Below the pieces are notes generated by a model, which ran no database searches, was not told the origin of the DNA, and saw nothing but the letters and a program-made list of their open reading frames with translations. This document shows, piece by piece, positions 1 to 64,000 of a DNA stretch of 64,000 bases; position 1 is the first letter of the stretch, and each line of letters begins with the position of its first letter. Both the position numbers and the translations under genes were made by a program. This stretch comes from Paecilomyces variotii (Eukaryota). The DNA lies in assembly GCA_004022145.1 (NCBI GenBank), contig RCNU01000002.1, one strand, 5' to 3'.

Positions 1-2777
1 TTGCGGGGATGAGGTCGCCTGCAACAGCACTAGCATCTGCCGGAGTGCTGAGAGAGACGTCTTCCCAACTGTCAACGCTAAGAGCCCTAGAGGGACTCTC
101 GGATTCCATCTTGATCAAGGTCTTCAGAATCGCTTCCAAAGAAAGCGGCTCCTCAGCAGTGGCTTCGCTTATCAGGAAGTTTATTCTTCTTTGGAGAAGT
201 CTCAGAGGCTCAAGGAACGTCTTTATAGTGATCCTGCCCGGGGTATCTTGTCCTATTGGCGGAGCAACGTGGAGGAACAAGAAATCGCAATCTCTTCCGG
301 GCGCAGCAGTAACCTCTGTAACTGCGCTAAGTTGGACGCTTGTTGTTAAAACAAGGCCATAATAATGGCTGTAGAAATAGATGTTTCGTGTCGTAACATA
401 GGCTCTGCCGGGGAACTCCTGTTGGTCGTTCGGGCTCCAGGTAGCTCTAAAGACTAAAACCAAGCTCTCTTCTCTGTTCACATTTGGGAAAAGAAGCCGG
501 AACTGGGCATCTTGTGTCCTGAGCAGCTGAGGATAATAGCTAGGGTACTCGTGCGGAACTCCGATAGCAGCCCTCTGCAATTTGGCTGCGTCTCCATCCA
601 GACTAACTGTTTGTCGGTGACGCGGTCCTGAACGTTGAGTCGGAGCTGCAGAGTCATCTGACTCTGCCGCAATGGCGTTCTTTGACGAATCACTCATAGG
701 AGATCCAGGCTTCTTCACCGACGAGCCCTCCCCGTTAGATTCCGGCTGAAGAGCCCTTTCACGCTCCAGCTTATTAACAAAACCCCAGTTAGAGCTGCCC
801 CAGAGATTGGCCATCATCCCGCTCGGCATGCCCCCCGTGTTGTCTGAGAATCCAAGTCCTATTCCTCTCTCATTGCTCACGATAACGCAAGCCTTGCTCA
901 TACTTGTGGGAGCAGGAGGATTAGCCAACGTGGGCGGTGCTAGAGACGTTGGAGGAGCTTCACGAAGATTGTAAGTGCGACTCTTGGCTCCGTCGTCCGT
1001 TGTATGCACGGGCAAGGGAAGAATACTATGACTCGCGGAGATCAGGCTCGCGATACCACCAGAAGGAGGCGGCATAGGTGAGCTCGGTCCAGTCGTATTC
1101 GATTTGCGGTGTAGATCCAGTTTCTGAATTATCCTTGCTGCGTGATCTCGTCCGCTCGATTCTTCCCTATCTCCAGTGAGCCGTCTCGAACTGTGGAATT
1201 CGGCGCTGTTCCGCATGGCCAGGCCGTCCCGCTCAGGAACAGGTAGACTCCCGTTTCGATCTGTTGAAGGTAGCTCATCATTCGCATTAGGAGTTAGAGA
1301 CTCGGAGGGATCGGCCGCAAATTCTGGCGCTGGAGGCTGAGAGATCGAAAATGCAGGATCTTGCACCGTGAGCTTTCCCGAAACTGAAAGGTCGGTACTC
1401 GCAGGGTTCTCCAGAGCCTTTTGTTTAGCTGCCTCAAAGGAATTGATCCATTCCATCAGTTCCTTCTGGGACTCTGCTTGCAGCATTATAGTATTGTTTT
1501 TCGTCTTGACCTCGAAACAAAATCTTCGTTCTTCTTGAAACGCTGGTCGAATGCTGCAGAGCAACACGCCTATTCTTTCGCTTTCTTCCACACCTCCAGT
1601 TCGAGAGCCTTGTACGAGACAGCCAAATATTCCGTTCTTGAGAAAAGCCCAGCGTCTAACCCACACCGTTCGAGTAGGCTTTCCCGTGAACGTCCTGAGA
1701 TACAGCCAGCCCTGCTTCTCTGGTTTGATTCCTTTGTCTTTGGATAGCTTGAGAGATGGCGGGCCATGAGAACCAAGATAAGGAACCGTAGAGACAGAGT
1801 AGTCCTCGAGCTCGCGAGAAGGCCTCGCCGCGTGCTCAGCAGCTTCTTCGATCTGTTTCCTGGCGGAAAGCAGTTCCCGACGAGAGTTTCTTTCGCTAGT
1901 CTCCATCTCATGTGTCCAGCCCTTGATACGTTCCATCTCGGGGCTGCATTTGGTGAACGTCGCAACATGGGTGTCATGGATGGTTTTGGCTTCCCGCCAT
2001 TGATCGAAGAATATCCGTACCAATAATCGATCCAGCGCATTCCGAACTTGAGGTGCCTGAATACAGAAGTCCATAGAGGCTTTCAGATAAGCCTTACGAG
2101 CCTCGTGGAGCTGAAAGGCGTCTTCTCTGAGGGCAGATGGTTCTTTCGTCTTCGCTTGGCCCGAATATCTAGCCAGGAGATGGTCGTACTGTTTCTGGGT
2201 TTGATCTAAGATACGGCGAGTCTCCTGCAACGATGTGAGACATGGACTCTAGCGCCCGCATGAACTAAGAGACGCACCTTGAAATTTCGCAAGTCTCCCT
2301 GGATAAACGCCTTGATGGGTTCAACGACCAGCTGATCCAGTCTCCTCATCGTTGTGATCATTCCATTCCAAATCTCCCTGGCGCTTTCGCCATACCGCTT
2401 CATCGCCTGCAGTGTGTAGTCATGGTCGAGGACGGCTTCGGAGACGTTGATCGGGTTCGTGGTGTACGCCAGAAATGTGTTTGTTATACTCTCAAAAGCA
2501 GACAGCTCTGCTGTAAGTTTTGCTGCGGACTTGGCGTATCCATCGAGCCATCTTTCTATGAACTCGATCTGGCCGGCAATATGTAGGGTGCTCGCACGGA
2601 AGGTTGGAGAGTCAAGAGCAGCTTCTTTTAGTCCGACGGGTCTATATAGGCTGTCAGCAACTCGTTCAAGCTGTCAAACGGGATAACAGAGCAAATGCGA
2701 AAAAGAATTTGGCTGGCATACACGACACTGACCAGCTTCCCGTGCTGGGGTACGGGGGAATGTTGAGACGTCGACAT
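1..2777 (-). CDS. SIP3: SIP3/LAM1-family sterol-transport protein (BAR-PH-VASt type), 3' end runs off the window
   Basis: Exon 1 MSTSQHSPVPQHGKLVSVV (ATG 2777), GTATGC...TAG intron, then PVGLKEAALDSPTFRA...SEAVLDHDYTLQAMKRYGE...VEPIKAFIQGDLRNF, the recognisable N-terminal BAR region of fungal Sip3/SipA3. The coding sequence continues to position 1. Confidence 0.85.
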
Positions 2778-3262
2778 CTAGCGCACCTGTCGAGCTGTAC
2801 GACAATGCACGAGTCGATGAGAAGCCCTTGCCCAACTGTCACCGCCACTGAAGCGCAAACGAGAACACAAACATACAGGTCTACGTCCCATTCGACTCCA
2901 ATCTCTCGAAGTCGTTTGATGGATGGAGACCATTCATGTATTATTGTCGAGATGCTGTTCAGCGCGTCACCCTGGTGAGACCGAGTGAGACGATCCGGGG
3001 TCGGAGCACGGCGGCTATTGGTCAAATACGTCAGAGACTAGAGGCGATAGTCAGTGGAGAATCTCCGCCGCCTGAGGCTGCAATACGCCGATACGAGGGC
3101 GGTGTGGTCGAGCGTTTTTTTCTGCCGCCCACTGCAACTTTTTTCCTGTAGACGGACTAACGCCGCGCTGGGGACGACTACTGTCTGAGGTTTGCAATCG
3201 CTGCCAGTCTCTGGCCTTTCTTCATTCTGCATTGTTCTGTTCTCTGATTTTCTTCAATCATC

Positions 3263-5167
3263 ATGGAGCCGCCTGCCAAGAAACCCAGGACGCTCCTCGA
3301 CGACAGTTCGAGCGAGTCTGAAGGCGAAAGCGGAGGTGTTCGCCTAAACGGCGACAAGGCGACTGGCGAGCCAGTGCTGAAAATCAACGAGGAGTATGCG
3401 CGCCGTTTTGAGTACAACAAGAAAAGAGAGGAAAAGCAGCAGTGTGAGTCCCGGCTGTCGAACACCACTCATATTTGCTGGTACTGATTTCAATTCCAAA
3501 TAGTGGAGGCCAAACTGGGTAAATCAGTTGCTTTTGGTAAAAAGAGAGCGCACGATGATGATGATGAAGATGCATCCGGCGGCTCTGACGAGTCATCGTC
3601 AGAAGAAGAAGATGAGGATGGAGAACTGGTTACACCGGATCTCGACAACGAGATCATGGCTACCTTGAATGCGATCAAATCAAAAGATCCGAGGGTCTAC
3701 GACAGCAATGTGACATTCTACTCTAAATTCGACGAAGATGCGTCCGGAAAGCCTGCAGAAAAGAAGGAGAAGGACAAGCCTATGACCCTGCGCGACTACC
3801 ACCGCGAGAACTTGCTGAAAGGTGTGGCAAACGGAGAAGAGGAGGAAGAGCAAGCTCCCAAGTCTTTCGCGCAGGAACAGGAGGATCTGAAGAAGACCAT
3901 CGTCAAGGAAATGCATGCTGTGGCGGATGGATCGGATGACGAGGATGACGGTTTCCTTGTTCAAAAATCAGTCACACATCCTCCTCCTGAGCCTAAGAAG
4001 AATATCGAACTGGATGTCGAAAACGCGGACAAAGACCCAGAGACTTTCTTGTCGAATTTCATGGCTGCCAAGGCGTGGATTCCTGCGGGCGGATCAAATG
4101 GCCTGAAACCGTTCGAGTCAGATGACGAAGAGGAGGATCAGAGGGCGGAATTGTTCGAAGAAGCGTACAACTTCCGGTTCGAAGACCCCAACAAGGTCAA
4201 TGAGAGATTAATCACTCATGCCCGTGATGCAACCAAGGAGATATCCGTCCGTCGGGAGGAAAAGAGCAGCCGCAAGAAGCGCAGAGAGGCGGAACAACAG
4301 AAGAGGGAGGAAGAAAAGAAGCAGCGCGAGGCGGAGAAGAACCGTCTCCGCAAACTGAAGATGGAAGAGCTTGAGGAGAAGGTCAATAAAATCAAACAGG
4401 CTGCAGGCATCAGAGCTTCCGAGTTCACGGATGAGGACTGGGCTCGATTCCTTGATGATAATTTTGACGATAAGCAGTGGGAGGAGGAAATGCAAAAGCG
4501 CTTCGGTGAGGACTACTATGCTGCGCAGGAAGAGATTGAGAGCGGAGATGAGGACGGCCATAAGAAGAAGCGGAAGCCCAAGAAGCCTACGTGGGATGAT
4601 GATATTGACATCACAGATCTGGTCCCTGACTTCGAGGCAGAGGAAGAGAAGCCTGATGTCGATATGGACGAGGAAGACGGCGAGGAGGGATCTAAGAAGA
4701 GCAAGGGGCAGGAACGCAGAGAAAAGAAACGCGAAGCCCGCAAGGAGAAGATGCTGATTGAAGAGGCCGTTGACCGTAACCTTGACCTTGACCCTACTCT
4801 TCTCCCGGGTGCTACCAAGAAGAACGCTGGGCGTTTCCGCTACCGTGAGACATCACCCACGAGCTTTGGTCTGACGGCCCGAGACATCCTCATGGCCGAT
4901 GACGCGCAGCTGAACCAGTTCGCTGGTCTGAAGAAGCTTGCCCCCTTCCGCGACCCGGAGAAGAAGCGACGGGACCAGAAGAAGCTCGGAAAGAAGGCCA
5001 GGGTAAGGCAATGGCGCAAGGAGACCTTCGGAGACGAAGAAGGACCGAAATGGGAGATCCCTGTGCACGAACCTGCTCCTCAGAAGGAGGGCAACGACGA
5101 TGAGATGAAGGTCGACATTCGCGAGGGAGGATCCAAGAAGAAGAGGAAGAGATCGAAGAAGCATTAA
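3263..5167 (+). CDS. KRI1: Kri1, 40S ribosome biogenesis protein
   Basis: LKINEEYARRFEYNKKREE, FEEAYNFRFEDP and FRYRETSPTSFGLTARDILMADDAQLNQFAGLKKLAPFR (Kri1_C) motifs; one intron at 3444-3503 (GTGAGT...TAG). Confidence 0.95.
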
Positions 5168-6340
5168 AGTTGTGTACAAATGCATTGGATGAGTATATCC
5201 CGGGAGTTGTATCCCTGCCTCCCACGCTCCATGTGATCAGTTTAGTTAGTTATATTGGGTCCAAAAGTGAATAGTTGCGACTATTGATTGTCACCATACA
5301 GGCGCAAGTGGATAATTATTGTCATTTTCTCCTTTTTTTTTTCTACCTCCCGTTCGTGATTCAGTAGTTTAATTGAACACAGGAGACCCTAGCACTCCGG
5401 GTTACCATACTGCACTTTTAACCTCCTCCTTCAATCCGGTTCAAGAAAGGTTATGTGTTGTCGTCTAGAAGTGAACATCATTTTGATTCCAATATTGACA
5501 AGGAAGATTGCAAGTACTCACAATGTTGCATAAACCCAGAGACTGCATCGTTAGGTACTCAGCGTTCCCTCAGAAAATATATATTCCGAGCGACCAATAA
5601 TCGCATCGACAACCCAAGATCATCCCTAAGCTTTGTCAAACTAGTCACCACCCTATTAACAAACTCCATAGCAATATTATCATTATTATAACGCTGAGAT
5701 CAAATCGCCATCAACCCATTGCTATGCGTGAGTTCTAGCCTAGTTACCTGAACTGAGCGAGTATGGCAGTGATAGTTATCTCGGCATTCCCCGTGCACGA
5801 GCCTTGCAGGAAGGAAATCGAGTCGAGCTACCTGCCTACCTTAGGTAGCTAGCTTCGTAGCTCCCCAGCTAGCTAGCTGATGATAGTTAAATAGCAGCCA
5901 AGCAGAAATGACCAAATCATCGCAGCCAGATGCTAAGTTATATTCTTACTAGAAGCTAATGCAAGAAAGTAAGGAAAAAGATAGACTAAAAGCGGACTTT
6001 TTTCCTTTGGTTCTTTTGACAGCTGTATAAAAACCCCAATGAGAAAAAACTCTGCATCTGAATGACGTCTAGACTTTTCGTTTTTATTTTTCTCCTTATC
6101 TAAGTTGATAATGCTGCCCAAAGATCTTTTCTTGTTGGGTTTCTCTTGTTTTTGAGCTTCGTGCTCCTTGCTGGGAAGAAAGAGCGGTCAGAAGAAGCTA
6201 TAGCTCATGTCGGATGGCAGGCATGTTTGGGCTTTTGGCTTCGACGCGTGCTACGGGGTCCTCATTACCTGTGTTAGGTAGGTAGGTAGTGAGCTATGGA
6301 GTTTTTATGTCAATGCGTAGAGGACTGTTAACTCCTCTTA

Positions 6341-6343
<3 letters not shown>

Positions 6344-6375
<32 letters not shown>
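6344..6375. repeat. (AG)16 microsatellite
   Basis: Direct read of the sequence; short (AAT)n runs follow at about 6400-6590. Confidence 0.95.
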
Positions 6376-6377
<2 letters not shown>

Positions 6378-8156
6378 AATCTCTTGAGAGAGTCGCGAGA
6401 ATAATAATAACGAGAGTTGTCCGATAACAAATTCCGCGAATCGCAACAAAGAGATAAAATAATAATAATAATAATCCGAGCGTCGGGAAGTGTCTCTCTT
6501 CTTCCGTATTAATTAGCGGAGGGGGCTCCACTGGCCCCAAAATAAATCATACTCTACGTAGTACGGGTAAACAATAATAATAATAATAGCAGAAGTTTCT
6601 TCTTCTCGTGCGTGGAATGTTACTTCGGGGGGAATTATGCTTTCTAGGCGTCCTTCTGAGCCTTGTCGTGCACACAGTAGTAACCTGAGTCTAGTATTAT
6701 TGGGGGAGGTATTTGCACAGCACGCACACATAGAAAAGAAAGCAGAAACTTCTGGCTTTTGATATTTGGGATTTTGATCTCTTCTCTCAGAGTGCAGTTC
6801 TCACGGTCAAAGGAACGTGCCCCGGACTAAGTAGAGAGGACAGGTGGATAGATACGCACCCTGCCTTACCGACCCAGTCATGATTATTATTGGACACGGC
6901 ACTTTTTTTTCTCCCATATGGATATTATTTAATGAATGGTAACGAACGAACCATTGGTGGCGAACTGAAGATGGAAAGTAGTCGTGTGGCTTGCTCGTGT
7001 TTGCTTGTGTCTCTCCGGTGGGGAATGAATATCTGCCGTGGTAAGGTCAAAGTCTCAAGAACACGAGATACTATACGATAGAGGTATAAAAACGGGTGTT
7101 CTTGGAGATATGTCCTCAATTGAGTTTGTTATCCTCTTGCCAGCAAGGCAAGTTACCTGGACTAATGACGGTTTACAGCTGCATACATTGGTAGGCCACG
7201 TTTGGGTACATGAATGTACCATATGTATGTACCTAAGGAGGCCCATCTAGCGGACTTCATCTGCAGGATATTACTGCTAGATAGTGTGAAGAGGAAAATC
7301 GATCCTGAACAACCGATCTCTGGTTCTGATGACGCGCCTCATCCAGTATAGATCAGCATTTCGCTGACCAGCTCAGTCGACGGCCATGGGATCCGGTACC
7401 GTGGGCCACGAAAGCAAGCTGGCTGGATGGGTGCGCAATTCGCTGGTCATCGGTGGCGGCGAGGGCGAGCAGGATATCAGCAAAGAGATGCGTCCTGTAT
7501 AACTAGCAGTTGGTTATGTTAGAACTCTACATAAAAAGATGGATGAACAAATGGATTTAGCGTATTCTAATTGACACTTTGGGAGAGGCTCGAGAGATTA
7601 ATATTAATATTTTGCCATCGGTGGCCGGGGAAGCCTCGGGAGTGGGGAGAGAGAGAGAGGCCCAGGACAGAAAGGGGGCCGGCAAGACGGGGAGAAGGAA
7701 GAGCTGGAAGCAGGTCAGCCGCGGGCCCCGAGAGGATAGTTAGCAGCAGCAGCAGCAGCAGTAGCAGTAGCCGGCTGTTACCAGGGCGGCAGTGGAGACC
7801 CAGAAGAATCAAAATAATTCTTTAAAAAATAATACACCAGATCACTGGCAGAATCGAATTTTTTCGCTGTTATGGCGACGATCGGGAGATGTCGGTTGCC
7901 TGGGCCAAGGTTAGCCTAGCGGTTTTTTTCGCCCAGTGGAGGCAGCCCGGCCAACTCCAGTCCTGTAGGCCCTCCTAGCGCCGCCCAGCTCGCTTCTTCC
8001 CGCTTACAAGAGCCGGCGCTCGCTATTTTTTCTTCCCTTCCTCCCTTCTCTCCTTCTCTTCTTCCCATCACATCCGGTGTCTTGTCTCTCACTCGACACA
8101 CTCTTTCCCTCTCCTCTCTTTCATCTTTCTAGTTTGCGTGCGTCGCAGCTGTCAAG

Positions 8157-9683
8157 ATGGCCAAGGGTGAAGTTAACCAGGCGGAGAAGTCCGTCCTCGG
8201 CATGCCGGTAAGTCCACCTGGTCTCTTGTCTGCCCATCGAGATCCGTCTCTCCACCCATCGCAACGCGCGTGAAACCCGCCTGCATTCATCGCAGGGCTC
8301 TTGCGATGCTGGGACAGAGTCGAGGTCGAGTGGTTACAGGCAGTTTTGCTCGATTGAGCCACAGAATGCTGACGGTGTCGTGGTTGATAGGGATTCGTCG
8401 TCGACTTCCTGAGTACGTTGGAACCCAATCGAGCCTCAATTGATCCTTCGATTGTTCTCTAGTCTAGAGCGATCGAATTGGCTATCAATCAAGAGCCTGT
8501 AAAGTGCTGTGAATGGTTCAGTGAACTGACTTGCATGTAGTGGGTGGTGTTTCCGCCGCCGTCTCGAAGACCGCTGCCGCCCCCATTGAGCGTATCAAGC
8601 TCCTGATCCAGAACCAGGTAGGCATTAACCCTCTCGAGCTTCCGTGAAATGGAAGGAAATGTCTTTTTTTTTGGTCCTCAATGGGCGTCATCTCGATCGT
8701 GCAGTCGTCGATACGCCTCAATTTCGCCGACCGAAAAAATTTTTTCCTTCCGGCTCTCGGCATGCCGGCTACTCTTCGAAGGGGGGAACAAGGACTAATG
8801 CGACTGCGCTATAGGATGAGATGCTTAAGGCTGGTCGTCTCGACCGCAAGTACGACGGTATCATGGACTGCTTCCGCCGTACTGCTGCCTCTGAGGGTGT
8901 CATGTCCCTGTGGAGAGGTAACACTGCCAACGTCATCCGTTACTTCCCTACCCAGGCCCTGAACTTCGCTTTCCGTGACACCTACAAGTCGATGTTCGCC
9001 TTCAAGAAGGACCGTGATGGATACTGGAAGTGGATGGCCGGTAACCTGGCCTCCGGTGGTGCTGCTGGTGCCACTTCCCTCCTGTTCGTCTACTCTCTCG
9101 ACTACGCCCGTACCCGTCTGGCCAACGACGCCAAGTCCGCCAAGGGTACTGGTGAGCGTCAGTTCAACGGTCTCGTCGACGTCTACAAGAAGACCCTCGC
9201 TTCCGACGGTATTGCCGGTCTCTACCGTGGTTTCGGTCCTTCCGTTCTGGGTATCGTTGTCTACCGTGGTCTGTACTTCGGCATGTACGACTCTATCAAG
9301 CCTGTTCTCCTGGTTGGTCCTCTTGAGGGCTCCTTCCTCGCTTCCTTCCTGCTCGGCTGGACTGTCACCACTGGTGCCGGTATTGCTTCTTACCCTCTGG
9401 ACACTATCCGTCGTCGTATGATGATGACCTCTGGTGAGGTAAGTATCTTCTTATATACCCTACATTCTGAGGGCATTGGCTGATTCACCATCCACAGGCC
9501 GTCAAGTACAGCTCTTCCCTCGATGCCGCCCGCCAGATCGCCGCCAAGGAGGGTGTCAAGTCCTTCTTCAAGGGTGCTGGTGCTAACATCCTCCGTGGTG
9601 TTGCCGGTGCTGGTGTCCTGTCTATCTACGACCAGGTTCAGCTCCTGCTCTTCGGCAAGAAGTTCAAGGGTGGCTCTGGCTAA
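8157..9683 (+). CDS. AAC: Mitochondrial ADP/ATP carrier (adenine nucleotide translocator)
   Basis: Exons about 8157-8207, 8391-8412, 8541-8617, 8815-9438 and 9498-9683 with GT..AG introns; RRRMMM signature and [23 protein letters not shown]; strongly biased codon usage. Confidence 0.98.
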
Positions 9684-10179
9684 ACAGTTTCTCTCATCGA
9701 GTCTGTTTATGTTAAGACCCCCAGTTTGGGGAAAGGGGATGATCATCGCCTGATCTAATTTATGTATGGTTAAGCGGTGACTGGAGGTGTCCAAGATAGA
9801 GATGTGCATCAAGGTGGTTACGGTCATTCTTGACGCATAAAGCAGTGTGGCTTTTCCTTTGGACCCGTTGTACTTTACTGCCTGCAAGCTTTTTTCTCCG
9901 TCTGTACTTCCATGGTATGCAATAAATTTGCTCACTTGTTTTGGGGAATCTCTTAAAACCCTGCGCTCGGATGCGATGCGCATCTCAGCAATGTAGAATT
10001 CGGACAGATCGCGACATGTCACGTGTGCAGGACACCCGCGTCACGTGAGATGACGTCCTCAGCCGCATCCATCGAGCTCCATCATACCTCTTACGCTGAG
10101 CTTTATCTTGTAGAGATTATTCTAAATCTCAAGACTTCTTTCTGTCCAGATTTGAGACATTCAAAGTGGCCCGGTAACG

Positions 10180-10935
10180 ATGGCGCCAATAACCGGTGTG
10201 CCAACTTTCGGCAGTGCTCCCATAAACCCTAATACGGCAACTACTGCATCCCATGCTTCAGGGACGACTCCTCAGACGGCGTCCTCGAATCCTGAGGCTC
10301 GTGGAGACAATGAGGCTACAGTCACTGCTGCAGAAGCCGCGACATCGACATCGACGTATCCACAAGCACAGCCAGGTGCCGTTCCAGTCCCAGGTCCAGC
10401 TCCGACGGGTGCTGTAAGTGCATCTCTATATACACCCACGCCCATTACGACCTCTCCTCCCACGACAACAACGGATCAAAGTGCTCTGTCTCCGCCTGCT
10501 CCACAGCCGGGGTCGCGCCCTATTCCTCCACCTGCAGCATCGCAGTCAGCAGGAGCCAATGACCTGCCTCCACCTCCAAAGGTCGGCGAGGTGCCCAAAC
10601 CCGCATCGTACTATACGCGAGCGACGCCACCAACAGCAACGGCTGGCACTGGCACTGGCTTTGGATATACCACCCAGGCAACGCCTGCACAGGGCCTGAA
10701 CGTCCCAAATTCAACTTCTACTCCGTATAATACGATGTATCAACCTCCTGCGAATAACACGCAGCTCCCGACCTATAATTATGGTGCTGCAAGCAGAGGA
10801 CCAGGTGGAGATGTATTCCAGGACGAAGAGGAAGGAGTAGGTCAGGCAATATGGAAGACTGCGAAGTCGTGGGTGCAGACGGCGGGATCGAAGCTTGCGG
10901 AGGTGGAGGCTGAGGTATGGAAGAGGGTTGGTTAG
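10180..10935 (+). CDS. Pro/Thr-rich hypothetical protein with a C-terminal amphipathic helix
   Basis: 251-aa ATG-started ORF with a low-complexity body, a PPPPKVGE motif and a WKTAKSWVQTAGSKLAEVEAEVWKRVG tail resembling a conserved Pezizomycotina hypothetical family. Confidence 0.75.
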   Translation: MAPITGVPTFGSAPINPNTATTASHASGTTPQTASSNPEARGDNEATVTAAEAATSTSTYPQAQPGAVPVPGPAPTGAVSASLYTPTPITTSPPTTTTDQSALSPPAPQPGSRPIPPPAASQSAGANDLPPPPKVGEVPKPASYYTRATPPTATAGTGTGFGYTTQATPAQGLNVPNSTSTPYNTMYQPPANNTQLPTYNYGAASRGPGGDVFQDEEEGVGQAIWKTAKSWVQTAGSKLAEVEAEVWKRVG

Positions 10936-11883
10936 GTTGATATGGTGTACTTTCTAAATTCGATGATGGGTTCATTTGCTTTGCTTGGGAAAGAAGAGAT
11001 GAGATGAGCGAGTGAATGGATGGATGGATTGCTAGCGATAGGATATTGCCTTGGGTAGGATTCGTGGTTTCTATAGTCTCGATCAGTCTTGTGGTCCTTG
11101 TGATATGATACCGATACTTACCATGCAGGACATGGGCGGGCGTTAGTGATTCAATATACACAGATTACAATTATCTTTTTCCTGGGTATATATATTTTTT
11201 ATGTGTATATGATTATGGGCTAAAGAGATAGAGCAATCGTAATGGAGTAGTGAGGCGCATTCTTTATATGATCCTATATCATATATCAACAACTAACATC
11301 TAAATTTTCCAGTTCCAGCAAGAGAAGAGAAATATCGTGCCCACGAGTTATATTATCCTCAACCCAGCAGGAGCAACAGCGATATTTAACCCGATGCAAA
11401 TCTTGCATTAACATCAACTCACCCAACTCTCCCTAATCTTATCCCATTTCAGAACTAGAAACAAAAACAGAAACGATGCCTGATGTTTTTAAAGATTCTA
11501 CCCCATAAAGCTCAGATGGACCTCAAATCCCACCCACAGCATACTTACGGAAAGCTAACTAATCGCCACAACCTGCAAGAATTGCTGCAGAATACTTACC
11601 CAAGTTCATACATACTTACATAAATACATACAATCCCCTTCCTCATGATATGATATAAGACGAAGAGAGCAATCGCGTTTAGTTAAGTCAGCTTATCTGG
11701 TTTCTGGATCAAGTTAAGACACACATAAGTTAGCCAAATCTCTTATGAGGTGAAAAGAAAAAAGTCGCTCTCTGCCAGTTGTCAATATTCAACCGAGTTG
11801 AAGTGAGCTGGATTTACCATTAAGTCAGTAACTATCAGTATCAGGTTGATTGACACAATATGGCACGCTCTCAACCGTCCAAG

Positions 11884-11920
<37 letters not shown>

Positions 11921-11937
11921 AAAAGAAAAAGAAAAAA
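11884..11937. repeat. Poly(A) tract (A35 followed by GAAAAA units)
   Basis: Direct read of the sequence. Confidence 0.9.
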
Positions 11938-13393
11938 TTCACAATCGACTCCCTCCCAATTCCATAGGTATCGAAGCACACTCCCTTTCAAAGCAGACAA
12001 GATCCCTCGAAGATAAGACTATACTCCTCTGCTGGATCCGCATGCAACACTGCGTGGGGGCGAACTCAGGGGACCGTGATAACCAACAAAAGAGCTGCGA
12101 TACGTTAACTAGGTTGAACATCGAACCCTTACATCTAACAGTCATAACTCTGAAATAAAAGCAAATTCCTAATTCTCAATTGTATTAGATAATGGACGTT
12201 GCTGCACTGCGCTGCGGGGTAGGGGCGTGTTCTGGATGAAAGTGCCTTCCTTGTCTTGGGTGTTGGTCTGCGCGTTTGTTCTCTACTTGAGCTGGAGAAG
12301 ATGATCACAACTTTTCATAGTCATGATGCTTTTCAATAAGCGCTACAAGCTCAAGTGGCCCGTTTCCCGATCGAGATATCAAGTTGGTGGTACACAACGG
12401 ACGTTTAATACGCCTCGTGTGGGGTTGAACAGGCGTGCTATATCGCAGTGGATGGCTATATAAGTACACCAGAGCCAAGTTGCACCCACACATCTACTAG
12501 AAAAATGTTTGATCCTACAACTTAAAAAGACACGATATCCAGGGCGAGCTCGAATTCGAGCATCTTGATTTAAGTATCTAGACCTAAACTCATAGATATA
12601 CTAAAGCCCAGGAATGTTGGTCGACAGATATCACCCAGTGCAATCAATGAAGACGACCAAGGTGGGTTGAAGTAGGCCACTGAAACGCAACAAGAAAAGA
12701 GCCCATATCAGTACGATACAGCTAAGACGACCAACTGGAACTCTCCGTCGTCCATGGCACATTTTCTCTTCCAACCAAAGGAGTCCATCGCCAGTCTGGG
12801 AACCTCGCTGGAGGCTCCTCGCATAGTACCGTTATCATGATTAGAAAGGAATATGCCAAATAAGTGTCATAACGACCTGTTCCCGCAGTGCATAGGCCAT
12901 AGGATCCGCAGGGACAGTACCGAAAGAAAATAGACCGCATCGTAGGAATAAGCAGCGGAAACTGGTGAGCTGCATAAACCAGAGCAGGGGGTATTCGCGC
13001 AAGTCAGAAAGACAAGGCAGTAGCGGCCGAGCATTCAGCGCATGTCCTGGCGCAGGCTCAAGGCCGTCGTGGCTAGAATCCACGAAAGAGTATCCCAAAA
13101 CGATAATGACAGAAGTGTACAATAGAACGCCATATTGCCCAAAGGCAAGGTATCCCAAATCCCAAAGTTCCTCGTCCCAATCCGAAACCCAATACCAGAA
13201 AGCACTATTCCAGCCAGCTGCACAGTGCAATGTATGCCAATTAAAAACTGGCGTCTCAATAGAACGACCATATAAGGAATGTCATGAAATATGTGCACGC
13301 AGTCAGTCCGGCGCGGACCAGCTTCAGCCGGTCAGGAGTGCAACCTATTTCCAAGAACGCGAAATATAAAAGCCTGCGCCGATGAATATGATG

Positions 13394-14593
13394 TTACATA
13401 GAACCGAGTCGCAGAAGGGCCTCAACTGCGGCTCGTTCCTCTTGGTCGCCACCCAGTCCCTCTGGAAGGGTAAATCCAATATGTTGAATAGGAAGACGGC
13501 CTGGCACAGACTTGGCCAGCGCCGACGAGACTGGACCACCAGCGTGCTGGAGTGGCTGTCTCGAGGGGATGGCGATATTATTATGTACAATGCCACCCCC
13601 AGAGTTGAAAGACCTCGCTCGGAGCGCGTCAGCTCCAATCTGGGCCCAATCTTCTTCGTCGGTGACGTCGCCTTCGTCCCAATCTTCAGCGTCGTCGGGG
13701 GCCTCTGAGGACGAACAGTATTCCCGCCCATCGCCGTCGAGGGACATTTTGTCCGCCTCATGCTCCAGCATGGAAACGTCCTCATGGTCTCCATACTCCA
13801 TTTCCTCAGAGTGGGAGAAGACGATGGAGTCACCGGTCATGCTGGTCCCATAGGGAGCTGCATTTTCCTTGCCCATCCAGGACCGTCTGTTCGGGATCTG
13901 CATGCCCTGTGGATGGTAGGAGTTGGGCACGCTGGAAGGAGGAGACGGATTCTGAGCGTGACGGTCTCGCGACGCCTGACCCCGTCGACGCGCATCCCAG
14001 CGTCCCCATCCGACCTTTTCAAAGATCACTTCACCATTCACTCCTCCGCCTTCACCAACACTACCTCTGCCTTCCAGAGCACCGACTACCAGTCTGCGCG
14101 CTTTCGCTGGAGGGATCCCCGCGAAGCCTGGAACAGAAGTTGTCAAATAGCCCATCACATGGCGGATCGCCAGCGGGCCATGGTTCAGCAAGATCTCAGG
14201 AAGATGATACTTGGCAAGCATGGCGGGCGTGATCGCTCCTGCGCTCTCCAGACCACTCAAACCAGCAGTCAGGGAAGACTGCTGCGGCTGGCCCTGGCTC
14301 TTGCCGTGGTCCGTCGCGTCCTGGAGATCGATATCCGAGTCCACCTGGGCGGGTGCTGAGGGAGGAGTGCCAGCCATCTTGGCTTGGTGTTTGAACGCCT
14401 GCGGAGGGAGCGATGGCGATATGGAGTTGGGAGGGGTGGGCAGTTGCCCATGATGATGGCCGGAACGAGCAGCAAAGCTGTCCCTACCGCCACCCGACGC
14501 GAAAGGCGAATCGCGAGGTCTGGGTATATCCATCGATGCAGTCTTACCAGCGAGCGCCATGGCGATGCTGGAAGTGGCAGTTGGAAGAGCCAT
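13394..14593 (-). CDS. STB3: Sin3-binding protein Stb3-like
   Basis: STB3 domain ITPAMLAKYHLPEILLNHGPLAIRHVMGYLTTSVPGFAGIPPAKARRLVVGALE...FEKVGWGRW, TDEEDW motif and C-terminal AVEALLRL. Start placed at MALPTAT (ATG 14593). Confidence 0.9.
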   Translation of the reverse strand: MALPTATSSIAMALAGKTASMDIPRPRDSPFASGGGRDSFAARSGHHHGQLPTPPNSISPSLPPQAFKHQAKMAGTPPSAPAQVDSDIDLQDATDHGKSQGQPQQSSLTAGLSGLESAGAITPAMLAKYHLPEILLNHGPLAIRHVMGYLTTSVPGFAGIPPAKARRLVVGALEGRGSVGEGGGVNGEVIFEKVGWGRWDARRRGQASRDRHAQNPSPPSSVPNSYHPQGMQIPNRRSWMGKENAAPYGTSMTGDSIVFSHSEEMEYGDHEDVSMLEHEADKMSLDGDGREYCSSSEAPDDAEDWDEGDVTDEEDWAQIGADALRARSFNSGGGIVHNNIAIPSRQPLQHAGGPVSSALAKSVPGRLPIQHIGFTLPEGLGGDQEERAAVEALLRLGSM

Positions 14594-15492
14594 GATCACG
14601 AGGGGTCTGAAGGGTGCACTGTGACCGAATGAGTCAGATGATGGCTCGGACAGAGAGGCCACGAAGCCCGTGGAGATGGGTCGGGAGATAAGGGTAGATC
14701 GAGAGATAGCAGATGGGCAGCACGAGGAGATTATTATATCTGACCACAAGCAAGAACAGAGGCACTCACGTCACGCTAAGGCGACTATCCAGGGTTCGAT
14801 CGACGTGTTGACACGGTGCTGGGATGAGCAGACCGTGACGGACGAAGCTACCGGGAGTATGCGATGCGATGCGATACAATAGCGGTGACGGGGGTAGACG
14901 ATCGCGAAGTCGAACAGAGCGGCGCAACGCAACTGTCCTAGGAAGACGAAATGCGAACGGAACGTGGATCTTAAACTGGAATCTCTCTCTCGGTTGAGAA
15001 GAGAGGAGAGAGAGGAGAAGGAGAGGAGGAGAGAAAGAGAGAGAAGCGCAGGAGGCAGCGCGTACAAGTAACTAGCAGGGCGTTCGGGAGCGGGGGCGAT
15101 GGTTGCGGCCTGTCCGGGCGAAGGTACCGTTCGATTACACAGGGGAGGTACGGTGAAGGTACGGGGGAGGCGGTATGCGTAGTATGGCGATCTGGCCCAG
15201 AGACGAACAGCTGCAAGTACCTGGCAGGTACTCCGGTGCTGCACGGCGGGAAACGGTACGGGGCCTGACGGAGACGAAAGCTCCTTTCCCCCAGCAGATG
15301 CAGTTGATGGACGAATTGACTAACCAACTAACTGACTCTAGCAGTCTCTAGTCGCTCCCATCTGCTCCACGAGACAATGGAGATTCCTCGAGATAGCTTG
15401 AAAGTCGCGCGTGGGCCGTCTGGTTGGCCGTCAGTGGGGGAAACAAACGCCGGGAGCTCCCGGGGCGTTCATCCGCCCGGTGGTGGATATAG

Positions 15493-15528
15493 TAGTGATT
15501 CTAGTGATTCTAGTGATTCTAGTTATTC
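15493..15528. repeat. 9-bp tandem repeat (TAGTGATTC)x3 plus one variant copy
   Basis: Direct read of the sequence, in the STB3 upstream region. Confidence 0.85.
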
Positions 15529-18332
15529 TCCTAGAGTGAGTATTATTATTATTATTACTATTATTGTGGTATCGATGGAGTTCTAACTCTAGAGTAATTA
15601 TATGTAGTTAAATCACTCAGTTTCCTGTCTTTAGGACCTAGGTATAACTCTCTAGTGTGTATTTATCTCTCGTCCCCACGCCCGTAGAGTCTTCTCCAGG
15701 CGTCCACTAAGGGGGTCTTCCGGTGTAGAGTACGGACCGACCATACATAACAGATGCACAAGGAGTGCAGCGATGTTCTAAGAAACATGATGACGGACGA
15801 GATCGCAGGGGAATCCCCGACTGAGCAGAATTCACCCGAAAATTCTCGTGCATCCAGCTGATCTGATCCTTCCGTCCATCCATCCATCCATCCATCATGA
15901 TGCTGCTCGTTCTCCTCCCACGGCCCCAAGGGTCCAAGCCATCGTGGTTCCCGGTCCAACCCTATCTGTCTATCTATCTACATTAATTTTACATCCAGTC
16001 TTATCAACCGTCGCGGCACGTGGACCCTCTTCGACTGCGCCAGGCTCCCCGCGTGCGTTGAACGCCATCGTCACTGGCTGCACAACGTGCACATTGTACG
16101 GTCGCGATCCTCCTCATCCAAGTACCCCGCCACGCCACGATCCTGATCTTGGATGCGTTCCTGACGTCAACGCGTCGGAGCCAGAAGGTCGCTGACTCCG
16201 TATTTATTATTCTGGTATTATTCATTCTACAATATTCTCTCGTTGTGCGGTGGGGTTGTGGAAAAGAGGGCAGTGTTGCTGGACAAGCGAACCAGCAGTT
16301 GGAAGATACACTCGTGGCTTGCTCTGCTCGTTAACGATGACTGGCAGTGGAAAATATGGGCATTTTTCACTAGACTACCGTTGCCTACGTACCATAAGAT
16401 GGACCATACAGTGGATCTCAAGGAATGCTACATTCCTTTCCAAGAAGTGACGTTTTACATACGTGCCGTGTCCATGGAAGTTTTCTTCCGTCTGTTCAAT
16501 GAGCCATTTCGGAAATCTGAGACCGCTACGCTGGAGTTGATGTCGTCTCAGGATTGATGCACATGTCGCTTGTCAAGCCTGTGAATGGGTCATAGTCAGT
16601 CATTGGTAACTAACTACCTAGGTAGAATCTCGTAGACATTGACATCCTCTATCCAATGTCTGTCGTCCATAAACGGGAACTTGAAAGCTGTCTTGGCACA
16701 GATATTATTATCTTACGAGACCACATGGTTAGTCTTGCTATGCATATCTTCTGCTCTTGCTGCAATATGCAAAATCTACACAATCATGTTATGCTGCTTC
16801 CTTGCAGGGTGGAAACTGGGTTGCGCTTGGTTATGACTCGGCTATAAATAGACATAGGTCTAGGTCTTGAAAAGAATGCTGTGACCTGGTTACGTATATG
16901 CCATATGGGAATGTCATATCTGTCATTCCACTGTCCCTGAAGAAATACATACAAGGGAGCAGCCCGAAAATATTGGTATGCACTGAGTCACTGACTGACA
17001 TCTGGAGGAAGCACAGAGCTGTGTCGCCTTTCACAATGTGACAGCTAGCGACTCTACCGCCGTTTTCAGCCAAGTCGAGGAAGTCTTTATCGGTCTTCTT
17101 CTTGCCTCATGAAGCATGATGGAGGAAATAATACCTGATATCACTAGGAATCAGGTTTCGACCTTCGATGCGGCTGGACCCGATCACTATCCCGCTCATT
17201 TTACCCCTCTTGAGGGGAAGGAAGGCCCTCGGTGATCTATTTTCAACGGAATGAATAAGCTCGAGCAGATTCTCATCAAGAATCACGGGGAACATCTCTT
17301 GACAGAAACGCCCAGAGTCGACTTTGTAGTCTGCAATATGACCTGTCCTCTGGGAGGACTTTATCGACTCAACTTAATAAACAGTTGCCTCTTTCTGGGG
17401 CGTAGATTCAAAGCCACACAGCGTCAGTGTTCCTGGATGCGGTGGTTTCCTGGATATATTATTCGGCCAGAACTACTATCCAGCTCATAGGTATTTTTCC
17501 TAATCGACGTCGTATCTAAATCAGGAAGGTCATCACGCTTTCAACGATGGCACACGCGCAGATGTTGCACTGTCTCTGGCAATCGTCCTCTAGATATATG
17601 TATCAAGTATCTGTCCTGTTATTCCTGTCGGCCGATTATTGTACCGTTAAAGTTGGCGGGTCTCCGCGCAAGCGAGGTCTTCGGATCGTTGACATTTAGT
17701 TACCCCCCTCCCATCAACAACCCGTTTTGTAAGCTGATCGGATCGTGAACTCGCTCGTCGTCTCATTACCGGCACGACCATATCCGATGAATGACCATCT
17801 GATCGGCTCAATTCCGTGCAAAAGAACCCTCTGGGGAGGAAGTGGAACACGCGGCCGCGGTCTACGAAGAGGGGAAATCTGCTGTGGGCTTCTCACAGCG
17901 CCTACACCGGGAGCGCTGGAGAGCGGAGTGAAATAATATGATGCTGTCCACATCCAAGAACATTCGCAGTGTCTTTTGGCGGGGCACGGTGGACAACGGT
18001 AGACTGCCGATGTAGTTCCCGTTCGAGGAGAAAAGGAACTACACCTTCCTATGCCCCCCAAAGGAGAGAGTCGGTCATAACGTCGTTTGCGACATCCGCA
18101 GTTTTCGGGAGCCATCTAGCGGATGTGGTGATTGCCCGGCCGATGCAACACCGTCGAAGACCAGACCCTGACTGACCCATCGGAGAAAACACGGGGAAAA
18201 GTAAACTATCGGGTTCGTAGCTTCTGCGTAAATCATTATCTTACCTGCACTTCTCTCGTCTACATATTACTGCTCCTTCGTTCGTGACTCGTTTCCGCTG
18301 AAGGAACCGTAGACTCGGGAACCTTGACAAAG

Positions 18333-20351
18333 ATGGCATCAAACATGACGGCGGGGGAATACTCCCCTGTTGCTGAAGCTGATCGTATCTTCAAATATCT
18401 CTGTGACCAGTCTGAACGACTAAGCCTACCGTCGGAGGTATCTGCGAACAAAGATGCGGTGTCGTTCTACTCGGCCGCCAACGAAATATATTATCCGATC
18501 CCGTTCAAAGAGACAGAGACGATCGCTGCGTTGAAAGGAGTCGAGGGATCCGTGGCTGCCGCGATTGCTGATTTGCGGTATGGCCAACCGGCACAGAAGA
18601 GAAATGTGAAAGTGAGCTTGGAGAAGGCGACTTGCTTTGGTTGTCAGGCGTATATGGCAAAGGTAGACGGACTGGGAAAGTTGGATGCGGGCGTTAGAGC
18701 GAAACTGAAAGGTCAGCCAGCCATTTCAAGCATTTCATATTACTACTATCACATGTGACTTCCGTTTCGAAAGCAACGCGTAAAAATCATAGAAGTCGAT
18801 ATACTGACGGTTTCCAGATACGGATCTCCTGGCCGCTCAATCTAACGGCTACCGTCGGATGTCTGCCAATCTATACGAGACCAAGAACGATGGGGAATTC
18901 TTCCATATCCATGGCTCGCTGGAGGCTAGCACTACGTTGAAGATGATCGGGCTAGAACCGTATCGACCGGATCTCACAGATTATCACGACATCATCAAGG
19001 TGATCGAGAGCCAAGTCAGGAAGTTTACCACTGCCGAGCTGGAGGACATGAACCGTGAACGGAGACAGGCTGGTGTAACTGCATACAAGTACGAGGATTT
19101 CATCAAGACGCCACACGTAAGCAACTTCTCTCTTAGTATAAGAACAGCAGATACGCTAATACTGGACGCAGGGAAAACTCAATGTACAGGAGCCTCCGTG
19201 GAAGGTTACCCAATTGAAGGGCAACCTGCCTCCCACTCCATTCCCAGCCCCTTCCACGGGAGGACAGAAGCCCCTAGAAGGCATCAAGGTTCTTGAGCTT
19301 TGCCGTATCATTGCAGGTCCAACCGTCACACGTGTGCTGGCGGAGTATGGCGCAGACGTCCTCAAAATCACCGGCCCCAACCTGTCAGATGTGCCCTTTT
19401 TCCAAGTGGACGGTAACATGGGCAAACGTGCTGCGGATCTAGACTTGAAATCTGAGCCAGATCGTCGACGATTCGAAGAGTTGCTTGCCGATGCGGATGT
19501 TGTCGTGGACGGCTATCGTCCGGGGGCCATTGAGAAACTTGGCTACGGACCTGATGCGCTTGCTGCCCTGGCAGAAAAGCGTGGGAAGGGTATTGTCTAC
19601 GTGAACGAGAACTGTTTCGGCTACGACGGCGAGTGGGCAGACCGTGCAGGATGGCAGCAGATTGCAGACTGTGTATGTGGCAATCTCTTATTCGTGATCA
19701 GTTGCTCTTTTGTGCAACATATCCCATTCCCCAGCTGGACACTTTTGTACTGATCTTTGAAACCCACAGGTCACCGGAATCGCCTGGGCCCAAGGAAAAT
19801 TCATGGGCCTCAACGAACCTGTTGTCCCTCCGTTCCCCATCTCCGACTACGGCACCGGTTGCATGGGAGCCATCGCAGCACTGACGGGTCTGTACCACAG
19901 AGCTAAGACCGGTGGCTCCTATCACGGAAAAGCGTCCCTCATGCACTACGACCTGCTCCTCTTCGCAGTCGGCCAGTACTCTCCTTCCGTCCAGGAGAAA
20001 CTACGCGCCTCTCTACCACCTGAATTCTTCCAGATCCGTCACCACGACAGCGTTGACCGGATTTCCGCAACGGCATTGAAGATCCTCCGAGAACGGTTCC
20101 CCCACCTTTTCGTCTCTCCTGACGACAAGTCCGGCAAGGAATCCTACGTGGAGAAATGGTGGTCGAAAGGATACAATGCCGACATCGAGGTCGTCCGCCC
20201 AATCACCGAGATTGACGGTATCGAGACAGGCTTCGTAAGAGCCAGCAGACCAAACGGCACCGATAACGCATCGTGGGACGACTTTTCCAAAACAGAAGAG
20301 GACTATAAAAAGAGCCAAGCAACTAATGGCGTGAATGGAAACCACATCTAG
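18333..20351 (+). CDS. CaiB/BaiF (family III) CoA-transferase
   Basis: Introns at about 18712-18817, 19117-19171 and 19673-19769; motifs PLEGIKVLELCRIIAGP...LAEYGADVLKI, ADVVVDGYRPGA and PISDYGTG (the position of the family III catalytic Asp). Confidence 0.92.
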
Positions 20352-21604
20352 AGGCATCGAAGCGTTGTAATTCTTTTTTTTGTTTTTACGTCGTCATTGA
20401 TGCATTTGATGATATCCTGAAGAGCCCTATATAGGAATATATAGACACTATCCTCCACCTTTGCTCTGCGGCCAATGTAAGTATCCAGCCTATTTTCCAA
20501 TAGACATCTGCAATGAGAATCTTCTATTGTAGTCTCTCATATAAGCATATAAGCATTCATTCAGTTTGACAATACCCTGATAAGTCAGTCCGTCATGGCC
20601 TATGTTAGTTAACTTCTCTTGTAACCACAAAAGCTACTACGCAGCTAAACATGGAAAGTAAATAACTAAGAGAGCTCCTGCTCTCAAGCACGGGGAGACA
20701 ATACCTACATAACCCAATTTTGTAGATACGATACGCGCAAACATCGTTGCGGCAAAGGGTTCTAAGAGCAATGTGGTAATATAGAAACTTGCGTTAGATA
20801 ACCAGTTCTCATAGAAAAGGGACCACCATATGGAGTATTATACTATTACCCGAACATTATTATCGGATATGCACCACCTCCTAACTACCTAATATCTAAC
20901 TGAGTAATTGTTCCCATTCATAGAAACCTCCATTCCAAATATACACCACATACGACTGAAAGGGGAAAAACCGAAAGAAGAAAGTTTCATAAGCAAATGA
21001 ATACAAGAATGACAATCCAGAATCTATGGTACAGGATTTCCATAACAAATGCAATCGAATTGAATCCCCCCCACTAGATACATCCAAAGTCATCGGCCCG
21101 CCGCCCTCTCTCCGACTCCGATAAGTAACGATAGCCGAGGACTAAGAATCGGAGATGCGTCCGATGTTATTCCGAAGAAGCATCATGTATTTGGAAACTT
21201 TGGGAATGGTAAGTAATCATACTGGAGAGATGGTTCGGATAAATCTAGCCAATAACTTTGGTGGGAGAGTACATACATAACTCGGTTGACTTCAGGTCCT
21301 AGTTTAGTTGTTAAGTTACCTAGCTAACCAAACAATAACTAATTGTTAATATCGTGATTAATAATGTATGTTGGACGCCCTTTGACTGACTGATTTCCCC
21401 TCTAACTATGCTAATAATAAACTTAATCAGTGGTCATATCTAATCACAGACGTCATTCCATTCTTCTTGTCTTTCTCTTACCCGCGGAAAGGTGATTCGA
21501 AAAGCGTGTTCCCGAACAACCTCATTCAAACCTTGGGATATTTATCGGGTTCTCTCCATTTCCCTTTGATTTTACGCCAAAATCAGTGAAGAAAAGGGGG
21601 CAAA

Positions 21605-22324
21605 ATGTCATACACCATAGCATACGATACTTCATCCGCGCCGTCAAAGGGCCGCGAGCTGGTCTCTTTCATGGAGGAGTTCTACGCGACGAGCGACGAC
21701 CCCGCAGCACACGAAAAGTATGCGAGGAGCTTCACGCCAGATGCGACGCTGATTATGGGACCGAAGGTTGGAAAGGGATATGACGGTATGTGGTCAACTT
21801 TTCTTTTCTTTCTTATTTTCTTTATTTTTGAACCGTCTAGTTATTGTTACCTTTTCGGGTCACTATGGAAGTAGGCTCTTTTTTTAAGAAATAGGGAGAG
21901 AAAAAGATGCCACCACTCCTTTCACTGGCCAAGACGACAAGGTTTCATTTTTTGAAATTGTACTGATTAGTCGAGCACAAAAACAGAAATCCTTGCGCTA
22001 CGTCATGGTCTCTGGACGCACGTAGCGTCGCGAAAGCACACTCCCGTCAAGGTCTTCTTCGGCGGAGAGAACGAGCTCATGCTATACGGCAAGGTTCTCT
22101 ACACTCTCAAGGCCACTGGTAACCAGGTCGAGGTGCCCTGGGCCGGACGCGTGGAGTTTGCCTTCGACGAGGCTGGAGCTAATCCCAAGATGAAGTTCTA
22201 CCAGGTGTATCTGGTACGTAGACCCAGAATGACATCCTGGACCTATACGAGGACTTTCTTCCCCAAGATTGGAACTCCCGCTAATCGTCATATCCAGGAC
22301 ACTGCCTCTCAATCGGGTAAATGA
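21605..22324 (+). CDS. Small NTF2/SnoaL-like fold protein (about 144 aa)
   Basis: Exons 21605-21785, 21987-22213 and 22298-22324; FMEEFYATSD...YARSFTPDATLIMG...G..EI, VPWAGRVEF and KMKFYQVYLD pattern typical of NTF2-like proteins. Confidence 0.8.
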
Positions 22325-22396
22325 GCGAGACAATAGATATATTCCCATCATCTCAATGCTCCTCATGATTCCTCGCCTCCATGATATGACGATCGA

Positions 22397-25146
22397 TCAT
22401 GTGAATGGCGTGGTTCCGTACAGATGTATCTGGCTCGGTAGAAGATCGGCTGAATCTTGATTCAACGGCCATAGAGCGTCAAAATGAATGAATTCTTCGT
22501 GAATGGTACTTAGGTCCGGTCCAACTAGATCCTCAGAGCCAGGATAGATGAGTCCCTCGACGCTCTCCCCAGAGTGTTGTCCGTTAATTCCTGTAGCGGT
22601 GATGTCCTGCATCACGTCTGATTGGGCGTCTTTAGATCGCCAATCCCATGTGTTCTGTGCAGACAGGTAATTCGACGTCATCGCGTTATTAGTTGGAGAG
22701 AGGCCAGCCACGGCAGGCTGCGTGGCGTTGAAGAGGTTCTCGATTGGATCTTGCTGCGTTGATTCCTTCGCCGGCATGTTGGAGGTCTTTGCGTAAACAA
22801 TCGTCTTCTGAAAAGACGTCAAAATCGTCAGATATCGCTTCGACTGCAGGTCGGTTTCAGCGCAGTATTGGTGAAGCGCGAGGACTCTCTGAGCGATAGA
22901 GTCGTTCTCAATTAGTGAGGACTATAAGCCCAGCCGTGAACATCCAATGTCTAATTAACGTCAGTAAGGCCACACGCTGCATACCCTGCTTGCTACTCAC
23001 ATGATAAATGGGTTTCGTCGCGGAAGACACCCCTTGACTCGAATGGCCTGGATGGCCCGGATCATATGGATTGCAGAGCGAACACACGCAGCCGAGTATT
23101 TCTTCAGCTCTGGATTCTCTGCCACCTTGTTCTCAGCTGGAGAATTCGCGTTTGGCTGAGAGGCCTGGGACCCGCTAAGGTGCTCGTCGAGGATCTTCTT
23201 CACGTGTAACAGCAGGAATGGACGAGTGAGCAAGACGATGTTTTGAAAATACATCAGCCATATATGGAGCTGAGCCAGAGCGATCGCAGGGTCGTCATGG
23301 GGAGTTGGGACAGGATTCCACTGGAGGAATTCGGGTAGAGACTGTGTCCAGTTATGGATGTCGACTGCAATACCCCGGGCGATCTTGAGTGATATCTTCC
23401 GTTTCCTGTAGACGCGATTCAATATAACGCCTAGGATTTTGGCGGACTGAACAGAGGCAGTGAGCGTATCGGAAAGGAAACTCTGGTCTCCGTGAGGTGG
23501 GTTTGGCGCAATGTTGTTAGATGAGAACAATGCATCCGAACAGTCGTCATCATGGATAGCTGTCGGACGGCCCAAGCAGGCAGAAATAAACCGGTCCATG
23601 ACGTAGAGACTTTTCCAAAGCATCATTCTGTCTCCTCAGTTAGTCGCTTCTCGCAGGACAATGTGCTTGCCAATTCCATGCAGGGCGATCTTGACGGGGC
23701 TAGGGAAGGAGTACCTATGTACGGACGTTGAAACCCTTTCCGACTCGTTGAAGATAAGCTGTGTCTCTACCCGATGCAGCCCTAGGGCATAAGCTAACCT
23801 GACTGCCATTCCTGCACAAGAAAGGTCAGAGAAATCCAAGCTTGACAATTGTGGAATGGGGAACCAACCGAAATACGCCCAGGCAGTATTGCGCTTAGCC
23901 GCCGTCAACATATACAGCGTCATTAATAGCAGGGCTTGTATCGAAGCAAAATCTCCATCCTCAAATCCAGAAACCGAGTCCCTGAAATGCTTTGCTGCGA
24001 CAAAAAACATTTCGCTTCTGTCCACCTTATCCGAGCTCAGCCGTCGTAGGATTGCAGCTTCAGATGCGGACCGTTGTGGACTGGCGGATCGCAGTTGAAG
24101 ACCATTTGCGAATACCAGATTCAATATACAGAGCCACGATGGTTCGGCCGCCAGCGGGTTCTGGTACGTCCTGTCGACTTTCTGTTTGAATAAACATTCG
24201 TCGAAAATGTGCATGATCCCCTTTGTCTGTTACTAGATATTAGAAAATTATTCAACCATATTTGACGACGGCTATGTTGACCGACATTAGCAAAGAAGGA
24301 CTCCACCAAGAAGAAGGCAACTTCTCGATCTGGCAATGTGCACGTGTGTTGATGGGGTGGCGGAATTGACACTGAGGCTTCGAGAATCTTATGCCGCTGA
24401 GGATCGATTGTAAACGCAGAAGAACCCACAACGGTGCCAACCAACTGTCGGATGGTTTGCAGGTATGATAAAGGCGCCGAGTCACCAATGTATACTAGAT
24501 GCTCTTTTGATAAGACATCGTTCCGATTCGAAAGAAATCGAAGGTCAATGGACACGTACACATTCTCCCCTTCCCATCATTCAACATGCGTGAAGCCTCC
24601 TGCATCTCCGCCTCATCGGTCTCCGAACTCCCACTCTGCCCCGCAGGCTGTCGTGATGAATCCATCTCGTTCGTCGAGGGGAGTGGATCGCCAGTTAGAA
24701 TGCTTTGCGAAGTTGGTGATTGATGTATGACTGCTCCTGCGCCGAGTCCATCTTGACTCTGAGTCGACTCGCTCATGCTCCCTGATACAGAGAACGAGCC
24801 TCGAACATTGCTATCCCCACCTTCGATAGAAGGAGCAGACATTCCCCGCCTCCACTGCCCTTCAGGACCGTCACGGTGTTTCTGGCTGAGGCGCCGTTGG
24901 GTAGTGGCTGGCACAGGCTGGATGAACATGCAGTCCACGGCGCGCTTGGAGCAATTGTCGCATGGATAGGTACCATTGCACTAGGATGGAAAAGATCAGT
25001 CTTGTGCGAGGCGCAAAAACCCGATAAGGATCGAGGAGATGCAGTATGGAATTCATGATTGCTACCTTCTGTTTCCTTCTCTTGCAATTTTCACAAGCCC
25101 TAGCAGCCCGAATCCTGTTCTCGGGCGCCACTTTTTGGCGAGCCAT
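22397..25146 (-). CDS. Zn(II)2Cys6 transcription factor with a fungal TF middle-homology domain
   Basis: ACENCKRRKQK|CNGTYPCDNCSKRAVDC binuclear cluster split by an intron; YIGDSAPLSYLQ, GMAVRLAYALGLH and LWKSLYVMDRFISACLGRP motifs; several introns. Confidence 0.93.
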
Positions 25147-25644
25147 TGTCGGGTCCTCGCGGAGTCAGCGTGATCGGATGGCAGCTTTCGGATCGATCAT
25201 TGTTAACTATCCCCTGCGTTACTTAGTTGATCGGAAAGAGGGGAGTGTCCGTACGACAGCCGCAAACTGCAGCTGGCGACGTGCTTCAGACCAGTCGCTT
25301 TAGCGAAGAAGCGCGAATGAATAATCAAGCAAATAAGTTAACCAAGTTAGTTAATGCACAAACTTCAAGAGGAGATGGCTTTCTCCACAAGAACGAAGGC
25401 GTCGCGCGAAGTCGGGGTAACTGGTTGGAGTTTGGAGATCCTCCCCGGCTAATGATTCCGTCTGACTTTCGGCAAAGGCTAACCATCCGAGCAGACGTCA
25501 ACGGCCCGTCTAAATTACATTATCGTACTCATCAACAGCTCGCTTTATCTACATAGCCTCATCGTTCCCCCCGCGTCCCAAGATGTTGTCTAACAGTGAC
25601 CCCTCTTGCCCTGCTGTTGGCAACCAGAATCCAGTTCCACAACA

Positions 25645-26514
25645 ATGCCGTACCTCTTCATTCAAGACCACAAGCTGCACTATGCGGACTCCCATCCGCA
25701 GGGGGCCCCAAGCGGCGGATTGACCTTCATTTGTATCCATGGATTGGGATCCTCTCAGAATTATTATTTCCCTGTCATTCCTCATTTGACAGGCAAGCAT
25801 CGTTGCATCGCTTTCGACAGCTATGGCAGCGGACGATCGAATTACACGGGTCTGCAGACGAGCGTGGAGTCTATCGCCGAAGACGTGCTATCAATTATGG
25901 GCGAGCTGGAGATCCCAAGAGCGGTCATGGTTGGCCACTCCATGGGTGGCATGGTTGTGTCCCATCTGGCGGCTACACAACCTGACAAGGTCCTTGCAGT
26001 CGTGGCCATTGGGCCAGTGCACCCGGAGAGTAGTACCGCAGAGGTCTTTGAGAAGCGAATTGGAATGGTGACTAAATGTCAGTTGAGTGTTGCCATTTGG
26101 TCTACCTATACTGATTCTTCTATGAATACTGACCATCGCAAAACAGCTGGAATGGAATGTATGGCAGACTCGATTCCTAACCAGGCAACGGGTTCTCGCG
26201 CAACAGCGCTCCAGAAAGCCTTCATTCGGGAACTGATCTTGAATCAGACCCCTCTGGGCTACGCTGCAGCTTGCAGGGCCGTCGCAACGGCACGCCCTCC
26301 TAATTATGCCGGTGTAAAAGCACCTTTCCTGCTCATTGCCGGGCAGGAAGACAAGTCGGCACCAATGGATGGATGCAAGTTCATCTTTGAAAACATCCAA
26401 AGCCAGAATAAGAAGATGGAAGTGCTTCCGGGTGTTGGGCATTGGCACTGTGTCGAGGCCAGCGATGAGGTTGGCAAGCTCATCGCCGAGTTCGCAGGAA
26501 CCCTTCAGGCTTGA
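25645..26514 (+). CDS. Alpha/beta-hydrolase, 3-oxoadipate enol-lactonase-like (PcaD/CatD type)
   Basis: HGLG oxyanion motif, GHSMGG nucleophile elbow, GQEDKSAP acid and GHWH histidine; ATG 25645; probable intron at 26078-26146; adjacent to an intradiol dioxygenase. Confidence 0.85.
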   Translation: MPYLFIQDHKLHYADSHPQGAPSGGLTFICIHGLGSSQNYYFPVIPHLTGKHRCIAFDSYGSGRSNYTGLQTSVESIAEDVLSIMGELEIPRAVMVGHSMGGMVVSHLAATQPDKVLAVVAIGPVHPESSTAEVFEKRIGMVTKCQLSVAIWSTYTDSSMNTDHRKTAGMECMADSIPNQATGSRATALQKAFIRELILNQTPLGYAAACRAVATARPPNYAGVKAPFLLIAGQEDKSAPMDGCKFIFENIQSQNKKMEVLPGVGHWHCVEASDEVGKLIAEFAGTLQA

Positions 26515-26783
26515 GACTTTGGGGGCGTGGAGCCGACCATTTGTGATAATCAACTTTCTACGATTAAGCGAATAGACATTTTACATTATAGAAGGATTGT
26601 GATCGATTCTCGCGAAAGATAATATAAAGCCGGAGCTTTCTCTTAGTCAGTGACTATCATGACGAACTTATATTATGGGAGCTATCCCAGTCACTTTATG
26701 GAATAACTGGAAAGAGCAGAGGTTTTTGGTATCAAATTAAAGAAACAATAGGCGACAGCTCATTATTAAATACAGATAAATCA

Positions 26784-27849
26784 TTAGACTCCATTCGTCT
26801 TGACGTTGCCAGGAACAAGCCTAACATCATACTCCAGCTCAAGCGCAGCTTGAGGATCATCCTTTCGAGGAACGAAGTCCACAATCAAAGAGTCCTTGAC
26901 CGCAAAGACAGAGTCGTTAGTGAGGTAGCGATCGCTGCGGTCGAAGATCTGTGTCGTCAGAGGCCTGTAGCCCTCGTATGTCACCTGAGGGGAGTTAGCT
27001 GCGCTATTTCTTCACATGTAGCTGAGAAGAGATCAGGATGTCATCTTACCAGGAGATGGATGTGTGCAGGACGGAATGGATGTCTGTCCATAAGTTCCAA
27101 TAGCTTTCCAGCGGGGCCTAAGTGAACATCAAGTGTCAGACCATGCGGTAACGACGGTGTGGGGACTGCACATACCATCATCTGGAACTGGATAAGGAGT
27201 AGGTCTCAAGCAGTAGAAGTAGTATCTGCCATCCGCATCCGTGGTGAATTTACCCCGTAGGTTGTGCTCGACCTGGTTCGGATCCTGCTGCTCATACAAG
27301 CCGTTGGTCGAGGCCTCCCAGGCTTCAACGACCGCACCAACGAGTGGCTTCTTCGTGACAAAGTCCACCACTCTGCCGTGCATGAAGACCATCTCTCCAT
27401 CGTCGACGCCCGTCACCATGTTGTCACCATTCTTCCGGTGGGGAGTATCGTGACGGAAGAAAGGTCCCAGGATGGCGGTTGCGGTGGGTGCATCTGCTGC
27501 CTGTTCAGCCAGCTTGAAGGTGATCTCGTCCACAAGGCTGTGCTTCCTTTAGTATATAACCCTCTTCGGTGTGTCTGCTGCTATCAGAAGTATGTACTTA
27601 CGACTCCAGTCCGATGACATCGCACAGAAGTTGGCCCTCGTTTCGTTTGTGATCACTCATCTGACCGGCCCGATTGATGAAATTCACACCGGTCATCCAC
27701 TCATCAACAGTGATTTCATTCTCCCGTGCAAAGTCATGAATATGCCTTATCAGACTGCTCATGACCTGACGCATGCGGGGAGACGTCTTAGGGCCCATGG
27801 CGTTGATGACATTGTCTGTGAAGTTGGGGTCGAATCGATGAGTCGCCAT
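26784..27849 (-). CDS. Intradiol ring-cleavage dioxygenase (catechol 1,2-dioxygenase type)
   Basis: Four exons; N-terminal dimerisation helix ([19 protein letters not shown]), ILGPF, and Fe(III) ligands in [15 protein letters not shown] and [20 protein letters not shown]. Confidence 0.95.
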
Positions 27850-28542
27850 GGTTAGGTAGTTCGTTTTTGAGGTCCTTCTTCCCGTTTCTACGTATGCAAG
27901 TTCTAACTGGATGCCTGGACACGAGGGACGAGGAATGGGATCACTCTATATTAGAGGTAGAGAAATAAGCTTTTGGAGAAATCTGGGGAAACTATAAACC
28001 AAAAAGAACAAGGAGCATGAGACACCAGCATCCGAGCGCATATGACCTTATTTATTGAGTTAGAGAGAACGGTTGAATTGATAATCATAGCGGAATGTTT
28101 GGAGTCCAGCTCGTGCCACCTGAGATGCATGTCTGTTCCGAAGGTCACCTCCAAAGACCCCGCTAAGAAGTCCGCAGCCTCGGATCACCTAGTTCTCAGA
28201 ACAGTAATACCTAACTAATCCCGTCCAGACAGCCGGTGACTGGTACTTGTCGGATACGGTCCATCCTCGATCCGAGCAGAATACCACAGCGACAGCAGAG
28301 TCGCTCCTCTGCAACCCCACACCGTTTCGGATCGAAGACAAGGACTAGTTACTTATATAATAAACGTTAAGTTAGGGCACGTGGCTAGGGCTGTGGCCCT
28401 GTAATTATCCTATTCCTGACACCTAATTGGATCATACCCCAGAACATACCCCGCGTCGAGCGAAGATCGGATGTACGGAGTAATAATAATACAGTAGTAG
28501 TATGCCTCTCAGCTACACATAATTGTGCATTTGTATTCAATA

Positions 28543-28920
28543 CAGTAAATCCTAGCTATAACGAATTGAATCAGACCGGCACTTTTGTTCGTTATAGCGT
28601 GGTATTCGTTATATCAAATATTAGGGAAAGGTAATTTACGTCATGTGATCATGGTAAAGAGGAGAAATTTTTCAATATTATGTAATAGATACCTGAAAAT
28701 AAAGGGATTTTATTGGCTATTTCAGGATTTTTACACGTGACATATTACTTGTTATAACGAATCCCCATACAAAAATGACAGCCAGCTAGGGATTTGTACC
28801 GAATTTCGTTATAGGGCAGATTTAACGAATTTTGTATGGGGGTTTGAATTAGACACGCTGTTCGGTTCGTTACAGCGAAAAATTCGTTATAGCTAGGTTC
28901 GTTATAGCGAGGGTTTACTG
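28543..28920. mobile_element. 378-bp non-autonomous Tc1/mariner-pogo-type MITE
   Basis: TIRs CAGTAAATCCTAGCTATAACGAA and (reverse complement) CAGTAAACCCTCGCTATAACGAA, 2 mismatches in 23; TA on both flanks (28541-42, 28921-22); repeated internal TTCGTTATA motifs; no coding capacity. Confidence 0.9.
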
Positions 28921-29031
28921 TAATAATCATTCGGCGTCCCCTTACAAAGTGTGTCATTCTTCTGAGATCTTGACAAAATCCTTATTCAATGATATCCCCT
29001 GCTCCAAGGATCTGAAATTAATTACCTAATA

Positions 29032-31259
29032 AGTCGGCTTACAAAGCGAACACCAGGTGATCTGTCAATCATCCGTTTGCGGCAGATTCTTTGAACTGAT
29101 TATAGGGTTGAACCCACTAGGTTATTAGATCACTAGGATCTAGATTCTTTGTATGCTCAAGATAGATATGGGATCAAATCGTCACTAGAATTGGAGGTGA
29201 GCACGCAGTTCAAGTCATATAGGTAGACGTTGCTTCCGTGCTCAGGAATTCGACAGTATATCTCCCTCGTTCGGGTCAAGCTGAGGTAGCGATAGATTCA
29301 TTCCCCTTAATAATGGAGTTTTCCGATGCTCTTGGCAAATATGGCCCCACGAAAATGTGACGCAGATGCTTATATCAAATAATAGAGCATAGAGCAATAT
29401 GCTAGGACTTTTCTGAATACCAAGAATATGGAAGTTGTCTTACCTAGTAGTCTTTCCGGTGTGGGGAACTTGGGCTGCAACACGTCTCTACTACCCGCAA
29501 CCAAGATGATACACACTATCTTGAACCCACGGTCAGATTCCATTTGTTCGTATAGTAAGCCAAGTCTACAAGTTTTTCATTTCTAGTCTAGGGATTTGAC
29601 CCGCTCACTTTGTCCTGTTCAAGCAGAGTAAGGAAGATGTCCTTGAGCCTATAAAGAAATCCAATGATCCGAGCGCGATTTTGCAATGATAAAAGACCCT
29701 TTAGTAACTTTCGCGATCGAAGAGCAAGAAATTGCCAATCAACAGGTGTTCTATTATCGATCAGATCTTGAAATTCAAAGATCAACTCTGTATGGCAACG
29801 GCTCTGCCAGTACGTATCAGGTAACCGCCATCCGAACGCAGTGAGGATATTTTCTGCATCCTGGCTATGTTGATCATAATCAATTGTCTCAATTATCATG
29901 ATTGATATTTCGAGAGGAATGTGAGATAAGATTGACTGCTGCTGTCGTTTCTGCCGGTGCGGCTGTGGGGGATCCTTATCTCGACAGGAAGAGGCCTTCC
30001 GTGCACGAGCTTTTTGAATGAGATCCCTGATATCTGATATAAGTACTGGATTTCGCCCTGTCGGCGCCGTCTTTTCCCACGGATGATTGCCATGGAGACA
30101 TTCGCTTCCCTCATGCTTGAAACAGAACTCCTTAGGAGAAGGTGTCAAATACCACCACTTATTGTTTTCCTTCCAGAACTGCAAAACTGCTTTTACAAAA
30201 TTCTTGAGATTGGCTTCTACCAATATCTGCCCAATGACACGGTCAACGAGTAGCCAGCAGTGTGGGTGAACCGTATACCCAATTTCTTGATCCTTTTCCT
30301 TGTTTGTGTCCTGACCTAATATATTCGCTGTGTGAAAATAAGCAAAATCTCTGTTAGAGCTTGGGCACGGCCATGGCCCGGCAAGGTAAGCAAGCCCCGA
30401 ATCACGTGGGACTGGCGTGGCAGTACATGCATTGAGGTTCAGTTGATTAATAGTAATCCCTGAGATTGCGAAGTGGTCATTCTTCGATTTGTGGAGAACT
30501 ATACATTTATATATTTAGATCTATATTAGTAAACAATGTACGCATTCCATCCGTAATTCCTAATATGGAGGTAAAAGGAGAAGGGGAAGGACAAGGAATC
30601 ATAATACTTGTTCTATAAAGGCACATCCACAACCAAGGTTCGCTGTGAAAATATATGCTCTCGAGTTGCTTTGCTTGTACTGTCACAGTCGACGTTGGGT
30701 TTGCAAATTGTTTCCACTCCTTATAATCCTCGAATGTTGGATCCGGTGAACCGCAGATCATTACTCCGCATACTATACAGCATTCATACGGGTCTCGAAA
30801 ATGCGTATCAATAAAGAGAGCTTGATGCATTATTTGAGAATAAGCTTGTTGTACTCCAATCAGAATAAAAAATGTATGAAATGCAAGATGAGACAATATC
30901 TGCTATATACAAGTAATATAATTCAAGACAGTTATTATGTTGTTCTGATGTCATTCTGAGCCTTTCATTCTAGGCAGCATATGACTTTCTGTACGTAGTC
31001 GTCCTAAGTGTCAAGCCGGAGCTAGCCTCAATTATTCAAAGGAAATGGAATTATGTCGAATCCTTGAGCACAGAAGCGAGGCCTGACCTAAACGACTTGA
31101 ATTGCTTGCTTGCTTCTAGATCTGGGGGGATTTGACCCCATATTTATCTTGAGCATACAAAGAACCTAGATCCTAGTAATCTAGTATAATCAGGATTCAA
31201 AGAATCTATCGCAAACGGATGATTGACAGATCATCTGGCGTTCATTTTGTAAGCCGACA
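29032..31259. mobile_element. 2.2-kb segment bounded by 130-150 bp inverted repeats and carrying a gene (putative non-autonomous TIR transposon)
   Basis: Arm 29033-29180 aligns to the reverse complement of 31129-31258 with transition substitutions and two indels; TA immediately outside both ends (29030-31, 31260-61); no transposase inside. Confidence 0.7.
29588..30830 (-). CDS. F-box-like protein with a CxxC...HxxC motif (about 377 aa), cargo of the inverted-repeat segment
   Basis: Exon 1 30830-30608 (CIVCG), intron GTATTA...ACTAAT...TAG at 30607-30499, exon 2 30498-29588 open and in frame (FAISG, GYTVHPHCW, F-box-like SHIPLEISIMIIETI, LQNRARI). Confidence 0.75.
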
Positions 31260-31676
31260 TATACACACAATATTAAATGAAACACGCTGTTTACAGTCAA
31301 CTACAGTATTTCTTCAGAGGTAATGCCCCATCAGTGGTTATATCGATGTCTTTTCCTGCATGAACCCACTGGAGAATGTATCCAGATCGGCAACATCTTC
31401 TAGCTATTGTGCTATTTTCAGTTTACTTTCTAGGCGTGGTTAGGTGAAGATTATAGTAACTTCCTAGCAACAGGGAAATCGTATTGGACACTAAATACTT
31501 CTAGCGAAAGGGGTTCCTTATATCTGGACTTGTGCAAAGTTGAAAATGGAAGACAGCAAATCCTAGTAACGTTAAAGACCAAAGAGTTCTCTCTAATTCT
31601 CACTCCTGCGTCGAGTATCCCTAACCGGCTCAATTGTCGTCCTTAATACTGGACCCTTCGTCCTCAGTGGCATCCA

Positions 31677-32861
31677 TCATTGAAAGTATGGTGGTTCAGC
31701 ACCATGGAGTTTGTATTTCTGTTTTCTAGGGACGATGAACGTCTCAAATTGACCTCCGTTATACACAGTACCGGTTTCTGGATTATACATTCTATCCAGC
31801 CACTGCGAAAATGCCCGACAATTATCAACGAAGGCAGTATTGACATATATATATGATGCTCTGATCCATATGCGTTCAAATCCAGTTATAAGGGGTCCAA
31901 CGTAGCGAGAGATATGGAGCTCGATCATATCATCGGAAGTAATTATCATCCAATATTCCGCTCCACAGAGATAGCAAGAGCGCACAAAACCTGGATTGAT
32001 ATCTCGAAGAAACCTTTTTGCAAACCTATCAATTCTGGCGTGCGGGCATATCGGAAGCCTTAAAGTTCGACATAGATGGTCAAAGCCATCGAGACCAAGA
32101 TCCGAGATCCTCCCAAGATAGAACCGGGATATAAGGTGGTTGGTGCCTGGATTGAACTCCACATGCTCAGAAAAGCAGCCGCCAGCCTGGACTGTGACAG
32201 GTAATGTAAAATCCTTTACTCCATACATTAAGGCCCGCAGCTCGGCAAATACCATTTCATAACATATGCCAACCCATATCATCCTCGACTTATAGCGACA
32301 GCTGCGAGTGACTGCTATTGAGCAATTTTGCCTCTGCTCTTCAATTGAGAACTTCAAATTAACAGGTTTTAATAGGCCGGGAAAGCTTGATTTTGGGTGA
32401 GTTGTTGTGCACGCCCAACAACAAAAGGACCTGATGCCTTTCCCACAAAGTTTGTCAAATTCCATTAAGCGGAGGATATGAAAACGACCTTCGATAAAGT
32501 CCCAAGTTGGGTAGACTTTTGCATCCAGCAACTGTTGTATATTAACAAAAGTTTGAATACTGGTTCTCGCGTTCCAGAAACGAGCGCAGCTTATCATAAG
32601 ACAAAAGGTCTCAGCCATAGGAAGATACTGACAAATGTGATAGATCAATTCGAGAGGTAGAGTGTATAGAGATGCTGGATGTTGCCCATTAAGGGTTCGT
32701 ATTGTGTTCAGCCGTACTGAGTTGGCAATTTTCATTAATGCTTTATGATGCCCTCTCCTATAACCTATTAGAGGAGGCATTTTGTACAATGAGTATGGTA
32801 AAGAGTACAGATTGAGAGCTGGTGAACAGAATGTGAGGTGCGCCGCCTTAAGGAAATCCAT
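31677..32861 (-). CDS. F-box domain protein with Cys/His-rich motifs
   Basis: 394-aa single-exon ORF; F-box SLYTLPLELIYHICQYLPMAETFCLMISCARFW; CWACTTTH, LPICPH and CYLC motifs. The true start may be the downstream MPPLIG. Confidence 0.8.
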   Translation of the reverse strand: MDFLKAAHLTFCSPALNLYSLPYSLYKMPPLIGYRRGHHKALMKIANSVRLNTIRTLNGQHPASLYTLPLELIYHICQYLPMAETFCLMISCARFWNARTSIQTFVNIQQLLDAKVYPTWDFIEGRFHILRLMEFDKLCGKGIRSFCCWACTTTHPKSSFPGLLKPVNLKFSIEEQRQNCSIAVTRSCRYKSRMIWVGICYEMVFAELRALMYGVKDFTLPVTVQAGGCFSEHVEFNPGTNHLISRFYLGRISDLGLDGFDHLCRTLRLPICPHARIDRFAKRFLRDINPGFVRSCYLCGAEYWMIITSDDMIELHISRYVGPLITGFERIWIRASYIYVNTAFVDNCRAFSQWLDRMYNPETGTVYNGGQFETFIVPRKQKYKLHGAEPPYFQ

Positions 32862-34095
32862 TCTTATAGTTTATTACGAACTCTGAACGTAAGATATCGG
32901 TAGCGCTCTATAGGGTTCGCCCACACCTTTCCCCGTAGGATTTAGCCCATCGCACAGTAGATAGTAATACTATATAGCCTGATTCAGCCACTGGTTAATG
33001 AATCTAAGGAATCTGTACCTTCACATCCTTGAGGTCGTCGGCCTCCAAGATAATACATAGTGATGACTGTGCGTAGTGAGAGATCATACAGTACCTACTA
33101 AGTTACATCTTAGATAACCACTCGACCAAAACGGAGAATCTCCGGTTCGTCTTTTATCTAACTCCAACGTAGCTAGTAAAACTACCTAACCACTTCAACC
33201 ACCAATTAGTCCCTACACATGCACGAGGGATCAACACAGGACTCAACCAGGTATTATGTATCAGATAAGGTCATCGACTTTTCCATCTTGGACAGAAAGC
33301 GGACTATGGCTAATTTATTCTGAGGTACATAAGGTATACATGTTTTCTAGTCCTCCAATTTCTCAATCTACCGTCTTCCCCATTAGGCTGCATTGACAGA
33401 GAGGCTCAATGTGGAAGTATCCCACTTCGACGGAGTGAACGAGGCGTTTGAATATTGAAAAGCGGCTTTAGTTATTGAATAGGCCCGGATCGTTGGTCTG
33501 TATTGATAGGCTCCCAACTGTATGGATGCTGATGTGGAACAGTAAAGCACCATGACAAATCTGGTTTCTTGGACACCATTTGGAGGATGACGGCTTTATG
33601 ATAGGGATTGGGTCGACTCGTTTGATCTCCGGTGTGCGAAGGCATGGAGAGTGGTTAATTCTCTGGGTTGAAACAATAGCCAATGGTTCAAAACAGCTTG
33701 CAAAAATTGAAATGGACGGCAACAGTTTCAGTTGAATGGAGAGACAGCCCAGAAGGAAAATTCGAAGAGCAGCTCAATATAGCTACAGCCAGATGCCGTA
33801 CCTTTTGGGAAAGTCATAGCTCGATTTTCTGTATCTGCGACTGTTCTGCATCGAGGAAATCGGGTCCTTGGATTGAGAAGCGCCTCGATCATGCGTTGTT
33901 GAATGGAGCGGTTCGATTGAAGCTTTGTTCATGAAATCGATTTGATGCCTGGTTCTTGTGAGTTCATCTTGGTTTCCCCGTCACCAGCACCAGAAGTGTG
34001 AATTCGACGCTCCAGTCGAGGCACCGGTGCCCTCCGCAAGGCACTGGTGAAATAGTATGACCTCCTTCACTTCCTCCCCTATCTCTATATACCTC

Positions 34096-34353
34096 TCATC
34101 CTCCTCCTCCTTCTCCCTCTCCACTTTCCTGCCGCTGGGCCTGCTGCCCTACCCCGTGCTCGATAGCTTCCAGCCAGAGCACCGCATAGGCGAACGCCGT
34201 CGCCGCCTTCCATGCTCGTGGCAGAGTATCCAGTTCCTCCCCAAGGCTCCATGCCTCTTGGGCTGCCCTCTTTCCGGTCACGAGAACATGTATACCTACG
34301 CAAACGTAGGCCACCGCCGTCATGACGGTTACAAAGTCTCTGATCACAGCCAT
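34096..34353 (-). CDS. Possible small two-helix membrane protein (about 85 aa)
   Basis: GC-rich ORF in an AT-rich island, MAVIRDFVTVMTAVAYVCVGIHVLV...AWKAATAFAYAVLWLEAI, with two hydrophobic segments; no family recognised. Confidence 0.3.
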   Translation of the reverse strand: MAVIRDFVTVMTAVAYVCVGIHVLVTGKRAAQEAWSLGEELDTLPRAWKAATAFAYAVLWLEAIEHGVGQQAQRQESGEGEGGGG

Positions 34354-34670
34354 GATTACAGCGAAACCGAAGACCGGAAAAGACAGGAAGGAAATATAGG
34401 AAGAAATGAATGGAAGAAATGAATGCGAAAGAGGACATAATTGACCTCTGGGGGGCACCAGTAATGGAAACAGCAGTTTTGGGAAGGCTCAAAGCTCAAA
34501 TGTCACCATCAGCACCTGCCTCCTCCGGTATTCGTATAAGCTGCAAGGTGCGAGCAGTATCTGGATTCTGATGACAACACAAGCTCCCCTACCTGCTACA
34601 AACAGCAGTAGTCACGGTATAGTTTGATTCCCCTTTATCAGAAATTGTACATACTCATGATTTGTAGTAC

Positions 34671-35168
34671 ATGAGCATACCCGCCATCGCGCACGAAGTT
34701 AATGATCTCCGAAAAGACAGCGATGAATCTGCAATATACGGCATCTGGGATGTCATCCTGAACTGGACTTTTCCAGTCACAGCGGGATATATCACCCGTC
34801 CACAAGTAAGCCATTCGTTTCATGACGGCAAGAGAGGATATTCAGATTTTCATACATTCGAATTGGGAGTGCAACCGTGGAAACTCTTCCTCATCACACA
34901 GTGCAAGGCGTACAAACTGCAGAGTTATGAGTCTGTTTGGGATAATGGATACTTCCAGTTGCGAGAGTATATCCGCTCCCAGCACCCTGACAGGACTGCC
35001 ACCTCCCCTATTTACGAGATCTTAGCTGTTGGGCAGCGCGTGAGCTTCTTCTTATTCAACCCTGTAACCCAGCACCTGCATGCATGGCGGCCAAGTGCTC
35101 AGTGGGCATTGGCACATCATACTGCTCATGGAAAGCGTCGGATTTCTAAATGTGAAATGCCATTCTAA
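34671..35168 (+). CDS. PD-(D/E)xK restriction-endonuclease-like fold protein (possibly incomplete)
   Basis: E...W..IL...FP...GY...PQ, GYSDF, LITQCK, W....QLREY and IYEILAVG..VSFF, in the order expected for the REase-fold core with a QLxxY helix. Confidence 0.6.
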   Translation: MSIPAIAHEVNDLRKDSDESAIYGIWDVILNWTFPVTAGYITRPQVSHSFHDGKRGYSDFHTFELGVQPWKLFLITQCKAYKLQSYESVWDNGYFQLREYIRSQHPDRTATSPIYEILAVGQRVSFFLFNPVTQHLHAWRPSAQWALAHHTAHGKRRISKCEMPF

Positions 35169-35380
35169 TATGTATCTAGCTAATAAAATATATAGCCTCT
35201 AGCTACTAAACTAATTGCCCATTCTGATATCTCCAATGTAGACATCCGTAGCCAAGTATCAACATCGCATCCTCCCTCTATCCACCCATCTCCACGTGAC
35301 CACATCCTTCCCCTTTAGGCAATCCCCCCAAACAAAGAACACCCCTATATATTCCAGAATAACATAACCCCAATCAACAG

Positions 35381-35631
35381 CGGAGTCCAGATGGCGTAGT
35401 GGTCTGGAAAACCACCCACAGCTCCATCTAGCTAGAGGCTCCCTGTTCGAACCTCGGGGTCGGCGTGAGGGCGTCAGAGCCAAAAAGATTGCTCTGGGCT
35501 CCAGTGACCGTCAGAAACGTTCCTCAGTTCTTAGAGATTGCAAAAGCCTGCCCGCCAAAAGCAAGGTGGGCTTTTCGTAGCACCCCACGGCTCTCTGATA
35601 TAAAGGAGAGGTGAGGGTGTGAGCTTTTTTT
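35381..35631 (+). ncRNA. Putative RNA polymerase III-transcribed structured ncRNA (about 250 nt), not a canonical tRNA
   Basis: TATATA at about 35346-35351, A box TGGCGTAGTGG 35392-35402, B box GTTCGAACC 35445-35453, several G-U-containing helices, T7 at 35625-35631. Confidence 0.65.
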
Positions 35632-35650
35632 GAATTCGGCTTTTTTTTTT
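35625..35650 (+). terminator. Pol III-type oligo(T) terminator (T7, with a T10 backup)
   Basis: T7 at 35625-35631 directly after the last hairpin and T10 at 35641-35650. Confidence 0.6.
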
Positions 35651-35787
35651 ATTTGATGCTTTTCTTAAATGCTGGTTTATAGACACGGAGGACGCTTGTG
35701 TTCAAGCTGCCCTTGCATACACTTTGAACAGCCATTAGGTTGATACCGGATACGAGTTCAGATTGAATTATATCTAAGCTATCATAC

Positions 35788-37006
35788 CTATCCTTCTACC
35801 TGGTTTCTTGTATTTTCCTCTGCCTTTCTGGATTCTTTTCCTTCTTTTCGGTTCCCTTTCGCCCCTCTAGTATCGACCCTCTTCCCCTTCGGATGTGGTT
35901 TCCCAGTCAACTCGGACGGCAACTCCTGGACGACCTTCCCGTTCTCAAAGAGAATCCCCAGGCCTGCCTTTCGTTCAACAACCACATCGAAGAACTCAAG
36001 CGGGACAACCTTCTGCTTGGTATCTTTTCCATTGCTCGCTTCGCCCGTATCCATACCCTCACTGAGAATGACGCCATTCTCACTCCGCCAAAACGGACAC
36101 CCAGCCTCCAGCGCTTTTTTCAGATTAATGTATATCAGCACCTGCGCGTCTCTGCGCATTCCCGATATCACATGTCCGTTCTGGAGATCCTTCCTGCTAT
36201 CCAGCAATTTTACTTGTCCACCTTGACCTTCTGGCATGATGGATTCAAGCGACGGCCCTGTCGCGAAGTGGACATGGTTCCGACTCATACATCGCAGTCC
36301 CCCGGAAGCCAGGATTGCCGGCCATGCGGCGTGATATGTACCATGCACGACTGTATCTGGAAGGGCCTTTGCAGTTTCTGGGGCATCGTCGGACAGAGAT
36401 AGTCTTTCTAGGAATGAAGCCGCATCTACTGTCTTGATACTGTGTCCCTGAGTAGCGCGTATTAGGAAATGCGATGGATCTGAATCATCGACGGACAGCG
36501 CATGGGCCGTCGAGCTCTGCTGCTCCTGACTCGTAGAAGGCGCGGACCCAAGAATCGTCGAGGAATCGTCCTCCGCGGGTGTAGGCCCCTCGTGTGTTCC
36601 GTCTGCGACGGTAGATTTTGTAGGTTCTGCGGTGGCTTCTTCTTTCGATGTGTCGGCCGAAGCGGAGGGGATGTGTAATAGCGCAAAGCGCTTTTTATCT
36701 GACGAGTCGACAGCGTGCAAGATCTCAGGAAAGGTGACTTTGAGAGACTTGATCTTCTTCCAGGCTAGCTGTTTAGATAATAGCAATCAAATAGCCCGTC
36801 AGCATCTACCTTCGTTAAAACGGCAAACAGTGGCCAGAGGGTGGTTTAAGGCCAAGTGTACATACCACGTCCGCCACATTAGCGTAGCCTTGAGAATTCA
36901 TCTTTAGCCCTTCCCTTTCCGCCGCATGTCGTAGGAGATAGCTTAAAGCTTTTGAGACTGCTACATCTCGCGACGGCTCACGTCTGTCTTTGCGCGGTCG
37001 AGACAT
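35788..37006 (-). CDS. TPT1: tRNA 2'-phosphotransferase Tpt1/KptA
   Basis: VSKALSYLLRHAA, DKKRF, IRATQGHS, VHGTY, MSRNHVHF and SENGVILS motifs; intron at 36865-36769. Confidence 0.95.
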
Positions 37007-38133
37007 GGTGGGCCGGTGATGGAGTGCAGTGCAGTGATGAAGGGAACGTATCCGCAATAGTCCCCGGCTGCTCAGAGCCGTAGCTGCTTTTCAAGGTTCG
37101 ATATGCTCTATCTGTGTGATGGAGTGATCAGTTTTGATACAGGTAGTACTGTAGCGTGACCGGGAAAGAAAAAGAAGTAAGCGGTACCTGAGTCAGGAAT
37201 GGCCCTCGTAGCTATACAATATAGAGCCACCGGCTAGTGATGTACTCTCGAGTTAGAATGCCTAGAGTAACATCTAACTGGATTCGTGAGCAAAGCAAAC
37301 GCGTCTTTCTGCAGAATTTCCGCGTATGCGGGGTTTCGTAGAGCTTTCTCAGATTAGAGTAGATCAATTGTGGGGGCGCGGCGGATGTTCCGCTTGACAT
37401 CATCGCTTCTTTTCCGCAGTCGTGCTGGTTACTGGATGTAGAAATTTAGAGAGAGATATCAGACATTCAAGCCTGCAATTTGTTGCAGTAGGTTATCATA
37501 TTTTGTTGGCAATATAGCTGCTACGATCTCGGAGCAGCAGTCGACGACCTTGCGTTATTACTGTTATCCTAGTCCCATGGTTCCCACGATTGATATGGAT
37601 GTGCAATATTTGTAGGCCTGTATAACTAAGCGACTGGTACACTTGAAATCTTCTATATAATACAATAAGTCCCCAATCCATCCTGGTGGAGGCGCTATTT
37701 ACTCGCTCTTGGCCCTCGCACGCTCCGTCGCTCGAAATCTTCGCTTCGGGCAGAGCCAAATCCTCGCCTCCAAGAGGACGCCATTGAAAGGGTGAAGGAC
37801 GAGGGACGCAATCAAAATGCACAAATGGCGCAGAAGAGCAATCAGTATGAGGAAGTGTGAGATAGTAACACACGGAAAAGTCTATCCTGCTGAAAATGTA
37901 ATAATGCTTTGACTCAGGCATGATGGAGCTCATAGTGCCCAGGAATTCCATAGTCTCAAAGTTATGTTGTCCAACTGTAACAAACAGTCATGCGTCGGTG
38001 TTCTCATGCCTCCAGTCACGTCTCCAGTGTTCAGTACCGGATATTAGACAGTCGAGCGAGGATACACCACTGTTCAGTCCATGCAGAATTTTCTCCGCGT
38101 TGACTTCAATCTCGGAGTCCTTCTACCAAGAGA

Positions 38134-41100
38134 TCATCGGTCACAAATACAGTTGCATTCTGCAACAGGACAGATCTTATGCCGAGAGAACCAATCTCTG
38201 GCATGATGAGCATGGAAACCATGGTTACAGTTGATACAGAAGACAACGAATCTCCGCATAATGTCTTCTTCCGTACGCTTTTGGTCGCCTTGAGCAGCAT
38301 CCGCAACGATGCAGGCTCTTGTCATTGGGTCAGGAGAACCCAACCACAATGTACAGACACCACAGCGCGGCATGTGGCGTCCACACCTAGGGCAAATTGT
38401 GCCAGAAAGAGAGCTCGAACCAAGCGGATTTCCAGCAGTGGGGTGCACGACCTCCCCGCCGGACTTGGACGGAGTGGATTGTGCCAGTGGCCGCGTGCAG
38501 TAGTTACAGGTCAAGCTGACCTGTTGCTTTGGCGGCGAGACCAGCCTGCGGCCATCCCAGGTCACAGCGAACTTGCGGGAACCGACATCGAACCTTGCCC
38601 GTTCGAGCTGCAACTTCCAAGAATTCATTTGCCAACGATAGGTCTCGCGCCATGCATTGAAGCGAGCCACCACTGCCTCGTCATCGATGAAACGCGGAAC
38701 TGTGTGACTCATGGCAAGAACCGAGGTCTGCACATCGTTGAACTTATTGATGTAGGATTGGAACAAGTCCATCGCAGAGTTTGTAAGCCCAGTGAGTACA
38801 ATTCCCTCTATATCACCTTGTTGAATAGCTTCCGCCGTAGCATCCCTCAAGTATAGAGTGAGATCATCATCCGGGAGCCACCGCAGAGCAACCTCGACGC
38901 GATACCTCAGAGGCAGAGTCGTCTCCTGAATCACAGAATTCCAATCACCTTTGCTGACCAATGCCAGGATAGCTCGAGCATAGGGATCAGTTAGTTCTTT
39001 CGCAATCTCTGCACAGGTCTCTTCCCAATCTGAGTCAGCTTCTCCTTTCGCGGCACCAGCAATAGCCATTGCTAGCAGCTTGTGAGCTTGTGTCGGCTGG
39101 TTGTTGCGCAGTGCCAAATAAGCAAGTTTGGCTTCGTCCTGGAAAACTGCCAGAGCGGCTGCTTTTGTATGCTGCTTTTCAGAGACAAGTTGCTTCACAG
39201 TATCTTCGAGGCCATTTTCAGATTCTGCGGCGCCGCAGATATGAAGGCATAATTGCCGATGTTCTAGAAATTCTGACGTACAACCTTTTATTTCGGGAAG
39301 CTGCAGTTGATGAGCAAGTTCTCTGATCGTTTCACTGATATCGATTTCTTCGCTTGTGACTGGACTGACTTTTCGGCTGTTGAGACTTGTCCCTGGAAGT
39401 TCGTCAGCACAAGCAGGATACTTCGATAGCCAGAGACGTACCAAGATCATTGTTCCAGATACTATACACTCCGAGATAATTCATATCAATGCCGTTGATG
39501 ATCATTGAATCTCCAGATGAGTGTCCTCGGGAACCTTGTTACATCAGCATGTGCATAGAAAATCCTTGTATGCGAGGACTTACACTCTATCCAATCCCAT
39601 AAGTCCTGGAGATGAATGTCATCGGCCAGTATCTCCTTGTTCTTGGCGCCGTCGAAAAGATAGCCTTCTTTACAACGGAAGCGACTGACAGTCATCAACG
39701 TCAAAGCATCTCCCACCTCGAGTGGAGTACCTAGTACTCCTAGAGATAATGAATGCTCTCTGTTTTCACGGCTCGAGAGAGGCTGAACACCATCCCTCTG
39801 GGACAGACCATCTATGGCCCCGTTTGACGCTGGCTGTTCCCCCGACCCTGGCAGCGTACGATGTCGTATGCTGCTGACCACGTCCGATATTTTCCTGTCG
39901 GCTCCAGAATAAGGATAAACCACCTCAAAGTCGGCATTTCCAGATGAACCACCACGGACCAGCACTCCCTGAGAGGAGAGACGGACCGGTGGGCATGGGG
40001 GTTGAAGAGTGGCAATTTCCACGTTCCCATTGCCGGCTAAGGTGATGGCGCTCGGTTGGTTTGAAGAGCTGATATTGAGGAAGTCGAAAGAAACTACCCG
40101 TTCGGATTCACTGCAGCCACGAGTCGGATGGGTGTAAGGGCTGCGAATATCACGTACGTGTTTGGTATAGATCGGTTCCAGGTAGTCCCTGGAAGAGCCT
40201 TGACCGAGTGTTTGATCAAGGTTGGCGCTTTGGCCTTCGGACATGTATTCTTTAGCGATATCATATGCTTTAAAATGGCCTTTATTGGAGAGGACACCTA
40301 AACAGCCCCTCTTCGTTCGGGAAAAGCGCATACTCCAGATCGTACTGTCCCGATCCAGAACGTTTTTGAAATCCAAGGCGGGCCCCAGCTGACTTTGCTC
40401 CGCGGCGCCTGGCGCAGATGGAACAGAGACGAAGCGTGATCCTGCACGACGATCCCAGACACAGATCGTGGGTTCATTTGACGTATAGCAGGAAGCTATG
40501 TAGTTTTCATCTAGCCAATCAATGGCCAGATTATGCACACAACGCGTTGGAAACTGAAGTGACGGGTTTCCAATTCCCTCTGTATTATGGTCAGTAATAA
40601 CCAAGGAACTCGAGGGCAACTATCTCTGCTTGCCTCGTAAATCGTAGATCCTGACAAATTGCCCCTTGACGCCGGTTACCAGGGTATCAGGCTGGTCCCG
40701 AAAGAACTTGATACTAGTGATCGGCTCTGAGCTCGCAAGCTTCCGCAGCGGCTCTGCAACCTGTCTGTTGACTCCCGTCCCTCTGGAGTTCACGGCAGAC
40801 AGTCGTTGATTAACGTCCCAGATATTGAGACAGAAGTCATTGCGGACTTTATCCAGCCCTGCAGCTAGCAGACCATGTGTACTGAATGCAACCGCATTAC
40901 AGTACCGTTGATTTCGGATAGGAAAAGACAGCGACTCTTGAGAATCACCAACCATTCGCAGAATGGTAGCTTCTCCAGAAGACTGGCCCACGGCAATGAG
41001 GGACTCATCTGCGGGGGACCAGTCGAAAGCGCGGAAGGCAGGCACTTTCGAATGGGTTGACAGCACTTCATAATCCAGGTCTCGGCCATTAAATTCGGTG

Positions 41101-41198
41101 ACTCTGCATAGTCTGAACGACTTCCCTGCGACATCCACGTACAGGAAGCGCTGCTCGGCCGTGGTGGACCACGGTGACCAGCGAATCGCTGTCTCCAT
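38134..41198 (-). CDS. SEA4: SEA/GATOR2 complex subunit Sea4/MIO (WD40 plus C-terminal zinc finger/RING)
   Basis: N-terminal WD40 (AVGQSSGE, GLDKVRNDFCLNIWD), GDIEGIVLTG, DVQT, and C-terminal CPRCGRHMPRCGVC...CINCNHGFHAHHARDWFSRHKICPVAECNCIC; multi-exon. Confidence 0.93.
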
Positions 41199-41682
41199 GT
41201 CTGCGTGCCGTGGTCACCAGTTGTTGGCAGTCTGAGTATAGAGATTAACCTAGCCGCCGGATCCAGCTCCCATCTTTCCACGCGACCAGGGAGCGAAGCT
41301 CGACGTCGTCGTCTGAAGCGCGGGACGATCCCTAGATCAACGCATCTGATATGAGCTGGATCTGTTTCGCTCGTCCAGCTAGCTCACGATTGGTCCGTTG
41401 GCGCTTTTGCTGGTCCTCAATTGGTGGTCGGGCCGAGAGATGATCCGGATCCCGATTGGGGTGATAATAAAATAATATCGTCCTTATCCGAAACATTTAA
41501 TTTTCGACTGTTAAATAATGGCACGGTGACAGACACAGTTTCAACACGGGGATTGCAGTCGCGCTTCTCTGGTGGATAACCCATACTCCTCGCTCTATCA
41601 GGGCCACTTCACAAATTCCGCATCTACAGATATCGCGGCTTCATCCATCGATATTCGCACTTTTGCAGGATCTGTAAATCTC

Positions 41683-42676
41683 ATGGCGTCTAAGCGTAAA
41701 GATCGCGAACTGTCTGAAGATGCTCCTCCGGCAAAGAAATCGCACCTGAGCAAGAGCCATGGTGTCTCGAAGAAGGGTGCCCCAACTCCCAGAAAGGACC
41801 GTGTTGTCCTTTCTGTCAATGAGCTGAAGAGGAGGATTCGCGATGTCAAGCGCCTCCTCGATAGAGTCGACCTCCCCCCGGAAGGAAGAATCACACAGGA
41901 GAGAGCCCTGATCGGATACCAGAGGGACCTGGAGTCGGAGATGGCGAAGCGCAAACGATCTGAAATGATCAAAAAATATCATTTTGTCAGGTTCCTGGGT
42001 ATGACCCCATATGGTTTCCAAGACACTACTGTGAACTTTTCGACTGACCATGGCCTTCAAACAATTAGAAAGAAAAACTGCTACCAAGGAACTCAAGAAG
42101 CTCCAGCGACGCGAACGCGAGATCTCGGAATCTGACTCCCCGACCAAGAAGGAAGATCTGAAACTGCTCGCCTCACGGATCCACACCGCACGGGTCAACT
42201 TAAATTACACCATCTACTCTCCACTTACGGAGAAGTATATCTCCCTCTACCCCGACAAGAAAAAGAAGAACAAGGATCGTGACTCTGGGAATGATGCGAA
42301 TTCCGACTCCGACTCCCAGAAAGGCGACAAGAGATCAAGGTCCGAGTCGCAACAGCCTCAGGAGTATACTATCCAGACGAACGACTCGGGAGAAAAGCCT
42401 CCACTGTGGTACGTAGTGGAGAAGTGCATGGCAGACGGAACGCTCGATCTGCTCCGCGAAGGGAAGTTGAACATTGGTGCCGATGGGAAAGAGAGTACTA
42501 CCGTCACCGAGCTGGCAAGTGCAAACCGGTCTGTTCCAACTCAAAAACCAAGTAAGGAGGAGAAACAGAAGAAGGAGAAGTCAAAGACAGAGAAGATTAG
42601 GGCGGACTCCAGGAAAACATCTCAGCGCGGCGGAGAGAGCGATGAGGACAGTGATGGTGGTTTCTTCGAGGAATAA
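41683..42676 (+). CDS. EFG1: rRNA-processing protein Efg1
   Basis: LKRRIRDVKRLL, MIKKYHFVRFL|ERKTATKELK and VNLNYTIYSPLTEKYISLYP; intron at 41999-42068; C-terminal SDGGFFE. Confidence 0.92.
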
Positions 42677-43624
42677 GCGTCAGCTTTCACATGGATTCTT
42701 ATATAGAGCCATTGAATGGCCCAGCTTGCTCCCTCGCGGGCAGTTCGACAGCCATAATCCGTACCGCTTGTCTTGACAAGCGATGAACATACATACATAC
42801 ATACGACATAGCGACCACAATCACATGATACCCGACTACATCATTATAGAACTATTGCAGTGGACAGTCTCTCAGCGCTGCAGGCTGGTTTTGATGAGTG
42901 TTGCGTTCCAAAACAAGAGAAGCTTTGATCATATCTTCGCATGGGATAACTAATTTCAGCCTGTCTCATCGTATTTTCTTACTCTATCTTGGACGCCTAC
43001 TATAGCCGTCCCCGTGTGGACATACTTAGCTGTCCCAGTCGTCAAGTAGTTATCAGACGTTCCCCACCTAATATTCACATCTTCATCCACTGTATCCCTA
43101 AAGGACAATGTATAGAATCTAATCACATCATACTTCAGTCCGAGCCTCCATGCCTATCATTTCTTCAAGAAAGGAAGAGACCAATATGCAATTTTCGGAT
43201 AAGTATTACAGCGGGGAAACCCGCCCTATCAATTCTCCCCGCCGGCAAAAACAGGCATGCGCGAACTAAATAGATAAACTATTGTTGGTACCTATCTATC
43301 CATCTCCAAAGCCAATTAAAGTGCAAGTACGTCTCGTTCCTGATGTAACGTCGATACTACCCTGAAGCACTTTTTTGATGTTCCTTCGTCTTTGTGACTA
43401 GAGTTGAAGTCTCTGGATAAAGTTATTCGGTAATAAACACTCCATTGTCAGGAACCTAACGGCTAAACTGGTATATCTATATGCATCCTCTTCGATCGAG
43501 AAAAATTAGAACTTGGAAGATACAAGTATACATCTGCGTCCATGCAAGATACAATTTAAAATTCAATTACTCGGAGATAAAACCATTGTATATCTAAAAT
43601 CACTCTTCTGACCTGAGCTAAACA

Positions 43625-45658
43625 ATGAGAATCTCTCTATACACCTCTATCTTCTTCTTCTCCTCCTTCCTCCCTCCCGAACACTTCTGCACCGCAATCT
43701 CCAACCTCGCACCCCAATCCTCAGCATCCCCACACTTCAACTACACTCTCAACACATTCTATCTCAATGGCCAACCCTTCCAAATCATCGGCGGTCAAAT
43801 GGACCCCCAACGCATCCCTCACCAATACTGGCGTCAACGCCTCAACAAAGCCCGCTCCATGGGCCTAAACACCATCTTCTCATACGTATATTGGAACCTC
43901 CTCGAACCCCATCCAGGCGAATGGGACATATCCGGAAATAACAATATCGCACAATACTTCCAAATCGCACAAGAAGAAGGCCTCCACGTGGTTTTAAGAC
44001 CGGGACCTTATATATGCGGAGAGAGAGAATGGGGCGGATTCCCAGCGTGGTTGAGCATAATCCCAGGACTGGATGTGCGCACGAACCAGACGCTTTTTAT
44101 GAACTATGCGAAACGGTATTTGGAACGATTGCTCGTAGACCTGAGACCATTACAGGCTACGAGAGGGGGCCCAATTCTCATGGTCCAGGTGGAGAATGAG
44201 TATGGGAGTTATGGGGATAATCATAACTATACGGCTTCGATGCGGGATATTCTGCGACGGAATTTGGATCATGGGACGATATTGTATACGAATGATGGAG
44301 GCGTCCAGTTGGATCTGGAGGGAGGGAATGTTCCGGACGTTTTGGCTGAGATTGATGGAGATCCGGCCTCTGGGTTCGAAGCGAGAGATACTTATATCTC
44401 TGATCAATCGGAATTAGGCCCTCTTCTAGATGGAGAATACTACACCCTCGCGCCGGATCAATGGGGTTCGAACGCGACGCGTAACGATCCGGAGGAGGGA
44501 GATCAGAATACCATTGAGGGATTCGTGAAAGATCTAGATTTCATCCTGGGCGGGAATAATTCCATCAGTCTATACATGTTCCATGGCGGGACGAATTTTG
44601 GATTCGGAAATGGCGCCGTCTGGAGATCGGAGAACTACCTAGCTGCTTTCACGACGAGTTATGATTACGGCGCTCCTCTGGATGAGAGCGGACGGACGAC
44701 GCCTCTGTATTATACCCTGCGGGAGGTGATTCAGAAGTATTCACCGAACGGAAGTATTCCAGACGTCGTGGCTGACGTGCCTCGATCGTCCATAGCGGAT
44801 TTCGCACTCCATCCCGTCGGAGACCTGTTTGATTCCCTTCCTGAACCTACTCATGTAACAAAACCTATTACAATGGAATTCCTAAACCAAGCATACGGCT
44901 TCATTCTCTACGAGACCATATCCACGCGATCCTATTCCGGTCTCCTCAAACCAGGCGATCGACCACGAGACCGTGTCCTGGTCTATATCAACGGGCAAAA
45001 ACAAGGCGTTATTGATTCCATCTACGAGACGCCTCCGAAGATCAACATCTCACTATCCAAGGGAGACAAGTTACAGCTCCTGGTCGAGAATCTGGGTCGG
45101 GTCGATTACTGGTCTCGGGAATCCGGGACGGAGAATGCACTTCTTCAACCGCATAAGGGAATCGTTGGAGACGTTTTTGTGGGAGGTGAAGTGCTCGAAG
45201 AATGGGATGTATATTCCCTTCCACTGGATTCGCCTCCAAATACTACTAAGCTGTTGAAGAAGAAGAGGGATAATAATGTCCAGAAAGGCGAGTATAATAA
45301 CAGCACCGTGCTGTCCAAAACGCCCGTTTTCTACTCGGGCAAATTCCTCACTTCTAGCAGTAAGAATAGCAGCAACATCGCAAACGCAGAACTGGCTGCA
45401 ATGGAATTGGATACATTCCTATCCATCCCGAACGGAACTAAAGGCGTCGTGTGGATCAATGGCTTCAATCTCGGCCGATACTGGATTATCGGACCACAGC
45501 AATCCCTTTATTTACCGGGGGTGCTGCTGAATAAAGATAAGGATGGGTGGAATGAGGTTTTCGTTTTGGAGCTGGAGCCTGAAGATGGCAAGGTTATGGT
45601 TGGGCGCGGTTTGGCGGAGAGGGTATGGGCGAATTTCCCGGATCCAGACGCGCCTTGA
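43625..45658 (+). CDS. Secreted GH35 beta-galactosidase-family glycoside hydrolase
   Basis: 677-aa intronless ORF with a hydrophobic N-terminus; LRPGPYICGEREWGGFPAWL, QVENEYG (acid/base), GEYY (nucleophile), YMFHGGTNFG, TSYDYGAPLDESG and NLGRYW..GPQQSLY. Confidence 0.95.
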   Translation: MRISLYTSIFFFSSFLPPEHFCTAISNLAPQSSASPHFNYTLNTFYLNGQPFQIIGGQMDPQRIPHQYWRQRLNKARSMGLNTIFSYVYWNLLEPHPGEWDISGNNNIAQYFQIAQEEGLHVVLRPGPYICGEREWGGFPAWLSIIPGLDVRTNQTLFMNYAKRYLERLLVDLRPLQATRGGPILMVQVENEYGSYGDNHNYTASMRDILRRNLDHGTILYTNDGGVQLDLEGGNVPDVLAEIDGDPASGFEARDTYISDQSELGPLLDGEYYTLAPDQWGSNATRNDPEEGDQNTIEGFVKDLDFILGGNNSISLYMFHGGTNFGFGNGAVWRSENYLAAFTTSYDYGAPLDESGRTTPLYYTLREVIQKYSPNGSIPDVVADVPRSSIADFALHPVGDLFDSLPEPTHVTKPITMEFLNQAYGFILYETISTRSYSGLLKPGDRPRDRVLVYINGQKQGVIDSIYETPPKINISLSKGDKLQLLVENLGRVDYWSRESGTENALLQPHKGIVGDVFVGGEVLEEWDVYSLPLDSPPNTTKLLKKKRDNNVQKGEYNNSTVLSKTPVFYSGKFLTSSSKNSSNIANAELAAMELDTFLSIPNGTKGVVWINGFNLGRYWIIGPQQSLYLPGVLLNKDKDGWNEVFVLELEPEDGKVMVGRGLAERVWANFPDPDAP

Positions 45659-46673
45659 TCCAAGAGAGTAAGTAAGGGGGAAGGGACTGAAATACAGAAG
45701 CAGGGTATAAATCTATGTGAAGTTGACGGGGAGAGTGCTGTATATATCCCAGGGGCTCGCCTAATGATATATTCTTTTCTGTTTGTTACTTCACGCAGAA
45801 TAGAAATTTAGTGGTGTAGTGTTGGGTTTTATCTAACTTCGTCGTCCTGGAGCAATACAGCTGTATGTGTTCATCCATACGCTCCTATCCAGTCGGACTC
45901 CCTATGGAAAAGGATCGGTAGATGGAATGCTATATCAAGACTGAAACGAGACCATATATTTGGTCCCAAGCCTAATGACCTAGAGATCAATTGACAGACT
46001 CCTAGACGTGATAACTCCGTCCTATATCTAAGTAAAAACGAAAAATGATAGACAAGAAATATGTAATGCTCCAAAAAGCAGACCTGTCTTTGTTGAAGCC
46101 GAGAACTCCCTGCTCCGCCATGATCTGCCCATGGAGGGCGATAAGATGAAGATGAAAGGCCCTTGTCCATACTTAAAACGAAAGTCCAGCTCTGATAGTC
46201 GCCCCCACAAAGGAAAGTGGCAACAACGAGGGCGCATTCTATCTATAACACCTGAAAACATGGAATGCCATGGTTTCCGCGTTTGAAGATCCTTCACTCA
46301 TTGCAGCATTGTCTATTACGACATGCGTCGACTTTGAGATCAGTTTCGGATCGGTTATATCATATGATGGCGTCACGCTGTTGAAGTATGCAAGTTGCGA
46401 AGGTCGCTGTTCTTCTCAATCCTCTCGCGCCCATTTTTTTGTTTCAACCAATAATGCTCCAGGAAATAGCGCACGTAACGCCATGCAGAAACCACAACGA
46501 GAAAATGAGAGCGTCGCTGAAGGAACAAAGAGAAGAAGTATAAGATACCGAGAGAAGGATGAAACAGTTGAAGGACAGCAATATAGTGAGGGGAAGAGAA
46601 CGTGTTAAAACCGGGTCAAGACCCGTAGTCGTAGGTCATCGAGAGAAATATCTTAGCGGAATCTGCACTCTTC

Positions 46674-48899
46674 TCACATAACAATGCAGCCGCCGCTCCG
46701 TGCCCTCCTTCTAGCTCCACCGACAATGGGCCCGAAGCCTCCAATACCAAGAGCCTCTCCGTCCCCTTCGTCGGCATTATATATTCTTTCGACTTCACGA
46801 GCGCGACGGCGCCGTCTCCTGGCACCGGCACCACCAGCACCAGCTTCCTCCGTGACCATCATGTAATCAGCCCACTTGCGGTCCAACCGGCTGGCAGAGA
46901 CGAGATCTCCCCGCAGGACCCGCTTGGTATGCTCATCAACCGTCATCTGCCAGCCATAGAAGCATTTGAGCTGGATGATCTCGTTGGGGTAGGTCTTGGG
47001 CATCTGAAGGGCGGGCGCCGTGGAGAGAGTGGTGTAGGTCCCTGACGCGTTGGGGTTCGTCGTCTCCGTCACAGTAATCACCGCCGTCGCAAGGTTCTTG
47101 CGAGAACGAGGAATGTAGCAATTGCTGGAAAGCACCTCTCTCACGCCAGCCCAGGTAACATTGGCGCAGTCGAATACCACCAGTCGCAGGCCCACTTTTG
47201 GCGGCTTGTCACCGTAGCCGCGTCGGCGTACTCGAGAGCTAGCTTCCATAAGGGAGAGGTCCGAAATCCGAGTGTTATCCATCTCAATTGATCGGATATT
47301 TGGACAGCTCTTGAGAATTTGAAGCATTCCCTGGTCACCCAGGCTCTCGCAGTAACTGACGTTGAGATGCTCAAAGCGTTCAGCACAAGGCGACCTGGCG
47401 ATCTCCAGTAAGGCATGGTTCGAGAGCTTATCCAGGTCTTCAAGATCGAGATGGGTCAACCGGGGAGTGGTGCGGACGATGTCGATAACCGAGTCGTCAC
47501 TTAGCTCATAGCACTGGGAGAGCTGGAGACCTTCAAGGTCCGGAACGTTGTGCGCGAGAGCTCTGACGCCGGCGTCAGTTAACCCGGTGCAGTGATGGAG
47601 GTCGAGATGTTTTAGTTTTCGCGGCGGGACAATAGGTCTGCCGGTCAGGAGGTCGATTTCCGGATCGACACCCTGGACCAGAACCTTGAGACTATCGTCA
47701 GTCACATCCGTCCGGTGCATGACGAGCCTCTCCAGATTGTTAGTCGCGAAGAGTCGTAGCATAAATTCCTCGTCATCGAAACCAAGGATTTCACCCGCAC
47801 GAAGGTCCTTTAACCGTGTACATGACTCCACGACCTTCTTGAGACCTTTCGTATTGACATTAGTACACCATGACACGTTCAGCGTCTCGAGATAGGGACA
47901 CGCCTGAGCGATAATCCTCATAGCTGAATTGCCGACTGCTGGAAGGCCAGAAAGGTTCACATGTTCGAGTCGGTTGTTACGCAGGAGGAAACAATGGACA
48001 GATGTCTTGTCAATGCGACAACCCTCTAGGGAGAATTTGACCAAGTTCCGGCATGCAGCAGATATTGTCTCTCCGTCAGTAGCCCACTTGTCTCGCAGTT
48101 GAATACATCCTCTAAGGTTCAAGTCCCTAATGAACGGCCCACCTGAAGTGAGGATCTTCACGAGAGAATCGCTGGGGATGCGGCTGTAGTATTCAGAGGC
48201 ATCAACGCTGGTCCACAGCTGGCCATCAAAACACATCTCATGCCACGACTTGGAGACGGTGGAGCATCGGACGATCTCCTGCGGTGTAAGATATTGGAAG
48301 ATCTTCATCTTCAGTTCATCTGGCATTTCCTTCCAGAAGTCGAATTGCTGTTCTTCATGTTCTTCAACGGGCTGCACGACAGGCTGCACCGTGGTCTCTT
48401 CTTCAACCTGTGCAGCCCCTTTCTTTGCGTTGTCATTCTCAACCTGCGCTCCTCGAGAGGCAGGTCGCACGTCTGCTGGTAGACGGACGGTCATGGACTG
48501 AGAGACATTGGGAGACGAGCCTGGTCCTACCAGACGAATGCGGGCGCTGCCCTCTGGAGACGTCGCACGCTGGTCATTGGAAGCGGTGGGCCGGACGTTT
48601 AGCCCGGGATAGAGCTGGGAAGAGCTGCCATTGCCCAGACATGCCGTATAGGATGAAGATCCCAGCGAGATACATGACATGGAAGCTTTCCCACCACGCT
48701 GGTAACCAGTCGAGGCAGACCGCGTGCGTGGAGCCAATGAGGGACTGGAGGACATGCGCTGCAAGCTCTGCAAGAGTCTCTTGCGGCCCTTCAGCTTCGG
48801 GGGTTGCTCCAGTGGGATCTCGCCCGCCGAGGATGTTGGGCTTGCTGGGGACACCAGCCCCGGGCTCTGCACAATGTCGTCCGGAACCCCCGAAGCCAT
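46674..48899 (-). CDS. F-box/leucine-rich-repeat protein (FBXL2/FBXL20-like) with a C-terminal CaaX box
   Basis: F-box MPDELKMKIFQYLTPQEIVRCSTVSKSWHEMCFDGQLW, Cys-containing LRRs (LNLRGC, LNVSWC, LDLHHC, LQLSQC) and a CIVM-stop terminus. Start placed at MASGVP (uncertain). Confidence 0.9.
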   Translation of the reverse strand: MASGVPDDIVQSPGLVSPASPTSSAGEIPLEQPPKLKGRKRLLQSLQRMSSSPSLAPRTRSASTGYQRGGKASMSCISLGSSSYTACLGNGSSSQLYPGLNVRPTASNDQRATSPEGSARIRLVGPGSSPNVSQSMTVRLPADVRPASRGAQVENDNAKKGAAQVEEETTVQPVVQPVEEHEEQQFDFWKEMPDELKMKIFQYLTPQEIVRCSTVSKSWHEMCFDGQLWTSVDASEYYSRIPSDSLVKILTSGGPFIRDLNLRGCIQLRDKWATDGETISAACRNLVKFSLEGCRIDKTSVHCFLLRNNRLEHVNLSGLPAVGNSAMRIIAQACPYLETLNVSWCTNVNTKGLKKVVESCTRLKDLRAGEILGFDDEEFMLRLFATNNLERLVMHRTDVTDDSLKVLVQGVDPEIDLLTGRPIVPPRKLKHLDLHHCTGLTDAGVRALAHNVPDLEGLQLSQCYELSDDSVIDIVRTTPRLTHLDLEDLDKLSNHALLEIARSPCAERFEHLNVSYCESLGDQGMLQILKSCPNIRSIEMDNTRISDLSLMEASSRVRRRGYGDKPPKVGLRLVVFDCANVTWAGVREVLSSNCYIPRSRKNLATAVITVTETTNPNASGTYTTLSTAPALQMPKTYPNEIIQLKCFYGWQMTVDEHTKRVLRGDLVSASRLDRKWADYMMVTEEAGAGGAGARRRRRRAREVERIYNADEGDGEALGIGGFGPIVGGARRRARSGGCIVM

Positions 48900-51800
48900 G
48901 GTATGATGCCTAAACGATTGAGACACTTCTTGTGTTTTCCGAAAGTAAGCGAGAGAGAAAGGAGGAGGCAAGGGGATTTCCACCGGGAGCCTCTATAACG
49001 ATCGCGAGGACAACGACGGACTGAAAAGGAAACCCCAAACAGGAATTCGCTGGTCGGGGCTGGAATGGACTTTAAGGTCGTAGTGGACGCGAAGTCGCAA
49101 TCCCGGGGAGCGTTCAGCTCAGACACTCATTGCTGCCAACGACGGCATGCAACAAGATGGATAAGCCGTTTTGGCACTTGACCACCAGCGGAAGAGAATG
49201 AGAAACACGAGCAGTCCAGCTGTGAAGAAAGAACCTCGCAAGACCGGGGAGAGGCTGGCGACGACGTGCGCACGACGTGGGCGGGGAGAGCGGATGTCAG
49301 CGAGTCGGCGGCCCTGCTCGGGTTATTTAGCCCAGGGTCGGGAAGCGTTGAACCACGGCTCCAGTCAGGACAATCCGGGAATCGGATCAACGGTGGGGAG
49401 AGAAAGATGGATAGATGGATGGACAATATTAATGTCCGATGGGCAGCTGAGGATGTCAGTTGCTTGCTCCTGACCGCGAGGGGCGGGCGTGACTGTGTAG
49501 CGATAAGGGAGAAAGGAAAGAAAGAAAGACAGAAAGAGGGAAAAGAGAAGAAGAGTAACGCAGAGGAGGCTAAGATGGGAAGAGCTGAGATGGATGGAGG
49601 GATCAGAAGCACAGATAGACGTCTAGAGTAGAGTAAAGTCGGTCTGGAAATCGGGCTCGAACAACACGAGGGAGAAGATCGAGAACAGATAGTTAATTAG
49701 TTGATATCAGCACCCAAAGACCCTGACGGTTTGCTTGTCAGCCGACGCAGCGTGCCAGCTCCGGTGTGGATGGGGACGAGAAGCCCGAGAGACATCGAGA
49801 TCCCCAACGGCAAAGGGGAACAGGCAAAGCAACGAGCTGGTCGAGAAATCCACAGACTCTTCAACCAAAAAGAAGAGAAAAAGGGAACATCCACAAGCCA
49901 GAAGACGGGGTCCACCGGATGGCGCAGAACCAGCTGGAGAAGAAAGAAGAAAGACAACTCGTTGTTTGCCATCGGGCATGTCTCATCTTTTCCCTCTCCG
50001 CTCTTCTCTTCTCATCCCCCCCGCTGCCACCGAACTTATCGGATAACTTATCGATTAACTCACGATAGATAACTCGCCCATCCGCCCACATGGCGTCGCC
50101 TGCCCGCCCTAAAAATGTCTAAACAGCGTTCGACGGCTTTACTTAGCCCCGAGCACTAAAAAACGCTTAAGCCGGCTTCTCCTCCGACTAACAAACCCTC
50201 ATCCACACCAATATTAATACAAGAGCGATGAAGCCGGTCCTCTGCTCGAGAGATAAGGAGAACATGGAATACCATAAAAGATACCAAATGGCCACGCGAG
50301 CAGATCGCCTGGCAGTGTCACACGGAGACTCGCCCATCGCCAGGGTGGGAGACTGAGTCGATCTGACATTCCTCGACAGCGCCAGCCAGGCGGTCAGGCG
50401 CAGCATCTCACCAGCCCAGTAACTATTGGATAGATGGCTCGATTTGACGATACTGAAAAGCATACTTGGTACCCTGGATACTCTTATGTGGTTCAACCAC
50501 AAACAAGTTCCGCCCATCGCTTGGCATGGAGCGCGATCGTCAAGAAGTATTCTATACTTATGTCCCCGTACCATACAGATGGTACTTGCCTGTCCTCCAG
50601 GTTACTATTAACTCAGGCTAGTTATCTGAATAGACTGCCCAAAACACTACCTATCTATACTCCGTAGTTACTCCGTACACGAGAATACCATAATAGAGTA
50701 CCATAAAATATCCCTCATAAAAAAGAAGACCTTGATTGGCGGAGAATCTACCTAAATTTGGCTATCCGCCACTCGACTGGAACCCCCTCGTTTCTCTCCC
50801 AACTCCACAGCGTCTTCAAGAGTACGGTGTACAGTGGTCGATTATTGGTCCTGATCTCGTAGCTTCGCCTCCACGATACGCCGATGGAAATAACAAATGA
50901 CTTGTTCGCATATGCCAAACCATACCTATGTACTGTACTGTACATACTATGGGTCCTATGGGGTACATACTGTACCTATCAGCTAACTCCGATGCAATGG
51001 GGATTCTCAGGGGTAACTAGCTACCGACTCATAGTGACTATCTATATATTCTAGCTATCGATGAAAATGATTGTTATTCTCATTTGATGTTACTCGAGCT
51101 TGAAAACAGACTTCCCCTGCACAAGGGCTTAATAGGTCAGAAGAAGCAAGTGCCGACCGAGGGACCACCGGCTAAGGCCCAACGGATAAGAATTTCATGG
51201 ACTTTGAAGCTGACTCAGTATTCCTCGTCATCACGCGAGATCATGGATTGATCTCGGAGAGGCACGTGGGATGAATACGCTGATTAGGGGATTGCGCCAA
51301 TGTCCTGGTCGATGACGATAGAGTTCTGGATGAGGAATCCGATCGTCATTTGAGTTCTTATACAGTGTAGTATAGAGTAGATAAACAGGACCTAATTACT
51401 CGATCTACTTTCAATATTCTCGATTTGCGCATATGTCAAGCAGTAGTGCTTCTACAGGTCAGATGACCATGTATGGCCGGTCAGGAACAGATGCCTGCAG
51501 GATCAAAAAAATGCTGAAAACCAAGGGGTATCTTGTCTTCTCGCTCTATCCAGCAAAACCTAGCACCAGTCGGTCGAATTATTGCTCTCTGCTCTTCCCT
51601 CACCATATTTGTCCCAGTTCAAACCCGAGCCTTTCTTCCGTGAATGTCCGATAATGATACAGAACCACCGGTATCTCTCAGTCCATCAGCCAACAGCAGT
51701 CACCCATTACATTATTGAGCACCTTGAATCCATGTTGGTAAAGGGGGAAAGACAGAAAGTGCGATCAACGCATTAGGTTCTGTGACGAGAAAAGAATCTT

Positions 51801-52159
51801 GGTCATGAGGAGAAAAGAAGGGGTGAAAAAGGTGTTAAATCTGATATAAAAAGAAATCGCTAAAGGATAGATCATAACACGTGCATGTCTCTATACCTTC
51901 CAATCCCGTAGCAAACAACTCTTTTTTCTTTTTCCGCCTATACTAAAGAAAATCGGCGTATCATAGATGCGAAGTGAGGCAGTACCTTGTACTCCCTTTC
52001 TCATATGGATTCCATCTCGAGGAAGCATGTTCATGACGGCATATCTTTCCACCGGTTGCTGGCTTCGTGTAACTTCTCAAAACCCATTGATCGTAGAGTT
52101 TCATCAGACGTGGATACTGAGTCGAATCAGAATAAGTCGTGTCATCCGTCAATCATTAC

Positions 52160-55100
52160 TCAGCTATCCTTCATCCAGGGATGTTCTACCACCTCCGAGA
52201 TGGTGAGACGATTGTCGACATCGCGGTCTAGCATCTTTCGGATGAGGTCGATACAGTCCTCTGAAAAAGGGACGAAAGGCACTCGAAGAGGGTGGTCTAG
52301 GATCTCGTCGATGTTGTAAAAGGGATTCTCTTTGTAGACGATGGTGTAGAGAAGAATCCCGAGGGCCCAGACATCCTGTTCCTTGCCCCGGTAGGACTTG
52401 CCTTGGAGAACTTCGGGAGCAGCATAATCTGTCATTCTGTCAGCGGAACTCCTAGATAAAGAGAAGAAAGGATGGCTAACCTATTGTCCCCACAAATACG
52501 TCAAACGGGCCGTTTTTGATGTATGCTGCACTTCCGAAATCGATGAGCTTAATCCGACCTTCACCGTCCAGGACAACGTTTTCGTCCTTGATGTCCCGGT
52601 GCACAACTAGGGCTTTTGTGTGAAGGTGGTGTATCGCGTCCACAACTTGTCGGAAAATATTTCTGCACTCTCCTTCGTCCATATTGGCACGCAGCTCAAT
52701 GTAGTCGAACAGGTCCATTCCAGGGAGACCATGTGGTTTCATCTCAATGTAGTAGTTGATCTCGTCCTCAAAGAAGCCTTCCATCTCCACGATGTTTGGA
52801 TGTTTCAGACCGTCTCGACGGAGATAATCAAGGACGTGGATCTCTAAGGGCACAGTGCCTAAACGCCGGTCACGTGTCCATGTATCGACAAGAATCCTCT
52901 TTTTCGTGACATATTTCAGGACAACTCTCTTGTTTGGGATTTTCTTCAGACGTGCCAGCTTCACCTGGCCGTAAGCGCCTTGGCCCATTTCTTCCAAGAT
53001 CACGTAGTCATCAATCGTCCTCTTGGCTGGCATCTCTGTTGTCGAGGCCGAAGTCGCCTCAGGAACTGGTTGTCCGGGCTGATCAGTAAGTGGTTGAGAC
53101 GCGGCTTCACTGAGCTGCTGGCTTAGAAGTGAAAGAGGCTGTTGGTTGTTCCCAGAAACAATTTTCACTTCAGGAGATGCCGGAACAGGAGCTTCTGGCG
53201 ATCGTCCCGGCGACAGTTGCGGTGGGGGTGTCATGCTCTCTGACGTTAAGGCGCTGGGAGAGAGAGCGCCTGCTGTCCTGGCAGAATGAATCTGTCGGGA
53301 GTAGGTGATCCACAAAGCGTACACAACTTCTGTCACAGCCACTGGCTCACTGTTGCTATCATCTGTGTCGCTATCTTCTTCCGCACCCTTCTCTTGTTTA
53401 CTAGGGAAGACAGTCTCACTCTTAACAACACGCATCTGAATGTCCACTGACATAATGGAACCATCACGATGCCTAGCGGCAACACCAGTTGGCTGTAGAA
53501 AGATCGTCGCGGCATTAGCTTTTCCTTCTCGAAGGAGGGAAAGAGCTCTTGCTCGCCGGAAGCTATGCTCGGGAATCACAATTCCATCGACGAGAGGGAC
53601 TTTGTCTTCTTCGGTCAAGACGCGTAGAAGGTCGTCAAAATGAGGGATCAACTCAGTGACGTGCAAGCCTTCAGGTCTCTCTTGGCCGAACAGAGCGGAC
53701 GAGAAGACTGAATTCGTACTGATTATATTCAGCGTGGATGATGAGAGTACCATCATTCCTGCAATGTGAGGGAAACTGGAGATCCGTAGGTTCCGGGAGC
53801 CTTCGGCCTTAGATAGAGTAACAGGGATATTGTAACCGGCAGGGATGCGGGCGGTGAAATGCTTGATCTCAGCGATCCGGGAGGCACCAGCGTCATCCTC
53901 GATACAGTCTTTAGGCAATCGTGGAAGAAGTTCGGTAATATCCGTACCCGCCCTCACGACTGTTGGGCCCCAGATCTTGTCAATGTCGCCGCTGGCATCT
54001 ACGACTTGACCTTTTTCGTCATGTCGAATATATGCGATATCCTCTGTAATCTCCTCGAGAACCCAGATCAACCCACCACGCTTCTCCATGACCCAAAGAC
54101 TCGCTGAACCTCTCTCCCCATCTCGCTTTTGAATTGGAACAACATCACCGCACAACAGGACTCCGCGAGATTTGTTCGACGCATGGTTTGGTTTCTTTGG
54201 GTACCGGGCGCTGGTGCCATATCCGTCATCAGTCTGCGCCCTTTTGGCCTTTTCTCGCGAAGACGGCTTGCTGAGAAGTTGTGCTGTCACACCACTTCTC
54301 ATCCCAGATAATTTCGAATTCACGGCATTAACCCGGGACTTATCAGGCTGGTTCTGGGATCTAGCAGCCGCATCAGTGCTCGGATCACGCAGTTTTGACT
54401 CAAGCCAATCTCTGCGCTCCTCTTGCACCACTTCTAGAATACTCAGTTTGCGCACTTCTGCCTGAGTCACGCCAAACACAAGGCAGGCGAGGTCATTGGC
54501 GGCCAATATGGTCCATGGTGCTTTCGCTTCTGTCCGGAATACCGCCTGGGCAACGGGTGTCCATTTGCTGCTGTGACTATGCACGGGAAAGCCTGAAATT
54601 CCTAAGCCGAGAGCCGAGCTAGTTGCCGGAGAAAGTGCATCCGCGGCATTGTAGGGTTGTGCTAGAGTCTCCATCAGCTTGCTCTGAAGGGAAACAGAGC
54701 TCAGATCCGTGTATGTACGTTTTAAGCTTACGCGCCTGGATGAGGGAGCCGATTTCATCTCTCTCTTCTGGTTAAGGATTTGGTCATCTGGCACCGGGCT
54801 GAGAAAGCGAGAACCGTCCATGGCAGCGGCGTGACTATCATCTCGAGGCGAAAAGTCCGACTCCCGGGGTAGTAAGTTTCGATCATTGAAGGCCTTCTCA
54901 AAGACATTGCCGTTGTCCACATCTGCTGGTCCAGTAAGAGGTCCGCGGCCTGGTCCAGTGGAATAACCTGCCTCATCTCCCAGAACATGTGCCCTTGACA
55001 GAAGGTCGACCATACTTTGGATCTCCGTATCACCATATATCCGGGCCTGCGCATTCACAATTCCAGCGTTGCTAGCATTCCAACCGAATCGGTCCCTCAT

Positions 55101-55382
55101 GAAATCAATCGATCTTTTCAGAATATTCTGCCTGCTGTGTAACAACTCCTCCGATTGTTGGGCAAATGAGAAGGAATGTAGGGATTCTGAAGGGAAACGG
55201 TGGAGGTCTTCCATAGCTGGTGTACTCTGACCGGGAGCAAAGTATGTTGAAAGAGCCCTGGAGGATTGACCGGAGATGGGAGACGGGCACATTGAATGAG
55301 GAAGAAGCGAAGAGGTAGATGCGTTTGGCATGGTGAGGACCCGCGACTGTGTACGTATACGGTCCAGTCCTGACGGCCCCAT
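52160..55382 (-). CDS. PSK1: PAS-domain serine/threonine kinase (Psk1/2-like)
   Basis: PAS-like ILAANDLACLVFG; kinase motifs GQGAYGQV, VHRDIKDENV, DFG and FVGTI|DYAAPEVL; one 3' intron at about 52480-52429. The N-terminus is uncertain. Confidence 0.9.
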
Positions 55383-57669
55383 TCCATGTTCGTTTTCGAG
55401 TAAAGGCGACCTACGGGGGTGCATCAATTGTCAAAATGTATCAAGAATTAGAATCGTCCGGCCTAGGACCAACCTTGGCATACGATCGGTCTCAGATAGA
55501 GAGCCGTCGCCCGACAGCCTCATCGAGGAGCTTTGGTCATCTCTCGTATATATTGACAGATTCCCTCCGCTCGTCGATTTCGATATCCATGGGACAGACT
55601 CTGGGGAGGCAGAGAGGGGACCCACGGGGGATGACAGAGGACTTGGCTCTCCTGTTTCCAGACAGACGTTAGCAGGGCCTGTACTGAGCTTTTCTAAGTT
55701 TGACAAGAGCTTTGGGCCTCAGGAGATCAGAGAGCTGATGCTATCACCATCACCACTGCCGGAGCATTACGGATCTTATCTCCGACGCGATGGGTAAGAT
55801 GCTCGTAAAGATGTTGAGCAGGAGTCCAGATTCACCCCATATCATATTGTGACCCTTCGGTCGCTTTCTTTTCTAGGCACTCTCTGCATCATCCAGAGCG
55901 ATGACCATAAAATCCCGACCCACTGCCTGAGTCTTGCTGACGGCAAATATAGAAAGGATAATTTGACTAACCATCGTCATTATATGAAGAACCTGGCATC
56001 CTCGACAGCTGCAAGAACCGACAATAAAGGGCGGACGATCGGATCGATGGGCTGGAGAGACACGCTGCTATGGGCTAAGACAGTGAAAGTCTTGTAGAGC
56101 TACATCAGACGACGTAGGTGGACCGCGTTCCCAGGAAAGGCTTGTCGTTGGATTTGGATTTCTTCCACCTCCGTTCTTTCTATATTACCAGATGTGCGAC
56201 CAAGCCCTGACCACCGTGACCGGTCACTTGTCCTGCTGTTTCCGTCACTGGATCGTGGGCGAGGCTGAGATACAAGAATCAAGCGGGCAGCTGCCTCGAT
56301 CAGTCTGAGGCACAATGCGTTGCATAGGGTCCTATGACATGTGCGCGCGCCGGTCGCTTTGGAATGTCCGACTGTTTCGCCTCCGCAGAGGGGCGACCGT
56401 TAGCCCAGATGGGGGAAGAGCCAGGAAGTCCGTCCTTCGAGGACGGCGGACGAGGGGTAGGATGGGGGGGAAAAAGAGTTGGTAAGAGATCGAAGTTGGA
56501 CAGTCGTTTACGGCAAATGAGGGGGGAGTATAGGGATGGTATGCACCAAGGAGATCGACGATTTCTTCGGGCAGCTTATGGTGATGTAATTTAGGCGATG
56601 CGAACCTCTGCGAGGGGGGCTGTCCCTGGCCGTGTGAAGACTAGAAAGAAACGAGGGTCGCTTAGAAGGCCAGGAGAGGTCTTCTCGATATTCTTGGTTT
56701 TTTTGCCCAACCGGGCCGTTGGTTTCTTTTCTGCTGTGGCGGGGAGCAGGTTCGCTCAAGGTTGTGGTGGCTGTCGAAGCTACTAAGTACCAAAGAGGGG
56801 AGAACGGACGACCGACGACGCTATGTGGAAAAGCGAGCCGCGATTATCGATGGACTATGAACAGAATGCCGCGAACAGCAATCGGCTCGACGCTGACGAC
56901 GTGACTTGATAAGTTGATAATAACTAATACAGACAGACAGACCGTGTTGATTATCCTCTAGCGAGTCTTCAGTTCTCAGCCAAGAGACAACTCGTTTTAG
57001 TGGATCAAAATCGGCCTGTTCTCTGCCTCAACAGCTGCAAAACACACCTAGTTCCTACGACTTAACTACTGCGCGGATCATTTCTGTTTGGTAGCCCAGA
57101 TCGTACTGTCTTGCCTGACACAGCAAAGTACACGACGTATCTGGCAGTGGCTGTTCGGGGCTACCGGCAAAACTACGCGTCGCTGTAAGGAAACCACTCA
57201 CGGAAACGCTATCTACACTCATTTAAATCTTATTTGATCGGATATCCGGTGTTTCCATCATCCTAATAGGGATACTGAACTCGCAGATAAAACGTGAAGT
57301 TTCCCTCGTCTTTCGTCCTGTCTGGATACCTACACGTGGAGACCTATTATCGACTTGCCCGATCCGACCCAGCCGATTGATGAAAATTTCCAACGAGAAC
57401 AGCCGAAATGCTCTTGCCTCCACTCTAAAAGCCTTTACACACATATGCGCGTATCTGTGCGAATTGGAATTTCTCTAAAGACTGAGACTTTCCCTATCTA
57501 TCAGAATGTTGCTGCTTTGAGTACAATAATAAAGATGTTCTACCCCTTGCTCAGTGGAGTGTCACGTGGGTCTCCCCGAGCTGCTCACTCGTCCTTCCAT
57601 ACTTCCAGTCACTCTGCCAAACGCTGCGATCCAAGGTTACACGTCGCATCAGAATTAGAGTGCATATCG

Positions 57670-58200
57670 CGAAACCACGCATCCTCTGATAATTCCTTGG
57701 CTCTTGGCCTATCTCTAGGATCGGGCTTCATTATCCTGAGTATCAATTTCTTGTCATCCTCGCAAATCTCTCGCGTTGTCGTGAGGTGGAATGGCTTCAT
57801 CATCTCCCGAGGGGTATTTTGCATAATCCATGTCAGGACGGACAGCCTTTTTTAGTCTGCAATCTCCTCATAAGATTCTGAGAATGATCCAGAACTTCCA
57901 TTATGTTTCATGATGATCTTGACTTCATAATCTTCGTGATATATTGGAACATCTGGTTTGAATATATGGAACCTACCTCCATAGAGGATGCTAATGAGCT
58001 GCATCATATTAGCATAACAGAGCTTATAGCTGAGGCGCTCGATCTCAATAAGGTTTACAATTGCCCCGAAGGGCCCGATGTCAGTCGCGGTATCCCAGCT
58101 CATCTGAAGATGGGCCTCAGGGCTGCGGAAAATAGGCGTTCCAATAGGATCGTCTCGTCCAGCATATGTCGAGTCTGCACGAACATGGCGAATGCTTTTG
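57670..58200 (-). pseudogene. Decayed protein kinase (C-lobe remnant)
   Basis: GTPIFRSPEAHL, W.T.TDIGPFG (degenerate DIWSFG), FHIFKP, in-frame TAA after SYEEIAD, then KPF...REI...IMKPDPRDRPRAKEL..DAWF; no N-lobe, HRD or DFG found. Confidence 0.8.
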
Positions 58201-59123
58201 ACGATAACATTCTCATCTGTTGAGGCACTATATAGGTAATGTCACTGAAATATTGCTCGTATGTGATTCACAATCCCGAAGTTGCTTTGTCACGGTGTAG
58301 ATCTCTAATCTTCCTCTCAAAGCTTGACCCTGGGCTATTGGAACTACCATATCGGCTACGAGGTCTAAAAAGGGTCAGGGTTTGGCGACTGAAATCGTTC
58401 TCTTGCAACGAAAAATAGTAATAATATGCATTCTTCCTCGACGAGAGTCAAAAGTGAACTACATGCGAACATGCAGGGCCCGGTCAGGTGATATACCCTG
58501 ATTATATGTACTGGAAAATGATATTGAACCCCCAAATCATAACCTGTAAAATAATCAAATAGATTACGAAAGCTACAAATACCAGACAATCTATTCTACA
58601 CATGACCATAATAGGGTTCCATTTCTCTCCTTTTGCCTTATGCACCGGAATTCCAGCCCTCCCTAGATGATAGTTCAAGCCACGATGCATTGAAAGTTGA
58701 CTTCTACGGAAATTCAGCCAGCCAGGTGGGAACAGTGAGATGCATGTCGCGGATCTTAGCATTACTTAGAACTTATCTCGCATTTCACGCGCTAAGAGGG
58801 GGCGATTGTGAGGAATTTTCTAATATGATATAATTTCTACGTTCACGGCTTCTCGAGTCCCATTGGCTCTAGAGGGATCTGTATGCTATACTCTACGGTG
58901 GGTGTGGAGAAAAGTAGTCCATATATCTCTTCGTGCCTTTATTACGCGTAGCGGGAGATGGAAATGGAATTTCGCGTCTCTGAACCATGATCAAGTTATG
59001 ATACCTACTACAGTAGGACGTTGATCACTCGCTGTGAATGGGAATAGGAATATGGTAACGGGTATGAACCTAACATTAGCAAGTCTACCTAGTATTATTG
59101 TGTTTCTGTCACTCTGCTCGTCT

Positions 59124-61503
59124 TCAGCTATTGGTGCCGCCAAGACTACTCAGCACCAGACCATCGTCATCATCATCACCCACGGCGAACTTTTTCCGAT
59201 TTTCCTCGCCTTTTCCATCGGTGAAAAGAGAGTTCTGTCTGATCTTGTCGCCATGCCGACTCTGCTCCGGAGGCACCGAAGCGGAACTTACAAAACTGGA
59301 GTGATGGCGCTTATCACCAAGCATCCAGGAAAACTCTGAGTCTGCTAGGGCGTGTCGCTGTGCTGGGCGGAGCGGTACTGGCTGTATTGGCTTGGGGTTA
59401 GAAGCGGTGTTTGCTGCGATTCCACCGCTCTGTGGTAGAGTCGGTGTAATTTGGGTTGCATTGGTCCCGTGCACATCGGGGCGGACTACTCCTTGCTTTA
59501 CACGATCCTCGCCATTCTTCTGAACACTTGTTTCATGTGATCTGTCTGAAGGTGTTATCGCTTTGGATGAGTCCTCGAGATACGACTGAACAGAACGGGC
59601 TTTCGCCAACGCTTGATCGAATGCCTCCCTCGAAGTAGTATCAGTGGGTTGCTCTGCTTCCCCAGTCTGCGATTTCTGTGACTGGAGGACATTGAGCGCT
59701 TCACCCAGCATCCGCGAAAGCCGCTTGTTGCGATCTTCCAGAAGCTGGATCTTCTTATTCAGCTCTGCCACGTGCGGTCCTCTAACCCGTGGTGGGCTCT
59801 GTGAGCTGGAAGGGCTCTGCCAAGGCCTCGAGGTAGGCGATGACGCATTAGATTGAATTGTCTGTATGTTTCTTCTAGCCTCGTTCATGGCTCCCCTGAC
59901 AGCCTTTGCTACTCCCCACGCTTCCGTTCGACGCTGGATCCCCTGAGAAACATCCTGGAAGATCGTCTCGAGATTCTTTTGGCTGCTTCTGGCTGGTGAT
60001 CTGCCTGGAGAACTGCTCCCGCTGATGCCCCTGGACTCTGTACGAAGCGACGTCGTCCTAGCGAGCATTGGCCTCGTCTGGTGTTGGAAAGACCGCTCAG
60101 GTGGTCTTCCTGAGTACTTAGATATCAGAAAAGATCCTCTATCGGCTGTCAAGTTTTGTTCGAGGTATAGTGCATCCTGTACGAATGTCCAAGGCGGATG
60201 CGGATGCGGAGATGGATAGCGAAGTAGTAGGGAGAGTGCCATTGGGTAGTCGGCCTCCAAGACTAGTATTCAAAAATCAATTGACGCACAGTCATTCCCC
60301 AGTGTCAGATAGGACACTCACGTTGCCAGCGAATCCGCAGAAGCATTGCGACACAAATCAAGTCAATCAGCTCTGTGCGTAGGCCTTCTGCAAAAATGAA
60401 GTCCCAGAGAACCAGAACATCGTCAAACGGGAACTCCCGACCGAATAATAGGCGGATCCAGCGCCTTGGACTGTCAGTCATGTTCATAGGGAAGCGACTC
60501 CTGACTTACGTGAGGAATATCTGTGGAAGGATCTCAATGGCATATAAATGCTCAGCAAGTCCTTCATCAGCAACTGTTAAGAGACCCTGATGAATGTACT
60601 GGCAGCGATTAACGATGGGGGCCACATCCATTTGGCCAGCTCCGGAGCGTTGTTCACCAGGTTCGTAGTATACCCTAGCGACTTGCATGATGGTGCAGAA
60701 CAGAGTAAAAGCATCGTGCTCGATAAAGGTTTCATCGAGCACTTGCAACATCAGATCATCGTAAGATTGATCATCGCCCATGCTTTGTAGAGATTTCTTT
60801 TCAATGCTGTCACGCTCCACTACCCATAACACGGGTGCCAGCAATTCATGCATGCCCTGCCGGTATCCAAGATCTGGGTTAAGCTTGGTATATATGAATA
60901 ATACATCCAACATCTTAGCCTTTGTAGAAGGCTCCCGGAAAAAGTGATTATCCTGCAAGCATCTTTCCACATCTTGGTATATCTCTGCTCTTATCGCTTC
61001 GTCGCGCCGGAGGGACTGCCATGGAGACTTTTGAGGCACAATAAAGGTCAGATGTCCGAAGATTAAGACGCCACGGCAGCGGACTGAGAGTAGCATACCT
61101 CCTCGTCCTCCGCTAGTGGGTCAGCGGTTGATGGTAGGTCATCCGGATGCTCGATATATTTCAAGAAGTGGTCTCGTAATGCGGAGTAGGCGCTCCGCGA
61201 GTCGGCTATCTTTGACGGCCATTCTGAGATATCGAGGTCATTGTAGAGTAGGAATGCCTTCGTTCTCGTCAGCAGTTAGTCACCCATATGTTGGGCCGTT
61301 GTCATTGACCTTCCAATAAACCGATCTCAAGGTGTCGTCGCAATTATCGCTATCGTCTTCGAACTTGAGGGCCCGCTTTAAGTCGGAGGGCCCTTTGCTG
61401 CTTTGGAAGATGGCGTCCCACCTCTTCCTGGAAGAAATCATGAACTCATGCTCGGCTCTGATTGTTATTTTTGGACTAACCTTGACTCTTCGACGGTTCT
61501 CAT
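59124..61503 (-). CDS. TBC-domain Rab GTPase-activating protein (TBC1D5/Gyp6-like)
   Basis: MRTVEESR|KRW start, LRSVYWK, IYQDVERC (Arg finger), YRQGMHELLAP (Gln finger), EHDAF and RWIRLLFGREF; multi-exon. Confidence 0.92.
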
Positions 61504-62026
61504 GGCATCCCAGGTAGCTATTTACGAGGGCGGGGCGGGTTTGGCGTGGTTTGAATTTAAAGAGCGAGGAACATGGATCGTGATGATCGCGGGGAGGGCC
61601 TTAGGTACACAACTGGCCGCTACTTATCGGCTAGCCACTTGCAGAGCCAGATCAAGACATTCTCTGCCTTGCTTGCGGTTAACCCATGATCCAACCAAGC
61701 CCTACAGACTCATATGTTCTTACTGACATTTGACACATGATTGTTTGGAGACTAAGACCATTTCCCATGATCATTGCGATTTATGGATAAGAAAAATTGT
61801 AACTAAAAATTATCATATGGTAACATCCACCCCGCCACTTTGATGAAACGTTAAAAGCCACAAATACGGCACAGGTGACAGAAGAGCTTTTAGCTCGCTA
61901 ATTCCTCCTACCTGTAACTAGTGTGCTCCATATCTTTAGAGGACAGAGATTGTTACAAAATTTCGGTCTCTGAGGATCTGCAGTCTCTATCGTGATGATG
62001 TCCTTCAGACGAGAATAAACGCTGAA

Positions 62027-62033
62027 TCACGTG
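62027..62033. promoter_or_regulatory. TCACGTG E-box (Cbf1-type) upstream of MET6
   Basis: Exact TCACGTG about 460 bp upstream of the MET6 ATG; this motif regulates MET genes in yeasts. A single 7-mer may be chance. Confidence 0.3.
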
Positions 62034-62485
62034 CCTGGAGATCGACATAAGATTCCCTAGTGACACTAGCACTACCAAAGTCCGAGACTCTGCCGGTCTA
62101 GCATAGGCTGCATAGCAGAAGTGTCCGAATAGGGGCCCTCGATTGCGCGATTTCCGGTGGAAACAGAAATTATTAAGAGCTAGACGCTCTGGATTCCGTG
62201 ACCGGCACGATTCTGACGAGTCAGGCTCACCGACGTCCCGTCCGTAGCTTCGCCGCGGGGATCTCCTCCCGCTGCCCCAGTCCGGCGTTTCGGGGCTACG
62301 TATATCCGTGACCAGATCTGACTGTCATCGCGGGGCTTAGAAAAACTCTTTCCCCCTCCTCTGCGTCCTTTTTTTTCTTCTTTCTTTCCTCATCACTCTT
62401 CCTTCTCTCATATTTGGCTTCTTTTTGCTTGGAAGTCAAATATTTTCTACCTATTTTATTCCATTCTTTGTCATACAGAGCCACA

Positions 62486-64000
62486 ATGGTTCAGTCTTCC
62501 GTTCTGGGTTTCCCCCGTATGGGAGCCCTGAGAGACCTCAAGAAGGCTACTGAGGCTTACTGGGCGGACAAGATCTCTCAGGCTGATCTCCTGGCTGAGG
62601 GAAAGAGACTCCGTGCTGCTCACTGGAAGATCCAGAAGGATGCCGGTGTCGACATCATCCCTTCCAATGACTTCTCGTACTACGACCAGGTCCTTGACCA
62701 CATCCAGCTCTTCGGTGCTGTTCCTGAGCGTTACAGCGCTCAGAAACTGAGCCCCCTCGACGAGTACTTCGCCATGGGCCGTGGTCACCAGAAGGGTGGT
62801 GTTGATGTGCCCTCTCTGGAGATGGTGAAATGGTTTGACAGCAACTACCACTACACCAAGCCCACCGTTAAGGATGGCCAGACTTTCACCCTGGCCAAGG
62901 ACCCTAAGCCCGTCCGGGAGTTCCTCGAGGCCAAGGAGGCCGGAATCAATACCAGACCCGTTATTCTGGGACCTGTCTCTTTCCTTGCTCTGGGAAAGGC
63001 CGACCGTGGTTCCACCGTCGACCCCATTTCCCTGATTGACAAGCTTGTCCCCGTGTATGTCGAGCTTCTCAAGGCTCTCAAGGCTGCTGGTGCAGACAAT
63101 GTTCAGATCGACGAGCCGGTTCTTGTTTTCGATCTGAGACCCGAGGTCAAGGCTGCTTTCAAGCCTGCCTACGAGACCATTGGATCCCTCGGTGCTGCCG
63201 CACCTGAGCTCATCGTGGCCACTTACTTTGGAGACATTGTTCACAACTTCGATGTTCTGCCTGCTTTTGCCAACCTTAAGGGTATTCACGTTGATCTGGT
63301 TCGCAACCCCGAGCAGCTTGAGCCGGTTATCAAGCAGCTCGGTCCCAAGCAGATTCTGTCTGCTGGTGTCGTTGACGGACGTAACATCTGGAAGAACGAC
63401 TTCAAGAAGACTCTTGACATCCTCAACACCGCCATCAGCGCCCTCGGCAAGGAGCGTGTCATTGTTGCTACTTCCAGCTCCCTCCTCCACGTTCCCCACA
63501 CCCTCGCCAACGAGAAGAAGCTGCCCGAGGAAGTCTACCAGTGGTTCTCCTTCGCCGTCGAGAAGGTCCGTGAAGTCGCGATCCTTGCCAAGGCTGTTAC
63601 CGAAGGCCCTGCCTCTGTTCAGTCCGAGCTTGACGCCAACGCTGCTGCCATCAAGTCTCGTGCTGAATCTCAGCGTACCAACGACCCCAAGGTTAAGGAA
63701 CGCCAGAGCCAGGTCACTCCTGAGATGCACAACCGCAAGTCTCCATTCGAGACTCGCTATGCTCAGCAGAAGAAGCACCTCAGCATTCCCCTCTTCCCTA
63801 CGACCACTATCGGCTCCTTCCCCCAGACTCAGGAGATCAGAATCCAGAGAAACAAGTTCACCAAGGGTGAGATCACTCAGGAGCAGTATGACGCATTCAT
63901 CCGCAGCGAGATCGACAAGTGCATCCAGATTCAGGATGAGCTTGGCCTTGACGTCTACGTGCACGGTGAGGCCGAGCGTAACGACATGGTGCAGTACTTC
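62486..64000 (+). CDS. MET6: Cobalamin-independent methionine synthase, 3' end runs off the window
   Basis: MVQSSVLGFPRMGALRDLKKATEAYW, EMVKWFDSNYHY, GVVDGRNIW, PTTTIGSFPQT and VHGEAERNDMVQYF. Absent from the ORF track because its stop lies outside the window. Confidence 0.98.
   Translation, partial: MVQSSVLGFPRMGALRDLKKATEAYWADKISQADLLAEGKRLRAAHWKIQKDAGVDIIPSNDFSYYDQVLDHIQLFGAVPERYSAQKLSPLDEYFAMGRGHQKGGVDVPSLEMVKWFDSNYHYTKPTVKDGQTFTLAKDPKPVREFLEAKEAGINTRPVILGPVSFLALGKADRGSTVDPISLIDKLVPVYVELLKALKAAGADNVQIDEPVLVFDLRPEVKAAFKPAYETIGSLGAAAPELIVATYFGDIVHNFDVLPAFANLKGIHVDLVRNPEQLEPVIKQLGPKQILSAGVVDGRNIWKNDFKKTLDILNTAISALGKERVIVATSSSLLHVPHTLANEKKLPEEVYQWFSFAVEKVREVAILAKAVTEGPASVQSELDANAAAIKSRAESQRTNDPKVKERQSQVTPEMHNRKSPFETRYAQQKKHLSIPLFPTTTIGSFPQTQEIRIQRNKFTKGEITQEQYDAFIRSEIDKCIQIQDELGLDVYVHGEAERNDMVQYF

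What the first reader, a model, noticed from the sequence alone, without database searches (positions are those of the whole stretch)
35340..35650. Unannotated Pol III-type structured RNA gene with a tRNA-like promoter but a non-tRNA fold
Seen in sequence: TATATA about 30 nt upstream of the likely start; consensus A box TGGCGTAGTGG (35392-35402) inside a hairpin TCCAGAT/GTCTGGA (35386-92/35402-08); B box GTTCGAACC (35445-53) at tRNA-like spacing; a stem TGAGGGCGT/ACGTTCCTCA (35466-74/35517-26) enclosing hairpin CAGAGC/GCTCTG (35475-80/35491-96); hairpin AAAAGCCTGCC/GGTGGGCTTTT (35542-52/35565-75); hairpin CACCC-CAC-CTCTCT/GGAGAG-GTG-GGGTG (35581-35619); then T7 and T10. The mismatches are G-U wobbles that pair only on the + strand, which points to selection on RNA rather than DNA palindromes. 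Established: A box + B box + oligo(T) defines type-2 Pol III genes. I see no acceptor or anticodon cloverleaf and none of the hallmark motifs of U1, U6, SRP, RNase P/MRP or 5S. Inference: an uncharacterised ~250-nt ncRNA, or a tRNA-headed SINE or small-RNA precursor, lying tail-to-tail with TPT1.
Basis: partly seen in the sequence, partly recalled or inferred. Interest (0 to 1): 0.8.

Follow-up and report, generated by a model that had tools for sequence, protein, structure and literature searches.

The report
Unlisted Pol III small-RNA gene in Aspergillus-like fungus
A roughly 250-base stretch beside the TPT1 gene of a mould has every signal of a small RNA gene read by RNA polymerase III and matches no catalogued RNA, but it probably belongs to a small family already called SINE-like in Aspergillus fumigatus.

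Summary
A+B occurs once in 64 kb and in 0 of 300 shuffles. ARAGORN finds no tRNA and Rfam 15 no family. The head hairpin (z -2.9) and the two 3' hairpins (z -4.2) fold better than shuffles and better than the opposite strand; the middle part does not.

Contigs from four public runs show a conserved unit bounded by the TATA and the T-run. It occurs in several sequence variants with different flanks and swapped middle modules. Contigs from cDNA libraries start at 35376-35380. In a relative about 93% identical, the element differs at 4 of 245 sites and the flanks at 30 of 407.

By eye it shares five collinear words with AfuSINE2-3c of A. fumigatus. This copy has no target-site duplication and no A-rich tail, and likeness between copies extends upstream of the start.

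Best reading: a genuine Pol III gene of a low-copy, lineage-restricted, SINE-like RNA family. Its function is unknown. Paralogues could not be told from orthologues, because no genome was on hand.

The parts
35330..35340 (+). Upstream block AAACAAAGAAC, 36-46 nt before the likely start. It may be an extragenic promoter element.
   Evidence: The loose end of a 3863-nt contig with different flanks (X15/X16 at 35347) carries the same 11-mer and the word TAGGCA in the same order as the window. This was compared by eye. The word is not enriched in the window: 2 matches at <=1 mismatch, 0.96 expected.
35346..35353 (+). TATA box (TATATATT), 23-30 nt before the likely start
   Evidence: Sequence. Likeness between contig variants begins at 35348 (tables 7 and 8).
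35376..35380 (+). Likely transcription start zone
   Evidence: RNA-library contigs begin at 35376 (X17, study P9, with a strand-switch joint at that base) and at 35380 (X15 and X16, study P8). Contigs of X12 run across the place (tables 5 and 8).
35378..35445 (+). 5' long imperfect hairpin (head). Its 5' arm holds the A box.
   Evidence: -27.8 kcal/mol, z -2.94, minimum-energy fold equal to the centroid; 35397 U.G becomes C-G in most other contigs, and the indels fall in the apical loop 35404-35411.
35392..35402 (+). A box TGGCGTAGTGG
   Evidence: the only match in 64 kb, both strands
35445..35453 (+). B box GTTCGAACC. It is preceded by T where the recalled consensus has G. It lies 42 nt after the A box.
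   Evidence: No difference is listed in 35412-35473 among the contigs shown (table 3; 36 rows were not shown).
35454..35541 (+). Variable middle module, not significantly structured
   Evidence: z 0.03; one variant replaces 35455-35541 with 27 letters that resemble a second B-box region, and another joins 35403 to 35542. The loop 35481-35490 carries 5 of the listed substitutions.
35539..35579 (+). 3' hairpin 1 (AAAAGCCTGCC/GGTGGGCTTTT), ending in T4 at 35572-75. The T4 may be a weak early stop.
   Evidence: The stem has two G-U pairs, which pair only on the + strand.
35580..35620 (+). 3' hairpin 2. More divergent variants share it.
   Evidence: with hairpin 1, -38.5 kcal/mol, z -4.24; contigs with a different sequence before 35586 share 35586-35629, including X17 record 25 at depth 262. 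35585 C-G becomes U.G, and the deletion at 35614 hits a bulged A.
35625..35631 (+). T7, the Pol III terminator
   Evidence: Likeness between variants ends at 35629-35630 (tables 7 and 8).
35641..35650 (+). T10, a back-up terminator
   Evidence: Another copy also has a second T-run 3 nt after the first (loose end at 35630 in X15 and X16).

Best explanation
This is a genuine RNA polymerase III transcription unit with a hybrid promoter.

Inferred mechanism, from the textbook Pol III model (recalled):
- TFIIIC binds the intragenic A box (35392-402) and B box (35445-53).
- TBP/TFIIIB sits on the TATA at 35346-53.
- Transcription starts near 35376-35380.
- It stops in T7 (35625-31), with T10 as a back-up and perhaps some early stops at the T4 after the first 3' hairpin.

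The RNA, about 250 nt, has three parts: a 5' hairpin of about 68 nt that contains the A box, a poorly structured and exchangeable middle module, and two stable 3' hairpins followed by a U tail.

It belongs to a low-copy, lineage-restricted family of such units in Aspergillus-like fungi. The family is SINE-like in build: a Pol III head, an unrelated body and modular variants. It is probably the family filed as AfuSINE2-3c in A. fumigatus.

This copy is inherited in place and changes more slowly than its surroundings. I read it as a maintained RNA gene, not a decaying retroposon. What the RNA does is not known.

Shown: the motifs, the fold, the absence from Rfam, the variants with different flanks, and the lower divergence.
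Inferred: Pol III use, the start site, family membership within one genome, and selection.
For: 1. Promoter and terminator grammar is complete and non-random. A+B occurs once in 64 kb and in 0 of 300 shuffles. The exact head pattern matched in 0 of 100 shuffles. The TATA lies 23-30 nt before the contig starts, the A box begins at about +13 to +17, and the A-B gap is 42 nt.

2. Structure is specific to the + strand. Head z -2.94 against -1.92 on the other strand; 3' hairpins z -4.24 against -1.95.

3.. In all 4 runs laid, from 3 studies, contig variants align only from about 35348 to about 35630 and then run into unlike flanks (loose ends at 35347 and 35630). Modules are swapped (joints 35454->35542 with 27 other letters, and 35403->35542). 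Another copy also has a double T-run. The cDNA run X17 holds contigs identical to the window over 35376-35569.

4. Divergence in the relative about 93% identical (X15) is 4 of 245 sites in the element against 30 of 407 in the flanks and the TPT1 tail. Fisher p = 0.0009 (counts).

5. I placed the listed changes inside the RNA on the fold. About 12 fall in unpaired places. Three keep a pair through G-U/G-C changes (35397, 35474, 35585). Three break a pair (35500, 35536, 35541).

6. Against retroposition of this copy: no flanking direct repeat, and upstream blocks shared with another copy.

7. Five collinear exact words (8, 8, 8, 7 and 7 nt) are shared with AfuSINE2-3c (Table 1 of PMC5063351, by eye). 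Among 3131 window segments of 201 nt, 3 reach 38 chained bases and 6 reach 5 words.
Against: - No Pol III occupancy data and no mapped RNA ends. Contigs cannot show strand, ends or level. X15 and X16 also cover the silent left flank at depth 56 and 43, so they may hold DNA.
- No second copy lies in the 64-kb window. No genome was held. So 'family within one genome' is not shown: the variants could be orthologues from several fungi in mixed samples.
- The contigs used for the divergence count were assigned to the orthologous locus by best likeness, not by physical linkage. The only linked piece (35348-35405, 1 difference in 58) is too short to be significant.
- Table 3 leaves out 36 differences, so the tally of paired against unpaired changes is incomplete.
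- The whole-unit fold is only marginal (z -1.99), and the middle module is unstructured.
- The link to AfuSINE2-3c is a by-eye chain found among 13 sequences compared, so p is roughly 0.01-0.03 after correction. It was not aligned with a tool.
- Both metagenome scans gave no homologue.
Confidence: 0.55

Rival explanations
1. It is an ordinary tRNA-promoter-headed SINE. It was spread by a LINE's reverse transcriptase, is now fixed at this site, and has no function of its own. Its Pol III signals are what made it mobile.
For: - The build is SINE-like: an A/B head, an unrelated body, and modular variants with different flanks.
- One divergent variant in X17 is followed by a run of about 24 A directly after the T5 (table 7).
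- It resembles AfuSINE2-3c, which its authors class as a SINE with at least 4 Southern bands and RT-PCR signal (PMC5063351, sections read).
Against: - No target-site duplication around this copy.
- It has no A-rich or simple-repeat tail and ends in its own terminator, with a back-up T-run that another copy also has.
- Likeness to another copy continues at least 30 nt upstream of the TATA (blocks TAGGCA and AAACAAAGAAC, by eye). A retrocopy of an RNA that starts at 35376 would not carry these.
- The element diverges 4-5 times less than its flanks.
- No copy in the other 63.7 kb. No LINE tail could be compared.
Confidence: 0.2
2. It is a single-copy cellular ncRNA gene conserved across many Eurotiales. 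On this view the 'variants' in the mixed samples are orthologues from different species, not paralogues.
For: - X15, X16 and X17 are food metagenomes, which can hold several moulds. X12 is very large (1665 million letters) and holds at least two related genomes (records 1 and 2).
- The 3863-nt contig shares upstream blocks with the window, as a distant orthologue would.
- The element is far better conserved than its flanks.
- No second copy in the window.
Against: - Whole modules differ between variants: the middle part is replaced by a second B-box-like piece, and other 3' hairpins appear after 35583 and 35563. That is unusual for orthologues that are over 85% alike elsewhere.
- In X17 every contig over the flanks and TPT1 is identical to the window, yet a divergent variant of the 3' hairpin is present at depth 262.
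- AfuSINE2-3c gives 4 or more Southern bands in one strain, if it is the same family.
- A widely conserved 250-nt Pol III RNA would probably be in Rfam, where nothing matches.
Confidence: 0.15
3. It is a Pol III-driven precursor of small RNAs, like the Pol III-dependent microRNA-like RNAs of Neurospora (recalled). On this view the 68-nt head hairpin or the 3' hairpins are diced or cut.
For: The head is a long imperfect hairpin of about 24 pairs with z -2.94. Two further stable hairpins follow. This reading is compatible with the best explanation and is not exclusive of it.
Against: No small-RNA data were seen. The RNA-library contigs span 100-190 nt of the unit, which fits a stable long RNA. 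The A box constrains the hairpin arm, so the hairpin may exist for other reasons.
Confidence: 0.1
4. It is a decayed tRNA gene, or a chance meeting of motifs, with no transcript of its own.
For: - One A+B pair per genome of about 35 Mb is expected by chance. This is my own arithmetic from the motif frequencies, in line with 0.98 A boxes per shuffled 64 kb.
- There is no cloverleaf.
Against: - TATA, start, A, B, two structured hairpins and a double terminator lie in the right order and spacing.
- The unit recurs as a bounded block in 4 runs.
- It is conserved above its flanks.
- Contigs from a cDNA library match it exactly.
Confidence: 0.03

Closest known systems
AfuSINE2-3c of Aspergillus fumigatus Af293 (Kanhayuwa & Coutts 2016, PMC5063351; I read Table 1 and sections 14, 17, 18 and 20)
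   Same: - It is a low-copy (4 or more Southern bands), RT-PCR-positive unit of about 200 nt with degenerate A and B boxes. Its authors relate it to tRNA-Ala and report that it has no cloverleaf fold.
- By eye, five exact words stand in the same order in both: CAGATGGC at the A box, CGGGGTCG just after the B box, AGCCAAAA, CCAGTGA and GGGCTTT.
- A chain that long is rare against window segments: 3-6 of 3131.
   Different: - Likeness is patchy, with indels of 10-25 nt between the words.
- The published unit stops near the first 3' hairpin and lacks the last hairpin and T-run.
- Its authors report degraded target-site duplications; I find none here.
- It was not aligned with any tool, because the published sequence could not be passed on. 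The paper's supplementary alignments were closed.
Yeast Pol III genes with tRNA-like promoters outside tRNAs: SCR1 (TATA plus internal A/B), RPR1 and snR52 (A/B in a cleaved leader), and ZOD1/RNA170 (a transcribed tRNA relic). All recalled, not from a call.
   Same: An A box and B box at tRNA spacing drive a non-tRNA RNA. There is a TATA near -30 as in SCR1, and a T-run terminator.
   Different: There is no sequence or structure match to SRP, RNase P or any snoRNA model. Whether the head is cleaved off as a leader is unknown. Those yeast genes are single-copy.
tRNA-derived SINEs and the ncRNAs that arose from them, for example rodent BC1 from tRNA-Ala and Mg-SINE of Magnaporthe (recalled)
   Same: A Pol III head with A and B boxes, a body unrelated to tRNA, family members with swapped modules, and lineage restriction.
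   Different: This copy has no target-site duplication, A-rich tail or LINE-like tail. The promoter includes conserved upstream DNA, and the unit ends in its own terminator.
Rfam families for fungal small RNAs (SRP, RNase P/MRP, U6, 7SK, Afu_* and the rest of Rfam 15)
   Same: Its size and structured nature.
   Different: No hit at gathering score in the window. On 35200-35800 at E<=10 there is none apart from a chance ceN56 match at 14.9 bits against a gathering score of 60.

Membership tests
Type-2 / hybrid Pol III gene | Intragenic A box (recalled consensus TRGCNNAGTGG) 10-20 nt after the start | tested here: met
   TGGCGTAGTGG at 35392-402. It is the only match in 64 kb; shuffles average 0.98 per window.
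Type-2 / hybrid Pol III gene | B box (recalled consensus GGTTCGANNCC) 30-60 nt after the A box | tested here: met
   GTTCGAACC at 35445-53 after a 42-nt gap. The first consensus G is T here. A+B occurred in 0 of 300 shuffles.
Type-2 / hybrid Pol III gene | Run of T as terminator on the coding strand | tested here: met
   T7 at 35625-31 and T10 at 35641-50. Contig likeness ends at 35629-30.
Type-2 / hybrid Pol III gene | Transcript made by Pol III (occupancy, alpha-amanitin profile, 5' triphosphate, U tail) | not testable with these tools
   Only contigs of public RNA libraries were available. They cover 35376-35630 but show no strand or ends.
tRNA gene | Cloverleaf with acceptor and anticodon arms | tested here: not met
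   ARAGORN found 0 genes. There is no tRNA-model hit even at E<=10. The head folds as one long hairpin.
SINE | Many dispersed copies in one genome | tested here: inconclusive
   Several variants with different flanks appear in 4 runs, but paralogues cannot be told from orthologues. There is no second copy in the window and no genome was held.
SINE | Target-site duplication flanking the copy | tested here: not met
   No direct repeat brackets 35310-35380 and 35630-35660.
SINE | Copies begin at the RNA start and end in an A-rich, simple-repeat or LINE-derived tail | tested here: not met
   Likeness to another copy runs upstream through the TATA to blocks at 35316-35340 (by eye). This copy ends in T7 with no A-rich tail. 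Similarity to a LINE tail could not be tested.
AfuSINE2-3c family | Significant sequence similarity over the unit | tested here: inconclusive
   Five collinear words totalling 38 nt were seen by eye in Table 1. In the null, 3 of 3131 segments reach 38 nt and 6 of 3131 reach 5 words. Thirteen sequences were compared. No tool alignment was possible.
Known structured RNA families (Rfam 15) | Score at or above the family's gathering threshold | tested here: not met
   0 of 4227 families.
Leader-promoter genes (RPR1 / snR52 type) | The A/B-bearing 5' leader is removed from the mature RNA | not testable with these tools
   This needs mapped RNA ends.

The most novel reading that the evidence does not exclude
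The unit and its relatives, including what was filed as AfuSINE2-3c, may not be retroposons at all. They may be a selected family of Pol III-transcribed regulatory RNAs found across the genus. The family would have its own upstream promoter element, a head hairpin that overlaps the A box, an exchangeable middle module and a conserved double 3' hairpin. That would make it a fungal counterpart of lineage-specific Pol III regulators such as BC1 or 7SK, and no such class is catalogued for filamentous fungi in Rfam 15.
Probability: 0.25. Interest if true: 0.65.

Novelty: new member of a known kind. Interest (0 to 1): 0.4.

Why it matters
Outside tRNA, 5S, U6, SRP and RNase P RNA, very few Pol III transcripts of filamentous fungi are catalogued. 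Genome annotation pipelines leave units like this one blank.

If the family is maintained by selection, it is a new class of fungal small RNA to test by deletion. It would also correct a 'SINE' label in A. fumigatus.

If it is a SINE, it is a rare low-copy fungal example that could serve as a strain or lineage marker.

In either case the compact TATA + A/B + T-run cassette is a candidate native Pol III promoter for expressing guide RNAs in food and industrial moulds.

Tried and rejected
- Known RNAs. ARAGORN and Rfam at gathering score and at E<=10 gave nothing. By eye, against recalled motifs, I saw no U6 ACAGAGA box, no SRP helix-8 motif, no RNase P/MRP CR-I, no H/ACA or C/D boxes and no Sm site.
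- Own genome: none is held.
- Second copy in the window: none (blastn, word 7, E<=10).
- Homologues in public collections. The head pattern found 0 in metagenome contigs. The B-box 20-mer and the 3'-hairpin 23-mer found 0 in viral contigs. The hairpin-1 pattern found 55 metagenome loci, but all are unrelated, mostly bacterial terminator-like hairpins. blastn of the element against them gave one 17-nt chance hit.
- Literal search for a 19-nt stretch of the element in 8.4 million papers: 0.
- AfuSINE3 / SINE3-1_AO. A resemblance of hairpin 1 to the body of AfuSINE3-1a rests on one 10-nt word, and the same pattern is common in bacteria. I dropped it.
- Target-site duplication: none.
- Cover in RNA runs. 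In X17 no contig covers 35150-35365 or 35636-35797. In all runs summed depth is 3-10 times higher inside 35339-35635 than outside.
- The A-run after the T5 in an X17 variant could be a retroposon tail, a poly(A)-tailed Pol III RNA or an assembly join. It is left open.
- Papers. Jochl et al. 2008 (PMC2377427) has no occurrence of 'polymerase III', 'A box', 'B box' or 'SINE' (term search only). Gao et al. 2021 (PMC8216456; term search and section 17) describes no Pol III unit that I could match to this one.
They hold the AfuSINE alignments and may bear on the family link.
- Earlier findings of this scan: nothing relevant.

Full report
WHAT IS THERE

On the + strand, window 35330-35650 reads in this order:
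- the block AAACAAAGAAC (35330-40);
- TATATATT (35346-53);
- an A box, TGGCGTAGTGG (35392-402);
- a B box, GTTCGAACC (35445-53);
- about 170 nt of further sequence with two strong hairpins;
- T7 (35625-31), nine other bases, and T10 (35641-50).

The - strand carries TPT1 in two exons, 36815-37090 and 35791-36786. Both hit Pfam PF01885, at E 5.9e-12 and 4e-44. The two units therefore lie tail to tail, about 140-160 nt apart.

IS IT MORE THAN CHANCE?

The A-box consensus (recalled) occurs once in the 64 kb on both strands, and A followed by B occurs once. By my own arithmetic, one chance A+B pair is expected per genome of about 35 Mb, so the motifs alone would not be enough. The evidence below is what removes chance.

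NOT A KNOWN RNA

ARAGORN finds no tRNA in the window. Rfam 15 (4227 families) gives no hit at gathering score in the whole window. On 35200-35800 with permissive filters at E<=10, the only hit is a chance match to a nematode sRNA, at 14.9 bits against a gathering score of 60. This excludes SRP, RNase P/MRP, U6, 7SK, tRNA and the Afu_* families as far as those models reach.

FOLD

The whole unit is only marginally better than shuffles: -94.7 kcal/mol and z -1.99 on the + strand, against -87.1 and z -1.64 on the - strand. By domain the picture is clearer.
- Head, 35376-35445. It forms one long imperfect hairpin whose 5' arm is the A box. Energy -27.8, z -2.94, with 2 of 200 shuffles as good. The - strand gives z -1.92.
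- Two 3' hairpins, 35539-35624. Energy -38.5, z -4.24, with 0 of 200 shuffles as good. The - strand reaches only -30.3, z -1.95.
- Middle part, 35463-35538. No significant structure (z 0.03).

WHAT PUBLIC READS ADD

Twenty of the 24 listed runs hold part of the stretch. I laid three metatranscriptome runs (X15 and X16 from one study, X17 from another) and one run of unknown kind (X12). All four are stored as contigs, so they can show presence, variants and joins, but not strand, ends or level.

Four things stand out.

(a) A bounded unit. Many contigs align only between about 35348 and about 35630 and then continue into unlike sequence. There are loose ends 'before 35347' in X15 and X16, and 'behind 35630' in X15, X16 and X12. 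The conserved unit therefore runs from the TATA to the T-run.

(b) Several variants. One has 35455-35541 replaced by 27 letters that resemble a second B-box region (X15, X12). One joins 35403 to 35542 (X15, X16). Others have a different apical head, a different hairpin 1 or a different last hairpin. The last hairpin, 35586-35629, is shared by more divergent forms, including an X17 contig at depth 262 that is followed by a run of A.

(c) Shared DNA outside the RNA. One 3863-nt contig with other flanks shares the upstream words TAGGCA and AAACAAAGAAC with the window, in the same order (by eye). Another copy again has two T-runs after the last hairpin.

(d) Contig starts. X17 holds contigs identical to the window over 35376-35478 and 35449-35569, and over TPT1. 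Contigs begin at 35376 in X17, where there is a strand-switch joint at that base, and at 35380 in X15 and X16. X12 contigs run through the place. The tool rates this as a weak hint of an RNA end. It would put the TATA 23-30 nt before the start and the A box at +13 to +17.

X15 and X16 also cover the silent left flank at depth 56 and 43, so they may contain DNA and prove no expression.

CONSERVATION

X15 holds a relative whose flanks differ from the window at:
- 15 of 198 sites (35150-35347);
- 7 of 99 sites (35656-35754);
- 8 of 110 sites (35841-35950, the TPT1 tail).

The most similar element contigs differ at 1 of 58 sites (35348-35405, physically linked to the left flank) and at 3 of 187 sites (35444-35630). 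That is 4 of 245 against 30 of 407, Fisher p = 0.0009.

The caveat is that the 187-nt contig is assigned to the orthologous locus by likeness, not by linkage.

I placed the listed changes on the minimum-energy fold.
- About a dozen fall in loops or bulges: 35404, 35409-11, 35481, 35487-90, 35511, 35518, 35614 and the T-run.
- Three turn G-U into G-C or the reverse: 35397, 35474 and 35585.
- Three break a pair: 35500, 35536 and 35541.

This leans towards a constraint on structure. It is not a test, because 36 differences were not shown and neighbouring changes are not independent.

SINE OR GENE?

For a SINE:
- the build, with a Pol III head, an unrelated body and modular variants;
- one variant with an A-run;
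- the likeness to AfuSINE2-3c.

Against a SINE, at least for this copy:
- no target-site duplication;
- no A-rich or repeat tail, and an internal terminator with a back-up that another copy also has;
- likeness between copies that continues upstream of the RNA start;
- divergence four to five times lower than in the flanks;
- no second copy within 64 kb.

I therefore read it as a maintained Pol III gene of a small SINE-like family. I cannot exclude that the variants seen in mixed samples are orthologues from several fungi, because no genome was held. The two metagenome scans gave no homologue: 0 hits, and 55 unrelated loci. The viral scans also gave 0.

CLOSEST KNOWN

Kanhayuwa & Coutts 2016 (PMC5063351; I read Table 1 and sections 14, 17, 18 and 20) list 13 low-copy 'AfuSINE' sequences in A. 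fumigatus. They describe AfuSINE2-3c as 201 nt, related to tRNA-Ala, RT-PCR-positive, with 4 or more Southern bands and no cloverleaf.

By eye, AfuSINE2-3c shares five exact words with the window unit in the same order:
- CAGATGGC at the A box;
- CGGGGTCG after the B box;
- AGCCAAAA;
- CCAGTGA;
- GGGCTTT.

Indels of 10-25 nt lie between the words.

As a null, I chained shared words of 7 nt or more between the unit and 3131 other 201-nt segments of the window. Three reach 38 bases and six reach five words. With 13 sequences compared, the link is suggestive (roughly p 0.01-0.03) and not proven. I could not pass the published sequence to an aligner, and the paper's supplementary alignments were closed.

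A first impression of likeness to the 5S-headed AfuSINE3 body did not hold up. It rests on one 10-nt word, and the same pattern is common in bacterial terminators.

HOW IT MOST LIKELY WORKS

Inferred from the standard Pol III model (recalled):
- TFIIIC binds the A and B boxes, and TFIIIB/TBP binds the TATA.
- Transcription starts near 35376-80.
- It ends at T7, with T10 as a back-up and possibly some early stops at the T4 that follows hairpin 1.
- The U tail next to a stable hairpin would bind La and protect the RNA.

The function of the RNA is unknown. The head hairpin could also be a source of small RNAs, as with the Pol III-dependent microRNA-like RNAs of Neurospora (recalled). Nothing here tests that.

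VERDICT

It is a real, unannotated Pol III-type RNA gene, absent from Rfam. It is probably a member of a low-copy Aspergillus family that the literature has touched under the label SINE. I rate it a new member of a known kind, with interest 0.4.

Noticed in passing
L004, L005, L009-L011, L013-L015, L018, L020-L024, L026, L029, L030, L041, L048 (around the match, e.g. L013:1440-1540): About 20 of the 55 metagenome loci caught by the hairpin pattern share a conserved stretch of about 60 nt with GC-rich hairpins, followed by a perfect terminator hairpin. In L013 it lies between a XerC/D-like integrase gene and a PemK/MazF toxin gene, next to rpsO. No Rfam family matched in the 6 loci scanned. It may be an uncatalogued bacterial small RNA and is unrelated to the fungal element.
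   Followed up: partly
window 34668-35168 (+): An open frame of 166 codons ends 180 nt before the TATA and has no Pfam match. If it is a real gene, its 3' UTR runs towards the Pol III unit, so the unit would sit between two convergent mRNA ends.
   Followed up: no
window 35754-35841: In the relative about 93% identical (X15, X16), 86 nt around the TPT1 stop codon are replaced by 78 other letters, while both sides align at about 93% (table 5). The C-terminal tail and 3' UTR of TPT1 are a hotspot of change, in contrast to the RNA unit 130 nt away.
   Followed up: no
window 35586-35629, variant contigs in run X17: A divergent copy of the last hairpin is present at depth 262 in a cDNA library and is followed, directly after T5, by about 24 A (tables 7 and 8). 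This could be a polyadenylated Pol III transcript, a retroposon tail or an assembly join.
   Followed up: no
whole window: Runs of T7 or longer are unevenly spread between the strands: 12 on the + strand against 2 on the - strand.
   Followed up: no
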